Under the pieces are notes generated by a model. That model was not told the origin of the DNA and ran no database searches. It saw only the letters and a list, made by a program, of their open reading frames with translations. A stretch of 64,000 bases of DNA. Source: Pseudorhodobacter sp. (GTDB lineage Bacteria; Pseudomonadota; Alphaproteobacteria; Rhodobacterales; Rhodobacteraceae). Positions 1-64,000 of this stretch are shown here, piece by piece. The stretch spans positions 6,027-70,026 of the forward strand of contig JANNSG010000085.1 in the NCBI GenBank assembly GCA_031402355.1. Reading direction: 5' to 3'. Made by a program: the position numbers and the translations under genes. How positions within the stretch are numbered: the stretch's first letter is position 1; each line of letters starts with the position of its first letter.

Positions 1-25
1 GAATAGCACGAATAGATTGAATCAT
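1..25 (-). CDS. First 8 codons of an unidentified gene running off the left edge
   Basis: ATG at complement 25..23 (MIQSIRAI...) with GGGGGA SD-like motif at complement 33..38. Too short to identify. Confidence 0.25.
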
Positions 26-134
26 CGTTCAGTCCCCCTGTCTTTGATCGCCTTACGCTACTGGTCAGATATTTTTGCGTCATTGCACGTTCGATGAAAT
101 CAAAACACAAATCTGTGAACCTTCCAGTGCAATA

Positions 135-1280
135 TCACGGCGCTTCCGTCACGTTCTTGCGGTAAATCCAGTCAAAGCGTGCGAGGGGCCGCGCGGGCGT
201 GACAATGGCCGCTGCCCGCATCACGGTCTGCAGGGCTATGCGGCGAGGGCCCGCAGCGTGGTAGATTTTGGCCGCGCTGTTGGCGGCCTCGACGATGCGG
301 GTGGTGCGATCTTTGCGTGCGGCCTGATAGGCAGCAAGCGCCTTGGCCTGATCAGGTTTGCGCGCCAAAGCGTCTGCCAGCACCCAAGCATCTTCAAGCG
401 CCATATTTGCACCCTGTGCCAGAAACGGCAGTGTCGGATGCGCCGCATCGCCCAGCAAGACCAGCCTGTCGCCATACCAGTCTCTGGCCACCGGATGCCG
501 GAACAGACCCCATAGGCCGACGTCCTGCACCTGCGCCAGCCAGGTCTGCACACGCGGCCCGAAGCCGGCGAAAGCCGCCCGCAGATGATCGGGATTGTCA
601 CTGTTTGACCAGCCCTCGGCAGCCCATGTCCCGCGTTCTTCAACGGCCACGATATTGCGCAAGATGCCGCCACGCAGCGGATAGCTGACCAGATGGCGGC
701 CGGGACCCATGAACACTTCGGCGACGGTGGCGCCGCCATCACCCGGCAGCATGGCGCGCCAAGCCACCTGGCCGGTGTAAAACGGCGCAGCGGGCCCGTT
801 CAACACGCCGCGAGCCTGTGATTTCACCCCGTCTGCGCCCACGATCAAGGCGGCATTCAGCACTTTGCCGTCGTGCAGGGCGACCCAACCCGGACCAACG
901 GATTTGACTTCGGTTGCAAAGCGCAGGGTCACGCCGGCTTGTTGCGCGCCATCGGCAAGTAGACCGGTCAGATCGGCCCGGTGCAGCAGGCGGTAATCCT
1001 GTCCGGCCAGATCCATGTTCAGCAAGGCTACGCCCGCACTGTTGCGCAAGACAATACCCCGGTTCGCCAGCCCCGCCGTATCCAGTGCCGCGCCAAGACC
1101 CAGCGCCCGCAGCACGACCGCACCATTCGGGCTGATCTGAATGCCGGCCCCGACGTCCTGCAATTGGTGCGCTTGTTCCAGCACGGTAACATCGGCGCCG
1201 TGCAAGGCCAAGGCGCGCGCCACTGCCAGCCCGGCGATGCCCGCCCCGATCACGACAACGCTTTGGCCCATCAGCGCCAT
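135..1280 (-). CDS. FAD-dependent monooxygenase (salicylate hydroxylase / UbiH-like)
   Basis: Track ORF 135..1373. N-terminal Rossmann motif VVVIGAGIAGL and C-terminal GDAAHP motif. The start was trimmed to the Met just before the GxGxxG (1280 or 1271), because the longer form overlaps dksA and its terminator. Confidence 0.8.
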   Translation of the reverse strand: MALMGQSVVVIGAGIAGLAVARALALHGADVTVLEQAHQLQDVGAGIQISPNGAVVLRALGLGAALDTAGLANRGIVLRNSAGVALLNMDLAGQDYRLLHRADLTGLLADGAQQAGVTLRFATEVKSVGPGWVALHDGKVLNAALIVGADGVKSQARGVLNGPAAPFYTGQVAWRAMLPGDGGATVAEVFMGPGRHLVSYPLRGGILRNIVAVEERGTWAAEGWSNSDNPDHLRAAFAGFGPRVQTWLAQVQDVGLWGLFRHPVARDWYGDRLVLLGDAAHPTLPFLAQGANMALEDAWVLADALARKPDQAKALAAYQAARKDRTTRIVEAANSAAKIYHAAGPRRIALQTVMRAAAIVTPARPLARFDWIYRKNVTEAP

Positions 1281-1289
1281 TGCACCCCC

Positions 1290-1318
1290 AAAAGCAAAAC
1301 GCCGGGGACGTCCCCGGC
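1290..1318 (-). terminator. Intrinsic terminator downstream of dksA
   Basis: Perfect 18-bp palindrome GCCGGGGACGTCCCCGGC (1301..1318), followed on the minus strand by GTTTTGCTTTT. Confidence 0.7.
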
Positions 1319-1338
1319 GTTGCCTGTTGCTTTGCGCA

Positions 1339-1812
1339 TCAGTCTTCGCGGTGAACCCGTTCGCGGCGTTCATGCTTTTCTTGCGCTTCCAGCGTCATCA
1401 CCGCAATCGGGCGGGCGTCCAGACGCTTGAGCGAGATCTGCTCGCCCGACACTTCGCAATAGCCAAACTCGCCGTTTTCAATGCGGCGCAATGCTGCGTC
1501 GATCTTGGACACCAGTTTGCGTTGCCTGTCGCGGGTGCGCAATTCAAGCGCACGGTCGGTTTCTTCGGACGCGCGGTCAGCGATATCAGGCACGTTGCGG
1601 CCCGAATCCTGCAGACCTTCGATGGTCTCAGCGCTTTGGCTCATCAATTCATTTTTCCAGACAATCAGCTTTCGGCGAAAATATTCCAACTGCCGATCAT
1701 TCATGAAGGGTTCATTTTCGGCGGGCCGGTAATCGTCGGGAAGAAACACTTCTACCTTCATAACACCACTCTCCAAATTGCCGGAATACTCCGACAGGGG
1801 GCCATCTGTCAT
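1339..1812 (-). CDS. dksA: RNA polymerase-binding transcription factor DksA (Zn-finger-less variant)
   Basis: Coiled-coil tip motif DIADRA (DxxDxA). C-terminal region GYCEVSGEQISLKRLDARPIAVMTLEAQ aligns with the DksA C4 region. GGAG SD precedes 1812, and an alternative start at 1761 also has GGAGAG. Confidence 0.9.
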   Translation of the reverse strand: MTDGPLSEYSGNLESGVMKVEVFLPDDYRPAENEPFMNDRQLEYFRRKLIVWKNELMSQSAETIEGLQDSGRNVPDIADRASEETDRALELRTRDRQRKLVSKIDAALRRIENGEFGYCEVSGEQISLKRLDARPIAVMTLEAQEKHERRERVHRED

Positions 1813-1933
1813 TGCATGCTCCTATTGAGGCGTCGTGTAGCGCAAGAATGTTCGATTGTCACTAGCGGTTGCGCCGAATTCGGCGGCCCGTTAGGCTTAC
1901 CTTATCAATTCCTTATAGAGGCTTGTCCTGCCG

Positions 1934-2773
1934 ATGAAATTTGCCTCGACCCCGGCCTATGTGGCGACCGATGATCTGATCATGGCAGTAAATGCCGCAG
2001 TCACGTTGGAGCGGCCTTTGCTGGTGAAAGGCGAGCCCGGGACCGGCAAGACCGAGCTTGCACGGCAAGTGGCAAAGGCACTGGCGATGCCGATCATCGA
2101 ATGGCATGTGAAATCGACAACCAAGGCGCAGCAAGGGCTTTACGATTACGATGCCGTCAGCCGGTTGCGCGACAGCCAATTGGGTGATGCAAGGGTCAAT
2201 GATGTGGCCAATTACATTCGCCGCGGCAAGCTTTGGCAGGCCTTTGCCGCCCCTGCCCGCGTCGTTTTGCTGATCGACGAGATAGACAAGGCCGATATCG
2301 AGTTTCCCAACGATCTTTTGCAGGAACTGGACCGGATGGAGTTCCATGTCTACGAGACCGGGCAGACGATTTCGGCGCGGCACCGGCCGGTGGTCATCAT
2401 CACCTCAAACAACGAAAAAGAATTGCCCGACGCGTTTTTGCGCCGTTGCTTTTTCCATTTCATCACCTTCCCGGATGCCGACACCCTGCGCCGGATCGTC
2501 GATGTGCATTTTCCGGGCATCAAGGCGGACCTTCTCTCGACCGCGTTGACCCAGTTCTTTGATCTGCGCGAAACGCCGGGCTTGAAGAAAAAGCCGTCAA
2601 CCTCGGAAATGCTGGATTGGTTGAAGCTGTTGCTGGCGGATGATCTGACAGCCGAGGATCTGCGACGCGACGGGGCAAAGTCGCTGCCCCGGCTACATGG
2701 TGCGCTGCTAAAGAACGAACAGGACGTGCATCTGTTTGAACGGCTGGCCTTCATGTCGCGCGGGCAACGCTGA
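1934..2773 (+). CDS. MoxR-like AAA+ ATPase (AAA_5 type)
   Basis: Walker A GEPGTGKT, Walker B LLIDEIDK and sensor region SNNEKELPDAFLRRC. 279 aa. Confidence 0.85.
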   Translation: MKFASTPAYVATDDLIMAVNAAVTLERPLLVKGEPGTGKTELARQVAKALAMPIIEWHVKSTTKAQQGLYDYDAVSRLRDSQLGDARVNDVANYIRRGKLWQAFAAPARVVLLIDEIDKADIEFPNDLLQELDRMEFHVYETGQTISARHRPVVIITSNNEKELPDAFLRRCFFHFITFPDADTLRRIVDVHFPGIKADLLSTALTQFFDLRETPGLKKKPSTSEMLDWLKLLLADDLTAEDLRRDGAKSLPRLHGALLKNEQDVHLFERLAFMSRGQR

Positions 2774-3024
2774 CCCGGATCGGCAGCCGATTCGCATGGT
2801 TCCGGGGCCGAATGATGATCACAGAGCCGGCAAAATCTTGTCATGCTTTGACATAATCCGTGACAAGCAAAAGAAGATGTCGTGTCAGGCCCTGATGGTG
2901 CCGCGATGGGTAGTCATGCCAAACCTTGGGCATTTTCAAAACATTGACAGAAAGAAGCCGCAGTCCCGACACTGGCCGCTGATGGATTGGCGCTAGGTCG
3001 ATTGCAACTTGAAAATGAGCCCGA

Positions 3025-3480
3025 ATGTCGGCACCGCTGTCCTTAACCGTTCGACCCGTCGCAGCTTCTGACGAGAGCCAATGGCGCGATTTGTGGCAGG
3101 CCTATCTTGCGTTTTATGAAACCGAACTGCCCGAGACGACCTATCGCGACACGTTTCGCAGGCTGATCGCGGGCGACGCAGGGATGTATGGCCTGCTGGC
3201 GGTATCAGACGGTGCAGCCCTGGGTTTGGTGCATTACCTCTACCATCAGAATTTCTGGAAACCCGCGCCGATCTGCTATTTGCAGGATTTGTTCACCACG
3301 CCCGCCGCGCGCGGCAAAGGGGTTGCACGCACGCTGATGCAAGCGGTATTTGCCGCCGCAGCCAAATCGGGCAGTCCTGATGTCTATTGGCTGACGGCCG
3401 AGACAAATTATGCCGGGCGGCTTTTGTATGACCAACTTGGCGCCAAGACCCCCTTCATCGTCTATGAACGGGCGGTCTAG
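3025..3480 (+). CDS. GNAT family N-acetyltransferase
   Basis: 151 aa with acetyl-CoA binding motif region TTPAARGKGVARTLM (Q/RxxGxG/A-like). Confidence 0.75.
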   Translation: MSAPLSLTVRPVAASDESQWRDLWQAYLAFYETELPETTYRDTFRRLIAGDAGMYGLLAVSDGAALGLVHYLYHQNFWKPAPICYLQDLFTTPAARGKGVARTLMQAVFAAAAKSGSPDVYWLTAETNYAGRLLYDQLGAKTPFIVYERAV

Positions 3481-4839
3481 ATGCGCAACGGTATCGCAGC
3501 CTTTGTGTTGTTGCTTGCGGCTTGCGCCCCCGCAGACCGCGCCGAGGTGACCAAAGCCTATCCTTTTGACGCCACCACACCGGTGGCCTTGCCGGCCATG
3601 AAGGCCTTTGCCCCACAACCCGGGATTGCACCGACCCGCAGCAACCGCGATATCGCCGCCGATTTCATGGATCTGGAATTCAGCCTTGAAAGCGGGCGCA
3701 CCTTGCCGTTTCTGACCCGGTTTGATGGCACCGTGACAGTCGCCCTGCGCGGCGATGTTCCTGCAACGGCATCGGCCGATCTGGGGCATCTGATGGCGCG
3801 ATTGCGCGCCGAGGCAGGCATCGACATCGCATCGGCGCAGGGACCGGGTGCGGCCATCGTCATCGAGTTTCTGCCCCGCGCCCGCATGCAGGCGGTGGTG
3901 CCGACAGCCGCCTGTTTTGTTGCCCCGCGCGTCGCAAGCTGGGCCGAATACCGCAAAAGCCGCAACAGCGACACACTGGATTGGGCAACCCTGACCCGCC
4001 GAGAGCATCTGGTGATCTTCATCCCCTCGGACACCAGCCCGCAAGAAGTGCGCGACTGCCTGCATGAGGAACTGGCACAGGCGCTCGGGCCGCTGAACGA
4101 TCTGTACCGGCTGCCGGATTCGGTGTTCAACGACGATAATTTTCAAGCCGTTCTGACCGGCTTTGACATGTTGATGCTGCGTTTGCACTATAGCCCTGAA
4201 TTGCAAAACGGCATGACGGCGCAGGACATTGCGGCGCGTCTGCCAGCGTTGTTGGCGCGGCTGAACCCGCAGGGCGAATTTGCTGGCAAAACGGGCAACC
4301 GTGCGAATTCGCAAAACTGGATTGACCTGATCGAAACCGCGTTGGGACCAAAGACATCGGATGGTGCGCGTCTGCGGGCGGCGGAAAGCGCGCTGGGGAT
4401 TGCCCGGCAACAAGGGTACGGCGACAACAGGCTGGCGTTCAGCTATTTCGCGGTCGGGCGGTTGAATCTGGGCCGGGACATTCCCCGCGCGGTCGCCTCG
4501 TTTTCGCAAGCGGCCCAGCTTTATCAGACCCTTCCCGACGGGCCGGTGCATTCGGCGCATGTCGATATGCAGATGGCGGCTTTTGCTTTGTCATCTGGCC
4601 AGCCAGAAGCGGCGATTGCGCTTGCCGATACGTCAATCCCGGTTGCCATGCGCGCGCAAAATGCCGCATTGCTGGCCACGCTGATGCTGTTGAAAGCACA
4701 GGCGCTTGATGAACTGGGGCGCGACGACGCAGCAAGTGCCGTTCGGCTCGACAGTCTGGGTTGGGCACGATATGGCTTTGGATCAGATCAGAATGTGCGC
4801 GACCGGATCAGGGATATTGCCGCGCTTTCATCACTTTAG
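3481..4839 (+). CDS. Lipoprotein with DUF2927-like N-terminal region and helical-repeat C-terminal region
   Basis: Signal peptide plus lipobox LLLAAC. Motif CLHEELAQALGPLND resembles the conserved core I recall for DUF2927 lipoproteins. The ATG directly abuts the GNAT stop codon. Confidence 0.6.
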   Translation: MRNGIAAFVLLLAACAPADRAEVTKAYPFDATTPVALPAMKAFAPQPGIAPTRSNRDIAADFMDLEFSLESGRTLPFLTRFDGTVTVALRGDVPATASADLGHLMARLRAEAGIDIASAQGPGAAIVIEFLPRARMQAVVPTAACFVAPRVASWAEYRKSRNSDTLDWATLTRREHLVIFIPSDTSPQEVRDCLHEELAQALGPLNDLYRLPDSVFNDDNFQAVLTGFDMLMLRLHYSPELQNGMTAQDIAARLPALLARLNPQGEFAGKTGNRANSQNWIDLIETALGPKTSDGARLRAAESALGIARQQGYGDNRLAFSYFAVGRLNLGRDIPRAVASFSQAAQLYQTLPDGPVHSAHVDMQMAAFALSSGQPEAAIALADTSIPVAMRAQNAALLATLMLLKAQALDELGRDDAASAVRLDSLGWARYGFGSDQNVRDRIRDIAALSSL

Positions 4840-4894
4840 ACCAGGGGCCCGATCTGCGCGTGCAGTCCGGCCTCGCGACTTGGGGCACAGGCGA

Positions 4895-5059
4895 ATGATA
4901 GTTATTGCAGGCATGGTTCTGGGCGCTTTGACAGGGTCTGTCACTGCCCGAAGGCGGGGCGGCAAGATGCTGGATATGCTGCAATATGGCGCGGTCTACG
5001 GCATCGCCTTTTCAGTCATCGGCATGTTTGTTACGATCATTCTTGAACGCAGTCTCTGA
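4895..5059 (+). CDS. Small two-TM membrane protein (54 aa)
   Basis: Internal ATG of track ORF 4706..5059. MIVIAGMVLGALTG...GIAFSVIGMFVTIIL gives two hydrophobic helices separated by RRRGGK. The upstream part of the ORF overlaps the preceding gene. Confidence 0.5.
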   Translation: MIVIAGMVLGALTGSVTARRRGGKMLDMLQYGAVYGIAFSVIGMFVTIILERSL

Positions 5060-5064
5060 CCCGA

Positions 5065-6249
5065 ATGTTTGCGCGGTTTTTCGACACGCTGCGCCAGACC
5101 GGGGTGCCGGTCTCTATCCGCGAGTATCTGGCTTTTCTGGAGGGCATGGCTGCGGGCCTAGCAACCTATGACATCGACGCTTTCTACTACTTTGCCCGCA
5201 CCGCTATGGTAAAGGACGAACGCCATCTTGATCGCTTTGACCGGGCATTCTCCGAAAGCTTCAAAGGGTTGGAAAGCCTGTCGCCGGAGCAGATCCCGAA
5301 CAGTGTCGATTTGCCAGCCGACTGGTTGGCTAAGCTTGCTGAAAAGCACCTTTCGGACGAGGATAAGGCTGCGATCGCTGCTTCGGGCGGGTTTGAGGCG
5401 TTGATGGAAAGGTTGCGCCAAAGGCTTGCTGACCAGCAAGGCCGCCACCAGGGGGGCAGCAAATGGATCGGCACAGCGGGCACGTCGCCGTTTGGGGCCT
5501 ATGGATATAACCCCGAAGGCGTGCGGATCGGACAAGACGAAAGCCGCCATCAGCGTGCCGTCAAAGTTTGGGACAAGCGCGCCTTTCGCAATCTGGATGA
5601 CCGGGTTGAACTTGGCACCCGCAACATCAAGTTAGCCCTGCGCCGGTTGCGAAAATGGGCAAGGGATGGGGCCGACCAGGAGCTTGATCTTGATGGCACC
5701 ATTCGGGCCACCGCCGATCACGGCTATCTTGATGTGCAAACCCGGCCCGAGCGGCGCAATGCGGTAAAGGTGCTGCTGTTTCTGGATATCGGCGGATCAA
5801 TGGATGCACATGTAAAGGTGCTGGAGGAACTGTTCAGCGCCGCCCGCGCCGAATTCAAGACGCTTGTTCCATTCTATTTTCACAACTGCCTGTACGAAGG
5901 TGTCTGGCGCGACAACGCGCGACGCTGGGATGCGCAAACCCTGACGCCAGAGGTGATGCGCACCTACGGATCCGACTACAAATGCATTTTCGTAGGCGAC
6001 GCCGCGATGAGCCCCTATGAAATCCTGCATCCGGGTGGCGCAAGTGAACACTGGAACCCGGAGACCGGGCAGGTCTGGCTGCAGCGCGCCTGCCAACACT
6101 GGCCACAGCACCTGTGGATCAACCCGGTGCCCGAGGTCTATTGGCCGCAAACCCAGTCGACCCGGCTGATCAACGGCATTTTCGCAGGTCGGATGGTGCC
6201 GATGACGCTGGACGGCATCGGGCGCGGCATCCGGATGCTGGGGCGATGA
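5065..6249 (+). CDS. VWA domain-containing protein (CoxE-like partner of MoxR ATPases)
   Basis: 394 aa. The C-terminal region LLFLDIGGSMD is a MIDAS-like DxGGS motif. The N-terminal MFARFFDTLRQTGVPVS is typical of the COG3825-type proteins I recall pairing with MoxR. Confidence 0.75.
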   Translation: MFARFFDTLRQTGVPVSIREYLAFLEGMAAGLATYDIDAFYYFARTAMVKDERHLDRFDRAFSESFKGLESLSPEQIPNSVDLPADWLAKLAEKHLSDEDKAAIAASGGFEALMERLRQRLADQQGRHQGGSKWIGTAGTSPFGAYGYNPEGVRIGQDESRHQRAVKVWDKRAFRNLDDRVELGTRNIKLALRRLRKWARDGADQELDLDGTIRATADHGYLDVQTRPERRNAVKVLLFLDIGGSMDAHVKVLEELFSAARAEFKTLVPFYFHNCLYEGVWRDNARRWDAQTLTPEVMRTYGSDYKCIFVGDAAMSPYEILHPGGASEHWNPETGQVWLQRACQHWPQHLWINPVPEVYWPQTQSTRLINGIFAGRMVPMTLDGIGRGIRMLGR

Positions 6250-6295
6250 TCCTGCCCCACTTGTCAGGCTGGGATGACCACGCCATATCACTGGC

Positions 6296-6988
6296 ATGGT
6301 AAAGTTCATTCCCTTTGTGTTGGCCATCGGCTACGCGGTGATCCTGTATCTGTTTTCCGTCTGGCGGACGACAAAGATGCTGGATGCGCAAAGCAAGCCG
6401 CTGACCGACCCCGACTTGCTGGCCATGACCGCGCGGCTGGCGACGGCCCTTGAGGTGCCCGTCATCAAGGTGAATATCTTTGACATCGATCCGGTCAACG
6501 GCCTTGCCGCCCCCGACGGGCGCATTTTTCTGACCCGGGGGTTCTTGGCCAAATACACTGCAAACCAGGTGACCGCCGCCGAATTGGCCAGCGTCATCGC
6601 GCATGAGCTGGGTCATGTGGCCCTGGGCCATTCCCGCCGCCGGATGATTGATTTTACCGGCAAGAATGCAATGTTCGTTCTGCTGTCGGCGGTGCTGAAC
6701 CGGTTCTTGCCGTTTGTCGGCATCTGGATTGCCAATTTCATCGCAACAGCCCTGGCGGCACGGCTGTCACGGCGAGATGAGCATGAGGCGGATGCCTATG
6801 CCTCGGCGCTTCTGGTCAAGGCCGGCATCGGCACCGCGCCGCAAAAGTCCATGTTCCGCAAACTGGAGGCGCTGACCGGCATGCCGGGTTCGGGAATGCC
6901 GGCCTGGCTGATGAGCCACCCGAAGATTGAAGAACGAATAGCCGCTATTGAAGAGCGCGAGGTGCGTTGGTCGGTTCAGCCGTCGTGA
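6296..6988 (+). CDS. M48 family zinc metallopeptidase (HtpX-like)
   Basis: HELGHVALGH (HExxH) with a downstream acidic ligand region (RRDEHEAD). N-terminal TM helix. Confidence 0.8.
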   Translation: MVKFIPFVLAIGYAVILYLFSVWRTTKMLDAQSKPLTDPDLLAMTARLATALEVPVIKVNIFDIDPVNGLAAPDGRIFLTRGFLAKYTANQVTAAELASVIAHELGHVALGHSRRRMIDFTGKNAMFVLLSAVLNRFLPFVGIWIANFIATALAARLSRRDEHEADAYASALLVKAGIGTAPQKSMFRKLEALTGMPGSGMPAWLMSHPKIEERIAAIEEREVRWSVQPS

Positions 6989-7521
6989 AGCGCGCGGGCA
7001 AGACGGGGCAACCCTGCCCGCTTGAGAAAGGCGCGAAGCGGCTGCGGTTGGCCGGACAACCGTTCAGCCGTTGCATGAACCTTGCCGATCACTGCAGCCA
7101 CCCGATCGTCGTGATGCGACCACATTTCCCACAAGAAACCGTCGGGGTCACGCCGCGCCAGACCCTCTGCGGCAAGCAAATGGCGCGGGAAATCGCGGGC
7201 ATTGAAAGTGATGATGGCATCGGCACTGCCGGCGATGGCCACTGCCAGCACATGAATATCATTTTCATCGGGCAGATGCAGCCGCGCCTCCAGCCCCGGT
7301 TGGGCGGCGATGCTGGCTTTGGGAAACGCCGCCTGTAGCAGCGCCGCCTCGCCGCGGGCGATCTGCACGGCATCGGGGCTGATCTTTGCCATGGCACGCG
7401 CCCATTCTTCGAGTATCCGGTCTGACCAAAGCGGCGTGTAAAGCCCGGCCTGGGCAACACCGATCAAAATCTCGCGCAGCACCGTTGGATACAGCACGCA
7501 AGCATCAAGGACCGCCTTCAC
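6976..7521 (-). CDS. PIN domain-containing protein (VapC-like putative RNase)
   Basis: N-terminal LDACVL acidic motif, then PDENDIHVLAVAI and IITFNARDF. GTG start overlaps the stop of the upstream methyltransferase (GTGA). Confidence 0.65.
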   Translation of the reverse strand: MKAVLDACVLYPTVLREILIGVAQAGLYTPLWSDRILEEWARAMAKISPDAVQIARGEAALLQAAFPKASIAAQPGLEARLHLPDENDIHVLAVAIAGSADAIITFNARDFPRHLLAAEGLARRDPDGFLWEMWSHHDDRVAAVIGKVHATAERLSGQPQPLRAFLKRAGLPRLARALHDG

Positions 7522-8762
7522 CCGTCAAGCCGGAAGAAGAGCGCCTTCAGATAGGCGGATTCGGCCAGCTGCGGCAGCATCGGATGATCAGGCCCGGCAA
7601 AGCCCGTGTGCAGCAGTTGCGCGCGTCGCCCGCCGCGACCGATGCCGCGCGCACAAGCATTGCGGAAGGTGGCAAGATCGGCGGCGTGCGAACACGAACA
7701 CAAGACCAGATAGCCCCCGGGCGCCACCAGCGGGGCCGCCAGACGCGCCAGACGTTCATAAGCGCGAAGTCCCGCCTCAAGGGCCGGTTTGTTCGGCGCA
7801 AAGGCCGGAGGGTCGCAAACGACAATGTCGAACTGGCCGGGGTTGGCCCCCAGATCCTCAAGCACGGCAAATGCATCGCCTTGCCGTGTTTCGAACTGTG
7901 CGCCAAAACCAGACGCCGCAGCCCCTTGTGTGGCCAATGCCAATGCCGGGGAGGACGCATCGACTGCAAGCGCATGTGAAGCCCCGCCTGCAAGTGCCGC
8001 CAAAGCAAAGCCGCCGACATGCGAAAACATGTCCAGCACCTTGGCACCCGGCGCCAATCGCTGCACGAAGGCATGGTTCGGTCGCTGATCGAAAAACAGG
8101 CCGGTTTTCTGGCCACCAAGCAGATCGGCCATATAGATGGCCCCAGTCATAGGAACGGCAATCGGGCCATCGGCCCTGCCTTGCAGAACCTGCGTTTCCT
8201 CGGCCATGCCCTCCAGCCCGCGTGACCGACCGGTGCCGTTCTTGATCACCGAAACTATTCCGGTGACCTGCACCAAAGCCTGCGTCAACAGATCGAGATG
8301 GGTTTCGGCCCATTGCGCGTTTGGCTGGATGACGGCGGTATCGCCAAAGCGGTCGATCACCACGCCGGGCAGGCCGTCTGCTTCGGCATGGACCAGACGG
8401 TAGTAGGGCGCATCATATAGCCGCGACCGCAGCGCAAGCGCACGCGCAACGCGGGCGGCAAACCAGTCGGTATCCAGCGTCGCATCAGGATTGCGGTCCA
8501 GCATCCGTGCGATGATCTTGGAGTTGGTGTTGACTGTGACCAGACCCAAGGGGCGCCGCTCGGCATCCTCGAGGACGGCAAGTGCGCCGGGAGCAAGGCT
8601 CTGCGTGCGCCGGTCGGTGACCAGCTCATCCGCATAGACCCACGGAAAGCCATGCCGGATGGCGCGGGCTTCAGCCTTTGGTTTCAGGCGGACAACTGGC
8701 CTGCCGCCGTATTGGGTGACGGGCGCATCAGCGGCGAGGTCGGTGGGATCAGGGGATGTCAT
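7518..8762 (-). CDS. Class I SAM-dependent rRNA methyltransferase, RlmI-like (PUA plus MTase)
   Basis: SAM-binding VLDMFSHVGGFALAA and catalytic-region DIVVCDPPAF. 414 aa. Confidence 0.8.
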   Translation of the reverse strand: MTSPDPTDLAADAPVTQYGGRPVVRLKPKAEARAIRHGFPWVYADELVTDRRTQSLAPGALAVLEDAERRPLGLVTVNTNSKIIARMLDRNPDATLDTDWFAARVARALALRSRLYDAPYYRLVHAEADGLPGVVIDRFGDTAVIQPNAQWAETHLDLLTQALVQVTGIVSVIKNGTGRSRGLEGMAEETQVLQGRADGPIAVPMTGAIYMADLLGGQKTGLFFDQRPNHAFVQRLAPGAKVLDMFSHVGGFALAALAGGASHALAVDASSPALALATQGAAASGFGAQFETRQGDAFAVLEDLGANPGQFDIVVCDPPAFAPNKPALEAGLRAYERLARLAAPLVAPGGYLVLCSCSHAADLATFRNACARGIGRGGRRAQLLHTGFAGPDHPMLPQLAESAYLKALFFRLDG

Positions 8763-8788
8763 GACATTCCCTTACTTGGTTCCGATGC

Positions 8789-9448
8789 TCAGTTAAAGCC
8801 CGCAAAAAGACCGCGTTTCTTTGGCAGTTCTGCCGATAGCGGCCCGGACAGTTCGCGCCGGATCGCTTCGGCCAGCCCTTCGACGATCACCACGCGTTGG
8901 GTGCGTCCCGCCGCATCTTCGGCAATCGCTGCATTGCTGCCGGATGCCTTGATCGCCACTTCAACGCGGCGCGGGCCCTCAAGCACGGCGCCGCTTTGCG
9001 GATCAGTGATGGTCAGCAGAAAGACCACATCATGCGTGCCTCCCACCGAAAATCGAGCCTTTTCAGTCAACGCATGAAACCGTTCCAGTTGCACTGACAG
9101 AATTGCGCTGGGCCCTTGCTTTAGGTCTGCGGTACCTGCCGCAAGGCCCTGATCAACGATCAGTTTTACTTGCGCAAGCCGGTCACCCTGAGGCTCTCCT
9201 CGCCAGACGATATCGGCCTTCGGGTAGATCAAGTTCGCCTCTGACACTTGCAAAGATGCGGGCACTGTCACTTCGATTGAGGATATCGCATATCTGGCCC
9301 CTGAAAGCTGCGAATTGCTGATAGGCACGCGACCGTCCAGTTTTATGACTGACAGTGCCAGCCCGTCGGCGCGGCTGGATTGTTTTGCATCGCAGCCCAT
9401 CAGGCCTAGGCAGATCATGGCGGCAAGGAATACAGGCTTCATCATCAT
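8789..9448 (-). CDS. Putative lipoprotein, unknown function
   Basis: MMMKPVFLAAMICLGLMGC signal peptide with lipobox. The track ORF extends to a TTG at 9472. Confidence 0.6.
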   Translation of the reverse strand: MMMKPVFLAAMICLGLMGCDAKQSSRADGLALSVIKLDGRVPISNSQLSGARYAISSIEVTVPASLQVSEANLIYPKADIVWRGEPQGDRLAQVKLIVDQGLAAGTADLKQGPSAILSVQLERFHALTEKARFSVGGTHDVVFLLTITDPQSGAVLEGPRRVEVAIKASGSNAAIAEDAAGRTQRVVIVEGLAEAIRRELSGPLSAELPKKRGLFAGFN

Positions 9449-9688
9449 ATCGAGGCTCGCTGGGTCAGACAAAAAGGTTCAACGACGATATATCATGTGC
9501 GAATATGGCCTAATTGGGAACGAGTTTCCATGTTCGACACATATTCTGGTCTGATTGGAAACAGTACTGTGATAATCACCCCCTATCGACGCTCTTTTCC
9601 TGATGCCCGGATCGAACGCCCCAGTTGACTTCGAGAACCAGAAAAATCGACCCGTCACCATCCAGCGCGAATTTTGTACAACAAGCGT

Positions 9689-9702
9689 TGTTAGCGCTAA
9701 CA
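9689..9702. promoter_or_regulatory. Perfect 14-bp palindrome TGTTAGCGCTAACA, a candidate LacI-family operator upstream of edd
   Basis: Self-complementary 14-mer 44 nt upstream of the edd ATG. Matches the TGTnAnCG-CGnTnACA architecture of LacI/CcpA-type operators. Confidence 0.5.
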
Positions 9703-9745
9703 GACTCTGATACCATGCCCCTATTGTCAAAGCAGGAAACAAGCC

Positions 9746-11551
9746 ATGCCCCTTAACCCGGCGATAGCCCGCGTCACCGACCGCATTCGAGACCGCTCGC
9801 AGGAGGGGCGTGACGCCTATCTGGCCCAGATGGCAAAGGCCGTGGCGACCGGACCGGCGCGCAGCCATTTGTCGTGCGGAAATCAGGCGCATGCCTATGC
9901 GGCCATGGGTCCGGACAAAGCGGCCCTTGCTACATCGCGCCAACCCAATATCGCGATTGTGACCGCCTATAATGACATGCTTTCGGCGCATCAGCCCTTT
10001 GAAACTTATCCCGAGAAGATTCGTGAGGCCGCCCGGCGCGCGGGCGCCACCGTACAGGTCGCAGGCGGTGTGCCTGCCATGTGTGACGGTGTCACCCAGG
10101 GCCAGCCGGGGATGGAACTTTCGCTGTTCTCGCGCGACGTCATTGCCCTGGCTGCCGGTATAGCACTTAGCCATAACTGCTTTGATGCGGCGCTTTATCT
10201 GGGCGTCTGCGACAAGATCGTACCGGGGTTGATCATGGCGGCCGCCGCGTTCGGGCATCTGCCTGCGATTTTTGTGCCAGCAGGGCCGATGCCATCGGGC
10301 ATTTCCAACGAAGAAAAATCACGGGTGCGCAATGCTTTTGCCAATGGCGAAATAGGCCGCGATGCCTTGATGGCCGCCGAGATGGCCTCCTATCACGGGC
10401 CGGGCACCTGCACATTTTACGGCACCGCGAACACCAATCAGATGTTGATGGAATTCATGGGGTTGCATTTGCCGGGGTCCAGTTTTGTCAACCCCGCCAC
10501 CCCGCTACGAGAGGCGCTGATCGTTGCCGCAGTGGAACAGGCGGCTTCGATCACAGCCCTTGGAAACACGTTTCGCCCGGTTGGCGAAATTCTGGATGAA
10601 CGGGCTTTTGTGAACGGCATCGTCGGGCTGATGGCAACTGGCGGATCAACCAATCTGGTGCTGCATCTGCCGGCGATGGCGCGTGCCGCCGGGATCTGGC
10701 TTGATCTGCAGGATTTTGCCGATATTTCGGAAGTCGTGCCGTTGATGGCAAAGGTCTACCCCAATGGCCTGGCCGATGTGAACCATTTCCATGCGGCCGG
10801 GGGGCTTGGCTACATGATCGGGCAGTTGCTGGATGCGGGTCTGCTGCATGCCGACGCCCGGACCATTCTGGGCGACGGGCTTGATCTTTACCGGCAAGAG
10901 CCAAAATTGCGGGGCGGCAAGTTGACGTGGGAACCGGGCGCGTCTTCAAGTCTGAACGAAAAAATCCTGCGCCCCGCGACTGATCCCTTCGCCGCGTCCG
11001 GTGGCCTTCGGCAGTTGACCGGCAATCTGGGAACCGGCGTGATCAAGGTGTCCGCCGTCGCCCCCGACCGGCATGTGATCGAGGCCCCGGTGCGCATTTT
11101 CCATACTCAGGAGGCCGTAAAGCAGGCCTTCAAAGCGGATGAGTTTACCGCAGACACCATCATTGTCGTCCGGTTCCAGGGCCCGCGCGCCAATGGCATG
11201 CCGGAATTGCATTCCCTGACGCCGACGCTGTCGGTCTTGCAAGACCGCGGGCTGAAAGTGGCGTTGGTGACCGATGGGCGGATGTCGGGGGCCAGCGGCA
11301 AGGTGCCAGCCGCCATTCATGTATCGCCAGAAGCGGCCTGCGGTGGCCCGTTGGCGCGGCTGCGCGATGGGGATATCGTGCGTCTGGATGCAACCCATGG
11401 GACGCTGCAGGTGTTTGCGGCAGATTTTGACGATCGGGCGGCAGTGGTGGCCGATCTTACAGCCAATGAAACCGGAATCGGGCGTGATCTCTTTGCCGCC
11501 TTTCGCCGCAATGTCGGCGCAGCAACAGAAGGCGCCGCCGCAATCTTTTGA
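9746..11551 (+). CDS. edd: Phosphogluconate dehydratase (Entner-Doudoroff)
   Basis: 601 aa IlvD/Edd family. GVCDKIVPG motif and Edd-typical N-terminus [14 protein letters not shown]. Confidence 0.9.
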
Positions 11552-11581
11552 CAACTGACCGAAAGAAAACAGAAACATCTT

Positions 11582-11616
11582 GCCTTCGGCGAGGATATTT
11601 TAACCAAAATGAAAGG
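11582..11616 (-). repeat. REP/MITE-like repeat, copy D (left arm of inverted pair)
   Basis: GCCTTCGGCGAGGATATTTTAACCAAAATGAAAGG. Its reverse complement matches copy A at about 29 of 35 positions. Confidence 0.65.
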
Positions 11617-11753
11617 TTAACGCGAAAGAGTGGCACTGCGGGACAGGCGGGGACGCCGATGGCCGCCCAAAGTGAAAGCGCCCTGCCTTGTCAGCCCCCC
11701 TGCTGCCCAAGACAGGGCGTGATTCTGCGACACTCCACCACTCCTTTCTTGAA

Positions 11754-11787
11754 TTTTCATTTTGGCTTAAATATCCCCGCCGGAGGC
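11754..11787 (+). repeat. REP/MITE-like repeat, copy A (right arm of inverted pair)
   Basis: TTTTCATTTTGGCTTAAATATCCCCGCCGGAGGC. Shares TTTCATTTTGGC and AAATATCC with copy B. Confidence 0.65.
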
Positions 11788-11936
11788 ATCCGGCAGTGGC
11801 AACCTGCGCCTGACCAACAAAAATGAACCGGTTTTGTCACTTGACAGGCGTGACATCACCCCGCTGAAGCCTGTCTTTCGATCCGGTGATCGTCAGTCAG
11901 GCGCTGGCAACCGATTTGCTTGAAAAGGACTATGCG

Positions 11937-12578
11937 ATGACCCCCACCCAACAAAGCCTGCGCGCCGCCGAAATCTGCCGTCTGGCCCCGGTGGTGCCGG
12001 TGCTGGTGATCGACGATCTGTCGCACGCTAAAAAACTGGCAGAGGCTTTGGTGGCAGGCGGATTGCCGGCGCTGGAAGTCACCTTGCGCACGCCCGTGGC
12101 CCTTGACGCGATCCGCGCCATGGCCGAAGTGCCGGGCGGTGTCGTAGGTGCGGGCACCTTGCTGACACCCGCCGATGTCAAAGCAGCCAAATTGGCGGGA
12201 GCGATGTTCGGGGTCTCGCCCGGGGCCACGCCGCGCTTGCTGGATGCCTGCGCCGAGCAGGGTCTGCCCCTGTTGCCGGGCGCGGCCACAGCAAGCGAAG
12301 TCATGCTCTTGCTGGAGCTGGGCTACACCGTTCAGAAGTTCTTCCCGGCCGAGCAAGCCGGTGGGGCCGCCTATCTGAAATCCATAGGCTCGCCTATTCC
12401 GCACGTCAGCTTTTGCCCGACGGGCGGCATCAACCTGAAAAATGCACGCGATTATCTTGGCCTGAGCAACATCCTGTGTGTCGGCGGCAGCTGGGTTGCC
12501 CCGAAATCTGCCATGCAAAGCGGCGAATGGGCGGCCATCACCGCACTGGCTGCCGAGGCCTGTGCCCTGCGCGGCTAG
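11937..12578 (+). CDS. eda: KDPG / 4-hydroxy-2-oxoglutarate aldolase
   Basis: Internal ATG of track ORF 11886..12578, with AAAAGGA SD. Motifs [16 protein letters not shown] and FCPTGGI. Confidence 0.9.
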
Positions 12579-12627
12579 AGACTGTCTGACAAATCCGGCA
12601 TCCACTTTTGTCGGGCAGGCGTCAAGA

Positions 12628-12900
12628 TCAGTCCTGCGATACCCGCGCTGCACGGCCGCCGCGGCGACGGGGGTGTTCCGGGGCCAGCAATCCTTCATGC
12701 AGCACCACTGTCATCGGATGTTCGGGTGACGTGGCACCGTACGTGTCGATCATCAGCTGGGTTGCGATCGGCATCTCAGCGGCAACCGGCAGGCTGAGCG
12801 CCCAATCCAGGAAGATGGATCGGCATTCCCCAGCCGTGATGCCAATGATGGCATAACTTTCGCGGATCAGGCCTTTGGGGTCAGCGTCGGTCCTGTTCAT
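12628..12900 (-). CDS. Hypothetical protein (90 aa) immediately downstream of glnE
   Basis: ATG at 12900 with AAGGA SD. An in-frame GTG at 12918 abuts the glnE stop. No motif recognised. Confidence 0.45.
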   Translation of the reverse strand: MNRTDADPKGLIRESYAIIGITAGECRSIFLDWALSLPVAAEMPIATQLMIDTYGATSPEHPMTVVLHEGLLAPEHPRRRGGRAARVSQD

Positions 12901-12918
12901 CGGCGGCGTCCTTGTCAC

Positions 12919-15702
12919 TTAACCCTGCGGTGCTTGCCCGAGGATCCTGATTACTACATCTGCAGCCTGCATGGCCGCATCGTCAAGCCGAGAAGCAAGA
13001 TCGGGGACACCCTGCCCGCCTGTTTCGCGCAAGACGAAGCCGCGCCCCCCTCTGCCAAGGTCCTCCAGATCCGCCGTTGGCGCGGAAAGCAGTCTTGTTG
13101 CAGCCTGCAAGCGCCAGAACAGCCGGTAGGCCGCCAGCAGCACGCCCCTATCCGTGCCCGACAACAAGTCATCGCGGACGCCCGCCGCGATCTGATCCTC
13201 GACGCCGCATAAAGGTGATGCCGTGATCAAGGCGCAGGTCTGTGCCAGCAGTTCGATATCCATCAACCGTCCCGGCCCGAACTTGGCATCAAAGCCCCCT
13301 GTCCCCGGTTTTGCCGCTGCAAGTTTTTCCCGCATCGCGGCGACATCTGCGCGCAGCCCCTCGCCCAGTCCCTTTTGCATAAGCAAAGCCCGCCGCAAGG
13401 CTTCGACATCCTGGCCCAGTTCCGCATCACCGGCCAGAACGCGCGCGCGGGTCAGGGCCAGATGTTCCCATGTCCAGGCTTCGGTTTCCTGATAGGTCTT
13501 GAACGCGGCCAGCGAGGTGGCAACCGGGCCCTGCCGACCCGACGGGCGCAACCGCATATCAACCTCGTAAAGCCATCCCTCTGCTGTGGGTGCGCTAAGC
13601 GCCGTGACCAAAGCCTGGGTCAGGCGTGCCGCATAGGGGCGCGGCGCCAGCGGCCTTGGACCATGGCTGGCATCAGCGCCGCCTGCGTCATAGATCACGA
13701 TCAGATCCAGATCGGACCCGGCGTTCAGACAGCCGGCGCCCAGGCTGCCCATGCCCAGAACCACTGCACCGCGGCCCGGAAGGCCGCCATGCTTGCGCGC
13801 AAATTCCGTGCAGACCACGGGCCAGATCGCCAAAAGGACAGCTTCGGCCAAGTCCGCATAGTGCCGCCCTGCCTCATGGGCATCAATCAGGCCGCGCAGA
13901 TGATGCACGCCGATCCGGAAATGCCATTCCTTCATGAACCGGCGCGCCCCGTCGAGCTTGCGTTCATAATCTGGATCGTCGGACATTTGTCTTGCAAGCT
14001 CTTGCGACAGGCGCGCGGTTCCCGGCCAGTCGGCAAAAAAACTGCCCCCTATCACCGCGTCGAGCACGCTGGCATTGCGCGACAAATAGCGCGACAGCGC
14101 CGGCGCGGTTGCAGCAATATCGATGATCAGATCCACCAATGGAGGATTGGCCTCGAACAACGAAAAAATCTGCACCCCGGTCGGCAATCCGGCCAAAAAC
14201 CCATCCAGCGCCACCAGGGCTTCATGCGGATCGGTCGCTTGCTGCAGGCGTTTCAACAGCATCGGGCGCAGTCGTGTGAAGATCGCAATGGCGCGGTCAG
14301 ATCGCAGGGCGGGGTAATTGGACCACCCCGCAACGATGGCACTCGCTGCTGGCGACAATGTCGGCCCCTCTTCGGCGGGCGCTGGCGCAAAGAAACCTTC
14401 GGTCAGAACATCGACACGCTTCAGCCTTGTCAGCAGACCCGTCCGGAACGACGCCACATCTATGTGCCCGGTGAAATGCGCAAGCCGCGCCACCCCGTCG
14501 ACTGAGGCCGGAATTTCATGGGTCTGGGCATCATGGACCATCTGCAAGCGGTGCTCCATTTCGCGGTGAGCGCGGTAATGGGCGGTCAGTTCTTCGGCCA
14601 CGGCGGGCTCTATCCAGCCTTTGGCTGCAAGTGCGGCAAGTGCGTCTACTGTACCGCGCTGGCGCAATTCGGGGTCGCGGCCGCCAGCGATAAGCTGCCT
14701 TGTCTGGGCGAAGAATTCAATTTCACGGATGCCGCCGACACCCAGTTTAAGATTGTGCCCCTCAACCACTACCGGGCCGTGCAGACGCCGGTGATCGCGG
14801 ATGCGCAGTCGCATGTCATAGGCATCCTGAATGGCGGCAAAGTCCAGTTGCCTGCGCCAGACAAAGGGGGTCAGGGTCTTCAGAAACAGTGCCCCCGCCG
14901 CCAGGTCGCCCGCACAGGGGCGCGCCTTGATATAGGCCGCGCGTTCCCAGGTTCGGCCGACACTTTCATAATAACTTTCCGCCGCTGCCATCGACAGGCA
15001 GACAGGTGTCACGGCTGCATCGGGACGCAGACGCAGATCAACCCGGAAGACATAGCCGTCACCGGTAGGATCAGATAACATCGCCGTCAGGCGCCGCGTC
15101 ACCCGGATGAATGCCGCCCGTGCCTCTTGTTCACAGCCCGGATAGCGGGTTTCGTCAAACAGGCAGATCAGATCGATGTCAGAAGAATAGTTCAGCTCGC
15201 CCGCGCCCATCTTACCCATGGCCAGCACAACCATCCCGGCCGCGGTGTCGATATCATTGGCCGTGGCCCCCGGCAGTTTGCCGCGCCGGATTTCGTCAGC
15301 GACAAGGGCCTTCAGGCCCAGATCAACAGCGCGATCGGCAAAATTGGTCAGGCAAGCCGTCACGGTTTCCAGCGGCCAGACGCCGCCCAGATCGGCAAGG
15401 GCCACAATCAGCGCGATGCGCCGCTTGGCCAGCCGCAGCGCCGGGCCAAGCTGGTCGCTTGCCAACCCCGCCAGTTGCGCCATCGTCTGGGCAATTGCCG
15501 TTTCGGGTGGGCCGCCAAAAGCGTCGCGCAGCCAGTCCGCTTCTTTCTGCATCACGCCGTGCAAATAAGGGCTGCATCCGGCCGTGCCCGCCAACAAAGC
15601 ACGCCCAGGCTCGGGGATTTCGGAAAAAATCTGCGCCGCATCGCCCGCCGCAACAGCGTCATGGGCAATCGGGGATCGGGTCACGAGGCTTGCAAAAATC
15701 AT
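12919..15702 (-). CDS. glnE: Bifunctional glutamine synthetase adenylyltransferase / adenylyl-removing enzyme
   Basis: 927 aa with two nucleotidyltransferase cores, GKMGAGELNYSSDIDLI and GMGSLGAGCLNAGSDLDLI. Confidence 0.92.
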   Translation of the reverse strand: MIFASLVTRSPIAHDAVAAGDAAQIFSEIPEPGRALLAGTAGCSPYLHGVMQKEADWLRDAFGGPPETAIAQTMAQLAGLASDQLGPALRLAKRRIALIVALADLGGVWPLETVTACLTNFADRAVDLGLKALVADEIRRGKLPGATANDIDTAAGMVVLAMGKMGAGELNYSSDIDLICLFDETRYPGCEQEARAAFIRVTRRLTAMLSDPTGDGYVFRVDLRLRPDAAVTPVCLSMAAAESYYESVGRTWERAAYIKARPCAGDLAAGALFLKTLTPFVWRRQLDFAAIQDAYDMRLRIRDHRRLHGPVVVEGHNLKLGVGGIREIEFFAQTRQLIAGGRDPELRQRGTVDALAALAAKGWIEPAVAEELTAHYRAHREMEHRLQMVHDAQTHEIPASVDGVARLAHFTGHIDVASFRTGLLTRLKRVDVLTEGFFAPAPAEEGPTLSPAASAIVAGWSNYPALRSDRAIAIFTRLRPMLLKRLQQATDPHEALVALDGFLAGLPTGVQIFSLFEANPPLVDLIIDIAATAPALSRYLSRNASVLDAVIGGSFFADWPGTARLSQELARQMSDDPDYERKLDGARRFMKEWHFRIGVHHLRGLIDAHEAGRHYADLAEAVLLAIWPVVCTEFARKHGGLPGRGAVVLGMGSLGAGCLNAGSDLDLIVIYDAGGADASHGPRPLAPRPYAARLTQALVTALSAPTAEGWLYEVDMRLRPSGRQGPVATSLAAFKTYQETEAWTWEHLALTRARVLAGDAELGQDVEALRRALLMQKGLGEGLRADVAAMREKLAAAKPGTGGFDAKFGPGRLMDIELLAQTCALITASPLCGVEDQIAAGVRDDLLSGTDRGVLLAAYRLFWRLQAATRLLSAPTADLEDLGRGGRGFVLRETGGQGVPDLASRLDDAAMQAADVVIRILGQAPQG

Positions 15703-15872
15703 CGCAACAGCATGCGATGTGGCCCCGGTCCGGTCAACGGCGCATTGTGAGACCCGGACCTGGTGGCGGGTTATGTAAAAATGTTTAACATAAGGACTTG
15801 ACGCGCCTCTATTGCTCGCCCATCTGTGCTATGTGAAAGGCATTCACATGAAACTTCTTCTGGAGGTCATCT

Positions 15873-16322
15873 ATGCAAACTGCTTCTTCCCCGGTCGCCC
15901 CGCGCGGCCTGTCTTCCTGGCTTTCGCAAGGTACGGCCTGGCTTGATGCACGCGGCAAACCCGCATGGATCGTGGCGATGGTGCTGGCCTTCATCTTTGT
16001 CTGGCCCGTCGGTCTGGCACTTTTGGCTTACATGATATGGAGCAAACGCATGTTCAACCGGTCTCATTGTGCGAACCGTCGCGCCCACCGTTCGCATCAG
16101 ATGGATTTCTCGCGCGCCTATTCGACATCGGGAAACACCGCATTCGACAACTACAAGGCCGAAATGTTGCGGCGGCTGGAGACCGAACAGACCGCGTTCG
16201 AAACGTTTCTGCAGCGGCTTCGCGATGCCAAGGACAAATCCGAATTTGATGCCTTCATGGAAGACCGTGCCAAAGCCAATACCGGCGAGGCACCCGAGGC
16301 GCAAAAACCCGGCGACTACTGA
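15873..16322 (+). CDS. DUF2852-like membrane protein
   Basis: GGAGG SD. Single TM (WIVAMVLAFIFVWPVGLALLAYMIW) followed by a charged helical tail, which resembles the DUF2852 architecture I recall. Confidence 0.6.
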   Translation: MQTASSPVAPRGLSSWLSQGTAWLDARGKPAWIVAMVLAFIFVWPVGLALLAYMIWSKRMFNRSHCANRRAHRSHQMDFSRAYSTSGNTAFDNYKAEMLRRLETEQTAFETFLQRLRDAKDKSEFDAFMEDRAKANTGEAPEAQKPGDY

Positions 16323-16328
16323 CAGTGC

Positions 16329-16349
16329 GGGGCCTCTGACCGAGGCCCC
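16329..16349 (+). terminator. GC hairpin downstream of the DUF2852-like gene
   Basis: GGGGCCTC-tgacc-GAGGCCCC. There is only a weak T tract (GTT) after it. Confidence 0.4.
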
Positions 16350-16475
16350 GTTGCAGCACCGACAGGCAAGGCGGACCAACCCCACTACCGGCGATTAAAC
16401 CTTGTTACAGAATAATGGGTTGGCGAGGTATGCAAAGCTTGCCAACACCGCGAACAGACACTAGCTTTCCGCTTC

Positions 16476-17312
16476 ATGCGGCATACGCTTCCCATTGCGC
16501 CCCAATTTTATGTGACGGCACCCCAGTCCTGCCCCTATCTTGAGGGCCGAATGGAGCGCAAGTTGTTCACCGCATTGCAGGGCGAACATGCCCAGCGATT
16601 GAACGATACACTGTCGAAACAGGGGTTCCGGCGCAGCCAGAATGTGCTTTATCGCCCTTCATGTGCGGAATGTTCGGCCTGCATGTCAGCTCGGATCCGG
16701 GTGGCCGATTTTGAACCATCGCGGAACCAGCGAAAGGTGCTAAACCGGACCCAGAACCTGAAGCGGAACGCGACAAGCCCATGGGCTACAGAAGATCAGT
16801 TCAGCCTGTTTCGGCGCTATCTGGATGATCGCCACGCTGAAGGTGGCATGGCGGATATGGATATTTTCGAATTCGCGGCAATGATCGAGGAAACGCCGAT
16901 CCGGACCAGAGTGATCGAATATACCCGGCCTTCGCGGGCAGGTGAGCGGGGTCGGCCGTTGGCCGCAGTTTGCCTGACCGATGTTCTGGATGACGGGCTG
17001 AGCATGGTCTATTCGTTCTATGACACCGAACTTTCGAACTTCAGCATGGGGACGTACATCATTCTCGATCACATCGCGATCGCGCGTGAGGCGGGGCTGC
17101 CTTATGTCTATCTTGGGTATTGGGTACCCGGCAGCAAGAAGATGGGATACAAGGCCGGGTTCTCGGCGTTGGAGATCTACAAAGGCGGGCGCTGGCAGGA
17201 TCTGGGTGCCGTGGCCGATCATTCCGCTGAACTGCATCCTTTGTCGGTCGATCCGATTGCCGAGCAAGTGGCGCGGATCAGCTTGCCCGACAGCCGCGCG
17301 CCCAGGGAATGA
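16476..17312 (+). CDS. bpt: Arginyl/leucyl-tRNA--protein transferase (ATE/Bpt family, N-end rule)
   Basis: N-terminal CPYLEGR motif, [12 protein letters not shown] and C-terminal YVYLGYW, all typical of bacterial Bpt. Confidence 0.85.
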
Positions 17313-17713
17313 GCCTTCCCTTGCAAAGGTCGGGGGCCGTGATTTCGGCACTGGCCTTGATTGTTCCCGATTATGAACTGGGCATCGCGTTTTACCGTGA
17401 TGTGATGGGATTCCGGCTGGTCGAAGATATCGATCAGGGCCGCAAGAGATGGGTTTCGATGGAACCGCCGGGTGGTGGCGTGAAGATCGTGATCGCGCGG
17501 GCCGAGGGAGACCGGCAGATCGCGGCGATTGGAAATCAGGCGGGGGGCCGGGTCTGGCTGTTTTTGCAGACCGATGATTTCTGGCGGGATCATTCGAAAA
17601 TGATCGCGGCCGGGGTTTTCTTTGAGGAAGAGCCGCGGGTTGAAAGTTATGGAACAGTCGCGGTTTGGCGGGACCCATGGGGGAACCGGTGGGATATGAT
17701 TCAAGCGGCGTAA
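17309..17713 (+). CDS. VOC (glyoxalase/bleomycin resistance) family protein
   Basis: 134 aa. The pattern [13 protein letters not shown]...WGNRWDM is typical of the VOC fold. ATGA overlap with bpt. Confidence 0.7.
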
Positions 17714-17831
17714 CCCGTGTGTTACGATTTATAAAATATTGATATTGCTATATATTATAAAATTTGTTCATAAAGTTTTAATACTTTAACACGTTTCTGT
17801 TCAGCGCAAGATCCTGACGACAGACTGGTTA

Positions 17832-17856
17832 GGCGCGCCAGGAATGGCGCGCCTTT
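17832..17856. terminator. Hairpin terminator between convergent VOC gene and phoX
   Basis: GGCGCGCC-aggaat-GGCGCGCC followed by TTT on the plus strand. Confidence 0.55.
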
Positions 17857-17862
17857 GCGCAG

Positions 17863-19746
17863 CTAGCCTATCACTGCGCTATCATCGCGGCGAATGGCTA
17901 AGACAGAAGACCGTGGCAGGCCTGCGCCGTCGGGGAAAGTGCCACCAGGATGCTGGATGCCCACAAAAATCGTACGTTTGTCTGACGAGAAGGTCATGCC
18001 GGTCACTTCGCTACCTTTTGGCCCGGTGAGAAACCGTTCGATCTGCCCGGTAACGGGATCGCCAACCAACATCTGGTTGTTGCCTTGTCCCAGAAAGTCA
18101 CCTTCATTGCTGTCTTCACCGTCGGTCTGAATCCACAGCATACCGTTGCTGTCAAACGTCATGCCGTCGGGCGAATTGAACATATTTCCGGAATTGATGT
18201 TGGACGACCCGGCATAGGCATCTTTCAAGACATCCGGGTTGCCGGCCATTACATAGAGATCCCAAGTGAAGGCAGGATCGGCGTGATCTTCGTTTGCCGG
18301 ATACCAACGCACGATCTGACCGAATTCATTTTCGGCTCGTGGATTTGGGCCGCCGACGGGCGTCGCATCGCCACCTGCGTTTGGTTTGACCCCGCGATTG
18401 GAATTGTTGGTCAGGCAGCAATACGCCTCTATCGCGACCGGATTTACGGCAACCCATTCGGGGCGGTCCATGGTGGTAGCGCCGACCTTCGATCCAGCCA
18501 GACGAGTGTGGATCAAAATTTCAGCCTGCGTCATGCCAGTTGCCTCTGGGGTCAGCGGCAGCCAAGCACCTGTCATGTCATCGCTGAATTTAGCAACGTA
18601 AAGCTGCCCTTTATCTAGCAATGTCGAGGTGTCACCCCCCGGAGTATAGGCATCTGCAGAGACGTATTTATAAAGGAACTCACCCCGTTCATCATCACCG
18701 AGGTAGACCACGACCTTGCCATCGCGCGCCACAACAAGGGCCGCATTTTCGTGCTTGAAACGGCCCAGAGCGGTGCGCTTAACCGGGGTAGACGCCGCGT
18801 CTGCCGGATTGATTTCAACGATGAATCCAAACCGGTTCGGCTCATTCGGAGTTTTGGCAAGATCAAACCGGGCATCGAATTTTTCGTAGGCATAGCGACC
18901 TTCGACCCCAACGCCGTAGCGCGCAAGCTGAGGCGAAACAACCAGACCAGCATCGGTGGAGCCGAAGTAAGAGTTGAAGTTTTCTTCGCAGGTAAGGTAG
19001 GTGCCCCAGGGTGTACGCCCTGCCCCACAATTGTTCATCGTCCCCAGAACCATTGTGCCAGTCGGATCGGCTTCGGTTTTCAGCAGGTCATGCCCCGCTG
19101 CCGGGCCGGAAAAGGTCATCGGGGTGAGGTGAGTTATGCGGCGATTATACGGGCTATCGATCACAATTTCCCAGCCGTCTGCGCCTTCCGCAATTTCCAT
19201 GACAGACACGCCTTGGGCGTTTTGCAGCATCACGACATCATCTGCCGTGGCAGGCATATTGTCTGTGTTCTTCGGAAGATTCACGTCAAGATTGGCATAT
19301 TCGTGGTTGACGGCAATGACTTCGCGTCCGCCTATATTGAACAACTCCATGCCGTCAGTATTTTCGCCGAAGGCCCGCAACTGACCTGCCGCGGTCATGC
19401 CGGTATCGACGTTGAAGGCTTCAGAATCCGAGAACATCGGCTGGCCCCATTTGGCGACAACCTTTGCGGTATAGCCTTCGGGCACATGAACTGCGAAATC
19501 GGTTGCGATCGGAATTGGCTTGAAAGCAAAGCGGGTGGCGGAGGCTTGCGCAAGGGCCGACGTGGCGGACAGCAAGCCGGTTCCCATTGCTGCAGCACCA
19601 GACCCAAATGCAAGGACCGCACCCAGAAAGCCGCGACGCGACAGGGCAGAAGTGACAATGCGGTCAAAGTCCTGTTCTGCCGGACGCGGGTCGCGCAATT
19701 CATCAAACGCGTCAAAGGACAGGGATTTGGTATCGAAGTCTTTCAT
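17863..19746 (-). CDS. phoX: PhoX family alkaline phosphatase (Tat-exported)
   Basis: Twin-arginine signal SRRGFLGAVLAFGSGAAAMG and a long beta-propeller-like DUF839/PhoX body. The start at 19746 has a GGAG SD, and the track ORF extends to 19767. Confidence 0.85.
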   Translation of the reverse strand: MKDFDTKSLSFDAFDELRDPRPAEQDFDRIVTSALSRRGFLGAVLAFGSGAAAMGTGLLSATSALAQASATRFAFKPIPIATDFAVHVPEGYTAKVVAKWGQPMFSDSEAFNVDTGMTAAGQLRAFGENTDGMELFNIGGREVIAVNHEYANLDVNLPKNTDNMPATADDVVMLQNAQGVSVMEIAEGADGWEIVIDSPYNRRITHLTPMTFSGPAAGHDLLKTEADPTGTMVLGTMNNCGAGRTPWGTYLTCEENFNSYFGSTDAGLVVSPQLARYGVGVEGRYAYEKFDARFDLAKTPNEPNRFGFIVEINPADAASTPVKRTALGRFKHENAALVVARDGKVVVYLGDDERGEFLYKYVSADAYTPGGDTSTLLDKGQLYVAKFSDDMTGAWLPLTPEATGMTQAEILIHTRLAGSKVGATTMDRPEWVAVNPVAIEAYCCLTNNSNRGVKPNAGGDATPVGGPNPRAENEFGQIVRWYPANEDHADPAFTWDLYVMAGNPDVLKDAYAGSSNINSGNMFNSPDGMTFDSNGMLWIQTDGEDSNEGDFLGQGNNQMLVGDPVTGQIERFLTGPKGSEVTGMTFSSDKRTIFVGIQHPGGTFPDGAGLPRSSVLAIRRDDSAVIG

Positions 19747-20009
19747 TGGTTTGCTCCATGGCTGCAAGGCTGGCTTGGCGGATATTGATGCCCGAAAGCG
19801 TTGACGGTAGTTGGGCCGGGTAACGGGTGGACGACAGGGTGATAACGGTTTTGCAAGGTCCTGCCCGGATGAGCGGATATCTGCGAGTCGGCGGGTGGCG
19901 ACTGGTCATTATCAAGCTAGATTTTTTGAAAGTTGCGCCAACCGGCTGCGCAAAGCAAGAAACGATCTATTTTTTCGATTTTCTCGACAGATAATTTATA
20001 TTTTTGCCG

Positions 20010-20038
20010 TTGACGCCCCGCACCAATGACCCTACGGT
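20010..20038 (+). promoter_or_regulatory. Candidate sigma-70 promoter for the ilvB leader
   Basis: TTGACG-N17-TACGGT preceded by an AT-rich UP-like tract (ATAATTTATATTTTT). About 17 nt upstream of the leader ATG. Confidence 0.4.
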
Positions 20039-20054
20039 CCGCAAACGATACGAA

Positions 20055-20114
20055 ATGGAGCGCGTGATGAACGTGGTAGTCATTCTAGGGAAGCTTTGGC
20101 GCATGGGCCGGTAA
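20055..20114 (+). CDS. ilvBN leader peptide (19 aa, MERVMNVVVILGKLWRMGR)
   Basis: Short ORF with a V-V-V-I-L run, located between the promoter-like element and an intrinsic terminator directly upstream of ilvB. Confidence 0.7.
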   Translation: MERVMNVVVILGKLWRMGR

Positions 20115-20142
20115 CGGACGCCCCAAGACATTCCCATGCGCC
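20098..20142 (+). promoter_or_regulatory. Antiterminator stem of the ilvB attenuator
   Basis: GGCGCATGGG (20098..20107, inside the last leader codons) is perfectly complementary to CCCATGCGCC (20133..20142). The latter overlaps the 5' arm of the terminator. Confidence 0.65.
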
Positions 20143-20167
20143 CCCGAGTAAACTCCGGGGGCTTTTT
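20140..20167 (+). terminator. Attenuator terminator upstream of ilvB
   Basis: GCCCCCGAG-taaa-CTCCGGGGGC (one bulge) followed by TTTTTGTT. 33 nt before the ilvB ATG. Confidence 0.75.
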
Positions 20168-20199
20168 GTTGCGCTAAATGGCCGTAAAGGAAAAAGACG

Positions 20200-21969
20200 A
20201 TGACCAAATCAATGATGACCAAATCTATGACGGGCGCGGATATGGTGGTTCAGGCCCTGATTGATCAGGGTGTTGAGGTGGTCTTTGGCTATCCGGGTGG
20301 GGCTGTGCTGCCCATTTACGATGCGATTTTCCAGCAAGATAAGCTGCGCCATATTCTGGTGCGGCACGAACAAGGGGCGGTTCATGCGGCCGAAGGCTAT
20401 GCGCGGTCAACGGGCAAGCCAGGGGTTGTGTTGGTGACATCCGGGCCGGGGGCCACCAATGCAGTGACAGGGTTGGTTGATGCGCTGATGGATTCAATTC
20501 CGCTGGTGGTTTTGACGGGGCAAGTGCCGACCTTCATGATCGGCACCGATGGCTTTCAAGAAGCAGATACTGTCGGCATCACGCGGCCCTGCACCAAGCA
20601 TAACTGGCTGGTGAAAGACACTGCGAAATTGTCGGAGACGATCCACCAAGCGTTTCATGTGGCCACGCATGGGCGGCCCGGCCCGGTTTTGATTGATATT
20701 CCAAAGGATGTGCAGTTTGCGACGGCAGTTTATACGCCGAAGGAAAGATCGCGCGTGGCGCATTACCAGCCAAAGACGGTTGGGGATGAAGCGCAGATCA
20801 CAAAGATGGTCGAGATGATGGAGACGGCGGAACGCCCGATCTTTTATACCGGCGGCGGGGTTATCAATTCGGGGCCAGAGGCCAGCCGTTTGCTGCGTGA
20901 ATTGGTAGCGGAGACGGGGTTTCCGATTACCTCGACCCTGATGGGGCTTGGTGCTTATCCGGCCAGCGGGGATGCTTGGCTGGGTATGCTGGGGATGCAC
21001 GGGCTTTATGAAGCAAACCTTGCGATGCACGGCTGTGATCTGATGATCAATATTGGCGCGCGGTTTGATGACCGCATCACCGGGCGGATCAAGGATTTCA
21101 GCCCGCATTCCAAGAAGGTGCATATTGATATTGATCCATCCAGCCTGAACAAAGTGATCCGCACGGATGTGCCGATCATCGGCGATGTGGGGAACGTGTT
21201 GACCGAGGTTCTGCGCATCTGGAAGGCGCGCGGATCGAAGGTCAACAAGGCCGGGTTGGCAAAGTGGTGGGCACAGATCGCTGAATGGCGGGCTAAGAAT
21301 TGCCTTGGGTTCAAGAATTCTTCCACCATCATCAAGCCGCAACACGCGCTTCAACGGCTGGAAGCACTGACCAAGGGGATGGACCGCTATATCACCACCG
21401 AGGTCGGCCAGCACCAGATGTGGGCGGCGCAGTATCTGGGCTTTGAAGACCCGAACCGCTGGATGACCTCTGGTGGGTTGGGCACGATGGGCTACGGGTT
21501 GCCGGCATCGGTGGGTGTTCAGATTGCGCATCCGGAGGCGTTGGTGATCAACGTGGCGGGCGAAGCATCCTGGCTGATGAACATGCAGGAAATGGGCACC
21601 GCGATGCAGTTTCGCGCACCCGTGAAGCAGTTTATCCTGAACAACGAACGGCTTGGCATGGTGCGCCAGTGGCAGGAATTGCTGCACGGCGAGCGCTATT
21701 CGCAAAGCTGGTCGGAATCCTTGCCTGATTTTGTAAAACTGGCGGAAGCGTTTGGCTGCAAAGGCCTGCGCTGTTCGGACCCCGCCGATCTGGATGACGC
21801 GATCATGGAGATGATCCGCTATGACGGGCCGGTGATTTTCGATTGTCTGGTGGAGAAGCATGAAAATTGCTTTCCGATGATCCCAAGCGGCAAGGCACAT
21901 AACGAGATGATGCTGGGGGATGCGGATACGGCGGGGGCGATTGGGGCCAAGGGGGCAGTGTTGGTGTGA
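20200..21969 (+). CDS. ilvB: Acetolactate synthase (biosynthetic) large subunit
   Basis: 589 aa ThDP enzyme with GGLGTMGYGLPASVG motif and AHAS-typical N-terminal GADMVVQALIDQGV. The start lies in a 15-bp tandem duplication. Confidence 0.92.
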   Translation: MTKSMMTKSMTGADMVVQALIDQGVEVVFGYPGGAVLPIYDAIFQQDKLRHILVRHEQGAVHAAEGYARSTGKPGVVLVTSGPGATNAVTGLVDALMDSIPLVVLTGQVPTFMIGTDGFQEADTVGITRPCTKHNWLVKDTAKLSETIHQAFHVATHGRPGPVLIDIPKDVQFATAVYTPKERSRVAHYQPKTVGDEAQITKMVEMMETAERPIFYTGGGVINSGPEASRLLRELVAETGFPITSTLMGLGAYPASGDAWLGMLGMHGLYEANLAMHGCDLMINIGARFDDRITGRIKDFSPHSKKVHIDIDPSSLNKVIRTDVPIIGDVGNVLTEVLRIWKARGSKVNKAGLAKWWAQIAEWRAKNCLGFKNSSTIIKPQHALQRLEALTKGMDRYITTEVGQHQMWAAQYLGFEDPNRWMTSGGLGTMGYGLPASVGVQIAHPEALVINVAGEASWLMNMQEMGTAMQFRAPVKQFILNNERLGMVRQWQELLHGERYSQSWSESLPDFVKLAEAFGCKGLRCSDPADLDDAIMEMIRYDGPVIFDCLVEKHENCFPMIPSGKAHNEMMLGDADTAGAIGAKGAVLV

Positions 21970-21974
21970 TAGAG

Positions 21975-22030
21975 CCGGAGGGCTGTCTGCCCTCCGGACC
22001 TCCCGAGGATATTTTTGAACAGATGAAAGG
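21975..22030 (-). repeat. REP-like repeat, copy C (ilvB-ilvN spacer)
   Basis: CCGGAGGGC-tgtct-GCCCTCCGG hairpin plus CCCGAGGATATTTTTGAACAGATGAAAGG. The reverse complement aligns with copy B over about 45 nt. Confidence 0.7.
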
Positions 22031-22039
22031 GGCAGCCTG

Positions 22040-22600
22040 ATGTCGGCGCTCAATATCAAAAAAGGCTCTACCAGCCATTCGGCTTATGATCTGCGCGACC
22101 CGAATGCAGAGGTGATTGAAACGCACACGCTGGCGGTTTTGGTGGATAACGAAAGCGGGGTTCTGGCGCGGGTGATCGGGCTGTTTTCGGGCCGTGGGTA
22201 TAACATTGACAGCTTGACGGTAGCGGAGGTGGATCATACCGGGCACCTGAGCCGGATTACGGTTGTGACCACGGGCACGCCGCGGGTGATTGAGCAGATC
22301 AAGGCGCAATTGGCGCGGATGGTGCCGGTGCATGAGGTGCATGATCTGACGGTGGAAGGGCCTGCCGTGCAGCGGGAACTGGCCCTGTTCAAAGTGGCGG
22401 GCTCAGGCGATGCGCGGATAGAGGCGTTGCGTTTGGCGGAAATTTTCCGGGCCAATGTGGTGGATTCGACGTTGGTGAGTTTTGTGTTCGAGATGACCGG
22501 AACGCCGGAAAAGATCGACGCTTTTGCGGATCTGATGCGGCCATTGGGCTTGCGGGAAATTGCGCGAACGGGTGTTGCGGCGCTGTTGCGCGGCGAATGA
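22040..22600 (+). CDS. ilvN: Acetolactate synthase small (regulatory) subunit
   Basis: ACT domain HTLAVLVDNESGVLARVIGLFSGRGYNIDSLTV. 186 aa. Confidence 0.92.
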   Translation: MSALNIKKGSTSHSAYDLRDPNAEVIETHTLAVLVDNESGVLARVIGLFSGRGYNIDSLTVAEVDHTGHLSRITVVTTGTPRVIEQIKAQLARMVPVHEVHDLTVEGPAVQRELALFKVAGSGDARIEALRLAEIFRANVVDSTLVSFVFEMTGTPEKIDAFADLMRPLGLREIARTGVAALLRGE

Positions 22601-22606
22601 AGCCCG

Positions 22607-23383
22607 TTAGCGGCCCGTAAATTTCGCGGGGCGTTTTCCCAGGAACGCGGCGACACCTTCGGCGAAATCATGGGTGGTTCCGCATTCGCCTTGCAGCCGG
22701 GCCTCCAGCGCCAATTGGGTGTTCAGATCATTGGCCGGGCTGGCCCGAAGTGCCTGTTTGACGCGGGCATAGGCGGCGGTGGGACCAGAGGCCAGATGGG
22801 CCGCGCGGGCGCGCCAATGGGCGTCGAATTCGGCATCCGGGACGGTTTCATAGATCATGCCCCACTGGGCAGCCTGGGTGGCGGTGACCTTGTCAGCAAA
22901 CAGCGCGGCCCCCATCGCGCGCGGCATGCCGATTTGTCGGGGCAGCCAATAGGTGCCGCCGGCGTCGGGGATCAGGCCGATGCGGGTGAAGGACTGCGCA
23001 AAGCTGGCGGAGTGCGCTGCGATAACCACATCGGCGGCGAGGGCCAGGTTGGCCCCTGCCCCGACGGCCGCACCATTGACGGCGGCAATGGTGGGGATGG
23101 GGCAATCGTAGATGGCGCGCAGCAAGGGTTCATATTCATCGCGCAAGAGGCGTTCCATATCGAGGCCACCAAGGCCCGTTGCATCGCCAAGATCCTGACC
23201 CGAGCAAAAGCCGCGGCCCGCACCGGTGATCACAAGGGCGCGAGCGGAGGTGCTGGCTTGGTTAATGGCATCGAGCAATTCGGTTCGCAGCTGCGTGGTC
23301 AGGGCGTTCATCATCTCGGGTCGGTTCAAAGTAAGGATCGCGACGTCGCCGGATGTCTGGTATGTGATGGTTTCGTAGGTCAT
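22607..23383 (-). CDS. Enoyl-CoA hydratase/isomerase family protein
   Basis: Start at MTYETITYQTSGDVAILTLNRPEMMNAL. Crotonase oxyanion motif ITGAGRGFCSGQDL. The track ORF is extended upstream to 23557. Confidence 0.8.
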   Translation of the reverse strand: MTYETITYQTSGDVAILTLNRPEMMNALTTQLRTELLDAINQASTSARALVITGAGRGFCSGQDLGDATGLGGLDMERLLRDEYEPLLRAIYDCPIPTIAAVNGAAVGAGANLALAADVVIAAHSASFAQSFTRIGLIPDAGGTYWLPRQIGMPRAMGAALFADKVTATQAAQWGMIYETVPDAEFDAHWRARAAHLASGPTAAYARVKQALRASPANDLNTQLALEARLQGECGTTHDFAEGVAAFLGKRPAKFTGR

Positions 23384-23450
23384 GACCCTGTCCTTTGCCA
23401 ATCGACCCGAACATAGCGGCGGTTTGGCCGGGGTATAGGCAAACACCGCG

Positions 23451-23906
23451 TCAGTCCTTGAGAATTTCCGCAAGTGCTCGCATTTCACTATCAGACAGCG
23501 GCGCATCGGGCGATGGGCCTGACCGTCTGCGGCGCAGATAGGCCAGGCAGATGCCAAAGCCTGTCACCAGCATCGCGGGCCCTGCCCACCACAGGATCAG
23601 GTTCACGCCGTCAGCCGTGGGGTTCAGCAGCACGAATTCGCCGTAACGATCCACGATGAAGGCCACAGCCTGGGCATCGGTATCACCCGCGCTTAGCCGT
23701 TCACGCAAAAGCAGACGCAGATCGCGGGCAAGCCCGGCATCGCTGTCGTCAATGGTTTCGTTGCGACAGACCAGACACCGCAAACCCGTCGAAATCGCAC
23801 GCGCACGCGACTCGAGGGCGGGATCGGCCAGCACTTCATCGGGTTGCACGGCCCCGGCCGGATGCGCGGCAAGCAGGATAAGAAGCAGGGTTGCCCACAG
23901 TTTCAT
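23451..23906 (-). CDS. ccmH: Cytochrome c-type biogenesis protein CcmH
   Basis: Signal peptide plus LRCLVCRNETIDDS (LRCxxC) motif and a C-terminal TM. Confidence 0.88.
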   Translation of the reverse strand: MKLWATLLLILLAAHPAGAVQPDEVLADPALESRARAISTGLRCLVCRNETIDDSDAGLARDLRLLLRERLSAGDTDAQAVAFIVDRYGEFVLLNPTADGVNLILWWAGPAMLVTGFGICLAYLRRRRSGPSPDAPLSDSEMRALAEILKD

Positions 23907-25876
23907 TCGGCTGGAACACCTTGTTTTGGCTGGCGTCTGGCCCCGGCAGCGGCCCGGTAGCGACGATCCGACAGGCTGATCAGCCCGCCAAGCGCCATCA
24001 ACAAGGCCCCGGCCCAGATCCAGTCGGCAAAGGGTTTGACATAGGCGCGCACCGCCCAGCCACCATCTTTTTGCGGGTCCCCAATGACCAGATACAGATC
24101 GCGGGTCAGGCCCTGATCTATGGCGGCCTCGGTTGTGGGCATGCCTTGCACGGGGTAGAGCCGCTTTTCGGGAAACAGTGTGGCGATCCGGGCACCTGCG
24201 CGTGTCACCTGCATCTCGGCGATGGTGGCGGTGTAATTCGGGCCATTTGCGCCACTGACACCGGCCAGCTGAATGTCATATTCACCGATCTGGAAGCTTT
24301 CCCCTTCGGCAAGGACGCGGATCGCTTCCAAGGACCAGGCGTTCATTGCGGCGACGGCGAAAAGGGTCATGCCAAAGCCGGAATGGGCGAGAGCCTTGCC
24401 CCAATCGGCGCGCGGCAGGCGGCCGATGCGGGCCAACCGGGTGGGGAAGGCATCGCGCCCGGTTCGGAGCCACAGATCGGACAGGGCACCCCAGACCACC
24501 CAGACACCCAAGCCAAGCCCGACCGGGCCAAGTGCCGAACGCCCCGTCTGCAGGGCAAAAACAAGGGCCGTGCTGGCAAGGGCGAGGATCAGCCCGCTGC
24601 GCAGTGGCAGCATCAGCCGTGCACCGGAGCCGCGTTTCCACGGCAATTGCGAGCCTACCGGCAGCAACAGGGCAAGGACCACCATGAAGGGGGTGAAGGC
24701 GGCGTTGAAGAAAGGCTCGCCGACTGACAGTTTCCGATCAAAGAACAATTCTGCCACGAGCGGCCAGATTGTGCCGATAAAGACAACAAAGCAGGAGACT
24801 GCGAGCAGCAGGTTGTTGGCCACCAAGGCGGATTCGCGGCTGAGGGTGGAAAAGACGCCCTTTGCCTGCATCTTGCCCGCGCGCAGGGCAAACAGCATCA
24901 GCGCGCCGCCCATGAACAGGCCAAGGATCAACAAAATGAACACGCCGCGTTCCGGATCGTTTGCAAAGGCATGGACCGAAGTCAGCACGCCGGAGCGCAC
25001 AATAAAGGTGCCGATAAGGGAAAAGCCGAACGCGAGGATGGCCAGCAGGATCGTCCACGCCTTGAGCGCTTCGCGCTTTTCCACCACGATAGCGGAATGC
25101 AACAAGGCGGCAGAGATGAGCCAGGGCATGAAGGATGCGTTTTCCACCGGATCCCAGAACCAGAAGCCGCCCCAACCAAGCTCATAATAAGCCCACCAAG
25201 ACCCCATCGCGATGCCGATGGTCAGGAACACCCAGGCCGCCAGCGTCCAGGGCCGGACCCAGCGCGCCCAGGCCGCATCAACCCTGCCCTCGATCAGTGC
25301 GGCGATGGCGAAGGAGAACGACATCGATAGGCCGACATAGCCCAGGTAGAGGAACGGCGGGTGGAACGCGAGCCCAGGGTCTTGCAACAACGGGTTCAGA
25401 TCGCGGCCATTCAAGGGCGGTTCAGCCAGGCGCAGGAAAGGGTTTGACGTCAGCAACAAGAACGCGAGGAACGCCACGCCGATCAGGCCCTGTACCGCCA
25501 GCACCCGGGCACGCAGCGCGGGCGGCAGGTTGCCGCCAAACCATGCGGCTGAGGCCCCGAACAGCGCCAGAATGAGCACCCAAAGCAGCAAAGACCCCTC
25601 ATGATTGCCCCAGACACCAGAGATTTTGTACAGCATCGGTTTCAGGCTGTGGGAATTGGCGGTCACCACGCCCACTGAGAAATCCGACACGACAAATGCG
25701 TAGGTCAGCGACAGAAAGCTGATGGCGATCAGCGCAAACTGGGCGATGGCGGCAGGGCCGGCTATGGCCATGAACGCAGCCCGGTTCGCCCAGGCGCCGA
25801 TCATTGGCAGGCTGGCTTGAATGCAGGCCACTGCAAAAGCGAGGATCAGGGCAAAATGGCCGAGTTCGATGATCAT
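23903..25876 (-). CDS. ccmF: Cytochrome c heme lyase subunit CcmF
   Basis: WWD motif WGGFWFWDPVENASFMPW, polytopic membrane protein. Start taken at MIIELGHFAL (the track ORF extends to 25954). Confidence 0.9.
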   Translation of the reverse strand: MIIELGHFALILAFAVACIQASLPMIGAWANRAAFMAIAGPAAIAQFALIAISFLSLTYAFVVSDFSVGVVTANSHSLKPMLYKISGVWGNHEGSLLLWVLILALFGASAAWFGGNLPPALRARVLAVQGLIGVAFLAFLLLTSNPFLRLAEPPLNGRDLNPLLQDPGLAFHPPFLYLGYVGLSMSFSFAIAALIEGRVDAAWARWVRPWTLAAWVFLTIGIAMGSWWAYYELGWGGFWFWDPVENASFMPWLISAALLHSAIVVEKREALKAWTILLAILAFGFSLIGTFIVRSGVLTSVHAFANDPERGVFILLILGLFMGGALMLFALRAGKMQAKGVFSTLSRESALVANNLLLAVSCFVVFIGTIWPLVAELFFDRKLSVGEPFFNAAFTPFMVVLALLLPVGSQLPWKRGSGARLMLPLRSGLILALASTALVFALQTGRSALGPVGLGLGVWVVWGALSDLWLRTGRDAFPTRLARIGRLPRADWGKALAHSGFGMTLFAVAAMNAWSLEAIRVLAEGESFQIGEYDIQLAGVSGANGPNYTATIAEMQVTRAGARIATLFPEKRLYPVQGMPTTEAAIDQGLTRDLYLVIGDPQKDGGWAVRAYVKPFADWIWAGALLMALGGLISLSDRRYRAAAGARRQPKQGVPAE

Positions 25877-25978
25877 GGCGGCCTTTCGATGCTGCTGAGC
25901 CGACATTAGGGTGAATCGCGCCCGCATCCAATGGGGGGCGGTGCTTGGTCGCATGATTGTGCAAAAACTGGGATGGCG

Positions 25979-26410
25979 CTAGCGGCGCCCGGCCTTGCGG
26001 GTGGTCAGCAGAAGGTTGGTTTCGGATGTCATCACCCCCTCGATGTTGCGGATGCGAAAGATTACGTCATCCAGTTCGGCAAGCGTGGCTGCCCCGATTT
26101 CGGCGATCAGATCCCATTTGCCATTGGTGGAATGCACGGCCTGCACCTGTGGCAAGCCAGCCAAGCGCGACATGATGCGATCTGCGCCGCGCCCTTCGAT
26201 GCCGATCAGCATCAGGCCGCGAATGGCAGCAGCAGAGACATCACCCCGGGTGACCACGCTGAAACCGGCGATTTCGCCGCGATCGGTCAGGCGTTCCATG
26301 CGGGCGCGCACAGTGGCCCGCGACAGCGCAAGCCGGGCCGCGAGATGTGACAGCGACGCGCGGCCATCGCGGCGAAGTTCGGCCAGCAAAAGCTGATCAG
26401 TATCGTCCAT
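25979..26410 (-). CDS. Lrp/AsnC family transcriptional regulator
   Basis: HTH region LLAELRRDGRASLSHLAARLALSRATVRARMERL plus a RAM domain. Divergent from the arginase gene. Confidence 0.85.
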   Translation of the reverse strand: MDDTDQLLLAELRRDGRASLSHLAARLALSRATVRARMERLTDRGEIAGFSVVTRGDVSAAAIRGLMLIGIEGRGADRIMSRLAGLPQVQAVHSTNGKWDLIAEIGAATLAELDDVIFRIRNIEGVMTSETNLLLTTRKAGRR

Positions 26411-26520
26411 GTTGCACATATCCCTTGCCGGTTTGGGCAATTCGTTACGCAAATTGACAATAGATGCGCTATGAATTGCCGCAAGATGTAAAGATGATTG
26501 GTCCAGTTAGGGGAACAGCT

Positions 26521-27444
26521 ATGCCAAAGACAATTCTGATCGGCGCACCGATTGATAGCGGACAGCAGCGGGCGGGTTGCCTGATGGGGCCAGCGGCCTA
26601 CCGGGTGGCGGGGATTGCTGCGGCGATTCGCGACCAGGGGCACTCGGTTGAGGATTGGGGTGATCTGGCATTGGGGGATTTGCCGAAAGTCACCTGCGCC
26701 AACCCGGTTGTGCATTCGCTGGCGGAAACGGTTGGCTGGACCGAAGCGCTGATGGACCGCGTGGATGACGCGCTGTCGGGTGGTGGTTTTCCGATCATTC
26801 TGGGCGGCGATCATTCGCTGGCGCTGGGGTCGGTTGCCGGGGCTGCGGCCTATGCGGCGCGGCAGGGGCGGCCTTTGTACCTGATCTGGCTCGACGCGCA
26901 TTCCGATTTCCACACAGCCCTGACCACCACATCGGGCAATCTGCATGGCACGCCGTTGGCCTATATCGCAGGGCGGGATGGCTTTGATGCCTTTCCGGCC
27001 TTTCCCGCCCCCATTCGGGCGGACCGGATTTGCCTTTATGGCATTCGGTCCGTTGATCCAGCGGAACATGCGGCTTTGCTGCAGCACGATATTGCCATCA
27101 ACGACATGCGCCTTTTGGATGAACGCGGCATCGTGGCGCCCTTGCGTGAGTTTCTGGCAGCCGTGCGGGCCGATGGCGGCATGCTGCATGTATCGTTGGA
27201 CGTGGATTTTCTGGACCCGTTCATCGCCCCGGCGGTTGGCACTACGGTGCCCGGCGGCATCACATTCCGTGAGGCGCATCTGGTGATGGAACTGCTGCAT
27301 GAAAGTGGCCTCGTCACATCGCTTGATCTGGTGGAATTGAACCCGTTTCTGGACGAACGCGGGAAAACCGCGCAATTGATGGTCGATCTGGTTGGATCAC
27401 TGATGGGCAAGAAGGTGTTTGACCGCCCAACAAGGAGCTCTTGA
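26521..27444 (+). CDS. rocF: Arginase
   Basis: Mn-binding motifs GGDHSLALG, DAHSDF and SLDVDFLDP. AGGGGA SD before 26521. Confidence 0.85.
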   Translation: MPKTILIGAPIDSGQQRAGCLMGPAAYRVAGIAAAIRDQGHSVEDWGDLALGDLPKVTCANPVVHSLAETVGWTEALMDRVDDALSGGGFPIILGGDHSLALGSVAGAAAYAARQGRPLYLIWLDAHSDFHTALTTTSGNLHGTPLAYIAGRDGFDAFPAFPAPIRADRICLYGIRSVDPAEHAALLQHDIAINDMRLLDERGIVAPLREFLAAVRADGGMLHVSLDVDFLDPFIAPAVGTTVPGGITFREAHLVMELLHESGLVTSLDLVELNPFLDERGKTAQLMVDLVGSLMGKKVFDRPTRSS

Positions 27445-27446
27445 TC

Positions 27447-28481
27447 ATGGCATTGAACCTTGTGCCTTTTGTCAGCGTAGACAATATGATGAAGCTGGTT
27501 CTTCACCTTGGGGTCGAACGTGTGCTTCGCGATCTGGCGGAGGAAATTGAAGACGATTTCCGCCGTTGGCCGCTGTTTGACAAAACCCCGCGCGTGGCCA
27601 GCCATTCCGATGTCGGTGTTATTGAACTTATGCCCACATCCGACGGCGAGACCTATGGCTTCAAATATGTGAACGGGCATCCGTCGAACACCAAGGCGGG
27701 ATTGCAGACGGTGACGGCATTTGGCCTGCTGGCCGATGTGGCAACTGGGTACCCTGTGCTGCTGTCTGAAATGACGATTCTGACCGCACTGCGCACGGCG
27801 GCGACATCTGCGTTGGCGGCGAAATGGCTGGCGCCAAAGGGCGCGCAGGTGATGGCCTTGATTGGCAATGGGGCGCAGGCAGAATTTCAAGCGCTGGGGT
27901 TCAAGGCGATCTGTGGAATTGCCGAAGTGCGGCTGTATGATATTGACGCGGATGCCACGCGGAAATGTGTTTCCAATCTAGCAGGTTACGGGTTGAAGCT
28001 TGTGTCTTGCACAACCCCAGAAGAAGCGATTTTGGGGGCAGATATCATCACTACGGTTACCGCTGATAAACAGTATGCGACGATATTGACCGATAACATG
28101 GTCGGCGCGGGTGTGCATATCAATGGCGTCGGCGGCGATTGCCCGGGTAAGACGGAACTCCACCGCGATATCTTGCTGCGATCAGAAATTTTCGTGGAAT
28201 ATCCGCCACAAACGCGGGTAGAGGGAGAGATACAGCAACTTGCCCCTGATCATCCAGTGACCGAGCTTTGGCAAGTCATTACCGGGGCAGTGCCAGGCCG
28301 CACCGATACGCGCCAGATCACACTGTTTGATTCGGTGGGCTTTGCGGTAGAAGACTTTAGCGCCCTTCGCTATGTGCTTCATAAGGTTAAGGAAACCGGG
28401 CTTTACGACAATCTGGACATGATCGCAGACCCGGACGATCCGCGCGATTTGTTTGGGATGCTGCTGAGGGCTGCGAAATAG
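27447..28481 (+). CDS. ocd: Ornithine cyclodeaminase
   Basis: Mu-crystallin/OCD family, with NAD motif IGNGAQAEFQ and N-terminal VSHSDVGVIELMP-type region. AAGGAG SD 9 nt before the ATG at 27447. Confidence 0.85.
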   Translation: MALNLVPFVSVDNMMKLVLHLGVERVLRDLAEEIEDDFRRWPLFDKTPRVASHSDVGVIELMPTSDGETYGFKYVNGHPSNTKAGLQTVTAFGLLADVATGYPVLLSEMTILTALRTAATSALAAKWLAPKGAQVMALIGNGAQAEFQALGFKAICGIAEVRLYDIDADATRKCVSNLAGYGLKLVSCTTPEEAILGADIITTVTADKQYATILTDNMVGAGVHINGVGGDCPGKTELHRDILLRSEIFVEYPPQTRVEGEIQQLAPDHPVTELWQVITGAVPGRTDTRQITLFDSVGFAVEDFSALRYVLHKVKETGLYDNLDMIADPDDPRDLFGMLLRAAK

Positions 28482-28492
28482 AGGCCCAGACG

Positions 28493-28513
28493 GGGGTGCA
28501 GGCATTGCACCCC
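28493..28513 (+). terminator. Hairpin after ocd
   Basis: GGGGTGCA-ggcat-TGCACCCC, with no clear T tract. Confidence 0.4.
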
Positions 28514-28578
28514 ATATGCAGGATGCGCTATACTGAAACCAGCTAAATCTAGCGGTTTCCCAGAAAAGAGCGCGTGTT

Positions 28579-31302
28579 TTGTCCGACGAGCCAGAAGATA
28601 TTGAGAACGCAGACGAAATTCCTGTGCGCGCGCACCATGATGGCCCGCAGGTAAACATCGTTGATGAGATGAAAACGGCCTATCTCGATTACGCGATGAG
28701 CGTGATTGTCAGCCGCGCTATTCCCGACCTGCGTGATGGCTTGAAACCGGTGCACCGCCGCATTTTGTTTGCGATGCATGAGGTCGGCAACACGCCCGAC
28801 AAGCCTTACCGCAAATCTTCGCGTCCCGTGGCCGATACGATGGGCAAATATCACCCACATGGCGATAGCGCGATTTACGACGCGCTGGTGCGGATGGCGC
28901 AGCCCTTTTCGATGTCTTTGGTGCTGCTGGATGGGCAGGGCAATTTCGGGTCGATGGACGGCGATCCTGCGGCGGCGTTTCGTTATACCGAAGTGCGGAT
29001 GGACAAGCCGGCGTTGTTCTTGCTGGCAGATATCGACAAGGATACCGTTGATTATCAAGACAATTATGATGGCAAAGACCGCGAGCCTACGGTTTTGCCC
29101 GCGCGCTACCCCAATATGCTGGTCAATGGGGCCGAAGGTATTGCGGTGGGCATGGCCACGCGCATTCCGCCACATAACCTTGGCGAAGTGATCGACGGCG
29201 CGCTGGCGATGATCGATAACCCCGATATTTCGACTGAGGCGTTGATGGAGATTATTCCCGCCCCGGATTTCCCGACCGGGGCCACGATCCTGGGGCGGTC
29301 AGGGGCGCGCAAGGCCTATCTGGAGGGCCGGGGTTCGGTGATTATCCGTGCAAAGACGCATATGGAGGAAATCCGCAAAGACCGCTGGGCCATCGTTGTG
29401 GACGAGATGCCCTATCAGGTGAACAAGGCGCGGATGATTGAAACGATCGCGGATCTTGTGCGGGAAAAGCGGCTGGAAGGCATAGCGCATATTCAGGACG
29501 AATCTGACCGGATTGGCGTGCGGGTAGTGATTGAACTGAAGCGCGACGCGACGGCAGATGTGGTCTTGAACCAATTGTTCCGGTTCACGCCGCTGCAAAC
29601 CAGCTTTGCCTGCAATATGCTGGCGCTGAACGGGGGGCGGCCTGAAACGCTTACCCTGCGCAATTTTCTGTATTATTTCATTGTGTTCCGCGAAGAAGTT
29701 GTCGCAAGGCGCACGGCGTTTGAACTGCGCAAAGCGCGCGAACGCAGCCATATCCTGTGCGGTTTGGCGGTGGCAGTGTCCAACGTGGATGAAGTGGTAG
29801 CAACCATCAGGTCCTCTGCCGATCCGGCAGAGGCGCGCGAGCGGTTGATGACGCGGCGCTGGCCTGCGGGCGAAATCATTCCGTTTATCAAGCTGATAGA
29901 CGATCCAAGTCATCCGGTGAACGAAGACGGCACTTACAATCTGTCGGAAATTCAGGCGCGGGCGATCCTTGAACTGCGCTTGCAGCGGTTGACGGCGTTG
30001 GGGGTGAAGGAAATCACCGACGAATTGCTGGAACTGGCCGGTAAGATACAGGATTATCTGGATATTCTGGGCTCACGCGACCGGATCATGGCAATTATTT
30101 CCGATGAACTCCGCGAAGTGCGGGCGCTGTTCGCGGTGCCGCGCAGGACCGAAATTGTTGACTGGTCCGGCGACATGGAAGACGAAGATCTGATCGAGCG
30201 CGAGGATATGGTGGTGACCATCACCTCTGGCGGCTACATCAAGCGCACGCCATTGGCGGAGTTCCGTAGCCAACGGCGCGGCGGCAAGGGTCTGGCGTCA
30301 ATGGCCACCAAGGAAGATGATGTTGTGACCACGTTGTTTGTGGCCAATACGCATACCCAGCTGTTGTTCTTCACTACGGATGGCATGGTTTACAAACTGA
30401 AAACATGGCGGCTGCCGCTTGCGGGACGGCAAGCCAAGGGCAAGGCGATGATCAACATTCTGCCGATAGAGCAAGGCGTTTCTATTGCCGCGCTGATGCC
30501 GGTGGATGCACCCGAGGAAGACTGGGATAACCTGCAGATTGTGTTTGCCACATCGGACGGTGATGTGCGCCAGAACGATCTGTCAGATTTCACCAATGTC
30601 ATGCGCAACGGCAAGATTGCGATGAAATTGCCGGACGGGGTGACGCTGGTGAATGCAGCAATTGCTGATGAAAATGATGATGTTATGCTGGTAACCTCAA
30701 GTGGGCGGGCAATCCGTTTTCCGACCACTGAAATTCGCGTGTTCAAAAGCCGGGGGTCAACCGGAGTGCGCGGAATCAGGCTGCAAGGGGCGGATAAGGT
30801 GGTGTCGATGGCGATCATCCGGCATTTCGAGGCAGAGCCGGCAGAGCGTGTGGCCTATCTGAAGATGCGGCGCGCGCAGGAAGGCGTGCTTGATGATGCG
30901 GCCGAGGCAGATGAGGATGACGACAGCGTGGAGGCGGGCCAGTTGCCGCTGGAACGCTTTGCCGAAATGTCGGCGATTGAGGATTTGATCCTGACCATCA
31001 CCGCAGCGGGCGCTGGCAAGCTGTCGTCCAGCCATGATTATCCGGTGCGGGGCCGTGGGGGCATGGGTGTCAAGGCGATGGACGGCGCCATGCGGGGCGG
31101 GCCGTTGGTGGCCAGTTTCCCGGTGGAATTGACCGATCAGATCATGCTGGCCACGTCGACCGGGCAATCCATCCGGGTGCCGGTGGAGCAGATCTCATTC
31201 CGGTCGCGGTCGGCGGGCGGGGTCAAGGTGTTCAACACGGGTGGTGACGAGGAAGTGGTGTCGGTTGCGAGAATTGCAGATCAGGGAGATGAGGAGGCTT
31301 AA
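28579..31302 (+). CDS. gyrA: DNA gyrase subunit A
   Basis: [25 protein letters not shown] and [20 protein letters not shown] (QRDR region), with C-terminal beta-pinwheel repeats. TTG start. Confidence 0.95.
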
Positions 31303-31310
31303 GTGTTTGC

Positions 31311-31655
31311 ATGGCATTTACTGACGATGATCTGGACCTGCAATCGCGCACCCGCGAGGCCTTGTTGCGATCAGGAAAGCCTATATCTTATGGGGCTTTA
31401 GCGCGGGCACTTGATGTGCCGTTGCCGGGCGCGATAGCGAAGGTCGCGGCAGCACTGGAGGCCTTGATGCGTCAGGACATGACCGACGACAAACCGTTTG
31501 TCGCGGCACTGTGCGAAGGCAAATTGTCGGACGGCTTGCCCGCACTTGGCTTTTTTCAGATGGCCGCTGAATTGGGCCGCTACACCGGCCCCGCGACCGG
31601 CCCGGAAGCCAAAGCTTTCGTAGACGAGCAACGCCGGTTGCTGCTGCTGCGTTAA
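31311..31655 (+). CDS. Hypothetical protein (114 aa), possible winged-helix fold
   Basis: Starts 8 nt after the gyrA stop. The segment ISYGALARALDVPLPGAIAKVAAAL resembles the HTH of MGMT/Atl-like domains, but no PCHR motif is present. Confidence 0.5.
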   Translation: MAFTDDDLDLQSRTREALLRSGKPISYGALARALDVPLPGAIAKVAAALEALMRQDMTDDKPFVAALCEGKLSDGLPALGFFQMAAELGRYTGPATGPEAKAFVDEQRRLLLLR

Positions 31656-31794
31656 CCGATTCACCAATTAACCCATTGTTATATCAAAGCTTTATTTACC
31701 CACCCGGATTTGCGATAGCAAGGCCGGGCGATGCTGGGTTGCATAGCCTGAGGTGTGTTCAACCTCAATGTGTAACAAATTGTATGGGTGTTTC

Positions 31795-32559
31795 ATGTTT
31801 TCAAAATTTGCAATTCTCGCTGTCGCGGCTGCGTTGGCTGTGCAATCCGGCCCTTCCGCCGCAGACAGCCTGGGCTTTCGCTTTGCCGATGTGATGATCG
31901 GCGGGCAATCGACGCAAGGCGATCTGCAAAGCACGGTGAGGGCAACCGCAGATTTTGCCATCACCCAAAACCATGGCCTGCAACTGGACCTGGGTGTTGT
32001 GGGATATGGGTCGGACTATCTGGGTCAGATCGACGGCCATCTTTACATGGCACCCAATGAAACCGCGAAATACGGGCTTTATTTCAGCCTGGCCGACATG
32101 AACGGGCGCGAGGCGACAATCGGCACTGTCGGCGTTGAGGCGATGTTTGCGCTTTCGGACAGCACCACACTGCATGGCCGTGCGGGGCTGGGCATGTCGA
32201 TGCCGGGCAATGCCGAATTCATCACCGCGTCGGCAGGGTTGGCGCAAGCAATCGGCGATCAGGTGGCCTTGCTTGCCGATGTGACGGTTACCGAATTTGA
32301 TGAAGCGTCCTTTAGCGCTGTCGGATCGTCCATCCGGCTGGGGATCAGCTATCAGCCCCAAGCGCGGCCCTGGGAGATCTATGCTGGTCTGACGCGCGAT
32401 GGACTGACCGGCCGTGACGCCGCCGGGTTTGAAACCCGTGCAGAACTGGGCTTTACCCTGCATCTGGGTGCCGGAGGCGGTGCCAAGCGCAGCCTTGCCA
32501 CGCGCGGATTTGTCAGCCCGCAACCGCTTGATCCGCTTTTGCGGCGCGGTTTGTTCTAG
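31795..32559 (+). CDS. Outer-membrane beta-barrel protein
   Basis: Signal peptide MFSKFAILAVAAALAVQSGPSAA, alternating hydrophobic beta-strand pattern and a C-terminal aromatic residue (ends ...RRGLF). Confidence 0.6.
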   Translation: MFSKFAILAVAAALAVQSGPSAADSLGFRFADVMIGGQSTQGDLQSTVRATADFAITQNHGLQLDLGVVGYGSDYLGQIDGHLYMAPNETAKYGLYFSLADMNGREATIGTVGVEAMFALSDSTTLHGRAGLGMSMPGNAEFITASAGLAQAIGDQVALLADVTVTEFDEASFSAVGSSIRLGISYQPQARPWEIYAGLTRDGLTGRDAAGFETRAELGFTLHLGAGGGAKRSLATRGFVSPQPLDPLLRRGLF

Positions 32560-32710
32560 ACCTGGGCTATCCCTGAGCTATCAAACTGGCTGCGGGGATT
32601 GTGCGTTGATGCAGGGAAACCCTGCGGCTGTAAGTGTTCTACAGCAAGTCAATCCGGGCTATCATGAACGGGCCCCCGGCAAGAGGGGTTTTGGGAAACG
32701 AGACCACATC

Positions 32711-33085
32711 ATGGATCAACTGACAAAATACGCGCCGCTGATTGCCCGCATCTTTCTGGGCGCAATGTTCATTCCCGCCGGCCTGATGAAAATGGGCGAT
32801 GTTGCCGGATTTGCCGGTTACATGTCCTCTGGTGGGGTACCTGGTATCCTTGCCTGGCCGGCGATTCTGTTCGAACTGGCCTTGGGGGCTTCGATGCTTC
32901 TAGGCTTCAAGGCACGGCCAATGGCCCTGCTGGGCGCGGGGTTTTGTGTGTTGACGGCACTGCTGTACCATTTTGTGCCTGCTGATCAGATACAGATGAC
33001 CATGGCCTTCAAGAACTTTGCAATTGCGGGCGGCTTCTTGATGATATTTGCCCATGGGGCCGGGGCAGTCGCGCTGGACAAGTAG
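32711..33085 (+). CDS. DoxX family membrane protein
   Basis: 124 aa with four TM segments. LIARIFLGAMFIPAGLMK is typical of DoxX. Confidence 0.7.
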   Translation: MDQLTKYAPLIARIFLGAMFIPAGLMKMGDVAGFAGYMSSGGVPGILAWPAILFELALGASMLLGFKARPMALLGAGFCVLTALLYHFVPADQIQMTMAFKNFAIAGGFLMIFAHGAGAVALDK

Positions 33086-33154
33086 GCTGTGGCGGTGGGG
33101 GCCATCCCCCACCCTGCCCTTCCCTTTGCAGCAAAAACGCCCTACATCGCGGGG

Positions 33155-34507
33155 ATGAGCGACACTCTTCATATCGTCGGCGGCGGCATGGCCGGATCAG
33201 AAGCTGCATGGCAAGCGGCGAACATGGGTATCACTGTGGTGATCCACGAAATGCGGCCTGCTGTTGGCACTTTCGCCCACCGCACCGGGCATTTCGCGGA
33301 AATGGTCTGTTCGAATTCGTTCCGGTCCGATGATGACGAACGCAATGCCGTGGGTTTGCTGCATTGGGAAATGCGGGCAGCCGGTGGCCTGATCATGGAA
33401 ATGGCGGAGGCTCACAAACTGCCTGCAGGCGGTGCGCTGGCGGTGGACCGTGATCCCTTTGCCGCTGCAGTCACCGAACGTTTGTTGGCGCATCCGTTGA
33501 TTTCTGTTTCTTATGAAGAAGTTACCTCCCTTCCCTCAAGTGGATCGTGGATCATCGCGACCGGGCCTTTGACATCGGGGGCTTTGGCAGAGGCGATCAA
33601 GCTTGAGACCGGGGCAGAGGCATTGGCGTTTTTCGATGCAATCGCACCGATTGTTTATGCGGACACGGTGGATATGTCAGTGGCGTGGATGCAGTCACGC
33701 TATGACAAGGGCGAAACGGCGGAAGAACAGACCGCCTACATGAACTGCCCGATGACCAAGGATCAGTATTATGCCTTCATTGATGCGCTTTTGGCGGCAG
33801 AGAAGACCGAATTTCATGAGGGCGAAACGGCGGGATATTTCGATGGCTGCCTACCGATTGAGGTGATGGCAGAACGAGGCCGTGAAACGCTGCGTTTTGG
33901 ACCAATGAAACCGGTTGGGTTGACGGATGCCCATGGCGGGCCAAAGCCCTATGCGGTGGTGCAGTTGCGCCGGGACAACAAGCTGGGCACGCTTTACAAT
34001 ATGGTCGGCTTTCAGACCAAGATGAAGTATGGCGCGCAAACTGCTGTTTTCAAAATGATACCAGGGTTGCAGGATGCAAATTTTGCGCGTCTTGGCGGTA
34101 TTCATCGCAACACATTCCTGAATTCGCCCACTGTGCTGGATGATCAGATGCGGTTGACGTCGCGCCCAAATATTCGCTTTGCGGGGCAAGTGACCGGCGT
34201 TGAAGGCTATGTTGAAAGCGCCGCCATGGGGTTGCTCGCGGGGCGGATGGCCGCTGCGGAGCTGCTGGGAGGTGTCTTGCCCGCGCCCCCACCGGATACT
34301 GCGATGGGCGCGCTGATCACGCATATCACCGGCGGCGCAGAGGCGAAGACGTTTCAGCCGATGAACGTGAACTTCGGGCTGTTTCCGCCGATCGAGGCCA
34401 AAGGCGGACGAAAAGGGCGCAAAGACCGCTACAAAGCCTATACCGACCGGGCGAAAGAAGCGTTTGGTGGGTGGCTTGCACAGCAGGCAGCGACGGATGC
34501 GGCCTGA
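33155..34507 (+). CDS. trmFO: Methylenetetrahydrofolate--tRNA-(uracil54-C5)-methyltransferase
   Basis: FAD motif [14 protein letters not shown] and [14 protein letters not shown]. Start trimmed to [11 protein letters not shown]. Confidence 0.9.
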
Positions 34508-35360
34508 CTACCGCACCCGATTTGCCCCTTCGCCAACCGGGCCGTTGCATCTGGGGCATGCTTATTCAGCGCTGGTGGCCGAAGATCGGGCACGCCGTTC
34601 AAGTGGCGCGTTCCTTTTGCGCATCGAAGATACCGATACCGCCCGCTGCCGCCCCGAATATGAAGCGGCGATCCATGACATCCTGGGCTGGTTGGGCTTG
34701 CGCTGGCAGCCCCCGGTCCTGCGACAGTCCGATCATCTGGCAAGATACCGGGCCGCTTTGGGCACCTTGATCGACGCAGGTCTATGCTACCCTTGCGCAT
34801 GCAGCCGCAGTGATATCCGCGCGGCTTTCAGCGCACCGCAAGAAAGTGCCGGGCATTTCGGGCCTGATGACCCGATCTATCCGGGCACATGCCGGGGCCG
34901 GGGAATGGCGGGTATGACCGGCGGCCATGCGGTACGGCTGGATATTGCAAAGGCGATAGCCCTGCTTGGCGATGTGGGGCAATTGACGGTGACGGAAACC
35001 GGCCCTGACCGGGCGGGCGTCTGGCCGTTGCGGCGGGGTGAACTGATCGACCAGATCGGTGATGTGGTTTTGGCGCGGCGCGATACCGGTATTGCCGCCT
35101 ATCATCTGGCAGTTGTTGTGGATGATGCAGCGCAGGGCATCACCGAAGTGGTTCGGGGCGCGGATATTTTCGAGGCCACAAAACTGCACCGCTTGTTGCA
35201 GGCGCTGCTGAAGTTGCCTGTGCCAGACTATCATCATCATTCCCTGATCCGAGATGATCAGGGCAAGCGGTTGGCAAAGCGTGATGATGCGCGGGCGTTG
35301 TCGAAATTCCGGGCCGATGGGGCAACGCCTGAGGATATTCGGCGGCTGGTGGGGCTGTAG
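34497..35360 (+). CDS. gluQ: tRNA glutamyl-Q(34) synthetase
   Basis: [19 protein letters not shown] (HIGH motif) in a truncated GluRS-like catalytic domain of 287 aa. KRLAKRD is KMSKS-like. 11-nt overlap with trmFO. Confidence 0.85.
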
Positions 35361-35412
35361 GCGAAAATCCTTCTGAAAGATTTTTACAAGAGTTTTCTGA
35401 AAACTTTTGGTG

Positions 35413-35790
35413 TCACGCGATTGGCGATAACAATTCCACGTCACGCCCATTGCGAACTGCAGTGTAAAAGCAGGATTTCCGGTTGGTGTGGCAGGCGGGA
35501 CCGACCTGTTCGACCATTACCAAAAGGCAATCGCGATCACAGTCGATGCGAAGATCGATCAGCCGTTGGCTGTGGCCGGATGTCTCGCCTTTGACCCAGA
35601 ACGCTTTGCGGGACCGCGACCAATAGGTCACCTTGCCGGAGGTCAGGGTCAGCGCGACGGCATCAGCATTCATCCAGGCAAACATCAACACATCACCCGT
35701 GACATGATCCTGCGCAATCACCGGGATCAGGCCATTTGCGTCATAGCGCAGCGATGCGGGGTCGAAAACCATGGACAGCGTCCTTTTCAA
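35413..35790 (-). CDS. hisI: Phosphoribosyl-AMP cyclohydrolase
   Basis: GLIPVIAQD...WSRSR...WVKGETSGH...DCDRD...CHTNRKSCFY. Alternative start at 35772. Confidence 0.9.
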   Translation of the reverse strand: MKRTLSMVFDPASLRYDANGLIPVIAQDHVTGDVLMFAWMNADAVALTLTSGKVTYWSRSRKAFWVKGETSGHSQRLIDLRIDCDRDCLLVMVEQVGPACHTNRKSCFYTAVRNGRDVELLSPIA

Positions 35791-35862
35791 ATGCGTGTTG
35801 TCGGCCTATCTAATGTGCGCATGCGCCTGAGGAAAGCCCCAAGCAAAGCTCTGAGGAAAGCC

Positions 35863-36312
35863 ATGAGCGATACCGATCTGATCAAACTCTATTCCGGCCA
35901 GATACTCGCCCTGGCGGCAAATATCCCGCATTTGGGGCGACTTGCCGCACCGGCGGCCAGTTCGAAGCGCCGCTCGCCGCTGTGTGGGTCGGTGGTGACG
36001 GTCGATATTGTGGTGCGGGACGGGCGGATTGCTGAATTTGCGCAAGATGTGAAGGCCTGCGCGCTAGGACAGGCGGCTGCAGCGATTGTCGGGGGCGGCG
36101 TGATCGGGCGCAACCGGGCCGAGATAGAGCAGGCACGCGATGCTGTGGCGGCGATGCTGAAATCGGGTGGCCCCACGCCAGCGGCACCCTTCGGCGGCTT
36201 TGAGGTTTTGCTGCCTGCCCGCGAATACAAGAACCGGCATGCCTCGATTTTGCTGGCTATTGAAGCAACAGCCGACGCAATGGCGCAAGCAGAACGGCCC
36301 GACCAGCCCTAA
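35863..36312 (+). CDS. IscU/NifU N-terminal-like scaffold homologue (third Cys replaced)
   Basis: SPLCGS and KACALGQAA align to IscU Cys37 and Cys63. NRHASILLAIEA aligns to HCSILAEDA with Ala in place of Cys106. AGGAAAG SD. Confidence 0.7.
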   Translation: MSDTDLIKLYSGQILALAANIPHLGRLAAPAASSKRRSPLCGSVVTVDIVVRDGRIAEFAQDVKACALGQAAAAIVGGGVIGRNRAEIEQARDAVAAMLKSGGPTPAAPFGGFEVLLPAREYKNRHASILLAIEATADAMAQAERPDQP

Positions 36313-36347
36313 AAAAACCGCCGCACGCCCGTTGGGGGCGGCGGCGG
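36311..36347 (-). terminator. Intrinsic terminator for the minus-strand small ORF transcript
   Basis: On the minus strand, CCGCCGC...GCGGCGG stem followed by TTTTTTT (plus-strand A7 at 36311..36317). Confidence 0.7.
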
Positions 36348-36452
36348 CAAGTCGCGTATCACAAGGCACGGGCACGCGAAGCGGGGCAGCTTCGCAGAGG
36401 ACATTCTGGGGAAAATGCCGCCCATGCCGGACCGCAGGCAGAACAGTGAACC

Positions 36453-36575
36453 CTACGCAGAGCCTGACAAATAAAGGCCCGCAACAAGCAGCGAAAACAA
36501 CGACAGCACACCGATGGAATCTTCGATCACCGTTTCACGAGACCGGATCAGGATATCTTTGATTTCTGTCAACAT
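36453..36575 (-). CDS. Unlisted small ORF, a 40-aa hydrophobic peptide (MLTEIKDILIRSRETVIEDSIGVLSLFSLLVAGLYLSGSA)
   Basis: Hand-translated. GAGGAG SD 6 nt upstream of the ATG, a C-terminal TM helix and a dedicated terminator. An SOS-box-bearing AT-rich tract lies upstream. Below the size cutoff of the ORF track. Confidence 0.55.
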   Translation of the reverse strand: MLTEIKDILIRSRETVIEDSIGVLSLFSLLVAGLYLSGSA

Positions 36576-36631
36576 GGTCTGCTCCTCTGCCTTGTTGCTG
36601 TATTGTTCTCATAAAATTAACCATTTGAAAA

Positions 36632-36656
36632 GAACTTTATAAGAACATTTGAGAAC
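36632..36656 (-). promoter_or_regulatory. Candidate LexA (SOS) box, GTTC-N7-GTTC with a third GTTC at N6
   Basis: Plus strand reads GAACtttataaGAACatttgaGAAC. The first pair (36632..36646) is a perfect match to the alphaproteobacterial direct-repeat SOS box. It lies 57 to 81 nt upstream of the small ORF ATG. Confidence 0.55.
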
Positions 36657-36706
36657 AAAAGTGGTTTTTCTGCTGGATTGACCCACCAAGCGTCGACAAG
36701 ACGCTG

Positions 36707-40950
<4,244 letters not shown>

Positions 40951-40987
40951 TTAGGCGGCGCGCCGGACAAGGTCTAGGGGGTGCAGA

Positions 40988-41701
40988 TCAGGCAGAGGCA
41001 GCAAATCTGCGTTGTGCTTCGACCGGGACAGGTTCGCGCAGCACATAGCCGCGACCCCAGACCGTTTCGATGTAATTGGTACCACCGGTGGCTTCCGCCA
41101 ATTTCTTGCGCAGTTTGCAGATGAAGACGTCGATGATCTTCAGTTCCGGTTCATCCATGCCGCCATAAAGATGATTGAGGAACATCTCTTTGGTCAGCGT
41201 GGTGCCCTTGCGCAAGGACAGCAGTTCGAACATCTGGTATTCCTTGCCGGTCAGATGCACCGTCTTGCCTTCGACATCAACGGTCTTGGCATCCAGATTG
41301 ACATTCACCGTACCGGTCTTGATCACCGATTGCGCATGGCCTTTGGAGCGGCGGATAATGGCGTGAATGCGGGCAACCAGTTCTTCGCGGTGGAAGGGTT
41401 TGGTCATGTAGTCATCCGCACCAAAACCGAAACCCTTGAGTTTATTATCGGTATCATCAGATCCTGACAGGATCAGAATAGGGGTATCGACCTTGGCCAG
41501 CCGCAACTGGCGCAAGACTTCATGCCCGCTCATGTCCGGCAGATTGAGATCGAGCAGGATCAGGTCGTAATCGTAGAGCTTGGCCAGATCGACGCCGTCT
41601 TCGCCAAGGTCTGTGCAATAGACATTCAAATTCGCATGGGTCAGCATCAATTCGATGCTGCGCGATGTCGTCGGATCGTCTTCAACAAGTAAAATACGCA
41701 T
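40988..41701 (-). CDS. ctrA: Cell-cycle response regulator CtrA
   Basis: [20 protein letters not shown]...[13 protein letters not shown] receiver domain plus an OmpR-type wHTH. Matches the CtrA sequences I recall. The track ORF is extended to 41734. Confidence 0.9.
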
Positions 41702-41752
41702 GGGGGTCAATCTCCGCTTCGGGCTGCTGTTCATTAACTATAGTGGGGAGCA

Positions 41753-41771
41753 ATGGTTAACCGCGCGTTAC
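41753..41771 (-). promoter_or_regulatory. Candidate CtrA box upstream of ctrA
   Basis: Minus strand reads GTAA-N7-TTAACCAT. It contains a perfect TTAACCAT 8-mer and a one-mismatch TTAA-N7-TTAA, about 60 nt upstream of the ctrA ATG. Confidence 0.45.
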
Positions 41772-41798
41772 CGTTGAAGATGACCAAACAAAAACAAC

Positions 41799-42077
41799 TT
41801 AAAGTTGTCGATATTTCTGCAAAGTTGTGACTTTCAGTGCTTTGTCGCCATGAAGTTCGACAGCTGACCGCCAAAGCGCGAATTCTTCTTCCGACAGCGC
41901 ATAGCGTTCGCGCGCGTCAGATTCGGTGATCAACCCGTAAATTACGGCTTTCACCACAATCGCCTTGCGACTTGCCACCCAGCGCCGGGTTTCCGGTGCA
42001 GGCAGATCGGCGCGGCTAAGCACGCTGCCATCCGGCAAAGTGACCTGTCGCGGCCCATCAACGCGTTTAAGATACAT
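41799..42077 (-). CDS. sciP: SciP-like (DUF1153) small transcriptional regulator, CtrA inhibitor family
   Basis: 92 aa. MYLKRVDGPRQVTLPDGSVLSRADLPAPETRRWV...TTLQKYR resembles Caulobacter SciP as I recall it. Lies directly upstream of ctrA, as I recall for Rhodobacter. GGAG SD. Confidence 0.7.
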   Translation of the reverse strand: MYLKRVDGPRQVTLPDGSVLSRADLPAPETRRWVASRKAIVVKAVIYGLITESDARERYALSEEEFALWRSAVELHGDKALKVTTLQKYRQL

Positions 42078-42220
42078 GTCCGGCTCCTATCTTTTGGGGC
42101 ACCATGGCGCATCAGGCTTAATCAAGTGTGAAACTGAGGGCTTGAGAGTGTCGCGCATTTTCATATATTCCGCAGGAATGCCGCAAAAACCCGTGCGCGC
42201 GCCCCCGGAAAGCCAACACC

Positions 42221-43360
42221 ATGCCGCTTGATCACCCTCTGAATTCACTAGGCTTGCGCAAGCCACCGCAAGACACGCGGGTTGTGGTGGCAATGTCGGG
42301 TGGGGTCGACAGCTCTGTCGTGGCGGCCCAACTGGCATCCGAAGGCTATGATGTGGTGGGCGTCACCTTGCAGCTCTATGATCATGGCGCTGCACTGGCA
42401 AAAAAGGGGGCCTGCTGTGCGGGCCGCGATATCCACGATGCGCGCCGCGTGGCCGAAACCATGGGGTTTGCACATTACGTGCTGGATTACGAAAACACAT
42501 TCCGCGATGCCGTGATCGAAGAGTTCGCAGATGCCTATCTGGCAGGGGCAACACCGGTGCCGTGTATTCGCTGCAACGAAAGGGTCAAGTTCAAAGACCT
42601 GATGGCCACGGCACGCGATCTTGACGCCGATTGCATGGCCACCGGGCACTACATCCAGCGCAAGATGGGCGCACGCGGGGCGGAACTGCATTGTGCCGCA
42701 GATGCCACGCGCGACCAAAGCTATTTTCTGTTCTCGACCACGGCAGAACAATTGGACTATTTGCGGTTTCCGCTGGGCCATCTGCAATCAAAGGCGGAAA
42801 CCCGGGCGCTGGCTGTCCGATTTGGCCTGCCCGTCGCAGACAAGCCCGACAGCCAGGATATCTGCTTTGTGCCTAACGGCAATTATGCCGCCGTTATCGA
42901 AAAACTGCGCCCCGGTGCGGCAGAACCCGGTGACATCGTTGACATGGCCGGGAGGGTCGTCGGGCGGCACAACGGCATCATCCATTACACCATCGGTCAA
43001 CGCCGCGGCCTTGGCATCGGCGGCTTGGGCGAACCTGTCTATGTGGTGGCGCTGGATCCGGTGTTGCGCCGCGTCATCGTGGGCCCACGCGAGGCGCTGT
43101 CGACGCGCCGAGTGGCGCTGCGCGAGATCAACTGGTTGGGGGATAACGCATTTGACAGCCGCGCGGAATGGACCCTGTCGGTGAAAATACGCTCGACCCG
43201 CCCACCGCGCGCCGCTGTGCTGCGCCCGATCTCGGCGACCGAGGCAGAGATTGAACTGCTGTCGCCCGAGGACGGTGTGTCGCCGGGGCAGGCTTGCGTA
43301 TTTTACGGCGATGACAGCACGCGTGTTCTGGGTGGCGGCTGGATCTGGAAAGGCCGCTGA
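42221..43360 (+). CDS. mnmA: tRNA 2-thiouridine(34) synthase
   Basis: PP-loop [12 protein letters not shown] and the conserved CIRCN and DQSYFL motifs. Confidence 0.92.
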
Positions 43361-43365
43361 GCGGG

Positions 43366-43438
43366 TTTCCTATTCGCAAAAATACTCAAACCGCACATGG
43401 GTCTGACGCAGTATTTGAGTATTTGTTCGAAAAGGAAA
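43366..43438. repeat. Palindromic pair of REP-like repeat arms between convergent mnmA and lpxB
   Basis: Left arm is TTTCCTATTCGCAAAAATACTCAAA (43366..43390). The reverse complement of the right arm (43412..43438) is TTTCCTTTTCGAACAAATACTCAAATA, giving about 23 of 28 identity. Includes a perfect 11-bp stem AAATACTCAAA/TTTGAGTATTT. Confidence 0.6.
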
Positions 43439-43441
43439 TCG

Positions 43442-44581
43442 TCAAAGCACCGCAAGTACAGACCGCGCCGCGCGCAGGCCGGGGGCCTCGTCCCCCTGCC
43501 CCAGCAGTGTCAATGTCTGGCGCATGGCAAGGATCTGCTCGTGGTCATTGTGCAAAAGATACATCACTGCCGGGGTGATCAGATCGGCCCGGCAGCGTTC
43601 ACCCAAGAATTCCGGGACGGTTCGGGTCTGGGTGACTAGATTGACCAGCGTCACGGAGTCAATCAACGCCATTTTGCGCATCAACCAAAAGGTGAGGCGG
43701 TTCATATCATAGGCGATGACCATCGGGCAGCCCTGTGCCGCGAGTTCAAGCGACACCGTGCCAGAGGCTGCAAGCGCCACATCGGCGGCAGTGAATGCGG
43801 CTGCGCGCAGGTCCGGGTCGGGGGAGTGCAGGTAAACCGGAGCGCCGGGCCAGTCTTTCGTCAGTTTTCTGACCAGGCCGGACCGGCTTTGCAGGGTCTG
43901 GATCAGGATCCGCGCTGACGGAACCTGTGCGATGATCTGTGCCGCAACCGATCCAAAGTGCGGCGCAAGGCGGTTTATCTCACCCTTGCGCGACCCGGGC
44001 AGCATCAGGACAAGCGGCACATCAGCTGCAATCCCATGGGTTGTACGAAAATTGGCCCCCTGTTCAGGATTGGCCACCGGTTCCGATACGACCGGGTGGC
44101 CGACAAAATCGCAGCTCATCCCGGCAGCCGTCATATAGGGCGGCTCAAACGGAAGCAGCGCCATGACATGATCTATCACCAAGGCCATCTTGGCCGCGCG
44201 GCCGGGGCGCCAGGCCCAGACCGAAGGGGCCACGTAGTGGATGGTGCGCAATCGCGGTTGTGCCTGTTTGACGATGCGCGCCACACGCAAACAGAAATCC
44301 GGGCTGTCGATGGTGATCAAGGCGGCGGGGGCGGCGGCAAGGGTGGCGGCCGCCGCCTCGGCGATCCGGCGTTTCAGGGCGCGGTACTTCGGCAGCACTT
44401 CGGCGATGCCCATCACCGACAATTCATCCATCGGGAACAGGCTGGTCAGGCCTTCGTCTTGCATCAGCGGACCGCCGATGCCCGCAAATTCGACATCGGG
44501 ACGCAAGCTTTTCAACCCCGCCATAAGGGCGGCCCCCAGCCGATCGCCCGATGGCTCACCCGCGATGAGAAACAGCTTCAT
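43442..44581 (-). CDS. lpxB: Lipid-A-disaccharide synthase
   Basis: MKLFLIAGEPSGDRLGAAL N-terminus typical of LpxB. 380 aa. The track ORF is extended to 44671. Confidence 0.9.
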   Translation of the reverse strand: MKLFLIAGEPSGDRLGAALMAGLKSLRPDVEFAGIGGPLMQDEGLTSLFPMDELSVMGIAEVLPKYRALKRRIAEAAAATLAAAPAALITIDSPDFCLRVARIVKQAQPRLRTIHYVAPSVWAWRPGRAAKMALVIDHVMALLPFEPPYMTAAGMSCDFVGHPVVSEPVANPEQGANFRTTHGIAADVPLVLMLPGSRKGEINRLAPHFGSVAAQIIAQVPSARILIQTLQSRSGLVRKLTKDWPGAPVYLHSPDPDLRAAAFTAADVALAASGTVSLELAAQGCPMVIAYDMNRLTFWLMRKMALIDSVTLVNLVTQTRTVPEFLGERCRADLITPAVMYLLHNDHEQILAMRQTLTLLGQGDEAPGLRAARSVLAVL

Positions 44582-45390
44582 GGGTCTCGCGCCCAAAGAA
44601 ACAGCCCGGCGGCCTGCGCCGATGCCACCATTTCGGGCAGATCGAGGCAGATAACGCCGCCCGCCTGCCAAGCGATACCCGCAAGCCCCGATGCTGCCGC
44701 CTGTCCGACGGTCTGCACGCCCAGCGTTGGCAGGTCGATGCGCAGGTCCTGCCCCGGTTTTGGCGCCTTGTAGAACACGCCTTTGCCGCGCGATGGATCG
44801 GGGCGCAGCACTGCGGGCAGCAGCGCTACCCCTGCCAGCATTGCGGCACTTCCGGCCAGAACCTCAACCGCAAGGCATTGGCCTTGTTGCACCACCGCGC
44901 CCTGCCCGACATCGACCTGGCCCAGGGCGGCCGCGATCGACGCGGCCCGGGTGACGTCTTTTTCATCAATCAGCGCTATCCTGCCTGTCAGCACCCCGGC
45001 ACCGGGCACCAGCGCCGGGGCAATGTCGCCAACCCCTGCGACCGCCAGACCGGCCTCTTCAAAAATGCAGATGACGGCCCGGAGGGTGGCATCATCGCCG
45101 CCCTGAAACGCCGCCATCAAGCGTGGCAGGATCTGGGCCGATTGCGGATCCATTAGCGCAGGATCAAGTTTCGGGCGTTGAACCGCCCCGGCAAACACCA
45201 CCCTGCTGACATCCTGATCACGCAACCAGCCCAGAAAAATCGCCAGACGTTCGATGCGAAACACCTGGTCCACTGCAATGCCTTCGGGGCCAAAGCCGTC
45301 AAGGGCACAGACCAGTGGCGCCTGATCCAATGCGCCGATCAGCACTTTGGGCAAACCGCCGCGCCCGGCAATAAGGGCAGTGCGGGTCAT
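44578..45390 (-). CDS. lpxI: UDP-2,3-diacylglucosamine pyrophosphatase LpxI (DUF1009)
   Basis: Positioned between lpxA and lpxB, as I recall for Caulobacter. ALIAGRGGLP N-terminus. 4-nt overlaps on both sides. Confidence 0.8.
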   Translation of the reverse strand: MTRTALIAGRGGLPKVLIGALDQAPLVCALDGFGPEGIAVDQVFRIERLAIFLGWLRDQDVSRVVFAGAVQRPKLDPALMDPQSAQILPRLMAAFQGGDDATLRAVICIFEEAGLAVAGVGDIAPALVPGAGVLTGRIALIDEKDVTRAASIAAALGQVDVGQGAVVQQGQCLAVEVLAGSAAMLAGVALLPAVLRPDPSRGKGVFYKAPKPGQDLRIDLPTLGVQTVGQAAASGLAGIAWQAGGVICLDLPEMVASAQAAGLFLWARDP

Positions 45391-46184
45391 TTCGGGGTCA
45401 GAAACGAGCGGTCAGACGATGCAAGAATGAAATCCGTCATCTCTTTAACATAAGCGCTGTCAGTTTCTTCGGCCAGACGACGGGCGCGGTCCAGAAAGGT
45501 GCCCTCGCCCTGTGCCAGCATCTGATAGGCGGCGCGCATCGCGGTAATATCGGTGCGTTCAACGCCGCGACGTTTCAATCCGACAAGGTTCAGGCCGTCG
45601 AGTTCGCCGCGTGGTCCCTGCACCAGACCAAAGGGCACCACATCATTGGTGACCATGGTAACGGCACCAATGATTGCCCCGCGCCCGATGCGGACAAATT
45701 GATGAACCCCCGAAAGCCCGCCGATGATCACATCGTCCCCAATCGCGCAATGCCCGGCAATGGCGACCTGATTGGCAAGGATCACCCGGTCGCCAAGGCT
45801 GGCGTCATGGCCGACATGGGCGCCGGTCATCAACAGGCAATCATCGCCGACCCGGGTGACACCACCGCCGCCAGCAGTGCCGGTATTCAGCGTCGCCCCT
45901 TCACGGATGCGGCAGCGCGCGCCAACGATCAACCGGGTACGTTCGCCCTTGAATTTCAGGTCTTGTGGAATTTCGCCCACCGTAGCGAACGGGAAAATCA
46001 CCGTGTCTGCGCCGACCTCGGTCCAACCGGTCACGACGGCATGGCTTTTCACGATCACGCCCTCGCCCAGAGTGACCTCAGGCCCGATCAACGAGAATGG
46101 TCCTATCTCGACCCCGGCCGCAATGATTGCGCCGGGTTCGACATGCGCTGTTGGATGAACGCGCGCTTGCTTTGAAACAGTCAT
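45387..46184 (-). CDS. lpxA: Acyl-ACP--UDP-N-acetylglucosamine O-acyltransferase
   Basis: Left-handed beta-helix hexapeptide repeats (IHPTAHVEPGAIIAAGVEIGPF...). 265 aa from MTVSKQ. Confidence 0.9.
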   Translation of the reverse strand: MTVSKQARVHPTAHVEPGAIIAAGVEIGPFSLIGPEVTLGEGVIVKSHAVVTGWTEVGADTVIFPFATVGEIPQDLKFKGERTRLIVGARCRIREGATLNTGTAGGGGVTRVGDDCLLMTGAHVGHDASLGDRVILANQVAIAGHCAIGDDVIIGGLSGVHQFVRIGRGAIIGAVTMVTNDVVPFGLVQGPRGELDGLNLVGLKRRGVERTDITAMRAAYQMLAQGEGTFLDRARRLAEETDSAYVKEMTDFILASSDRSFLTPK

Positions 46185-46189
46185 GCCCC

Positions 46190-46669
46190 CTATGCCTTTG
46201 ACAGATCGAACATGGCGGAAAACGTGGCTTCGCAAGCAAGATCCTTGCCGACCATCGCGCGGCCATCGAATTTCCAGACCCGGCCGCCGCCACGAAGGGC
46301 CGTCACATGCAATTCCAGCACGTCGCCCGGCACCACTTTGCGGCGGAACTTCACCCCGTCCACGCCCATGAAGAATACCTTGGCCCCCTTGTCGACCAGC
46401 CCCATCGACAGCCCGACAAGAATTCCCGACGTCTGCGCCATCGCCTCAATGATCATCACGCCGGGGAAAATCGGCATACCGGGAAAATGCCCCTGAAACT
46501 GTGGCTCATTGAAAGTGACGTTCTTGATGCCAACGCAAGACTTATGCGCTACGACATCGCGCACCTTGTCGATCAGCAAGAACGGGTAGCGATGCGGAAT
46601 GATGCGCTGGATCAGATCCAGATCAGCCTCGATTACAGCGGGGCTATCGGGGGCGTTCTGTTCGGACAT
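46190..46669 (-). CDS. fabZ: 3-hydroxyacyl-ACP dehydratase
   Basis: [19 protein letters not shown] active-site motif. 159 aa. Confidence 0.92.
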
Positions 46670-46782
46670 GTCGTCTCCTGAACATGGTTCGGATGCGAAT
46701 TCGCAACTGTCCCCGTGCTAACAACTTGGGTCTGATCCGGCAAGAGACGGCTGCATCATTCAGATAAGGCGCGCCAATCGTG

Positions 46783-47367
46783 CTACGGTGCCGGGTCGGG
46801 GCCTTCGGTGGGTTGTGGCTGAGGTATGGTCTGCAAACTATCGCCAAGAACGCTGTCGATGCGGGCAATGGCAAGATCCGTCACATCCAGCCGTTCAAAC
46901 GACAGAAAGACGGTTTTCTTGTCCAGAATGACCAAAGCGCCCATTTCCCCCATCATTTCGCCGAGGATCGGGCCGATGGCCGCCAGAAACCTTTTCTGGT
47001 CTTCATCGCGCGTGGTGGTCAGACTGCGTGATTTGGCCAGACGTGCCGCACGAATTTCTTCTGCTTTGGCATCAAAGGCATCTGCAAGCTTGCGAAAATC
47101 CTCAATCGGCAGACTTGGCCGGCGATCCGTCAGGCTTTTCTCTTCTGCCTCCAGCGCCACTTCGAGTTTCTTGTTCTCGGCAAGAAACTCGGCTTGTTCG
47201 CGCTCAAATCTCGCCAGAGCAGACTTGCCAAAGCGCGACTCGGCAAACAGTCGTTCAGGCTCAATCGTCAGCACCGGGCTTTGTGTGGCAGCCTCTTGCG
47301 CCATACCAGCCGATGTCAGGGCGGCAAGGGCAAATGCCAGACCAAATGCGATCCCCCGCCAGACCAT
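46783..47367 (-). CDS. skp: OmpH/Skp family periplasmic chaperone
   Basis: Signal peptide plus a long charged coiled region. Lies directly after bamA with a 1-nt overlap (TGATG). Confidence 0.8.
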   Translation of the reverse strand: MVWRGIAFGLAFALAALTSAGMAQEAATQSPVLTIEPERLFAESRFGKSALARFEREQAEFLAENKKLEVALEAEEKSLTDRRPSLPIEDFRKLADAFDAKAEEIRAARLAKSRSLTTTRDEDQKRFLAAIGPILGEMMGEMGALVILDKKTVFLSFERLDVTDLAIARIDSVLGDSLQTIPQPQPTEGPDPAP

Positions 47368-49727
47368 CAGAACTTTGTCGAGATCGTCAGATCAAAGCTT
47401 TGTTCTTCGTCATAGTCTTCCTTGGCCAAGGCCTTGGAAAAGTTGAACCGCAATGGCCCGATCGGCGTTGTCCACAAGATCGACAGTCCGATTGCCGAAC
47501 GCAGGCGGAAGGAATCATCAACCGGGCCGCCAGTTCCGACTGTGTCATCCAGCGACCAGACCGAGCCCACATCCAGAAATGCGCCACCGGTGATGCCATA
47601 TTCCTCTGGCAGACCAAGGGGGAAGTCTGCTTCAAACCGGGCGGTGACAAAGGCGTTGCCGCCAAGCGCATCACTGTTGGCCGAAGTCAGATCGCGCGGG
47701 CCGATACCGTTTGGTTCAAAGCCGCGCAACTTGCCGCTGGCAAAGAACCGTTCGGTGACCCGGCTGTTATACCCGGACAGCGTGCTGACCACGCCGCCTT
47801 CGAAAATCGCGCGGATGGTGACTTCTTCCTTTAGAACCTTGGTTTCTGCCAGCGCAAAGAGATTGGTCTGGATGTATTTCGTATCCCCGCCGACACCGGC
47901 AAAATCCTGGCTGAAGCGCAGCAGGACGCCGCCATTCGGGTTCAGCCCATTGCTGCGGGTATCATAGCTGTAGCTGTAGCCCAAGCTGCTGGTCAACAGA
48001 TTGCCCAAGGCCGCTTCACGCACCAGAATATCGGAACTGCCAACGGCGACGCCGGTGATCTCATCGTCGGAAATGCGGTAGCGCAGTTCAAGTTTGCCGT
48101 TTTCGCTGACAGGAAATTCAAGCCCCGTGGTCAGGCCGATGTTCTGCGTATCATATTCGGCATCTTGCTGGTCGGTCGTCCGGTAGTAGCCGCCGAACTT
48201 GAACCGCAGATCCCGGCCAAGGAAAGCGGGTTCTGCGAATGAAAAGCTGATATCGCGGTTGTCGGTGCCGTTCGACACGTTTGCCGCCAGCGATTGCCCG
48301 CGCCCCAGAAAGTTGCTTTCCGAAAAGCCAAGGTTCAGGGCGACACCCGATTGCGCGCCATAGCTTGCCCCGAACGACAGCTTGCCGGTGGGTTGTTCTT
48401 CAACATTGACATCGACGATGACCTGGTCACTTTGGCTGCCAGGCTGCGCATCGACCTCGGCATCGACAAAATAGCCAAGTGCCCGGATGCGTTCGGCCGC
48501 CTGACGCACTTCGCGCGGATTGAAGGGGTCGCCTTCAACTGTGCGGAACTGCCGCCGGACAACCTGGTCAAGCGTGGTGTTGTTGCCCTGTACATCAATT
48601 CTTTCGACGAAAATCCGCTCGCCGCGCGACAGTTCAAAGACGACATCCAGCGTCTGATCGCGGTCATTGCGGGTGATCTTCGGTTCTATACGCAAGAAAT
48701 TGATGCCTTTGCGCAGAGCCAGATTTTCCATCCGCGCCAAGCTGCTTTCGATCAAGGCCGGCGAATAGGTCGTCCCTGAGCGCAACTTGAGCACGGCATC
48801 GAATTCGGCCGCATCAATACCCTCAAGGGTAGAAACCGTAGTCACTTCGCCAACGTTGAAGCTTTGACCTTCACGAATATTGAAGGTCACGAAATAACCG
48901 TCGCGTTCACGCGACACTTCGGACGAGGCATCCAGAACCTGAAAATCGACATAGCCGCGCGACAGATAAAAATCGCGCAAGAGCTGTTTGTCGATATCGA
49001 CCCGTTCGGCAATGAAGGTATCCTTCTGGATCAACTGGCGCAGAAAACCAGCTTGCTTGGTTTCCAGAATCTGGCGCAACCGCCGATCCGAGAAGGCGCG
49101 GTTCCCGACAAAGGAAAGTCTTTCGATCTCGACCACTTTACCTTCGGTGATCTCGAACACCAGATCGACGCGGTTATCGTCGCGCCGGATGATGCGCGGA
49201 TCGACCGTTGCTGCGGTGCGGCCCTTGACCCGGTAGGCTTCGGCGATGGCTGCGGCATCTGCCTCGGCTGCGGCAGGCGAATAGACGCGGCGGGATTTCG
49301 ATGTGGCCAGAACGGACAGCTCTTCATCCTTCAGGCGCCTGTTGCCTTCAAAGCTGATGACGTTGACGATCGGATATTCCTTGACGGTGATCAGCAATGT
49401 ACCGCCACGCGGGCTGAGATCGACAGTTTCGAACAGGCCAGAGTTGACGATCCGCTGATAGGCGTCGTTCAGGCCTGCCGCAGAGACCGTCTCACCCCGG
49501 GCGATTCCCGCGTAAGAGACGATTGTCGCCACATCGACGCGGTCATTGCCTTCGACCGAAACGCTGGAAAAACTGTAGCTCTGGGCCTGGGCCGAGGTGA
49601 GGAACGGCGCAGAAGTGGCTGCCAGTCCAAGGAAAACAGCGACGGCTGTTTGCCGCAACACGCGCCTGCCACCGGATTTGCGCGCGTCAATTGCGCCCAT
49701 CACTTTTACCATCATCCCGCCCCGCAA
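47367..49727 (-). CDS. bamA: Outer membrane protein assembly factor BamA
   Basis: 786 aa with POTRA repeats, then a beta-barrel ending ...FDLTISTKF. Several possible Met starts between 49700 and 49727. Confidence 0.92.
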   Translation of the reverse strand: MRGGMMVKVMGAIDARKSGGRRVLRQTAVAVFLGLAATSAPFLTSAQAQSYSFSSVSVEGNDRVDVATIVSYAGIARGETVSAAGLNDAYQRIVNSGLFETVDLSPRGGTLLITVKEYPIVNVISFEGNRRLKDEELSVLATSKSRRVYSPAAAEADAAAIAEAYRVKGRTAATVDPRIIRRDDNRVDLVFEITEGKVVEIERLSFVGNRAFSDRRLRQILETKQAGFLRQLIQKDTFIAERVDIDKQLLRDFYLSRGYVDFQVLDASSEVSRERDGYFVTFNIREGQSFNVGEVTTVSTLEGIDAAEFDAVLKLRSGTTYSPALIESSLARMENLALRKGINFLRIEPKITRNDRDQTLDVVFELSRGERIFVERIDVQGNNTTLDQVVRRQFRTVEGDPFNPREVRQAAERIRALGYFVDAEVDAQPGSQSDQVIVDVNVEEQPTGKLSFGASYGAQSGVALNLGFSESNFLGRGQSLAANVSNGTDNRDISFSFAEPAFLGRDLRFKFGGYYRTTDQQDAEYDTQNIGLTTGLEFPVSENGKLELRYRISDDEITGVAVGSSDILVREAALGNLLTSSLGYSYSYDTRSNGLNPNGGVLLRFSQDFAGVGGDTKYIQTNLFALAETKVLKEEVTIRAIFEGGVVSTLSGYNSRVTERFFASGKLRGFEPNGIGPRDLTSANSDALGGNAFVTARFEADFPLGLPEEYGITGGAFLDVGSVWSLDDTVGTGGPVDDSFRLRSAIGLSILWTTPIGPLRFNFSKALAKEDYDEEQSFDLTISTKF

Positions 49728-49835
49728 TATCTTACTTGATATACCTGACTAACGGGAATGCAGGGGCTTGTCAAAAGGCAGTGATGGTTTTTTCTGGGGA
49801 CAAAAACCGCAACATCTTGTGCGTGTCAGTGAGCG

Positions 49836-49973
49836 TCAGGGCTGGATGATTGCCGACCCCAGAAACGCCCCGGCCAGCAATCCGACAGTGATCGTGCCAA
49901 GGAAAAACAACCGGTCCCAGTTCAGACCAACAATCAAGGACAAGCCTTTGTAACCCTGAACAACGATTTGCAT
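49836..49973 (-). CDS. Candidate small membrane protein (45 aa, MQIVVQGYKGLSLIVGLNWDRLFFLGTITVGLLAGAFLGSAIIQP)
   Basis: Hand-translated from the 338-bp rseP-bamA spacer, on the same strand as the operon. Two hydrophobic segments, but only a weak SD (GGGG). Confidence 0.3.
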   Translation of the reverse strand: MQIVVQGYKGLSLIVGLNWDRLFFLGTITVGLLAGAFLGSAIIQP

Positions 49974-50065
49974 GATCTAACCCCGACTGACCGATTTAGG
50001 GCCAAAATGCACGTGGATTGTGGCAGCAGTTTGACCGAAAGACACCGGCCCGTCAGCAATCGGCG

Positions 50066-51403
50066 TCAGGGGCAGAAAAGATCATTGGTCAGGGCAAAAG
50101 CCATCAGACCCAGCAAGGCCGTCAACCCTATGCCCATCAGCAGCCGCAACGCCCGTTCCGGAGGTGGCCGGCCGGTCAGTGCTTCGAAGGCGTGAAAGAC
50201 CAGATGCCCGCCATCCAGAACCGGAATCGGGAACAGATTCAGCAGGCCCACCGACGTGGACAGCAAGGCAATCAGCAAAATGAAGCTTTCGATGCCCTGT
50301 CGCGCCGCGTCGCCAGAGACTTTGGCGATGCCGATCGGGCCGCTGACGTTGCAGCTTGACACCTGACCGGTAGCAATATGCCACAAGAAGGACAGGTTGG
50401 TGGTGCCGGCTTGCCAAGTGCGTTCGACTGCCAGAGAAGCGGCTTCGACAAGCCCCGGTGTGCGCAGTTCGGGCACAAACATCAGCCCGCCCGACAGGCC
50501 GATCAGCCAGCGGGTTTCAAACCCGCCTTCAGCTTTTGGAAGATCGCGTCGTTGCGGCGTCATGGTCACATCGAATGTCTTGCCCGCGCGCCATACGGTC
50601 AGGTCTACCGGCTTGCCGTCAGACGACACCACAAAGCTGCGCATCTGCTCAAAGGTCGAAACCGGCGTGCCGTTGACAGCAAGAATGACATCCGCGGCTT
50701 CAATCCCGGCCAGACTGGCGGCCCAGCGCGGCGTGACCCCGTCAACGATGGGGGGAAACGGATGCGGACCGGCGACAGTGATGTCCTGACCCGCCCGGCT
50801 GATGCGGTAATCAACCGTCGGCGTCGCCGGAAGAGTGCGTGTATTTTCGACAAGACTGTCGAAATCAGGCGTCAAAATTCCTGCGACAGAAAGGATCTGA
50901 TCGCCGGGCAACAGGCTTTGCGCGTCAAATGGCATAGGTTTGGTTGCGCCGACAATTGGCAGCTTGGCAGCTACGCCAAAAGCCAGAAAAAGGCCAAAAA
51001 ACACGACAATCGACAAGATGAAATTGAAGATCGGGCCGGCCGCAACTGTCGCCGAACGCGCCCAAAGCGGTGCCCCGTGCATGGTGCGACGACGCTCAGC
51101 TTCGGTCAGACGGGATAACTTTGCGCCATCCTTGCCAGATGCGGCATCGGCATCCCCGAGGAATTTGACATATCCGCCAAGCGGTAATAGGGCGAATTGC
51201 CACCGCGTTCCGTGTTTGTCTTTGCGGGAATACAACACCGGGCCAAACCCCAGGCTGAACACTTCGGCATGAATGCCCGACCACCTGCCTACGATGTAGT
51301 GACCGTATTCATGCACGGCCACAATGACGGACAACGCCAGTATGAACGCAAGCAACGTCCAGATCAAACCACCAAAAGCCGGAAGCAACCCAACAAGATC
51401 CAC
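50066..51403 (-). CDS. rseP: RIP zinc metalloprotease RseP
   Basis: HEYGHY motif in TM1, PDZ region and C-terminal NLFPIPVLDGGH motif. Confidence 0.92.
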   Translation of the reverse strand: MDLVGLLPAFGGLIWTLLAFILALSVIVAVHEYGHYIVGRWSGIHAEVFSLGFGPVLYSRKDKHGTRWQFALLPLGGYVKFLGDADAASGKDGAKLSRLTEAERRRTMHGAPLWARSATVAAGPIFNFILSIVVFFGLFLAFGVAAKLPIVGATKPMPFDAQSLLPGDQILSVAGILTPDFDSLVENTRTLPATPTVDYRISRAGQDITVAGPHPFPPIVDGVTPRWAASLAGIEAADVILAVNGTPVSTFEQMRSFVVSSDGKPVDLTVWRAGKTFDVTMTPQRRDLPKAEGGFETRWLIGLSGGLMFVPELRTPGLVEAASLAVERTWQAGTTNLSFLWHIATGQVSSCNVSGPIGIAKVSGDAARQGIESFILLIALLSTSVGLLNLFPIPVLDGGHLVFHAFEALTGRPPPERALRLLMGIGLTALLGLMAFALTNDLFCP

Positions 51404-51406
51404 GCT

Positions 51407-52591
51407 TTAACGCCCCTTTTGCCACGTCTGCACAAATTCTTCTGCCCTTACCCGAGCAAGATGATCCGCGCCTTGTACATCTTCAAGGGTCAGATCGGCT
51501 TTTCCGAGATCCGTCTCGGCTTGCAGCCTGTTCAGCGTGTCTTCTACCAGACCGCTCATGTCAAGAAAACCGATGCGCCCGGCGATAAAGTGATCCAGTG
51601 CTATCTCTTTGCCGGCATTGAACACCGCCCCTGCCAGACCGCGTGTCTGCATGACCTGACGGGCAAGGCGAAGCGCGGGGTAGCGCGCCTCATCCGGGGC
51701 GAGGAACGACAGTTTGCCAAGCGCTGCAAAATCCAGCCGCGCCACGGGAAGCGGATCGCGGTCGGGGTGGTTCAGGGCGTAGCCGATGGCGTGGCGCATG
51801 TCGGGGGCCCCCAGATGAGCCATGACCGCGCCATCATGAAAACCAATCATGGAATGGATCAGCGATTCGGGATGAATGATCACCTCGATCTGGTCCGGCC
51901 TGACATTGAAGAACTCTCGGGTTTCGATGACTTCCAGCGCCTTGTTGAACATGGAGGCAGAATCGATGGTGATGCGTTGACCCATCGCCCAATTCGGATG
52001 GGCCAGAGCCTGCTGCAGGGTGGCGGTTGCCAGCTGTTCGATCGGCCAGTCGCGCAAAGCGCCGCCCGATGCAGTCAGGATGATACGCTCAACCGCCTGG
52101 ATGTCTTCGCCGGTCAGGGCTTGAAAAATGGCGGAATGTTCGCTGTCCACCGGCAGAATCGTGGCCCCGTGCTGTGCCGCCGCAGCCATCAGCAAAGGCC
52201 CCGCCGTAACAAGACTTTCCTTGTTGGCAAGCGCCAATGTCCTGCCATGGCGCAGGGCGCGAAAGCCAGGTTCAAGCCCGGCCGCCCCGACGATGCATGA
52301 CATGACCCAATCAGCGGGACGGTCTGCTGCGTCCAGTATTGCGGCGGTTCCGGCGGCCACCTGAATGTCTGTGCCCGCCAAAGCGCTGCGCAGATCATCA
52401 AGGCAATCGTTATGCGCAGTTACCGCAAATTCAGCCCGCAAGGCACGCGCCATTTCCGCCAGACGCGCCACATTGCGACCGCCGGTCAAGGCCACGGTCC
52501 GGTAGCGGCCCGGCCCGCCCTGGCGCATCACAAGATCAAAGGTATTCTCACCAACAGACCCGGTCACACCAAAGATGGAAATGCTGCGCAT
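51407..52591 (-). CDS. dxr: 1-deoxy-D-xylulose 5-phosphate reductoisomerase
   Basis: ISIFGVTGSVG NADPH motif, with LANKESLV and VDSEHSAIFQ motifs. Confidence 0.93.
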   Translation of the reverse strand: MRSISIFGVTGSVGENTFDLVMRQGGPGRYRTVALTGGRNVARLAEMARALRAEFAVTAHNDCLDDLRSALAGTDIQVAAGTAAILDAADRPADWVMSCIVGAAGLEPGFRALRHGRTLALANKESLVTAGPLLMAAAAQHGATILPVDSEHSAIFQALTGEDIQAVERIILTASGGALRDWPIEQLATATLQQALAHPNWAMGQRITIDSASMFNKALEVIETREFFNVRPDQIEVIIHPESLIHSMIGFHDGAVMAHLGAPDMRHAIGYALNHPDRDPLPVARLDFAALGKLSFLAPDEARYPALRLARQVMQTRGLAGAVFNAGKEIALDHFIAGRIGFLDMSGLVEDTLNRLQAETDLGKADLTLEDVQGADHLARVRAEEFVQTWQKGR

Positions 52592-52596
52592 CTGGG

Positions 52597-53397
52597 TCAG
52601 GCCCCGGTTGGCAGCGGCAAAGACCAGATAAGCCCGAGCACGATCACGGCAACCACTGCACCGATCACCGCATCAAACCGGTCCAGCACGCCGCCATGGC
52701 CGGGGATCAGGTGCGAGCTGTCTTTCACGCCGGCGCGGCGTTTGATCCAGCTTTCGGCAATATCGCCCATTTGGCCGGCAAAAGACACAAAAGCTGACAG
52801 CACGATCAAGCCCCAACCTGCCGTGCCGTACATGACAAAGCCAAGACCGACCAGGGCCGCGCCCAGCCACCCCGCTATGGTGCCGGACCATGTTTTCTTG
52901 GGGCTGATTGCCGGCCAGAATTTCGGGCCACCCAAAGTGCGGCCAGCAAAGTAGCCCGCGACATCAGACACCACGACAACGCCGATCAGCCAGATCAGGG
53001 TGACTATGCCCGCGTCATTGCGCAGCGCAATCAGGCCATATCCCGCAGTCAGAATGGCAGCACCGTACAGGACTGAAATCAGCGCGTCTTTGCGCGCCGC
53101 AAACCAGATCAGACCAAGCGGCAGCGCCAGAAGGCTGGTTCGCGCGGGCCAGTCCAGCATCAAACTGGCCATCAACATGGCAGCTGCCACAATCGCCACG
53201 ATGATCGCCAGCACGGGCGTCCGGGCCCCGGTCATCATCATCAGTTCCCAGACCAGCAAACCGGTCAGCACGACGATCAGGGCCGCGAAGGGAACACCGC
53301 CCGCCCAGATATCGGCCACCCCGACGGCCAACATCACAACCGCCGAAATCACCCGCGTGCGCAGATCATTCCAGCGCCCCGCCGAAGGATCGGTCAT
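52597..53397 (-). CDS. cdsA: Phosphatidate cytidylyltransferase
   Basis: Polytopic membrane protein with C-terminal signature KRRAGVKDSSHLIPGHGGVLDRFD. ATGA overlap with uppS. Confidence 0.9.
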   Translation of the reverse strand: MTDPSAGRWNDLRTRVISAVVMLAVGVADIWAGGVPFAALIVVLTGLLVWELMMMTGARTPVLAIIVAIVAAAMLMASLMLDWPARTSLLALPLGLIWFAARKDALISVLYGAAILTAGYGLIALRNDAGIVTLIWLIGVVVVSDVAGYFAGRTLGGPKFWPAISPKKTWSGTIAGWLGAALVGLGFVMYGTAGWGLIVLSAFVSFAGQMGDIAESWIKRRAGVKDSSHLIPGHGGVLDRFDAVIGAVVAVIVLGLIWSLPLPTGA

Positions 53398-54137
53398 GCC
53401 TGCAAGACCCCGCCGTAGCGGCGTTCGCGGTTGCCAAATCGCTGGACGATCATCGCCAGTTCTTGCGGTGTGAAATCCGGCCAAAGCGTTTGGGTGAATT
53501 CATATTCCGCATAGGCCGCCTGCCAGGGCAGGAAATTCGACGTGCGGGTTTCGCCACTGGTGCGGATCACCAGATCGGGATCAGGCAGATCGTCGGTATC
53601 CAGATGGGCGGTAAAGCTGGTCTCATCGACATCGCAGGCAGCGATCCGCCCCTCGGCGACATCACGGGCGACAGCGGCAACAGCCCTGACAATTTCGTCG
53701 CGTCCGCCGTAATTGATGGCGACTGTCAGGTTCAACCGGGATAACCCCATGGTGCGCGCTTCGATGCTTGACATCAGGCGTTGCAGCTTTGGATCCAACC
53801 GGGTGCGATCGCCGATAAAGCGCATGCGCACCCCTTCTGCGGCAAGCCGGTCTGCCTCGCGCTGAATATAGCGCGAAAAGATCGACATCAGACCCAGAAC
53901 CTCTTCGGTGGATCGCTTCCAGTTTTCGGTTGAAAAGGCATAGATCGTCAGCCAGCGGATCCCTAGATCGGGGGCGCAGCGCACGATTTCTTTCACCCGC
54001 TCGGCGCCTTTTCGGTGGCCGATCAGCCGGGGCCATCCGCGATTGGTTGCCCAGCGACCATTGCCATCCATGATGATGGCAACATGCTCCGCCGGGCGCG
54101 GATACTGGGATTTGTCGGTGTTGTCTTTCGCGGCCAA
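53394..54137 (-). CDS. uppS: Undecaprenyl diphosphate synthase (isoprenyl transferase)
   Basis: HVAIIMDGNGRWA and IRTSGETRTSNFLPWQ motifs. Confidence 0.93.
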   Translation of the reverse strand: MAAKDNTDKSQYPRPAEHVAIIMDGNGRWATNRGWPRLIGHRKGAERVKEIVRCAPDLGIRWLTIYAFSTENWKRSTEEVLGLMSIFSRYIQREADRLAAEGVRMRFIGDRTRLDPKLQRLMSSIEARTMGLSRLNLTVAINYGGRDEIVRAVAAVARDVAEGRIAACDVDETSFTAHLDTDDLPDPDLVIRTSGETRTSNFLPWQAAYAEYEFTQTLWPDFTPQELAMIVQRFGNRERRYGGVLQA

Positions 54138-54169
54138 GCCGGAAACCTTTCAATTCATCAATAAACGGG

Positions 54170-54736
54170 TCAAATCTGCATGATCTCGTGCTGTTTGTGA
54201 TCCAGTTGCCGGTCAACGGCCAAAATTGCCTTGTCTGTCAGATCCTGCACCTCGTCGGCCCACATCTTCTGGTCATCTACGCCCATGCCGGCGGTTTTGG
54301 CCTTCTTGATCTGGTCCATGCCATCGCGGCGCACATTGCGGATCGCGACTTTTGCGCTTTCGGCATAGCCTGAGGCAACTTTGGACAGTTGCTTGCGACG
54401 TTCTTCATTCAGTTCGGGGATCGGCAGCCGGATCAACGGGCCATCCACTACGGGATTGATGCCGATGCCAGAATCGCGAATGGCGCGTTCCACCTTGGTG
54501 ACCATCGCCTTGTCCCAGACATTGATGACCACCATGCGGGGTTCCGGCACATTGACGGTTCCCAGCTGGTTGATCGGCGTCATCTGGCCATAGGATTCGA
54601 CCATGATGGGGTCAAGTATCGACGCCGAAGCGCGCCCCGTGCGCAGCGATGCAAATTCCGTCTTCAGCGCAGTCATCGCCCCATCCATGCGGCGCTGGAT
54701 CGCGTCCAGATCAATTTCAGTTGCGTCTTGCGACAT
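54170..54736 (-). CDS. frr: Ribosome recycling factor
   Basis: 188 aa. [20 protein letters not shown] and RNVRRDGMD motifs. Confidence 0.95.
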
Positions 54737-54810
54737 CGAAGCCTCGTCAGAATTGCACTGGCGCTTATGTCACGCCCTATAGCAGGAAGGTTAACAAAAA
54801 ATACAGGTTT

Positions 54811-55545
54811 TCAACCGTGTACCCGCGTATATGTACCTTTTCCGTTCAAAATGCCACGAAATCCGCCCGGTTCGTCCAGTGAAAACACGATAATCGGCAA
54901 ATTATTGTCACGCGCCAGTGCAATGGCCGACGCATCCATGACGCCCAGATGCTTTTGCAAGACTTCATCGTAGGTCACAGTGTCATAGCGTTTGGCGTCG
55001 GCATGTTTCTTTGGATCCTTGTCATAGACGCCGTCAACCTTGGTGCCTTTGAAGATCGCTTCGCAGGCCATTTCATTGGCGCGCAGGGTGGCTGCGGTAT
55101 CGGTCGTGAAATAGGGGTTGCCGGTACCGGCCGCGAAAATGCAGACGCGCTGCTTTTCCAAATGGCGCACCGCGCGGCGGCGGATATAGGGTTCGCAGAC
55201 CTGATCCATCGGGATGGCCGAGATGACGCGGGTAAACACCCCCACTGATTCAAGTGCTGCTTGCATGGCGAGGGCGTTCATCACGGTCGCAAGCATTCCC
55301 ATGTAATCTGCGGTTGTCCGCTCCATCCCCTGAGCCGAGCCTTGCAGGCCGCGAAAGATATTGCCGCCACCAATCACCATGCAGATCTCGACACCCAGAT
55401 CATGCACCGATTTCACCTCGGCGGCGATACGCTGCACGGTGGGCGGATGCAGGCCGTAGCCTTGATCCCCCATCAGCGCTTCGCCCGATATCTTGAGCAT
55501 GACACGGCGGTATTTGCTGGCGGAAGCGCTGCCCGATTGCGACAT
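54811..55545 (-). CDS. pyrH: UMP kinase
   Basis: [14 protein letters not shown]-terminus and the GGGNIFRG motif. The track ORF is extended to 55614. Confidence 0.93.
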
Positions 55546-55724
55546 GGGACGATGACCTTTTTGGTTTTTGATTTGACTGGCGCGCAAAATGTCGGAAAAC
55601 CCGGCCATGTTCAACGGCTAAGACTGTGCAATCGCATGGCTGACGCCGATTGATCGTAAAGGAAGCGCCAGGGGCCAGCCCCGCGGCCATTGTTCTCTCG
55701 GACCAATGGCGATAACACTGACTG

Positions 55725-55752
55725 CCCCCAGGATATTTGGACCAGAATGAAC
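55725..55752 (-). repeat. REP-like repeat, copy E (degenerate), overlapping the proposed miaA start
   Basis: CCCCCAGGATATTTGGACCAGAATGAAC aligns with copies C and D (CGAGGATATTTTTGAACAGATGAAAGG). Confidence 0.45.
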
Positions 55753-56640
55753 ACGGGATGGATCAACCATGTGCTGCCAGGGATCTCACGATCCGCGCCA
55801 GTGCTGATTGCGGGGCCTACGGCAAGCGGGAAATCGGCGCTGGCACTGGCGGTGGCCAAGCGGGACGGCCGGACCATCGTGAACGCGGATGCGCTGCAGG
55901 TCTATTCGCGGTGGCAGATCCTGACGGCGCGACCCAGTGCCGAGGATGAGGCGGCGGCACCGCATCGTCTTTATGGCCATATCGGGCGCGATACCCCTTA
56001 TTCCGTCGGGCATTGGCTGCGCGAGGTGGCAGACGTTCTTGCAGCGGGCAGCCCGGTCGTGGTGGTCGGCGGCAGCGGGTTGAACTTTACTGCGCTGACC
56101 GAGGGGCTGACCGAAATACCACAGACCCCGCCCGGCATACGGGAGGTCGCGGACAGGCGCCGTCTTGGCGGTGGTATCGCCGGCTTGCTGGCCGAGCTTG
56201 ATGCCGCCACCGCAGCCCGGATCGACCGGGCCAATCCGGCGCGGGTGCAGCGCGCCTGGGAGGTCTTGCAGACCACCGGGCGCGGGCTGGCCGACTGGCA
56301 TCAAAGTACTGCCCCGGCACTGGTTCCGCTGAACGGTGCCGAGGCGCTGGTGGTGCAGGTCGATGTCGCCGCATTGAACGCGCGCATCGACCAGCGATTT
56401 GACGCCATGATGGCAAACGGCGCGCTAAAGGAAGCCGCCGCCGAATTGCCGTTCTGGCAACCTGATCTGCCCTCAGCCCGGGCGATCGGAGCGGCCGAGC
56501 TGATAGGCCATCTGCGCGGCGAGACCGACAAGGAGACAGCCGTCGCCGCTGCAAAACTGGCGTCGCGCCAGTATGCCAAACGTCAGCGCAGCTGGTTGCG
56601 CAGCAAAATGGCCGGTTGGCGGGACCTGCCCCTGCCCTGA
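55747..56640 (+). CDS. miaA: tRNA dimethylallyltransferase
   Basis: P-loop GPTASGKSALAL. The start is uncertain (55747 or 55690). Confidence 0.88.
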   Translation: MNTGWINHVLPGISRSAPVLIAGPTASGKSALALAVAKRDGRTIVNADALQVYSRWQILTARPSAEDEAAAPHRLYGHIGRDTPYSVGHWLREVADVLAAGSPVVVVGGSGLNFTALTEGLTEIPQTPPGIREVADRRRLGGGIAGLLAELDAATAARIDRANPARVQRAWEVLQTTGRGLADWHQSTAPALVPLNGAEALVVQVDVAALNARIDQRFDAMMANGALKEAAAELPFWQPDLPSARAIGAAELIGHLRGETDKETAVAAAKLASRQYAKRQRSWLRSKMAGWRDLPLP

Positions 56641-56753
56641 AAGGCGCAATTTCGCACCGAAAGCCAACTCGTTCACATCCCGGACATCTTTTTGCTTGGG
56701 TTGCAGGCCAAGGCCAGTTTAACATAAGCAGAACTGGGTCCGGAATCTTCCTC

Positions 56754-57554
56754 ATGCAAGACATAACAGCGCCGTCTCAATTGCGGCTTGTCGCCGTGCC
56801 GCGCCTTGCGGCTGGCGGTCGCTGGCGTGTGGAAGCGATGCGGTCGATTTCCGAGCCTTGCTTGCTGTGGTTTACCAAAGGCCAAGGCCGCATCACCATT
56901 GCCGGGGTTACGCGCGGCTACACGGCGCATAATGCAATCTATATTCCACCCGGTGTCATGCACGGCTTTGAAGTGGGCCCACAGGTCTTTGGCACCGCCG
57001 TATTTTTTGGCCGCGATCACAAAGTCACCCTGCCCGACGGCCCTTTGCATCTGCGCATCCGCGAAGTTCATGCCCAGCAGGAATTGAATGGCGCCCTGGA
57101 CAACATACAGCGCGAACTGGACAGCGACAGCCCGGCGCACGAGCGGGCCGCCCGGCACTATCTTGGGCTGCTTGGTGTCTGGCTGGAACGTCAGGCCTCG
57201 CGCATTGTCGAAGACACGCCGCGCCCCGATGCCACCCGGCGCCTTGTTGCCCGCTATTCGACCCTGCTGGAGCGTGAGTTCCGCTCTGGCATGGGGGTCA
57301 GCGAATTCGCGGCAGCACTTGGCGTGACATCGACCCATCTTACACGTTGCTGCCAGACCACCTGCGGCAGACCCGCATCGGCCCTGCTGCAGGACCGGCG
57401 CATTTTCGAGGCGCGCCGCTTGCTGAGCGAGACCCGAATACCGGTGGGGCAGATCGGTGAAAGCCTTGGCTTTGCTTCTGCTGCTTATTTCACCCGCGCC
57501 TTTCAACACGTGACAGGCAAGTCGCCTTCGGCATTTCGCCGGGCCCAGCAATAG
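56754..57554 (+). CDS. AraC family transcriptional regulator
   Basis: N-terminal cupin-like region and C-terminal double HTH (SEFAAALGVTSTHLTRCC...IGESLGFASAAYFTRAFQ). Start trimmed to avoid overlap with miaA. Confidence 0.8.
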   Translation: MQDITAPSQLRLVAVPRLAAGGRWRVEAMRSISEPCLLWFTKGQGRITIAGVTRGYTAHNAIYIPPGVMHGFEVGPQVFGTAVFFGRDHKVTLPDGPLHLRIREVHAQQELNGALDNIQRELDSDSPAHERAARHYLGLLGVWLERQASRIVEDTPRPDATRRLVARYSTLLEREFRSGMGVSEFAAALGVTSTHLTRCCQTTCGRPASALLQDRRIFEARRLLSETRIPVGQIGESLGFASAAYFTRAFQHVTGKSPSAFRRAQQ

Positions 57555-57595
57555 GCGCAGACTTTTACCAATTGGTTAAGAACGACATTTGTAGT

Positions 57596-57657
57596 CCTAG
57601 ACCGTCAAAGTCTGTCGCAAAGAGACCAAAGAAAGTCGAATTTCGGCCTAGACGTCA
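57596..57657 (+). promoter_or_regulatory. Direct repeats CCTAGAC(C)GTCA x2, a candidate AraC-type binding site
   Basis: CCTAGACCGTCA at 57596..57607 and CCTAGACGTCA at 57647..57657, with starts 51 nt apart. They lie between the AraC gene and the transporter operon. Confidence 0.35.
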
Positions 57658-57813
57658 GCACCAAAAAGCTACCCAATGACCAAGTGACGCAATTGCCGCT
57701 TGCTGTAATGGCCCATTTGTTCCAACGCCTGAAAGACATGCGGGGCCGTGCCCGAATTAGCGACATTCAACCAAACAGACTGTTCAAAAAAAACGCCTGA
57801 CAGGGAGAAAACA

Positions 57814-59505
57814 ATGACAGAGTCAAATTCGACCGACGTTCTACACCCAGCCGCAACAATGTATCTGGGTGAATTTCGCGCAGGCAAGCTGAGCCGCCGC
57901 GAATTCATGACCCGCACCACAGCTCTGGGCGTCAGCGCCGCCGCCGCTTATGGGCTGATTGGTCTGACAAGCCCGGCCGCCGCACAAGACGCAACTGTTG
58001 GCGGCATTCTGCGCATCGGCATGGAAACCAAGGCCCTGAAAGACCCGCGCACCGCAGACTGGCCACAGATTGCCAACGTCTATCGTGGCTGGCTGGAATA
58101 TCTTGTCCAGTACAACCCCGATGGCAGCTTTGAAGGGCGTTTGCTGGAAAGCTACGAGGCCAATGCTGACGCAACCGAATATACGTTGAAAGTGCGCTCG
58201 GGCGTGACCTGGAACAATGGCGATGCGTTCACTGCCGATGATGTGGTGCGCATGTTCGGCCGTTGGACCGACGGCTCGGTCGAGGGCAATGCCATGGCTT
58301 CGCGCTTTGGCGGGCTGATCGAATCGGTGCCAATGGTAGACGCAGCCGGTGCGGCTGTGGTTGACGAAGCAGGTGCGCCCAAGACGGTATCGCAGATGCG
58401 CGCAGGCTCAGTCGTCAAGGTAGACGACATGACCGTCAAACTGATGATGTCGGCGTCCGATGTGGCCGTGGTTGCCAACCTCGCCGATTATCCGGCAGCT
58501 ATGGTCCATTCGTCCTATGTCGAAGGAACCGATCCTGCGACCAACGCGATTGGCACTGGGCCCTACATTCCGGGCGAAATCGCCGTCGGCCAGAAAATGA
58601 CGCTGGTGCGCGCGCCGAACCACACCTGGTGGGGTGGTACGGCTCCGTTGGACGAAATCCAGTACATCGACTTCGGCACCGACCCGTCTGCCATGGTGGC
58701 ATTGGCTGGCGAAGGCGGTATTGACTGCAACTACGAATCAACAGGCGACTATATCGACCTGCTGGACGGTATGGGCTGGGTCAAGCTGGAGGCGGTTACT
58801 GCCTCGACCATCGTTGTGCGGATGAACTCCAACAACGAGCTTTACAAGGACAAGGCCGTCCGTCAGGCGATCCAAAAGGCAGTTGACCCGAGTGTCGTTC
58901 TGGAACTGGGTTACAATGGTCTGGGAACAACGGCAGAAAACCACCATGCCTGCCCGGTTCACCCAGAATATGCCAAGCTTCCGGCACAGGTGATTGATGC
59001 CGCCGGACTGATGCCCGCACTGGAAGCGGCCGGCATCAAGGACACCGAGTTCGAGATCATCTCACTGGACGATGGCTGGGAAGCGGCGACAACCGACGCC
59101 GTTGCTGCTCAGTTGCGCGACGCCGGCATGACGATCAAACGCACCGTGATGCCGGGATCGACCTTCTGGAATGACTGGCAGAAATACCCGTTCTCTTCGA
59201 CCACCTGGAACCACCGCCCGCTGGCTGTGCAGAACATGGACTATGCCTACACGTCCAAAGGGTCATGGAATGAAACCGGCATGGCAAATGCCGATTTTGA
59301 TGCGGCTATGATCAAGGCTCTGTCGCTTGCCGACGCCGAAGCGCGCCGCGAAGTGATGGTGACACTGGAGACGATTCTGCAAGACGAGGGTTATATCATC
59401 AACCCGTTCTGGCGGTCGCTTTACCGTCACGCGCGTGAAGGTGTGAATATCGACATGCACCCATCGTTTGAACACCACCATTACAAATGGTCGATCTCGG
59501 CCTGA
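57814..59505 (+). CDS. ABC transporter substrate-binding protein, family 5 (peptide/nickel/opine type), Tat signal
   Basis: [40 protein letters not shown] twin-arginine signal. About 560-aa mature SBP_bac_5-like body. Confidence 0.8.
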
Positions 59506-59521
59506 TCTGCCATCCGAAATC

Positions 59522-59545
59522 GGGCGCGCCGCATCAGGCGCGCCC
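59522..59545 (+). terminator. Intercistronic GC hairpin after the SBP gene
   Basis: GGGCGCGCC-gcatca-GGCGCGCCC with no T tract. An alternative pairing is 59533..59542 with 59557..59566. Confidence 0.4.
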
Positions 59546-59610
59546 CACCAAATAGCCGCGCCTGATCCAACGGGCCAAGCGGGTATCACCGACGATGGGG
59601 AGTGTCGGAT

Positions 59611-60696
59611 ATGCTGAAATTTGTAGCGCGCCGGTCTGGCGTGATGGTGCTGACTGCGATCGCGTTGACATTCATCGTCTTCTTTCTGACCAACCTTCCA
59701 CCAAATCTTGAAAAACTGGCCCGCACCGAAGGATCGGTCCGGATGACCGATGATCAGGTCACATCCTGGATTGAGGAAAACGGCCATGGCGGTTCGGTCT
59801 TTGGCCGCTATGCACAATGGCTGGGCGTCGCACCGGGCTGGCTGCGCACAGATGAAAAAGGGGTCACTCGGGGCCGCTGCATTGATGACGGTGTGGTTGC
59901 TGAAACAGCGCCACGCTATTGTGGTGTGCTGCAGGGCGACTGGGGATTTTCGACCTTCGCCAAAGAACCGGTCTCCAACTTCCTGGGTGAAAAGCTGGCT
60001 GCTACCGGCTGGCTGATGCTGGCTGTCATGCTGGTGATGGTGCCGACCTCGCTTATCATGGGAATTCTGTCGGGAATGCGCGAAGGATCGCGCACCGACC
60101 GGGTGCTGTCCGCGGGCGCCATCGCCTCGACTGCCACACCGGAATATGTGTCCGGCGTGGTGCTGGTGGCGGCCTTTGCTTCGGCAACCACGGGTCTCTC
60201 GCCCATCCTGAAGGACTGGGGCTGGATTTCCGGCAACACGCTGTTTCTGGGCACCGCCACCTCGGCATCCGACGGCATCACGTTCTGGAATTTCGCGCTG
60301 CCGGTGATCACCATCGCCCTTTACGGCATCGGCTATATCGCCCGGATGACCCGCGCCTCGATGACCGAGGTGATGACCCAGCAATATATCCGCACCGCCC
60401 GCCTAAAAGGCGTGAGTTTTCGCCAGGTGGTGATCCGCCATGCCTTGCGCAATGCCCTGATCGCCCCGTTCACCGTGATCATGCTGCAGTTTCCCTGGCT
60501 GTTGAACGGCGTGGTCATCGTGGAAACCTTGTTTAATTACAAGGGATTCGGCTGGACCTTGGTGCAAGCCGCCGGCAACAACGACATTGAGCTGCTGCTC
60601 GGCTGCTCGGTTGTTGCCGTTCTCGTCGTTCTGGTAACCCAGCTGATTTCCGACATCGGCTATGTGTTCCTGAACCCCCGTATCCGGCTGGCATGA
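59611..60696 (+). CDS. ABC transporter permease (DppB/OppB-like) with enlarged periplasmic loop
   Basis: N-terminal TM, long loop containing GDWGFS (the GDLGxS equivalent) and an EAA-like region YIRTARLKG. A GTG at 59602 is also possible. Confidence 0.8.
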   Translation: MLKFVARRSGVMVLTAIALTFIVFFLTNLPPNLEKLARTEGSVRMTDDQVTSWIEENGHGGSVFGRYAQWLGVAPGWLRTDEKGVTRGRCIDDGVVAETAPRYCGVLQGDWGFSTFAKEPVSNFLGEKLAATGWLMLAVMLVMVPTSLIMGILSGMREGSRTDRVLSAGAIASTATPEYVSGVVLVAAFASATTGLSPILKDWGWISGNTLFLGTATSASDGITFWNFALPVITIALYGIGYIARMTRASMTEVMTQQYIRTARLKGVSFRQVVIRHALRNALIAPFTVIMLQFPWLLNGVVIVETLFNYKGFGWTLVQAAGNNDIELLLGCSVVAVLVVLVTQLISDIGYVFLNPRIRLA

Positions 60697-60702
60697 GGGC
60701 AT

Positions 60703-61872
60703 ATGATGACTGATCCACTTTCCTGGGGCGCTATTTTTCTGGCAATGGCGGTGCGCTTCACTCCGGTCTGGATAGCGCTTGTCGTGACCTTCGCGCTGTC
60801 CATCACCTTCAAGCGACGGCTGGCCCTTTATGGCAAGCTGTTTGACAGCCCGGTTGGCATGATCGGGTTCGCCATCGTGATGTTCTGGGTGTTTACTGCC
60901 TTTTTCGCCGACATGATCATCACCCATGATCCGCTCGGCCAGCTTTCGGGGCTCAAGAACGCGGTCCCCGGCTCACCTTTGAAAAACCCTGAAGATGCCA
61001 GCTATCTCTACTACCTGCTGGGCGGCGATCATCTGGCACGCGACGTGTTCTCACGCATGGTGATGGGTGCGCGCCGGGTGCTGACCATTGCGCCCGCAGC
61101 CACATTGTTTGCCTTTATGGTCGGCATTTCACTGGGCCTGCCCGCCGGCTATTTCGGCGGCAAGTTCGACACGATCCTGTCCTTCGTGGCAAACCTTGTG
61201 CTGGCTTTCCCGGTGATCTTGCTGTTCTACCTGCTGGTCACACCGGAAATTCGTGACACAGGGATCCCGATCTATCTGGCCGCCGTGCTGTTCTTGTTCC
61301 CGATCCTGTTTCTTTGCGTGCTGTGGAACTCGCGGTATTTCACCAACAAACCCCGACGCAACCTTTATGTCGGCATTACCCTTGTGATCGGCCTCTGGGC
61401 CTATTCCGGCCTCGCCTTCAACCTGGACCCGCTCGGTGTCTGGTCGATGGAGCCGAACCTGCTGAACGTCTTAGTCTCGGTGGTCTTCGTCAATGCGCCG
61501 ACCGTGTTTCGCATCGTGCGTGGCATCGTGCTGGACCTCAAGGCGCGCGACTATGTGGCGGCGGGTCAGACCCGCGGCGAAGGCCCCTGGTACATCATGC
61601 TTTGGGAAATACTGCCCAACGCGCGGGGGCCACTGATTGTCGATTTCTGCCTGCGCATCGGCTATACCACGATCCTTTTGGGGACATTGGGTTTCTTTGG
61701 CCTTGGTGTCTCGCCTGAATCGCCCGACTGGGGGTCTACCATCGACGACGGGCGCAAGCTTCTGTCGATTTTCCCGCACCCTGCCCTTGCCCCGGCCCTT
61801 GCCTTGATGAGTTTGGTTCTGGGGCTCAATCTGCTGGCCGACGGTCTGCGCGAAGAAAGCATGAAAGACTGA
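60703..61872 (+). CDS. ABC transporter permease (DppC/OppC-like), extended (389 aa)
   Basis: EAA-loop region YVAAGQTRGEGPWYIMLWEILPN. Carries extra N-terminal and internal hydrophobic segments compared with typical homologues of about 300 aa. Confidence 0.8.
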   Translation: MMTDPLSWGAIFLAMAVRFTPVWIALVVTFALSITFKRRLALYGKLFDSPVGMIGFAIVMFWVFTAFFADMIITHDPLGQLSGLKNAVPGSPLKNPEDASYLYYLLGGDHLARDVFSRMVMGARRVLTIAPAATLFAFMVGISLGLPAGYFGGKFDTILSFVANLVLAFPVILLFYLLVTPEIRDTGIPIYLAAVLFLFPILFLCVLWNSRYFTNKPRRNLYVGITLVIGLWAYSGLAFNLDPLGVWSMEPNLLNVLVSVVFVNAPTVFRIVRGIVLDLKARDYVAAGQTRGEGPWYIMLWEILPNARGPLIVDFCLRIGYTTILLGTLGFFGLGVSPESPDWGSTIDDGRKLLSIFPHPALAPALALMSLVLGLNLLADGLREESMKD

Positions 61873-61887
61873 AAGACCGACTTGGGC

Positions 61888-61940
61888 TTTCATTTTGGCA
61901 AAAATATCCCACGGGGGTCCGGGGGTGTGAAACACCCGGT
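61888..61940 (+). repeat. REP-like repeat, copy B (permease-ATPase spacer)
   Basis: TTTCATTTTGGCAAAAATATCCCACGGGGGTCCGGGGG plus the GGGTG-tgaaa-CACCC hairpin. Confidence 0.7.
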
Positions 61941-61965
61941 CCCGCAGCGTCCACCTAGAGAGGCA

Positions 61966-64000
61966 GATGATCATGAACACGACATCAGACTGGGATCCGT
62001 CCAAGCCCATCCTTGAGATTGAAAATCTTTCTATCTCGTTCTTCACCCGTCTGCGGGAAATTCCGGCGGTGATGGATTTTTCCTGCGCCGTGATGCAGGG
62101 CGAATCCATGGGGCTGGTCGGCGAATCTGGCTGTGGAAAATCAACCGTGGCATTGGCGGTGATGCGTGATCTGGGCAAGAACGGCCGCATCGTCGGTGGA
62201 ACCATCAAGTTCAAGGGCCGCGATCTGACCCATATGTCCGAAGAAGACCTGCGCCATATTCGCGGGTCCGAAATCGCGATGATCTACCAGGAACCGATGG
62301 CGTCGCTGAACCCGGCGATGAAGATCGGCGCGCAACTGGCCGAAGTGCCGATGATCCATCAAGGCATGTCCAAAGATGAAGCCTGGGCGCTGGCCCGCCA
62401 GATCGTGGCCGACGTGCGTCTGCCCGACCCCGACCGCATCATCAACGCCTATCCGCATCAGTTGTCGGGCGGCCAGCAACAACGCATCGTCATTGCCATG
62501 GCGCTGATGTCGAAACCGGCCCTGCTGATCCTTGATGAACCCACCACAGCGCTTGACGTGACGGTTGAAGCGGGCATCGTCGATCTGGTCAAGGCACTGG
62601 GTGAGAAATACGGCACCTCGATGCTGTTCATCAGCCATAACCTGGGGCTGATCCTTGATACCTGCGACCGGCTTTGCGTGATGTATTCGGGTGAAGCGGT
62701 GGAAACCGGCAATGTCGCCGAAGTGTTCGAGGACATGCGCCACCCCTATACTCAGGCGCTGTTCCGCTCGATCCCACTGCCAGGGGCGGACAAGAATTCA
62801 CGCCCGCTGGTGGCCATACCGGGCAACTTCCCGCTGCCGCATGAACGCCCCAATGGCTGTAATTTCGGCCCGCGCTGCGACTATTTCGAGGCCGGTCGCT
62901 GCGATGCGCGCGATATTGCGATGTCACCGGTTCCGCAGGGTGACAGGCATGGCAGCCGTTGCGTGAAGTGGTCCGAGATTGACTGGAACGCGCCTTTCAA
63001 AGCGAAGGCCGCCAAGCCAAAGACGCCGATCGGCAAGGTTGTCCTGAAAATGGAAGACCTGCGCAAATATTACGCTGTGTCCAGCGGCGCGTTCGGCGGG
63101 GGTGCCAAGAAAGTCGTCAAGGCCAATGAGACCCTGTCGTTTGAGGCCCATGAAGGCGAAACGCTTGCCATCGTCGGCGAGTCCGGCTGCGGCAAGTCGA
63201 CCTTTGCCAAGGTCTTGATGGGGTTGGAGACCGCGACATCCGGCTCCATCATGCTGTTTGACGAAAACGTGCAGTCAACCCCGATCCAGAAACGCAACAC
63301 CGACATGGTGTCTTCGGTACAGATGGTGTTCCAGAACCCCTTTGACACCCTGAACCCGTCGATGAACGTCGGCCGCCAGATCATCCGTGCACTTGAGATC
63401 TTCAATTATGGCAAATCCGATGCCGACCGTGAGGCCCGGATGCTGGATCTGCTGGATCTGGTGAAATTGCCGCGCGCCTTTGCCGACCGCATGCCGCGCC
63501 AACTGTCTGGCGGCCAGAAACAGCGCGTCGGGATCGCCCGCGCCTTTGCCGGTGGTGCCAAGGTCGTGGTCGCCGACGAACCCGTCTCCGCGCTTGATGT
63601 GTCGGTTCAGGCCGCCGTCACCGATCTGTTGATGGACATTCAGCGTGAAAACAAGACGACGCTGCTGTTCATCAGCCATGATTTGTCGATCGTGCGCTAT
63701 CTCAGCGACCGGGTGATGGTGATGTATCTGGGCCATGTGGTGGAAATGGGCACAACCGATCAGGTGTTCAGCCCGCCCTATCACCCCTATACCGAGGCGC
63801 TGCTTTCAGCGGTGCCGATCGCCGATACCAAGGTTGTTCGCAAGCGCATCGTGCTGGACGGCGACATTCCGTCAGCAATGAACCCGCCGCCGGGTTGCCC
63901 GTTCCAGACCCGCTGCCGGTGGAAGACCCAGGTGCCCGGTGGCATCTGCGACACCGAAATGCCACCGGTCAGGGTCTTGAAAGGCAATCATCAGATCAAA
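61966..64000 (+). CDS. Fused double ABC transporter ATP-binding protein (DppD-DppF type), 3' end outside the window
   Basis: Hand-translated open frame, absent from the track because it has no stop. MIMNTTSDWDPSKPILEIENLSISF. Two Walker A motifs (GESGCGKST near 62120 and 63180), two LSGGQ signatures and Cys-rich oligopeptide C-terminal segments. Confidence 0.85.

Follow-up and report, generated by a model that had tools for sequence, protein, structure and literature searches.

The analysed stretch of DNA (hereafter the window; 64,000 nucleotides of a Pseudorhodobacter sp. contig) contains a 394-bp gap between the recG stop (36707) and the end of a convergent NifU_N-like gene (36312). The size of this gap, which the original prediction had described as lying between recG and an IscU-like gene, was borne out, and on its minus strand lies a compact transcription unit (Table 1). 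Every element listed in the original prediction was found where it had been placed on this strand, including the GTTC-N6-GTTC-N7-GTTC array at 36632..36656, a GAGGAG Shine-Dalgarno sequence 6 nt ahead of the ATG at 36575, the 40-codon ORF, the 7-bp hairpin GCGAAGC/GCTTCGC and a stem followed by T7. The tract at 36601..36660, which had been put at about 22% GC, was measured at 21.7% against a window mean of 59.3%, and 0.056% of all 60-mers in the window were equally AT-rich. The description of the locus as a small, self-contained unit was also supported: it has an operator/promoter region of its own, ends in an intrinsic terminator and, between the two, encodes 40 codons under purifying selection behind a conserved Shine-Dalgarno sequence. 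Two features were absent from the earlier list, namely an inverted box at 36594..36608 and strong conservation in the 3′UTR. The OmpR-family regulator gene ctrA is located two genes upstream of the peptide gene.

Table 1. Features of the peptide locus downstream of recG, in window coordinates.
Feature	Position	Strand	Basis
Whole transcription unit: operator/promoter region, leader, 40-codon ORF, structured 3′UTR and terminator	36311..36656	-	Block kept downstream of recG in 28/28 fetched loci
Accessory GTTC half-site, N6 upstream of box 1	36653..36656	-	Present in most relatives
LexA-type box 1, GTTCTTATAAAGTTC, perfect GTTC-N7-GTTC direct repeat	36632..36646	-	Motif scan, orthologous loci
Putative −35 hexamer TTTTCA (TTTACA, within CTTTACA, in most relatives)	36626..36631	-	Inferred; aligns with recA CTTGTT
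LexA-type box 2, inverted, GAACAATACAGCAAC, GAAC-N7-SAAC	36594..36608	-	Composite scan, orthologous loci
Putative −10 hexamer AACAAT, inside box 2	36602..36607	-	Inferred; 18 nt after the putative −35
Shine-Dalgarno sequence GAGGAG	36582..36587	-	6 nt before the ATG
40-codon ORF, MLTEIKDILIRSRETVIEDSIGVLSLFSLLVAGLYLSGSA	36453..36575	-	Codon conservation, family profile, AF2 helix
3′UTR element 1: helix GUUCUG (36444-36439)/CAGAAU (36408-36403) enclosing near-invariant CCUGCG and UUCCCC	36403..36444	-	Alignment
3′UTR element 2: hairpin GCGAAGC/GCUUCGC with conserved loop UGCCCC	36376..36395	-	Fold; two compensatory stem pairs
Intrinsic terminator: GC-rich interrupted stem, then T7	36311..36347	-	Fold; four compensatory stem pairs, 11 sequences

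The ORF, for which lack of conservation or frameshifts in relatives had been named among the refuting findings, comprised exactly 40 codons in all 17 distinct orthologous DNA sequences. Variable sites among these sequences fell mostly on third positions (17, 6 and 36 sites at the first, second and third codon positions, respectively). The pN/pS ratio of the orthologous ORFs was approximately 0.1–0.26, and comparisons of the window with individual relatives gave pN values of 0.05–0.35 and pS values of 0.6–0.74. The peptide ORF is under purifying selection at the protein level. Relatives also keep a GGAG-type sequence at the Shine-Dalgarno position, with a weaker GAGG in L022. Taken together, the ORF is almost certainly a real, translated gene. 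A second small ORF in the 3′UTR (38 aa, 36309..36425) was rejected because its ATG is not conserved.

An exhaustive profile search recovered 105 representatives of the peptide at the 50%-identity level. A second profile search recovered 309 clusters, for which the genera named were exclusively Rhodobacterales and the label was invariably "hypothetical protein". The peptide of this window founds a family that extends across Rhodobacterales. Searches of Pfam, NCBIfam, PADLOC and PDB sequences with the peptide and the family profile returned no credible relative. A superficial T-x-I-E-[YD] likeness to the Flp/Fap type IVb pilins was considered and rejected; Flp_Fap matched none of 72 family members at E ≤ 1, and RS occupies the position where the processing glycine of the Flp/Fap G/XXXXEY motif would be. 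In every locus examined, the peptide gene was found as a single copy directly downstream of recG, and plasmid-borne copies were absent save one on a 1.58-Mb P. turbinis replicon that also carries recG. The proposed co-occurrence of the ORF, the box and the recG-adjacent position in relatives held for all 28 fetched loci. The peptide gene belongs to the Rhodobacterales core, with one copy per genome and conserved synteny. Other assemblies call the ORF as a hypothetical protein, and Dinoroseobacter shibae has a 400-bp unannotated gap after recG; the locus thus exposes an annotation gap, the gene being either a "hypothetical protein" or uncalled elsewhere.

AF2 predicted one continuous helix spanning residues 2–37 (pLDDT 93). 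All K/R residues are N-terminal, and the C-terminal 20 residues (21–40) form a hydrophobic stretch that averages 1.8 on the Kyte-Doolittle scale. This model agrees with the single transmembrane helix proposed in the original prediction, and the 40-residue product is very probably a single-pass membrane peptide. Neither charged nor polar pore-lining residues occur in the transmembrane segment. The conserved positions cluster on one face of the helix (R11, T15, D19, G22, L26, L30, G33 and L34), to a degree reached in 1 of 5000 permutations. The conserved polar N-terminal motif, combined with this single conserved face, suggests a specific partner.

Upstream of the ORF, exactly one GTTC-N7-GTTC repeat (box 1) was present at the orthologous site in 23 of 23 peptide loci, and further loci brought this number to 28. 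The inverted box 2 reads GAAC-N7-CAAC in the window, with one non-consensus half-site (CAAC), and is a perfect GAAC-N7-GAAC in L017, L023 and L033. The accessory GTTC is ATTC in L023 and absent in P. turbinis (L033), and Frigidibacter (L030) has four repeats. By itself, GTTC-N7-GTTC was not enriched in the window (two occurrences vs. 1.66 expected); the second occurrence (16713..16727), inside a bpt-like coding sequence on the other strand, was taken as chance. The composite motif GTTC-N7-GTTC-N23-GAAC-N7-SAAC occurred once in the window and in none of 100 shuffles. It was also found once, with identical spacing, in each of the 28 peptide loci, which represent at least five genera including Sulfitobacter, Roseovarius and Frigidibacter. 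The promoter block was 85% identical across 11 Pseudorhodobacter sequences, compared with 42% for the adjoining upstream 50 nt and 56% for third codon positions. In family members with over-called N-termini, the same upstream DNA has been translated.

The GTTC-N7-GTTC LexA motif was first defined in Rhodobacter and rhizobia, and recA of Rhodobacter sphaeroides reportedly has two SOS boxes of the GTTC-N7 type. The comparison with core SOS genes put forward in the original prediction was carried out for recA only, in three Pseudorhodobacter species. Their recA promoters contain AAATGTTCTTGTTT followed by TG.G.GAACAA-N5-GAACAAA, and 23 nt separate the GTTC from the first GAAC; one of the three deviates in having a displaced upstream GTTC and GAAA as the second half-site. 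The extended half-sites (TTGTTC/GAACAA) were common to the peptide promoter and recA in all three species, and the 23-nt spacing from the upstream GTTC to GAAC-N7-GAAC in two. Moreover, the extended form of box 2 (TG.G.GAACAA-N5-G.AACAA) is common to the Pseudorhodobacter recA boxes. What sets the peptide promoter apart from the Rhodobacterales recA operator is an additional 11-bp GTTC unit, which completes the upstream GTTC-N7-GTTC box, together with a further accessory half-site in most species and a much shorter leader. The GTTC repeats, originally read as an SOS-type box, form an operator of the alphaproteobacterial LexA type that is footprinted by conservation and matches recA of the same genus in architecture. 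The conserved operator and its recA-like architecture support LexA control well, and the peptide gene is probably LexA-controlled.

Alternatively, the GTTC repeats could be bound by a regulator other than LexA, such as a response regulator recognising direct repeats with 10–11 bp periodicity, which would place the gene outside the damage response. The three to four GTTC repeats at 10–11 bp spacing do recall an OmpR/PhoB-like layout, and both the lack of enrichment of the lone repeat in the window and the proximity of the OmpR-family gene ctrA would fit this explanation. However, the motif corresponds exactly to the published alphaproteobacterial LexA motif, GTTC-N7-GTTC (PMC3323433, PMC9578287), and the extended half-sites and box spacing recur in the same-genus recA promoter. 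In addition, the number of accessory repeats varies whereas the two canonical N7 boxes are invariant, and the CtrA-type TTAA half-site is not conserved. Binding by such a regulator in place of LexA is therefore very unlikely. In Rhodobacterales, LexA has been linked to CtrA signalling and to the production of gene-transfer agents (PMC6473078). The CtrA-type 8-mer noted in the original prediction, TTAACCAT, is indeed present at 36617..36624, but the cell-cycle input suggested on this basis was rejected: TTAA-N7-TTAA(C) is absent, and the half-site is lost in L001 and L003, shifted in L009 and absent in L021, L022 and L029–L031.

No sigma-70 promoter was flagged ahead of the ORF by consensus scans of the window and two relatives. 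The putative −35 and −10 hexamers and the overlap of operator and promoter are consequently drawn from the alignment with recA. Box 2 ends approximately 18 nt before the ATG in the window. A candidate leader hairpin that could sequester the Shine-Dalgarno sequence (GGCAAC/GUUGCC; GGAAC/GUUCC in other species) is weak (−2 to −11 kcal/mol) and absent in several species.

In the 11 Pseudorhodobacter sequences, the 3′UTR was 69% identical overall against the 56% at third codon positions, and its unpaired blocks CUGCCUGCG, UUCCCCAGAAUG and UGAUACGCGACUU were identical or nearly so. Three helices in the 3′UTR and terminator were backed by conservation or compensatory changes. The loop of the 7-bp hairpin reads UGCCCC in eight of the 11 sequences and UGCCCU in the other three, and the terminator folds as originally predicted, with compensatory stem changes in relatives; the interruption in its stem hid it from a simple terminator scan. 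Distant relatives retain CUGCCUGCG, the core of element 1. A covariance model of the Pseudorhodobacter sequences matched Sulfitobacter, Roseovarius, Frigidibacter and other distant loci with E values of 3e-7 to 3e-13, part of this score being supplied by the generic terminator, and a search of the window with the model found no second copy of the 3′UTR element. Rfam gave no credible match over the locus; the sole match, to rdlD over the terminator (18.9 bits vs. a 50-bit threshold, E = 0.81), was taken as chance. Such strong sequence conservation of the 3′UTR falls outside the model of an SOS membrane peptide.

These properties of the 3′UTR bear on the possibility that RNA is the main product of the locus, in which case the 3′UTR would act as, or yield, a base-pairing small RNA and the peptide would be secondary. 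The near-invariant unpaired blocks, the supported helices and the detection of the element in distant loci are all consistent with an RNA function. On the other hand, the ORF is under protein-level purifying selection across the whole order, indicating that the peptide is not incidental, and the contribution of the generic terminator to the covariance score, the single copy in the window and the absence of an Rfam family further weaken this explanation. An RNA as the main product is quite improbable, as is the accompanying idea that its C-rich unpaired motifs, UUCCCC and UGCCCC, act as seeds that pair with ribosome-binding sites. There is also a slim chance that a single LexA-controlled transcript provides both the membrane peptide and a base-pairing or protein-sponging 3′UTR RNA. 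If true, such a dual-function SOS RNA would bring post-transcriptional control in Rhodobacterales under the influence of DNA damage; to our knowledge, no SOS-controlled small RNA of this kind has been described in alphaproteobacteria.

The original prediction had likened the peptide to the type I toxins TisB and DinQ. A toxin of this type would depolarise the inner membrane, leading to dormancy or persistence, and would be restrained by an antisense or antitoxin RNA. Similar to TisB and DinQ of the Escherichia coli TisB/IstR-1 and DinQ/AgrB systems, the peptide is small and hydrophobic, is predicted to form a single helix in the inner membrane and is encoded behind a LexA-type operator, although repression by LexA is putative here. 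A convergent antisense transcript could furthermore target or overlap the long, conserved and structured 3′UTR. The terminator is not bidirectional, so read-through from the NifU_N-like gene is possible. Nevertheless, the spacer from the recG stop to the operator is not conserved (42% identity), which makes a divergent IstR/AgrB-like RNA gene unlikely, and no promoter-like site was seen on either strand of the window locus. Of the antisense RNA that the original prediction proposed to look for, neither an antisense promoter nor a conserved antitoxin-RNA region was seen at this locus, and Rfam offered no credible match. The leader of tisB is long and processed, whereas that of the peptide gene is short, and its hairpin, weak and inconsistent among species, does not amount to a long structured leader. 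The operator is built as a direct repeat, unlike the CTG-N10-CAG palindrome at tisB and dinQ, and the transmembrane segment lacks the charged pore-lining residues of these toxins. A specific partner is suggested instead by the conserved polar residues near the N-terminus and by the clustering of conservation on one side of the helix, and an order-wide, single-copy, syntenic core gene is unlike most toxin-antitoxin loci. Thus, the toxin analogy was not sustained, and a TisB/DinQ-like function is unlikely.

Other SOS-induced membrane proteins act on cell division. The Gram-positive proteins YneA, SosA, DivS and ChiZ cross the membrane once and delay division upon SOS induction, but they are approximately 70–250 aa long, have extracytoplasmic domains and show no sequence similarity to the peptide, which would extend only ~3–6 residues beyond the membrane. 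Caulobacter SidA, a 29-aa LexA-controlled inner-membrane division inhibitor (PMC4211646, PMC9578287, PMC12700426), is a closer analogue than TisB or DinQ and had been overlooked in the original prediction. Both SidA and the window peptide are very small, alphaproteobacterial membrane peptides with a single helix and a GTTC-N7-GTTC promoter motif, and both genes are chromosomal and single-copy, neither having an evident antitoxin (PMC4211646, PMC9578287, PMC12700426). They differ in length (29 vs. 40 residues) and in the polar N-terminal half, in which R11, T15 and D19 are conserved here, and the peptide gene is fixed beside recG and has a conserved structured 3′UTR. The peptide promoter has two inverted operators, whereas a single box is the rule in Caulobacter, at approximately 97% of SOS promoters (bioRxiv 10.1101/2025.01.26.634973). 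The named profile-search matches of the peptide were all from Rhodobacterales. SidA acts on FtsW/FtsI/FtsN.

Based on these comparisons, the explanation that we favour, with moderate confidence, is a DNA-damage (SOS) inducible, 40-residue, single-pass inner-membrane effector peptide. In the sequence of events that we infer, from LexA binding and damage induction to membrane topology and a divisome target, LexA dimers would keep the promoter shut in undamaged cells by binding two operators of the alphaproteobacterial type, with GTTC-N7-GTTC over the likely −35 hexamer and the inverted GAAC-N7-(G/C)AAC over the likely −10 hexamer and start site. Upon DNA damage, RecA-stimulated self-cleavage of LexA would free the promoter, giving an RNA of approximately 290 nt in which a short leader and a strong Shine-Dalgarno sequence precede the 40-codon ORF, followed by a structured 3′UTR of ~140 nt and the intrinsic terminator. 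The peptide would then insert into the membrane N-in/C-out as one long helix, and its single conserved face could bind a membrane partner. By analogy with Caulobacter SidA, the likeliest partner would be the late divisome (FtsW/FtsI/FtsN), such that division is delayed during DNA repair. That the peptide is specifically a division inhibitor is a more tentative proposal, with somewhat less than an even chance of being correct.

As a real, conserved gene behind a recA-type operator, the peptide gene is the best candidate so far for a damage-induced small membrane effector of Rhodobacterales, and it may act as a brake on cell division. Its conserved double, inverted LexA-type operator could also serve as a system for studying how alphaproteobacterial LexA reads direct repeats. 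The peptide family offers a concrete, order-wide candidate for a membrane effector induced by DNA damage.

The 394-bp gap between the end of recG (36707, minus strand) and that of a convergent NifU_N-like gene (36312) contained, on the minus strand, every element of the original prediction (Table). The AT-rich character claimed for the 60-nt tract at 36601..36660 was borne out (21.7% GC vs. a window mean of 59.3%), and 0.056% of the window's 60-mers were as AT-rich. AT content in the window peaks at 17720..17790 (11.7% GC over 60 nt), a tract with several TTAA and TATA runs that is flanked by the 3′ ends of two ORFs in convergent orientation, 17863..19767 (−) and the bpt-like 16476..17312 (+). 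GTTC-N7-GTTC alone was not enriched in the window (2 observed vs. 1.66 expected, the other copy being within a coding sequence); therefore, the case depends on comparative evidence.

Table. Features of the peptide locus (window positions)
Feature	Position	Strand	Remark
OmpR-family response regulator, presumably CtrA-like	40988..41734	−	two genes upstream; immediately precedes ligA and recG
ligA	38791..40947	−	
recG	36707..38794	−	
GTTC-N6-GTTC-N7-GTTC	36632..36656	−	originally predicted, present
Box 2, GAAC-N7-CAAC	36594..36608	−	inverted orientation
GAGGAG Shine-Dalgarno	6 nt 5′ of ATG at 36575	−	originally predicted, present
40-codon ORF	36453..36575	−	originally predicted, present
Hairpin GCGAAGC/GCTTCGC	36376..36395	−	originally predicted, present
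Interrupted GC-rich stem + T7	36311..36347	−	folds as terminator
Helix GUUCUG/CAGAAU around near-invariant CCUGCG and UUCCCC	3′UTR		RNAalifold
Hairpin, loop UGCCCC in 8/11, UGCCCU in 3/11	3′UTR		RNAalifold; two compensatory pairs
Terminator	36311..36347, as above		RNAalifold; four stem pairs with compensatory changes

Comparative sequence data mark the 40-codon ORF as a genuine gene. Eighteen clusters at 83%–93% identity came from a word-indexed search, all with the core 40 aa (four with a few additional N-terminal residues), and the ORF was exactly 40 codons long in all 17 distinct orthologous DNA sequences, drawn from metagenomes, MAGs and Pseudorhodobacter aquimaris. Variable sites among close relatives fell 17/6/36 by codon position, and the window ORF differed from its relatives with pN 0.05–0.35 and pS 0.6–0.74, two near-identical copies being left out. 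A GGAG-type Shine-Dalgarno stood at the same site in relatives, weaker (GAGG) in one comparison locus, L022. At the 50%-identity level, an exhaustive profile search yielded 105 representatives, most of them 38–40 aa long. A second yielded 309 clusters, in which every source-given name was “hypothetical protein” and the genera named were Frigidibacter, Loktanella, Yoonia, Rhodovulum, Sulfitobacter, Roseovarius, Roseobacter, Actibacterium, Pukyongiella, Thalassobium, Sediminimonas and Pseudorhodobacter, the last being closest to the window DNA. The family is spread across Rhodobacterales.

The alignments indicate that the operator is larger and better conserved than originally described. Across 14 loci, about 50 nt 3′ of the recG stop varied freely, the block TTTGTTCaCAAATGTTCTTATAAAGTTCTTTAC upstream of the ORF was near-invariant, and 16 nt past it lay TGAGAACAAnnnnG(C/G)AACA, a second, inverted box that is a perfect GAAC-N7-GAAC in L017, P. 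aquimaris (L023) and P. turbinis (L033). Mean pairwise identity among 11 Pseudorhodobacter sequences was 0.85 in the promoter block, 0.42 in the upstream 50 nt and 0.56 at third codon positions. The composite GTTC-N7-GTTC-N23-GAAC-N7-SAAC occurred once in the window vs. none in 100 shuffles and, with identical spacing, once per locus in 28/28 peptide loci and in 0/5 recA loci. Over-long N-terminal calls in family members translate operator DNA as MF(L/T)K..KFFT...ENK; thus, the operator block spans the family. Of the GTTC repeats, the first (N6 spacing) is accessory: it is ATTC in P. aquimaris and absent in P. turbinis, and the Frigidibacter promoter adds a fourth repeat to it. Just 3′ of the stop, the window carries GTTC-N7-GGTC (36430..36444, −), and several relatives carry a perfect third GTTC-N7-GTTC (GTTCTGCCTGCGTTC) after the stop (L002 5151-5165, L004 4406-4420, L013 5162-5176, L014 2403-2417). 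What is invariant in distant relatives is the core CTGCCTGCG and not the GTTC ends, so this site may be an RNA element instead of a LexA site.

The LexA motif published for alphaproteobacteria is GTTC-N7-GTTC (PMC3323433, PMC9578287, PMC4211646). For comparison within the genus, recA loci were retrieved with a RecA query (best match 95% identical) from P. ferrugineus, P. antarcticus and one Pseudorhodobacter MAG. Two of the three promoters read TTGTT..AAATGTTCTTGTTT, then TG(T/A)G(A/G)GAACAA-N5-GAACAAA; in the third, the upstream GTTC was shifted by 3 nt and the second half-site was the variant GAAA. With the downstream box as anchor, the promoters of the peptide gene and of recA could be aligned, with 23 nt between GTTC and GAAC-N7-GAAC and the extended half-site TTGTTC/GAACAA common to both; the peptide promoter has one additional 11-bp GTTC unit, giving it a full upstream box. 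This architecture, shared within the genus with recA, the archetypal SOS gene, is the strongest evidence here for LexA control, which we infer for the peptide promoter. Binding of the GTTC repeats by another regulator is unlikely because the operator matches that of recA. Judged by their placement, the −35 would be CTTTAC(A) and the −10 AACAAT, within box 2; neither was flagged by consensus promoter scans. Three Pseudorhodobacter species (L024, L025, L027; −60..−10 from the recA ATG) have in their recA leaders a near-identical stretch, GTGATTGCCGCGCGTCTGCGGCTGTGAAATAA, which contains an inverted repeat and may be a conserved leader structure 3′ of the recA LexA box.

The suggested cell-cycle input through a CtrA-type 8-mer, TTAACCAT, did not hold up: the site (36617..36624) is only a half-site and unconserved. 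L001/L003 have lost it, L009 has it at a shifted position, and L021, L022 and L029-L031 have none; each of these loci retains the remainder of the transcription unit. CtrA was rejected as a conserved input owing to this loss. The nearby ctrA gene, putatively assigned from the CtrA-like look of its N-terminus, is taken as neighbourhood only.

All sufficiently long Pseudorhodobacter-type loci had the ctrA-like response regulator followed by ligA, recG and the peptide gene; recG-peptide adjacency also occurred in Sulfitobacter, Roseovarius, Frigidibacter and a 1.58-Mb replicon of P. turbinis, and the genes 3′ of the peptide gene differed between loci. Given this recG synteny, the peptide gene has the behaviour of a core gene, present in one copy and inherited vertically. 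PLSDB types the P. turbinis replicon (NZ_CP039965.1, labelled plasmid) as a mobilisable plasmid; because it carries core genes (ligA-like, recG), a chromid or second chromosome is the likelier identity. In Frigidibacter mobilis CP012661.1 (L030, 932..3038 and 3038..4001), the recG call is split into two overlapping ORFs of 230 and 491 aa, which points to a frameshift or a sequencing error; recG lies about 960 bp from the peptide gene, which has four GTTC repeats in its promoter and a 3′UTR of about 400 nt. In Dinoroseobacter shibae NC_009952.1 (~1573042..1573442), a 400-bp gap with no annotated gene lies between recG (Dshi_1510) and the convergent Dshi_1511 (PMC6473078 supplement), the layout expected if the peptide gene were present there, unannotated.

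AlphaFold2 with the family alignment predicted one continuous helix over residues 2-37 (mean pLDDT 93). All three K/R lie in the polar segment of residues 1-20, and residues 21-40 are hydrophobic without a charged residue; an N-in/C-out single-pass topology with few periplasmic residues is likeliest. Across 72 diverse members, M1 and D19 were invariant and R11, G22, L26, L30 and L34 at least 90% conserved; conservation was concentrated on a single helix face to a degree reached in 1/5000 permutations. Such a conserved stripe, which extends from the cytoplasmic half across the membrane, favours a specific protein partner over a generic pore. In the favoured reading, LexA would keep the promoter closed via two operators, DNA damage would derepress it, and the peptide would insert into the inner membrane and act upon a partner protein. 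The closest analogue of the peptide is Caulobacter SidA, an inner-membrane peptide of 29 aa under LexA control, which blocks division via FtsW/FtsI/FtsN (PMC4211646, PMC12700426). The originally proposed analogy with TisB/DinQ, type I toxins, is weaker on five points: the locus has no conserved antitoxin RNA region, its promoter scan revealed no antisense promoter, the transcript leader is short, the transmembrane residues lack charge and the gene acts like a core gene. Convergent read-through may supply an antisense transcript.

The 3′UTR of the peptide gene, about 140 nt from stop codon to terminator, is more conserved than synonymous sites. A covariance model of Pseudorhodobacter sequences detected this element in L021, L023, L029, L030 and L031 (E 3e-7 to 3e-13) and found no second copy in the window; it has no Rfam family. 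The conserved, structured 3′UTR underlies the reading of the transcript as a dual-function RNA, which we consider rather improbable.

SOS-induced small membrane effectors are already known as a kind. This family had no relative in Pfam, NCBIfam, PADLOC or PDB searches, no description in the sequence libraries and literature searched, and, in the profile searches, no detected similarity to known SOS small membrane effectors. The family is a directly testable candidate for a missing SOS effector of Rhodobacterales, a large and ecologically important order, and its conserved 3′UTR is a further feature.
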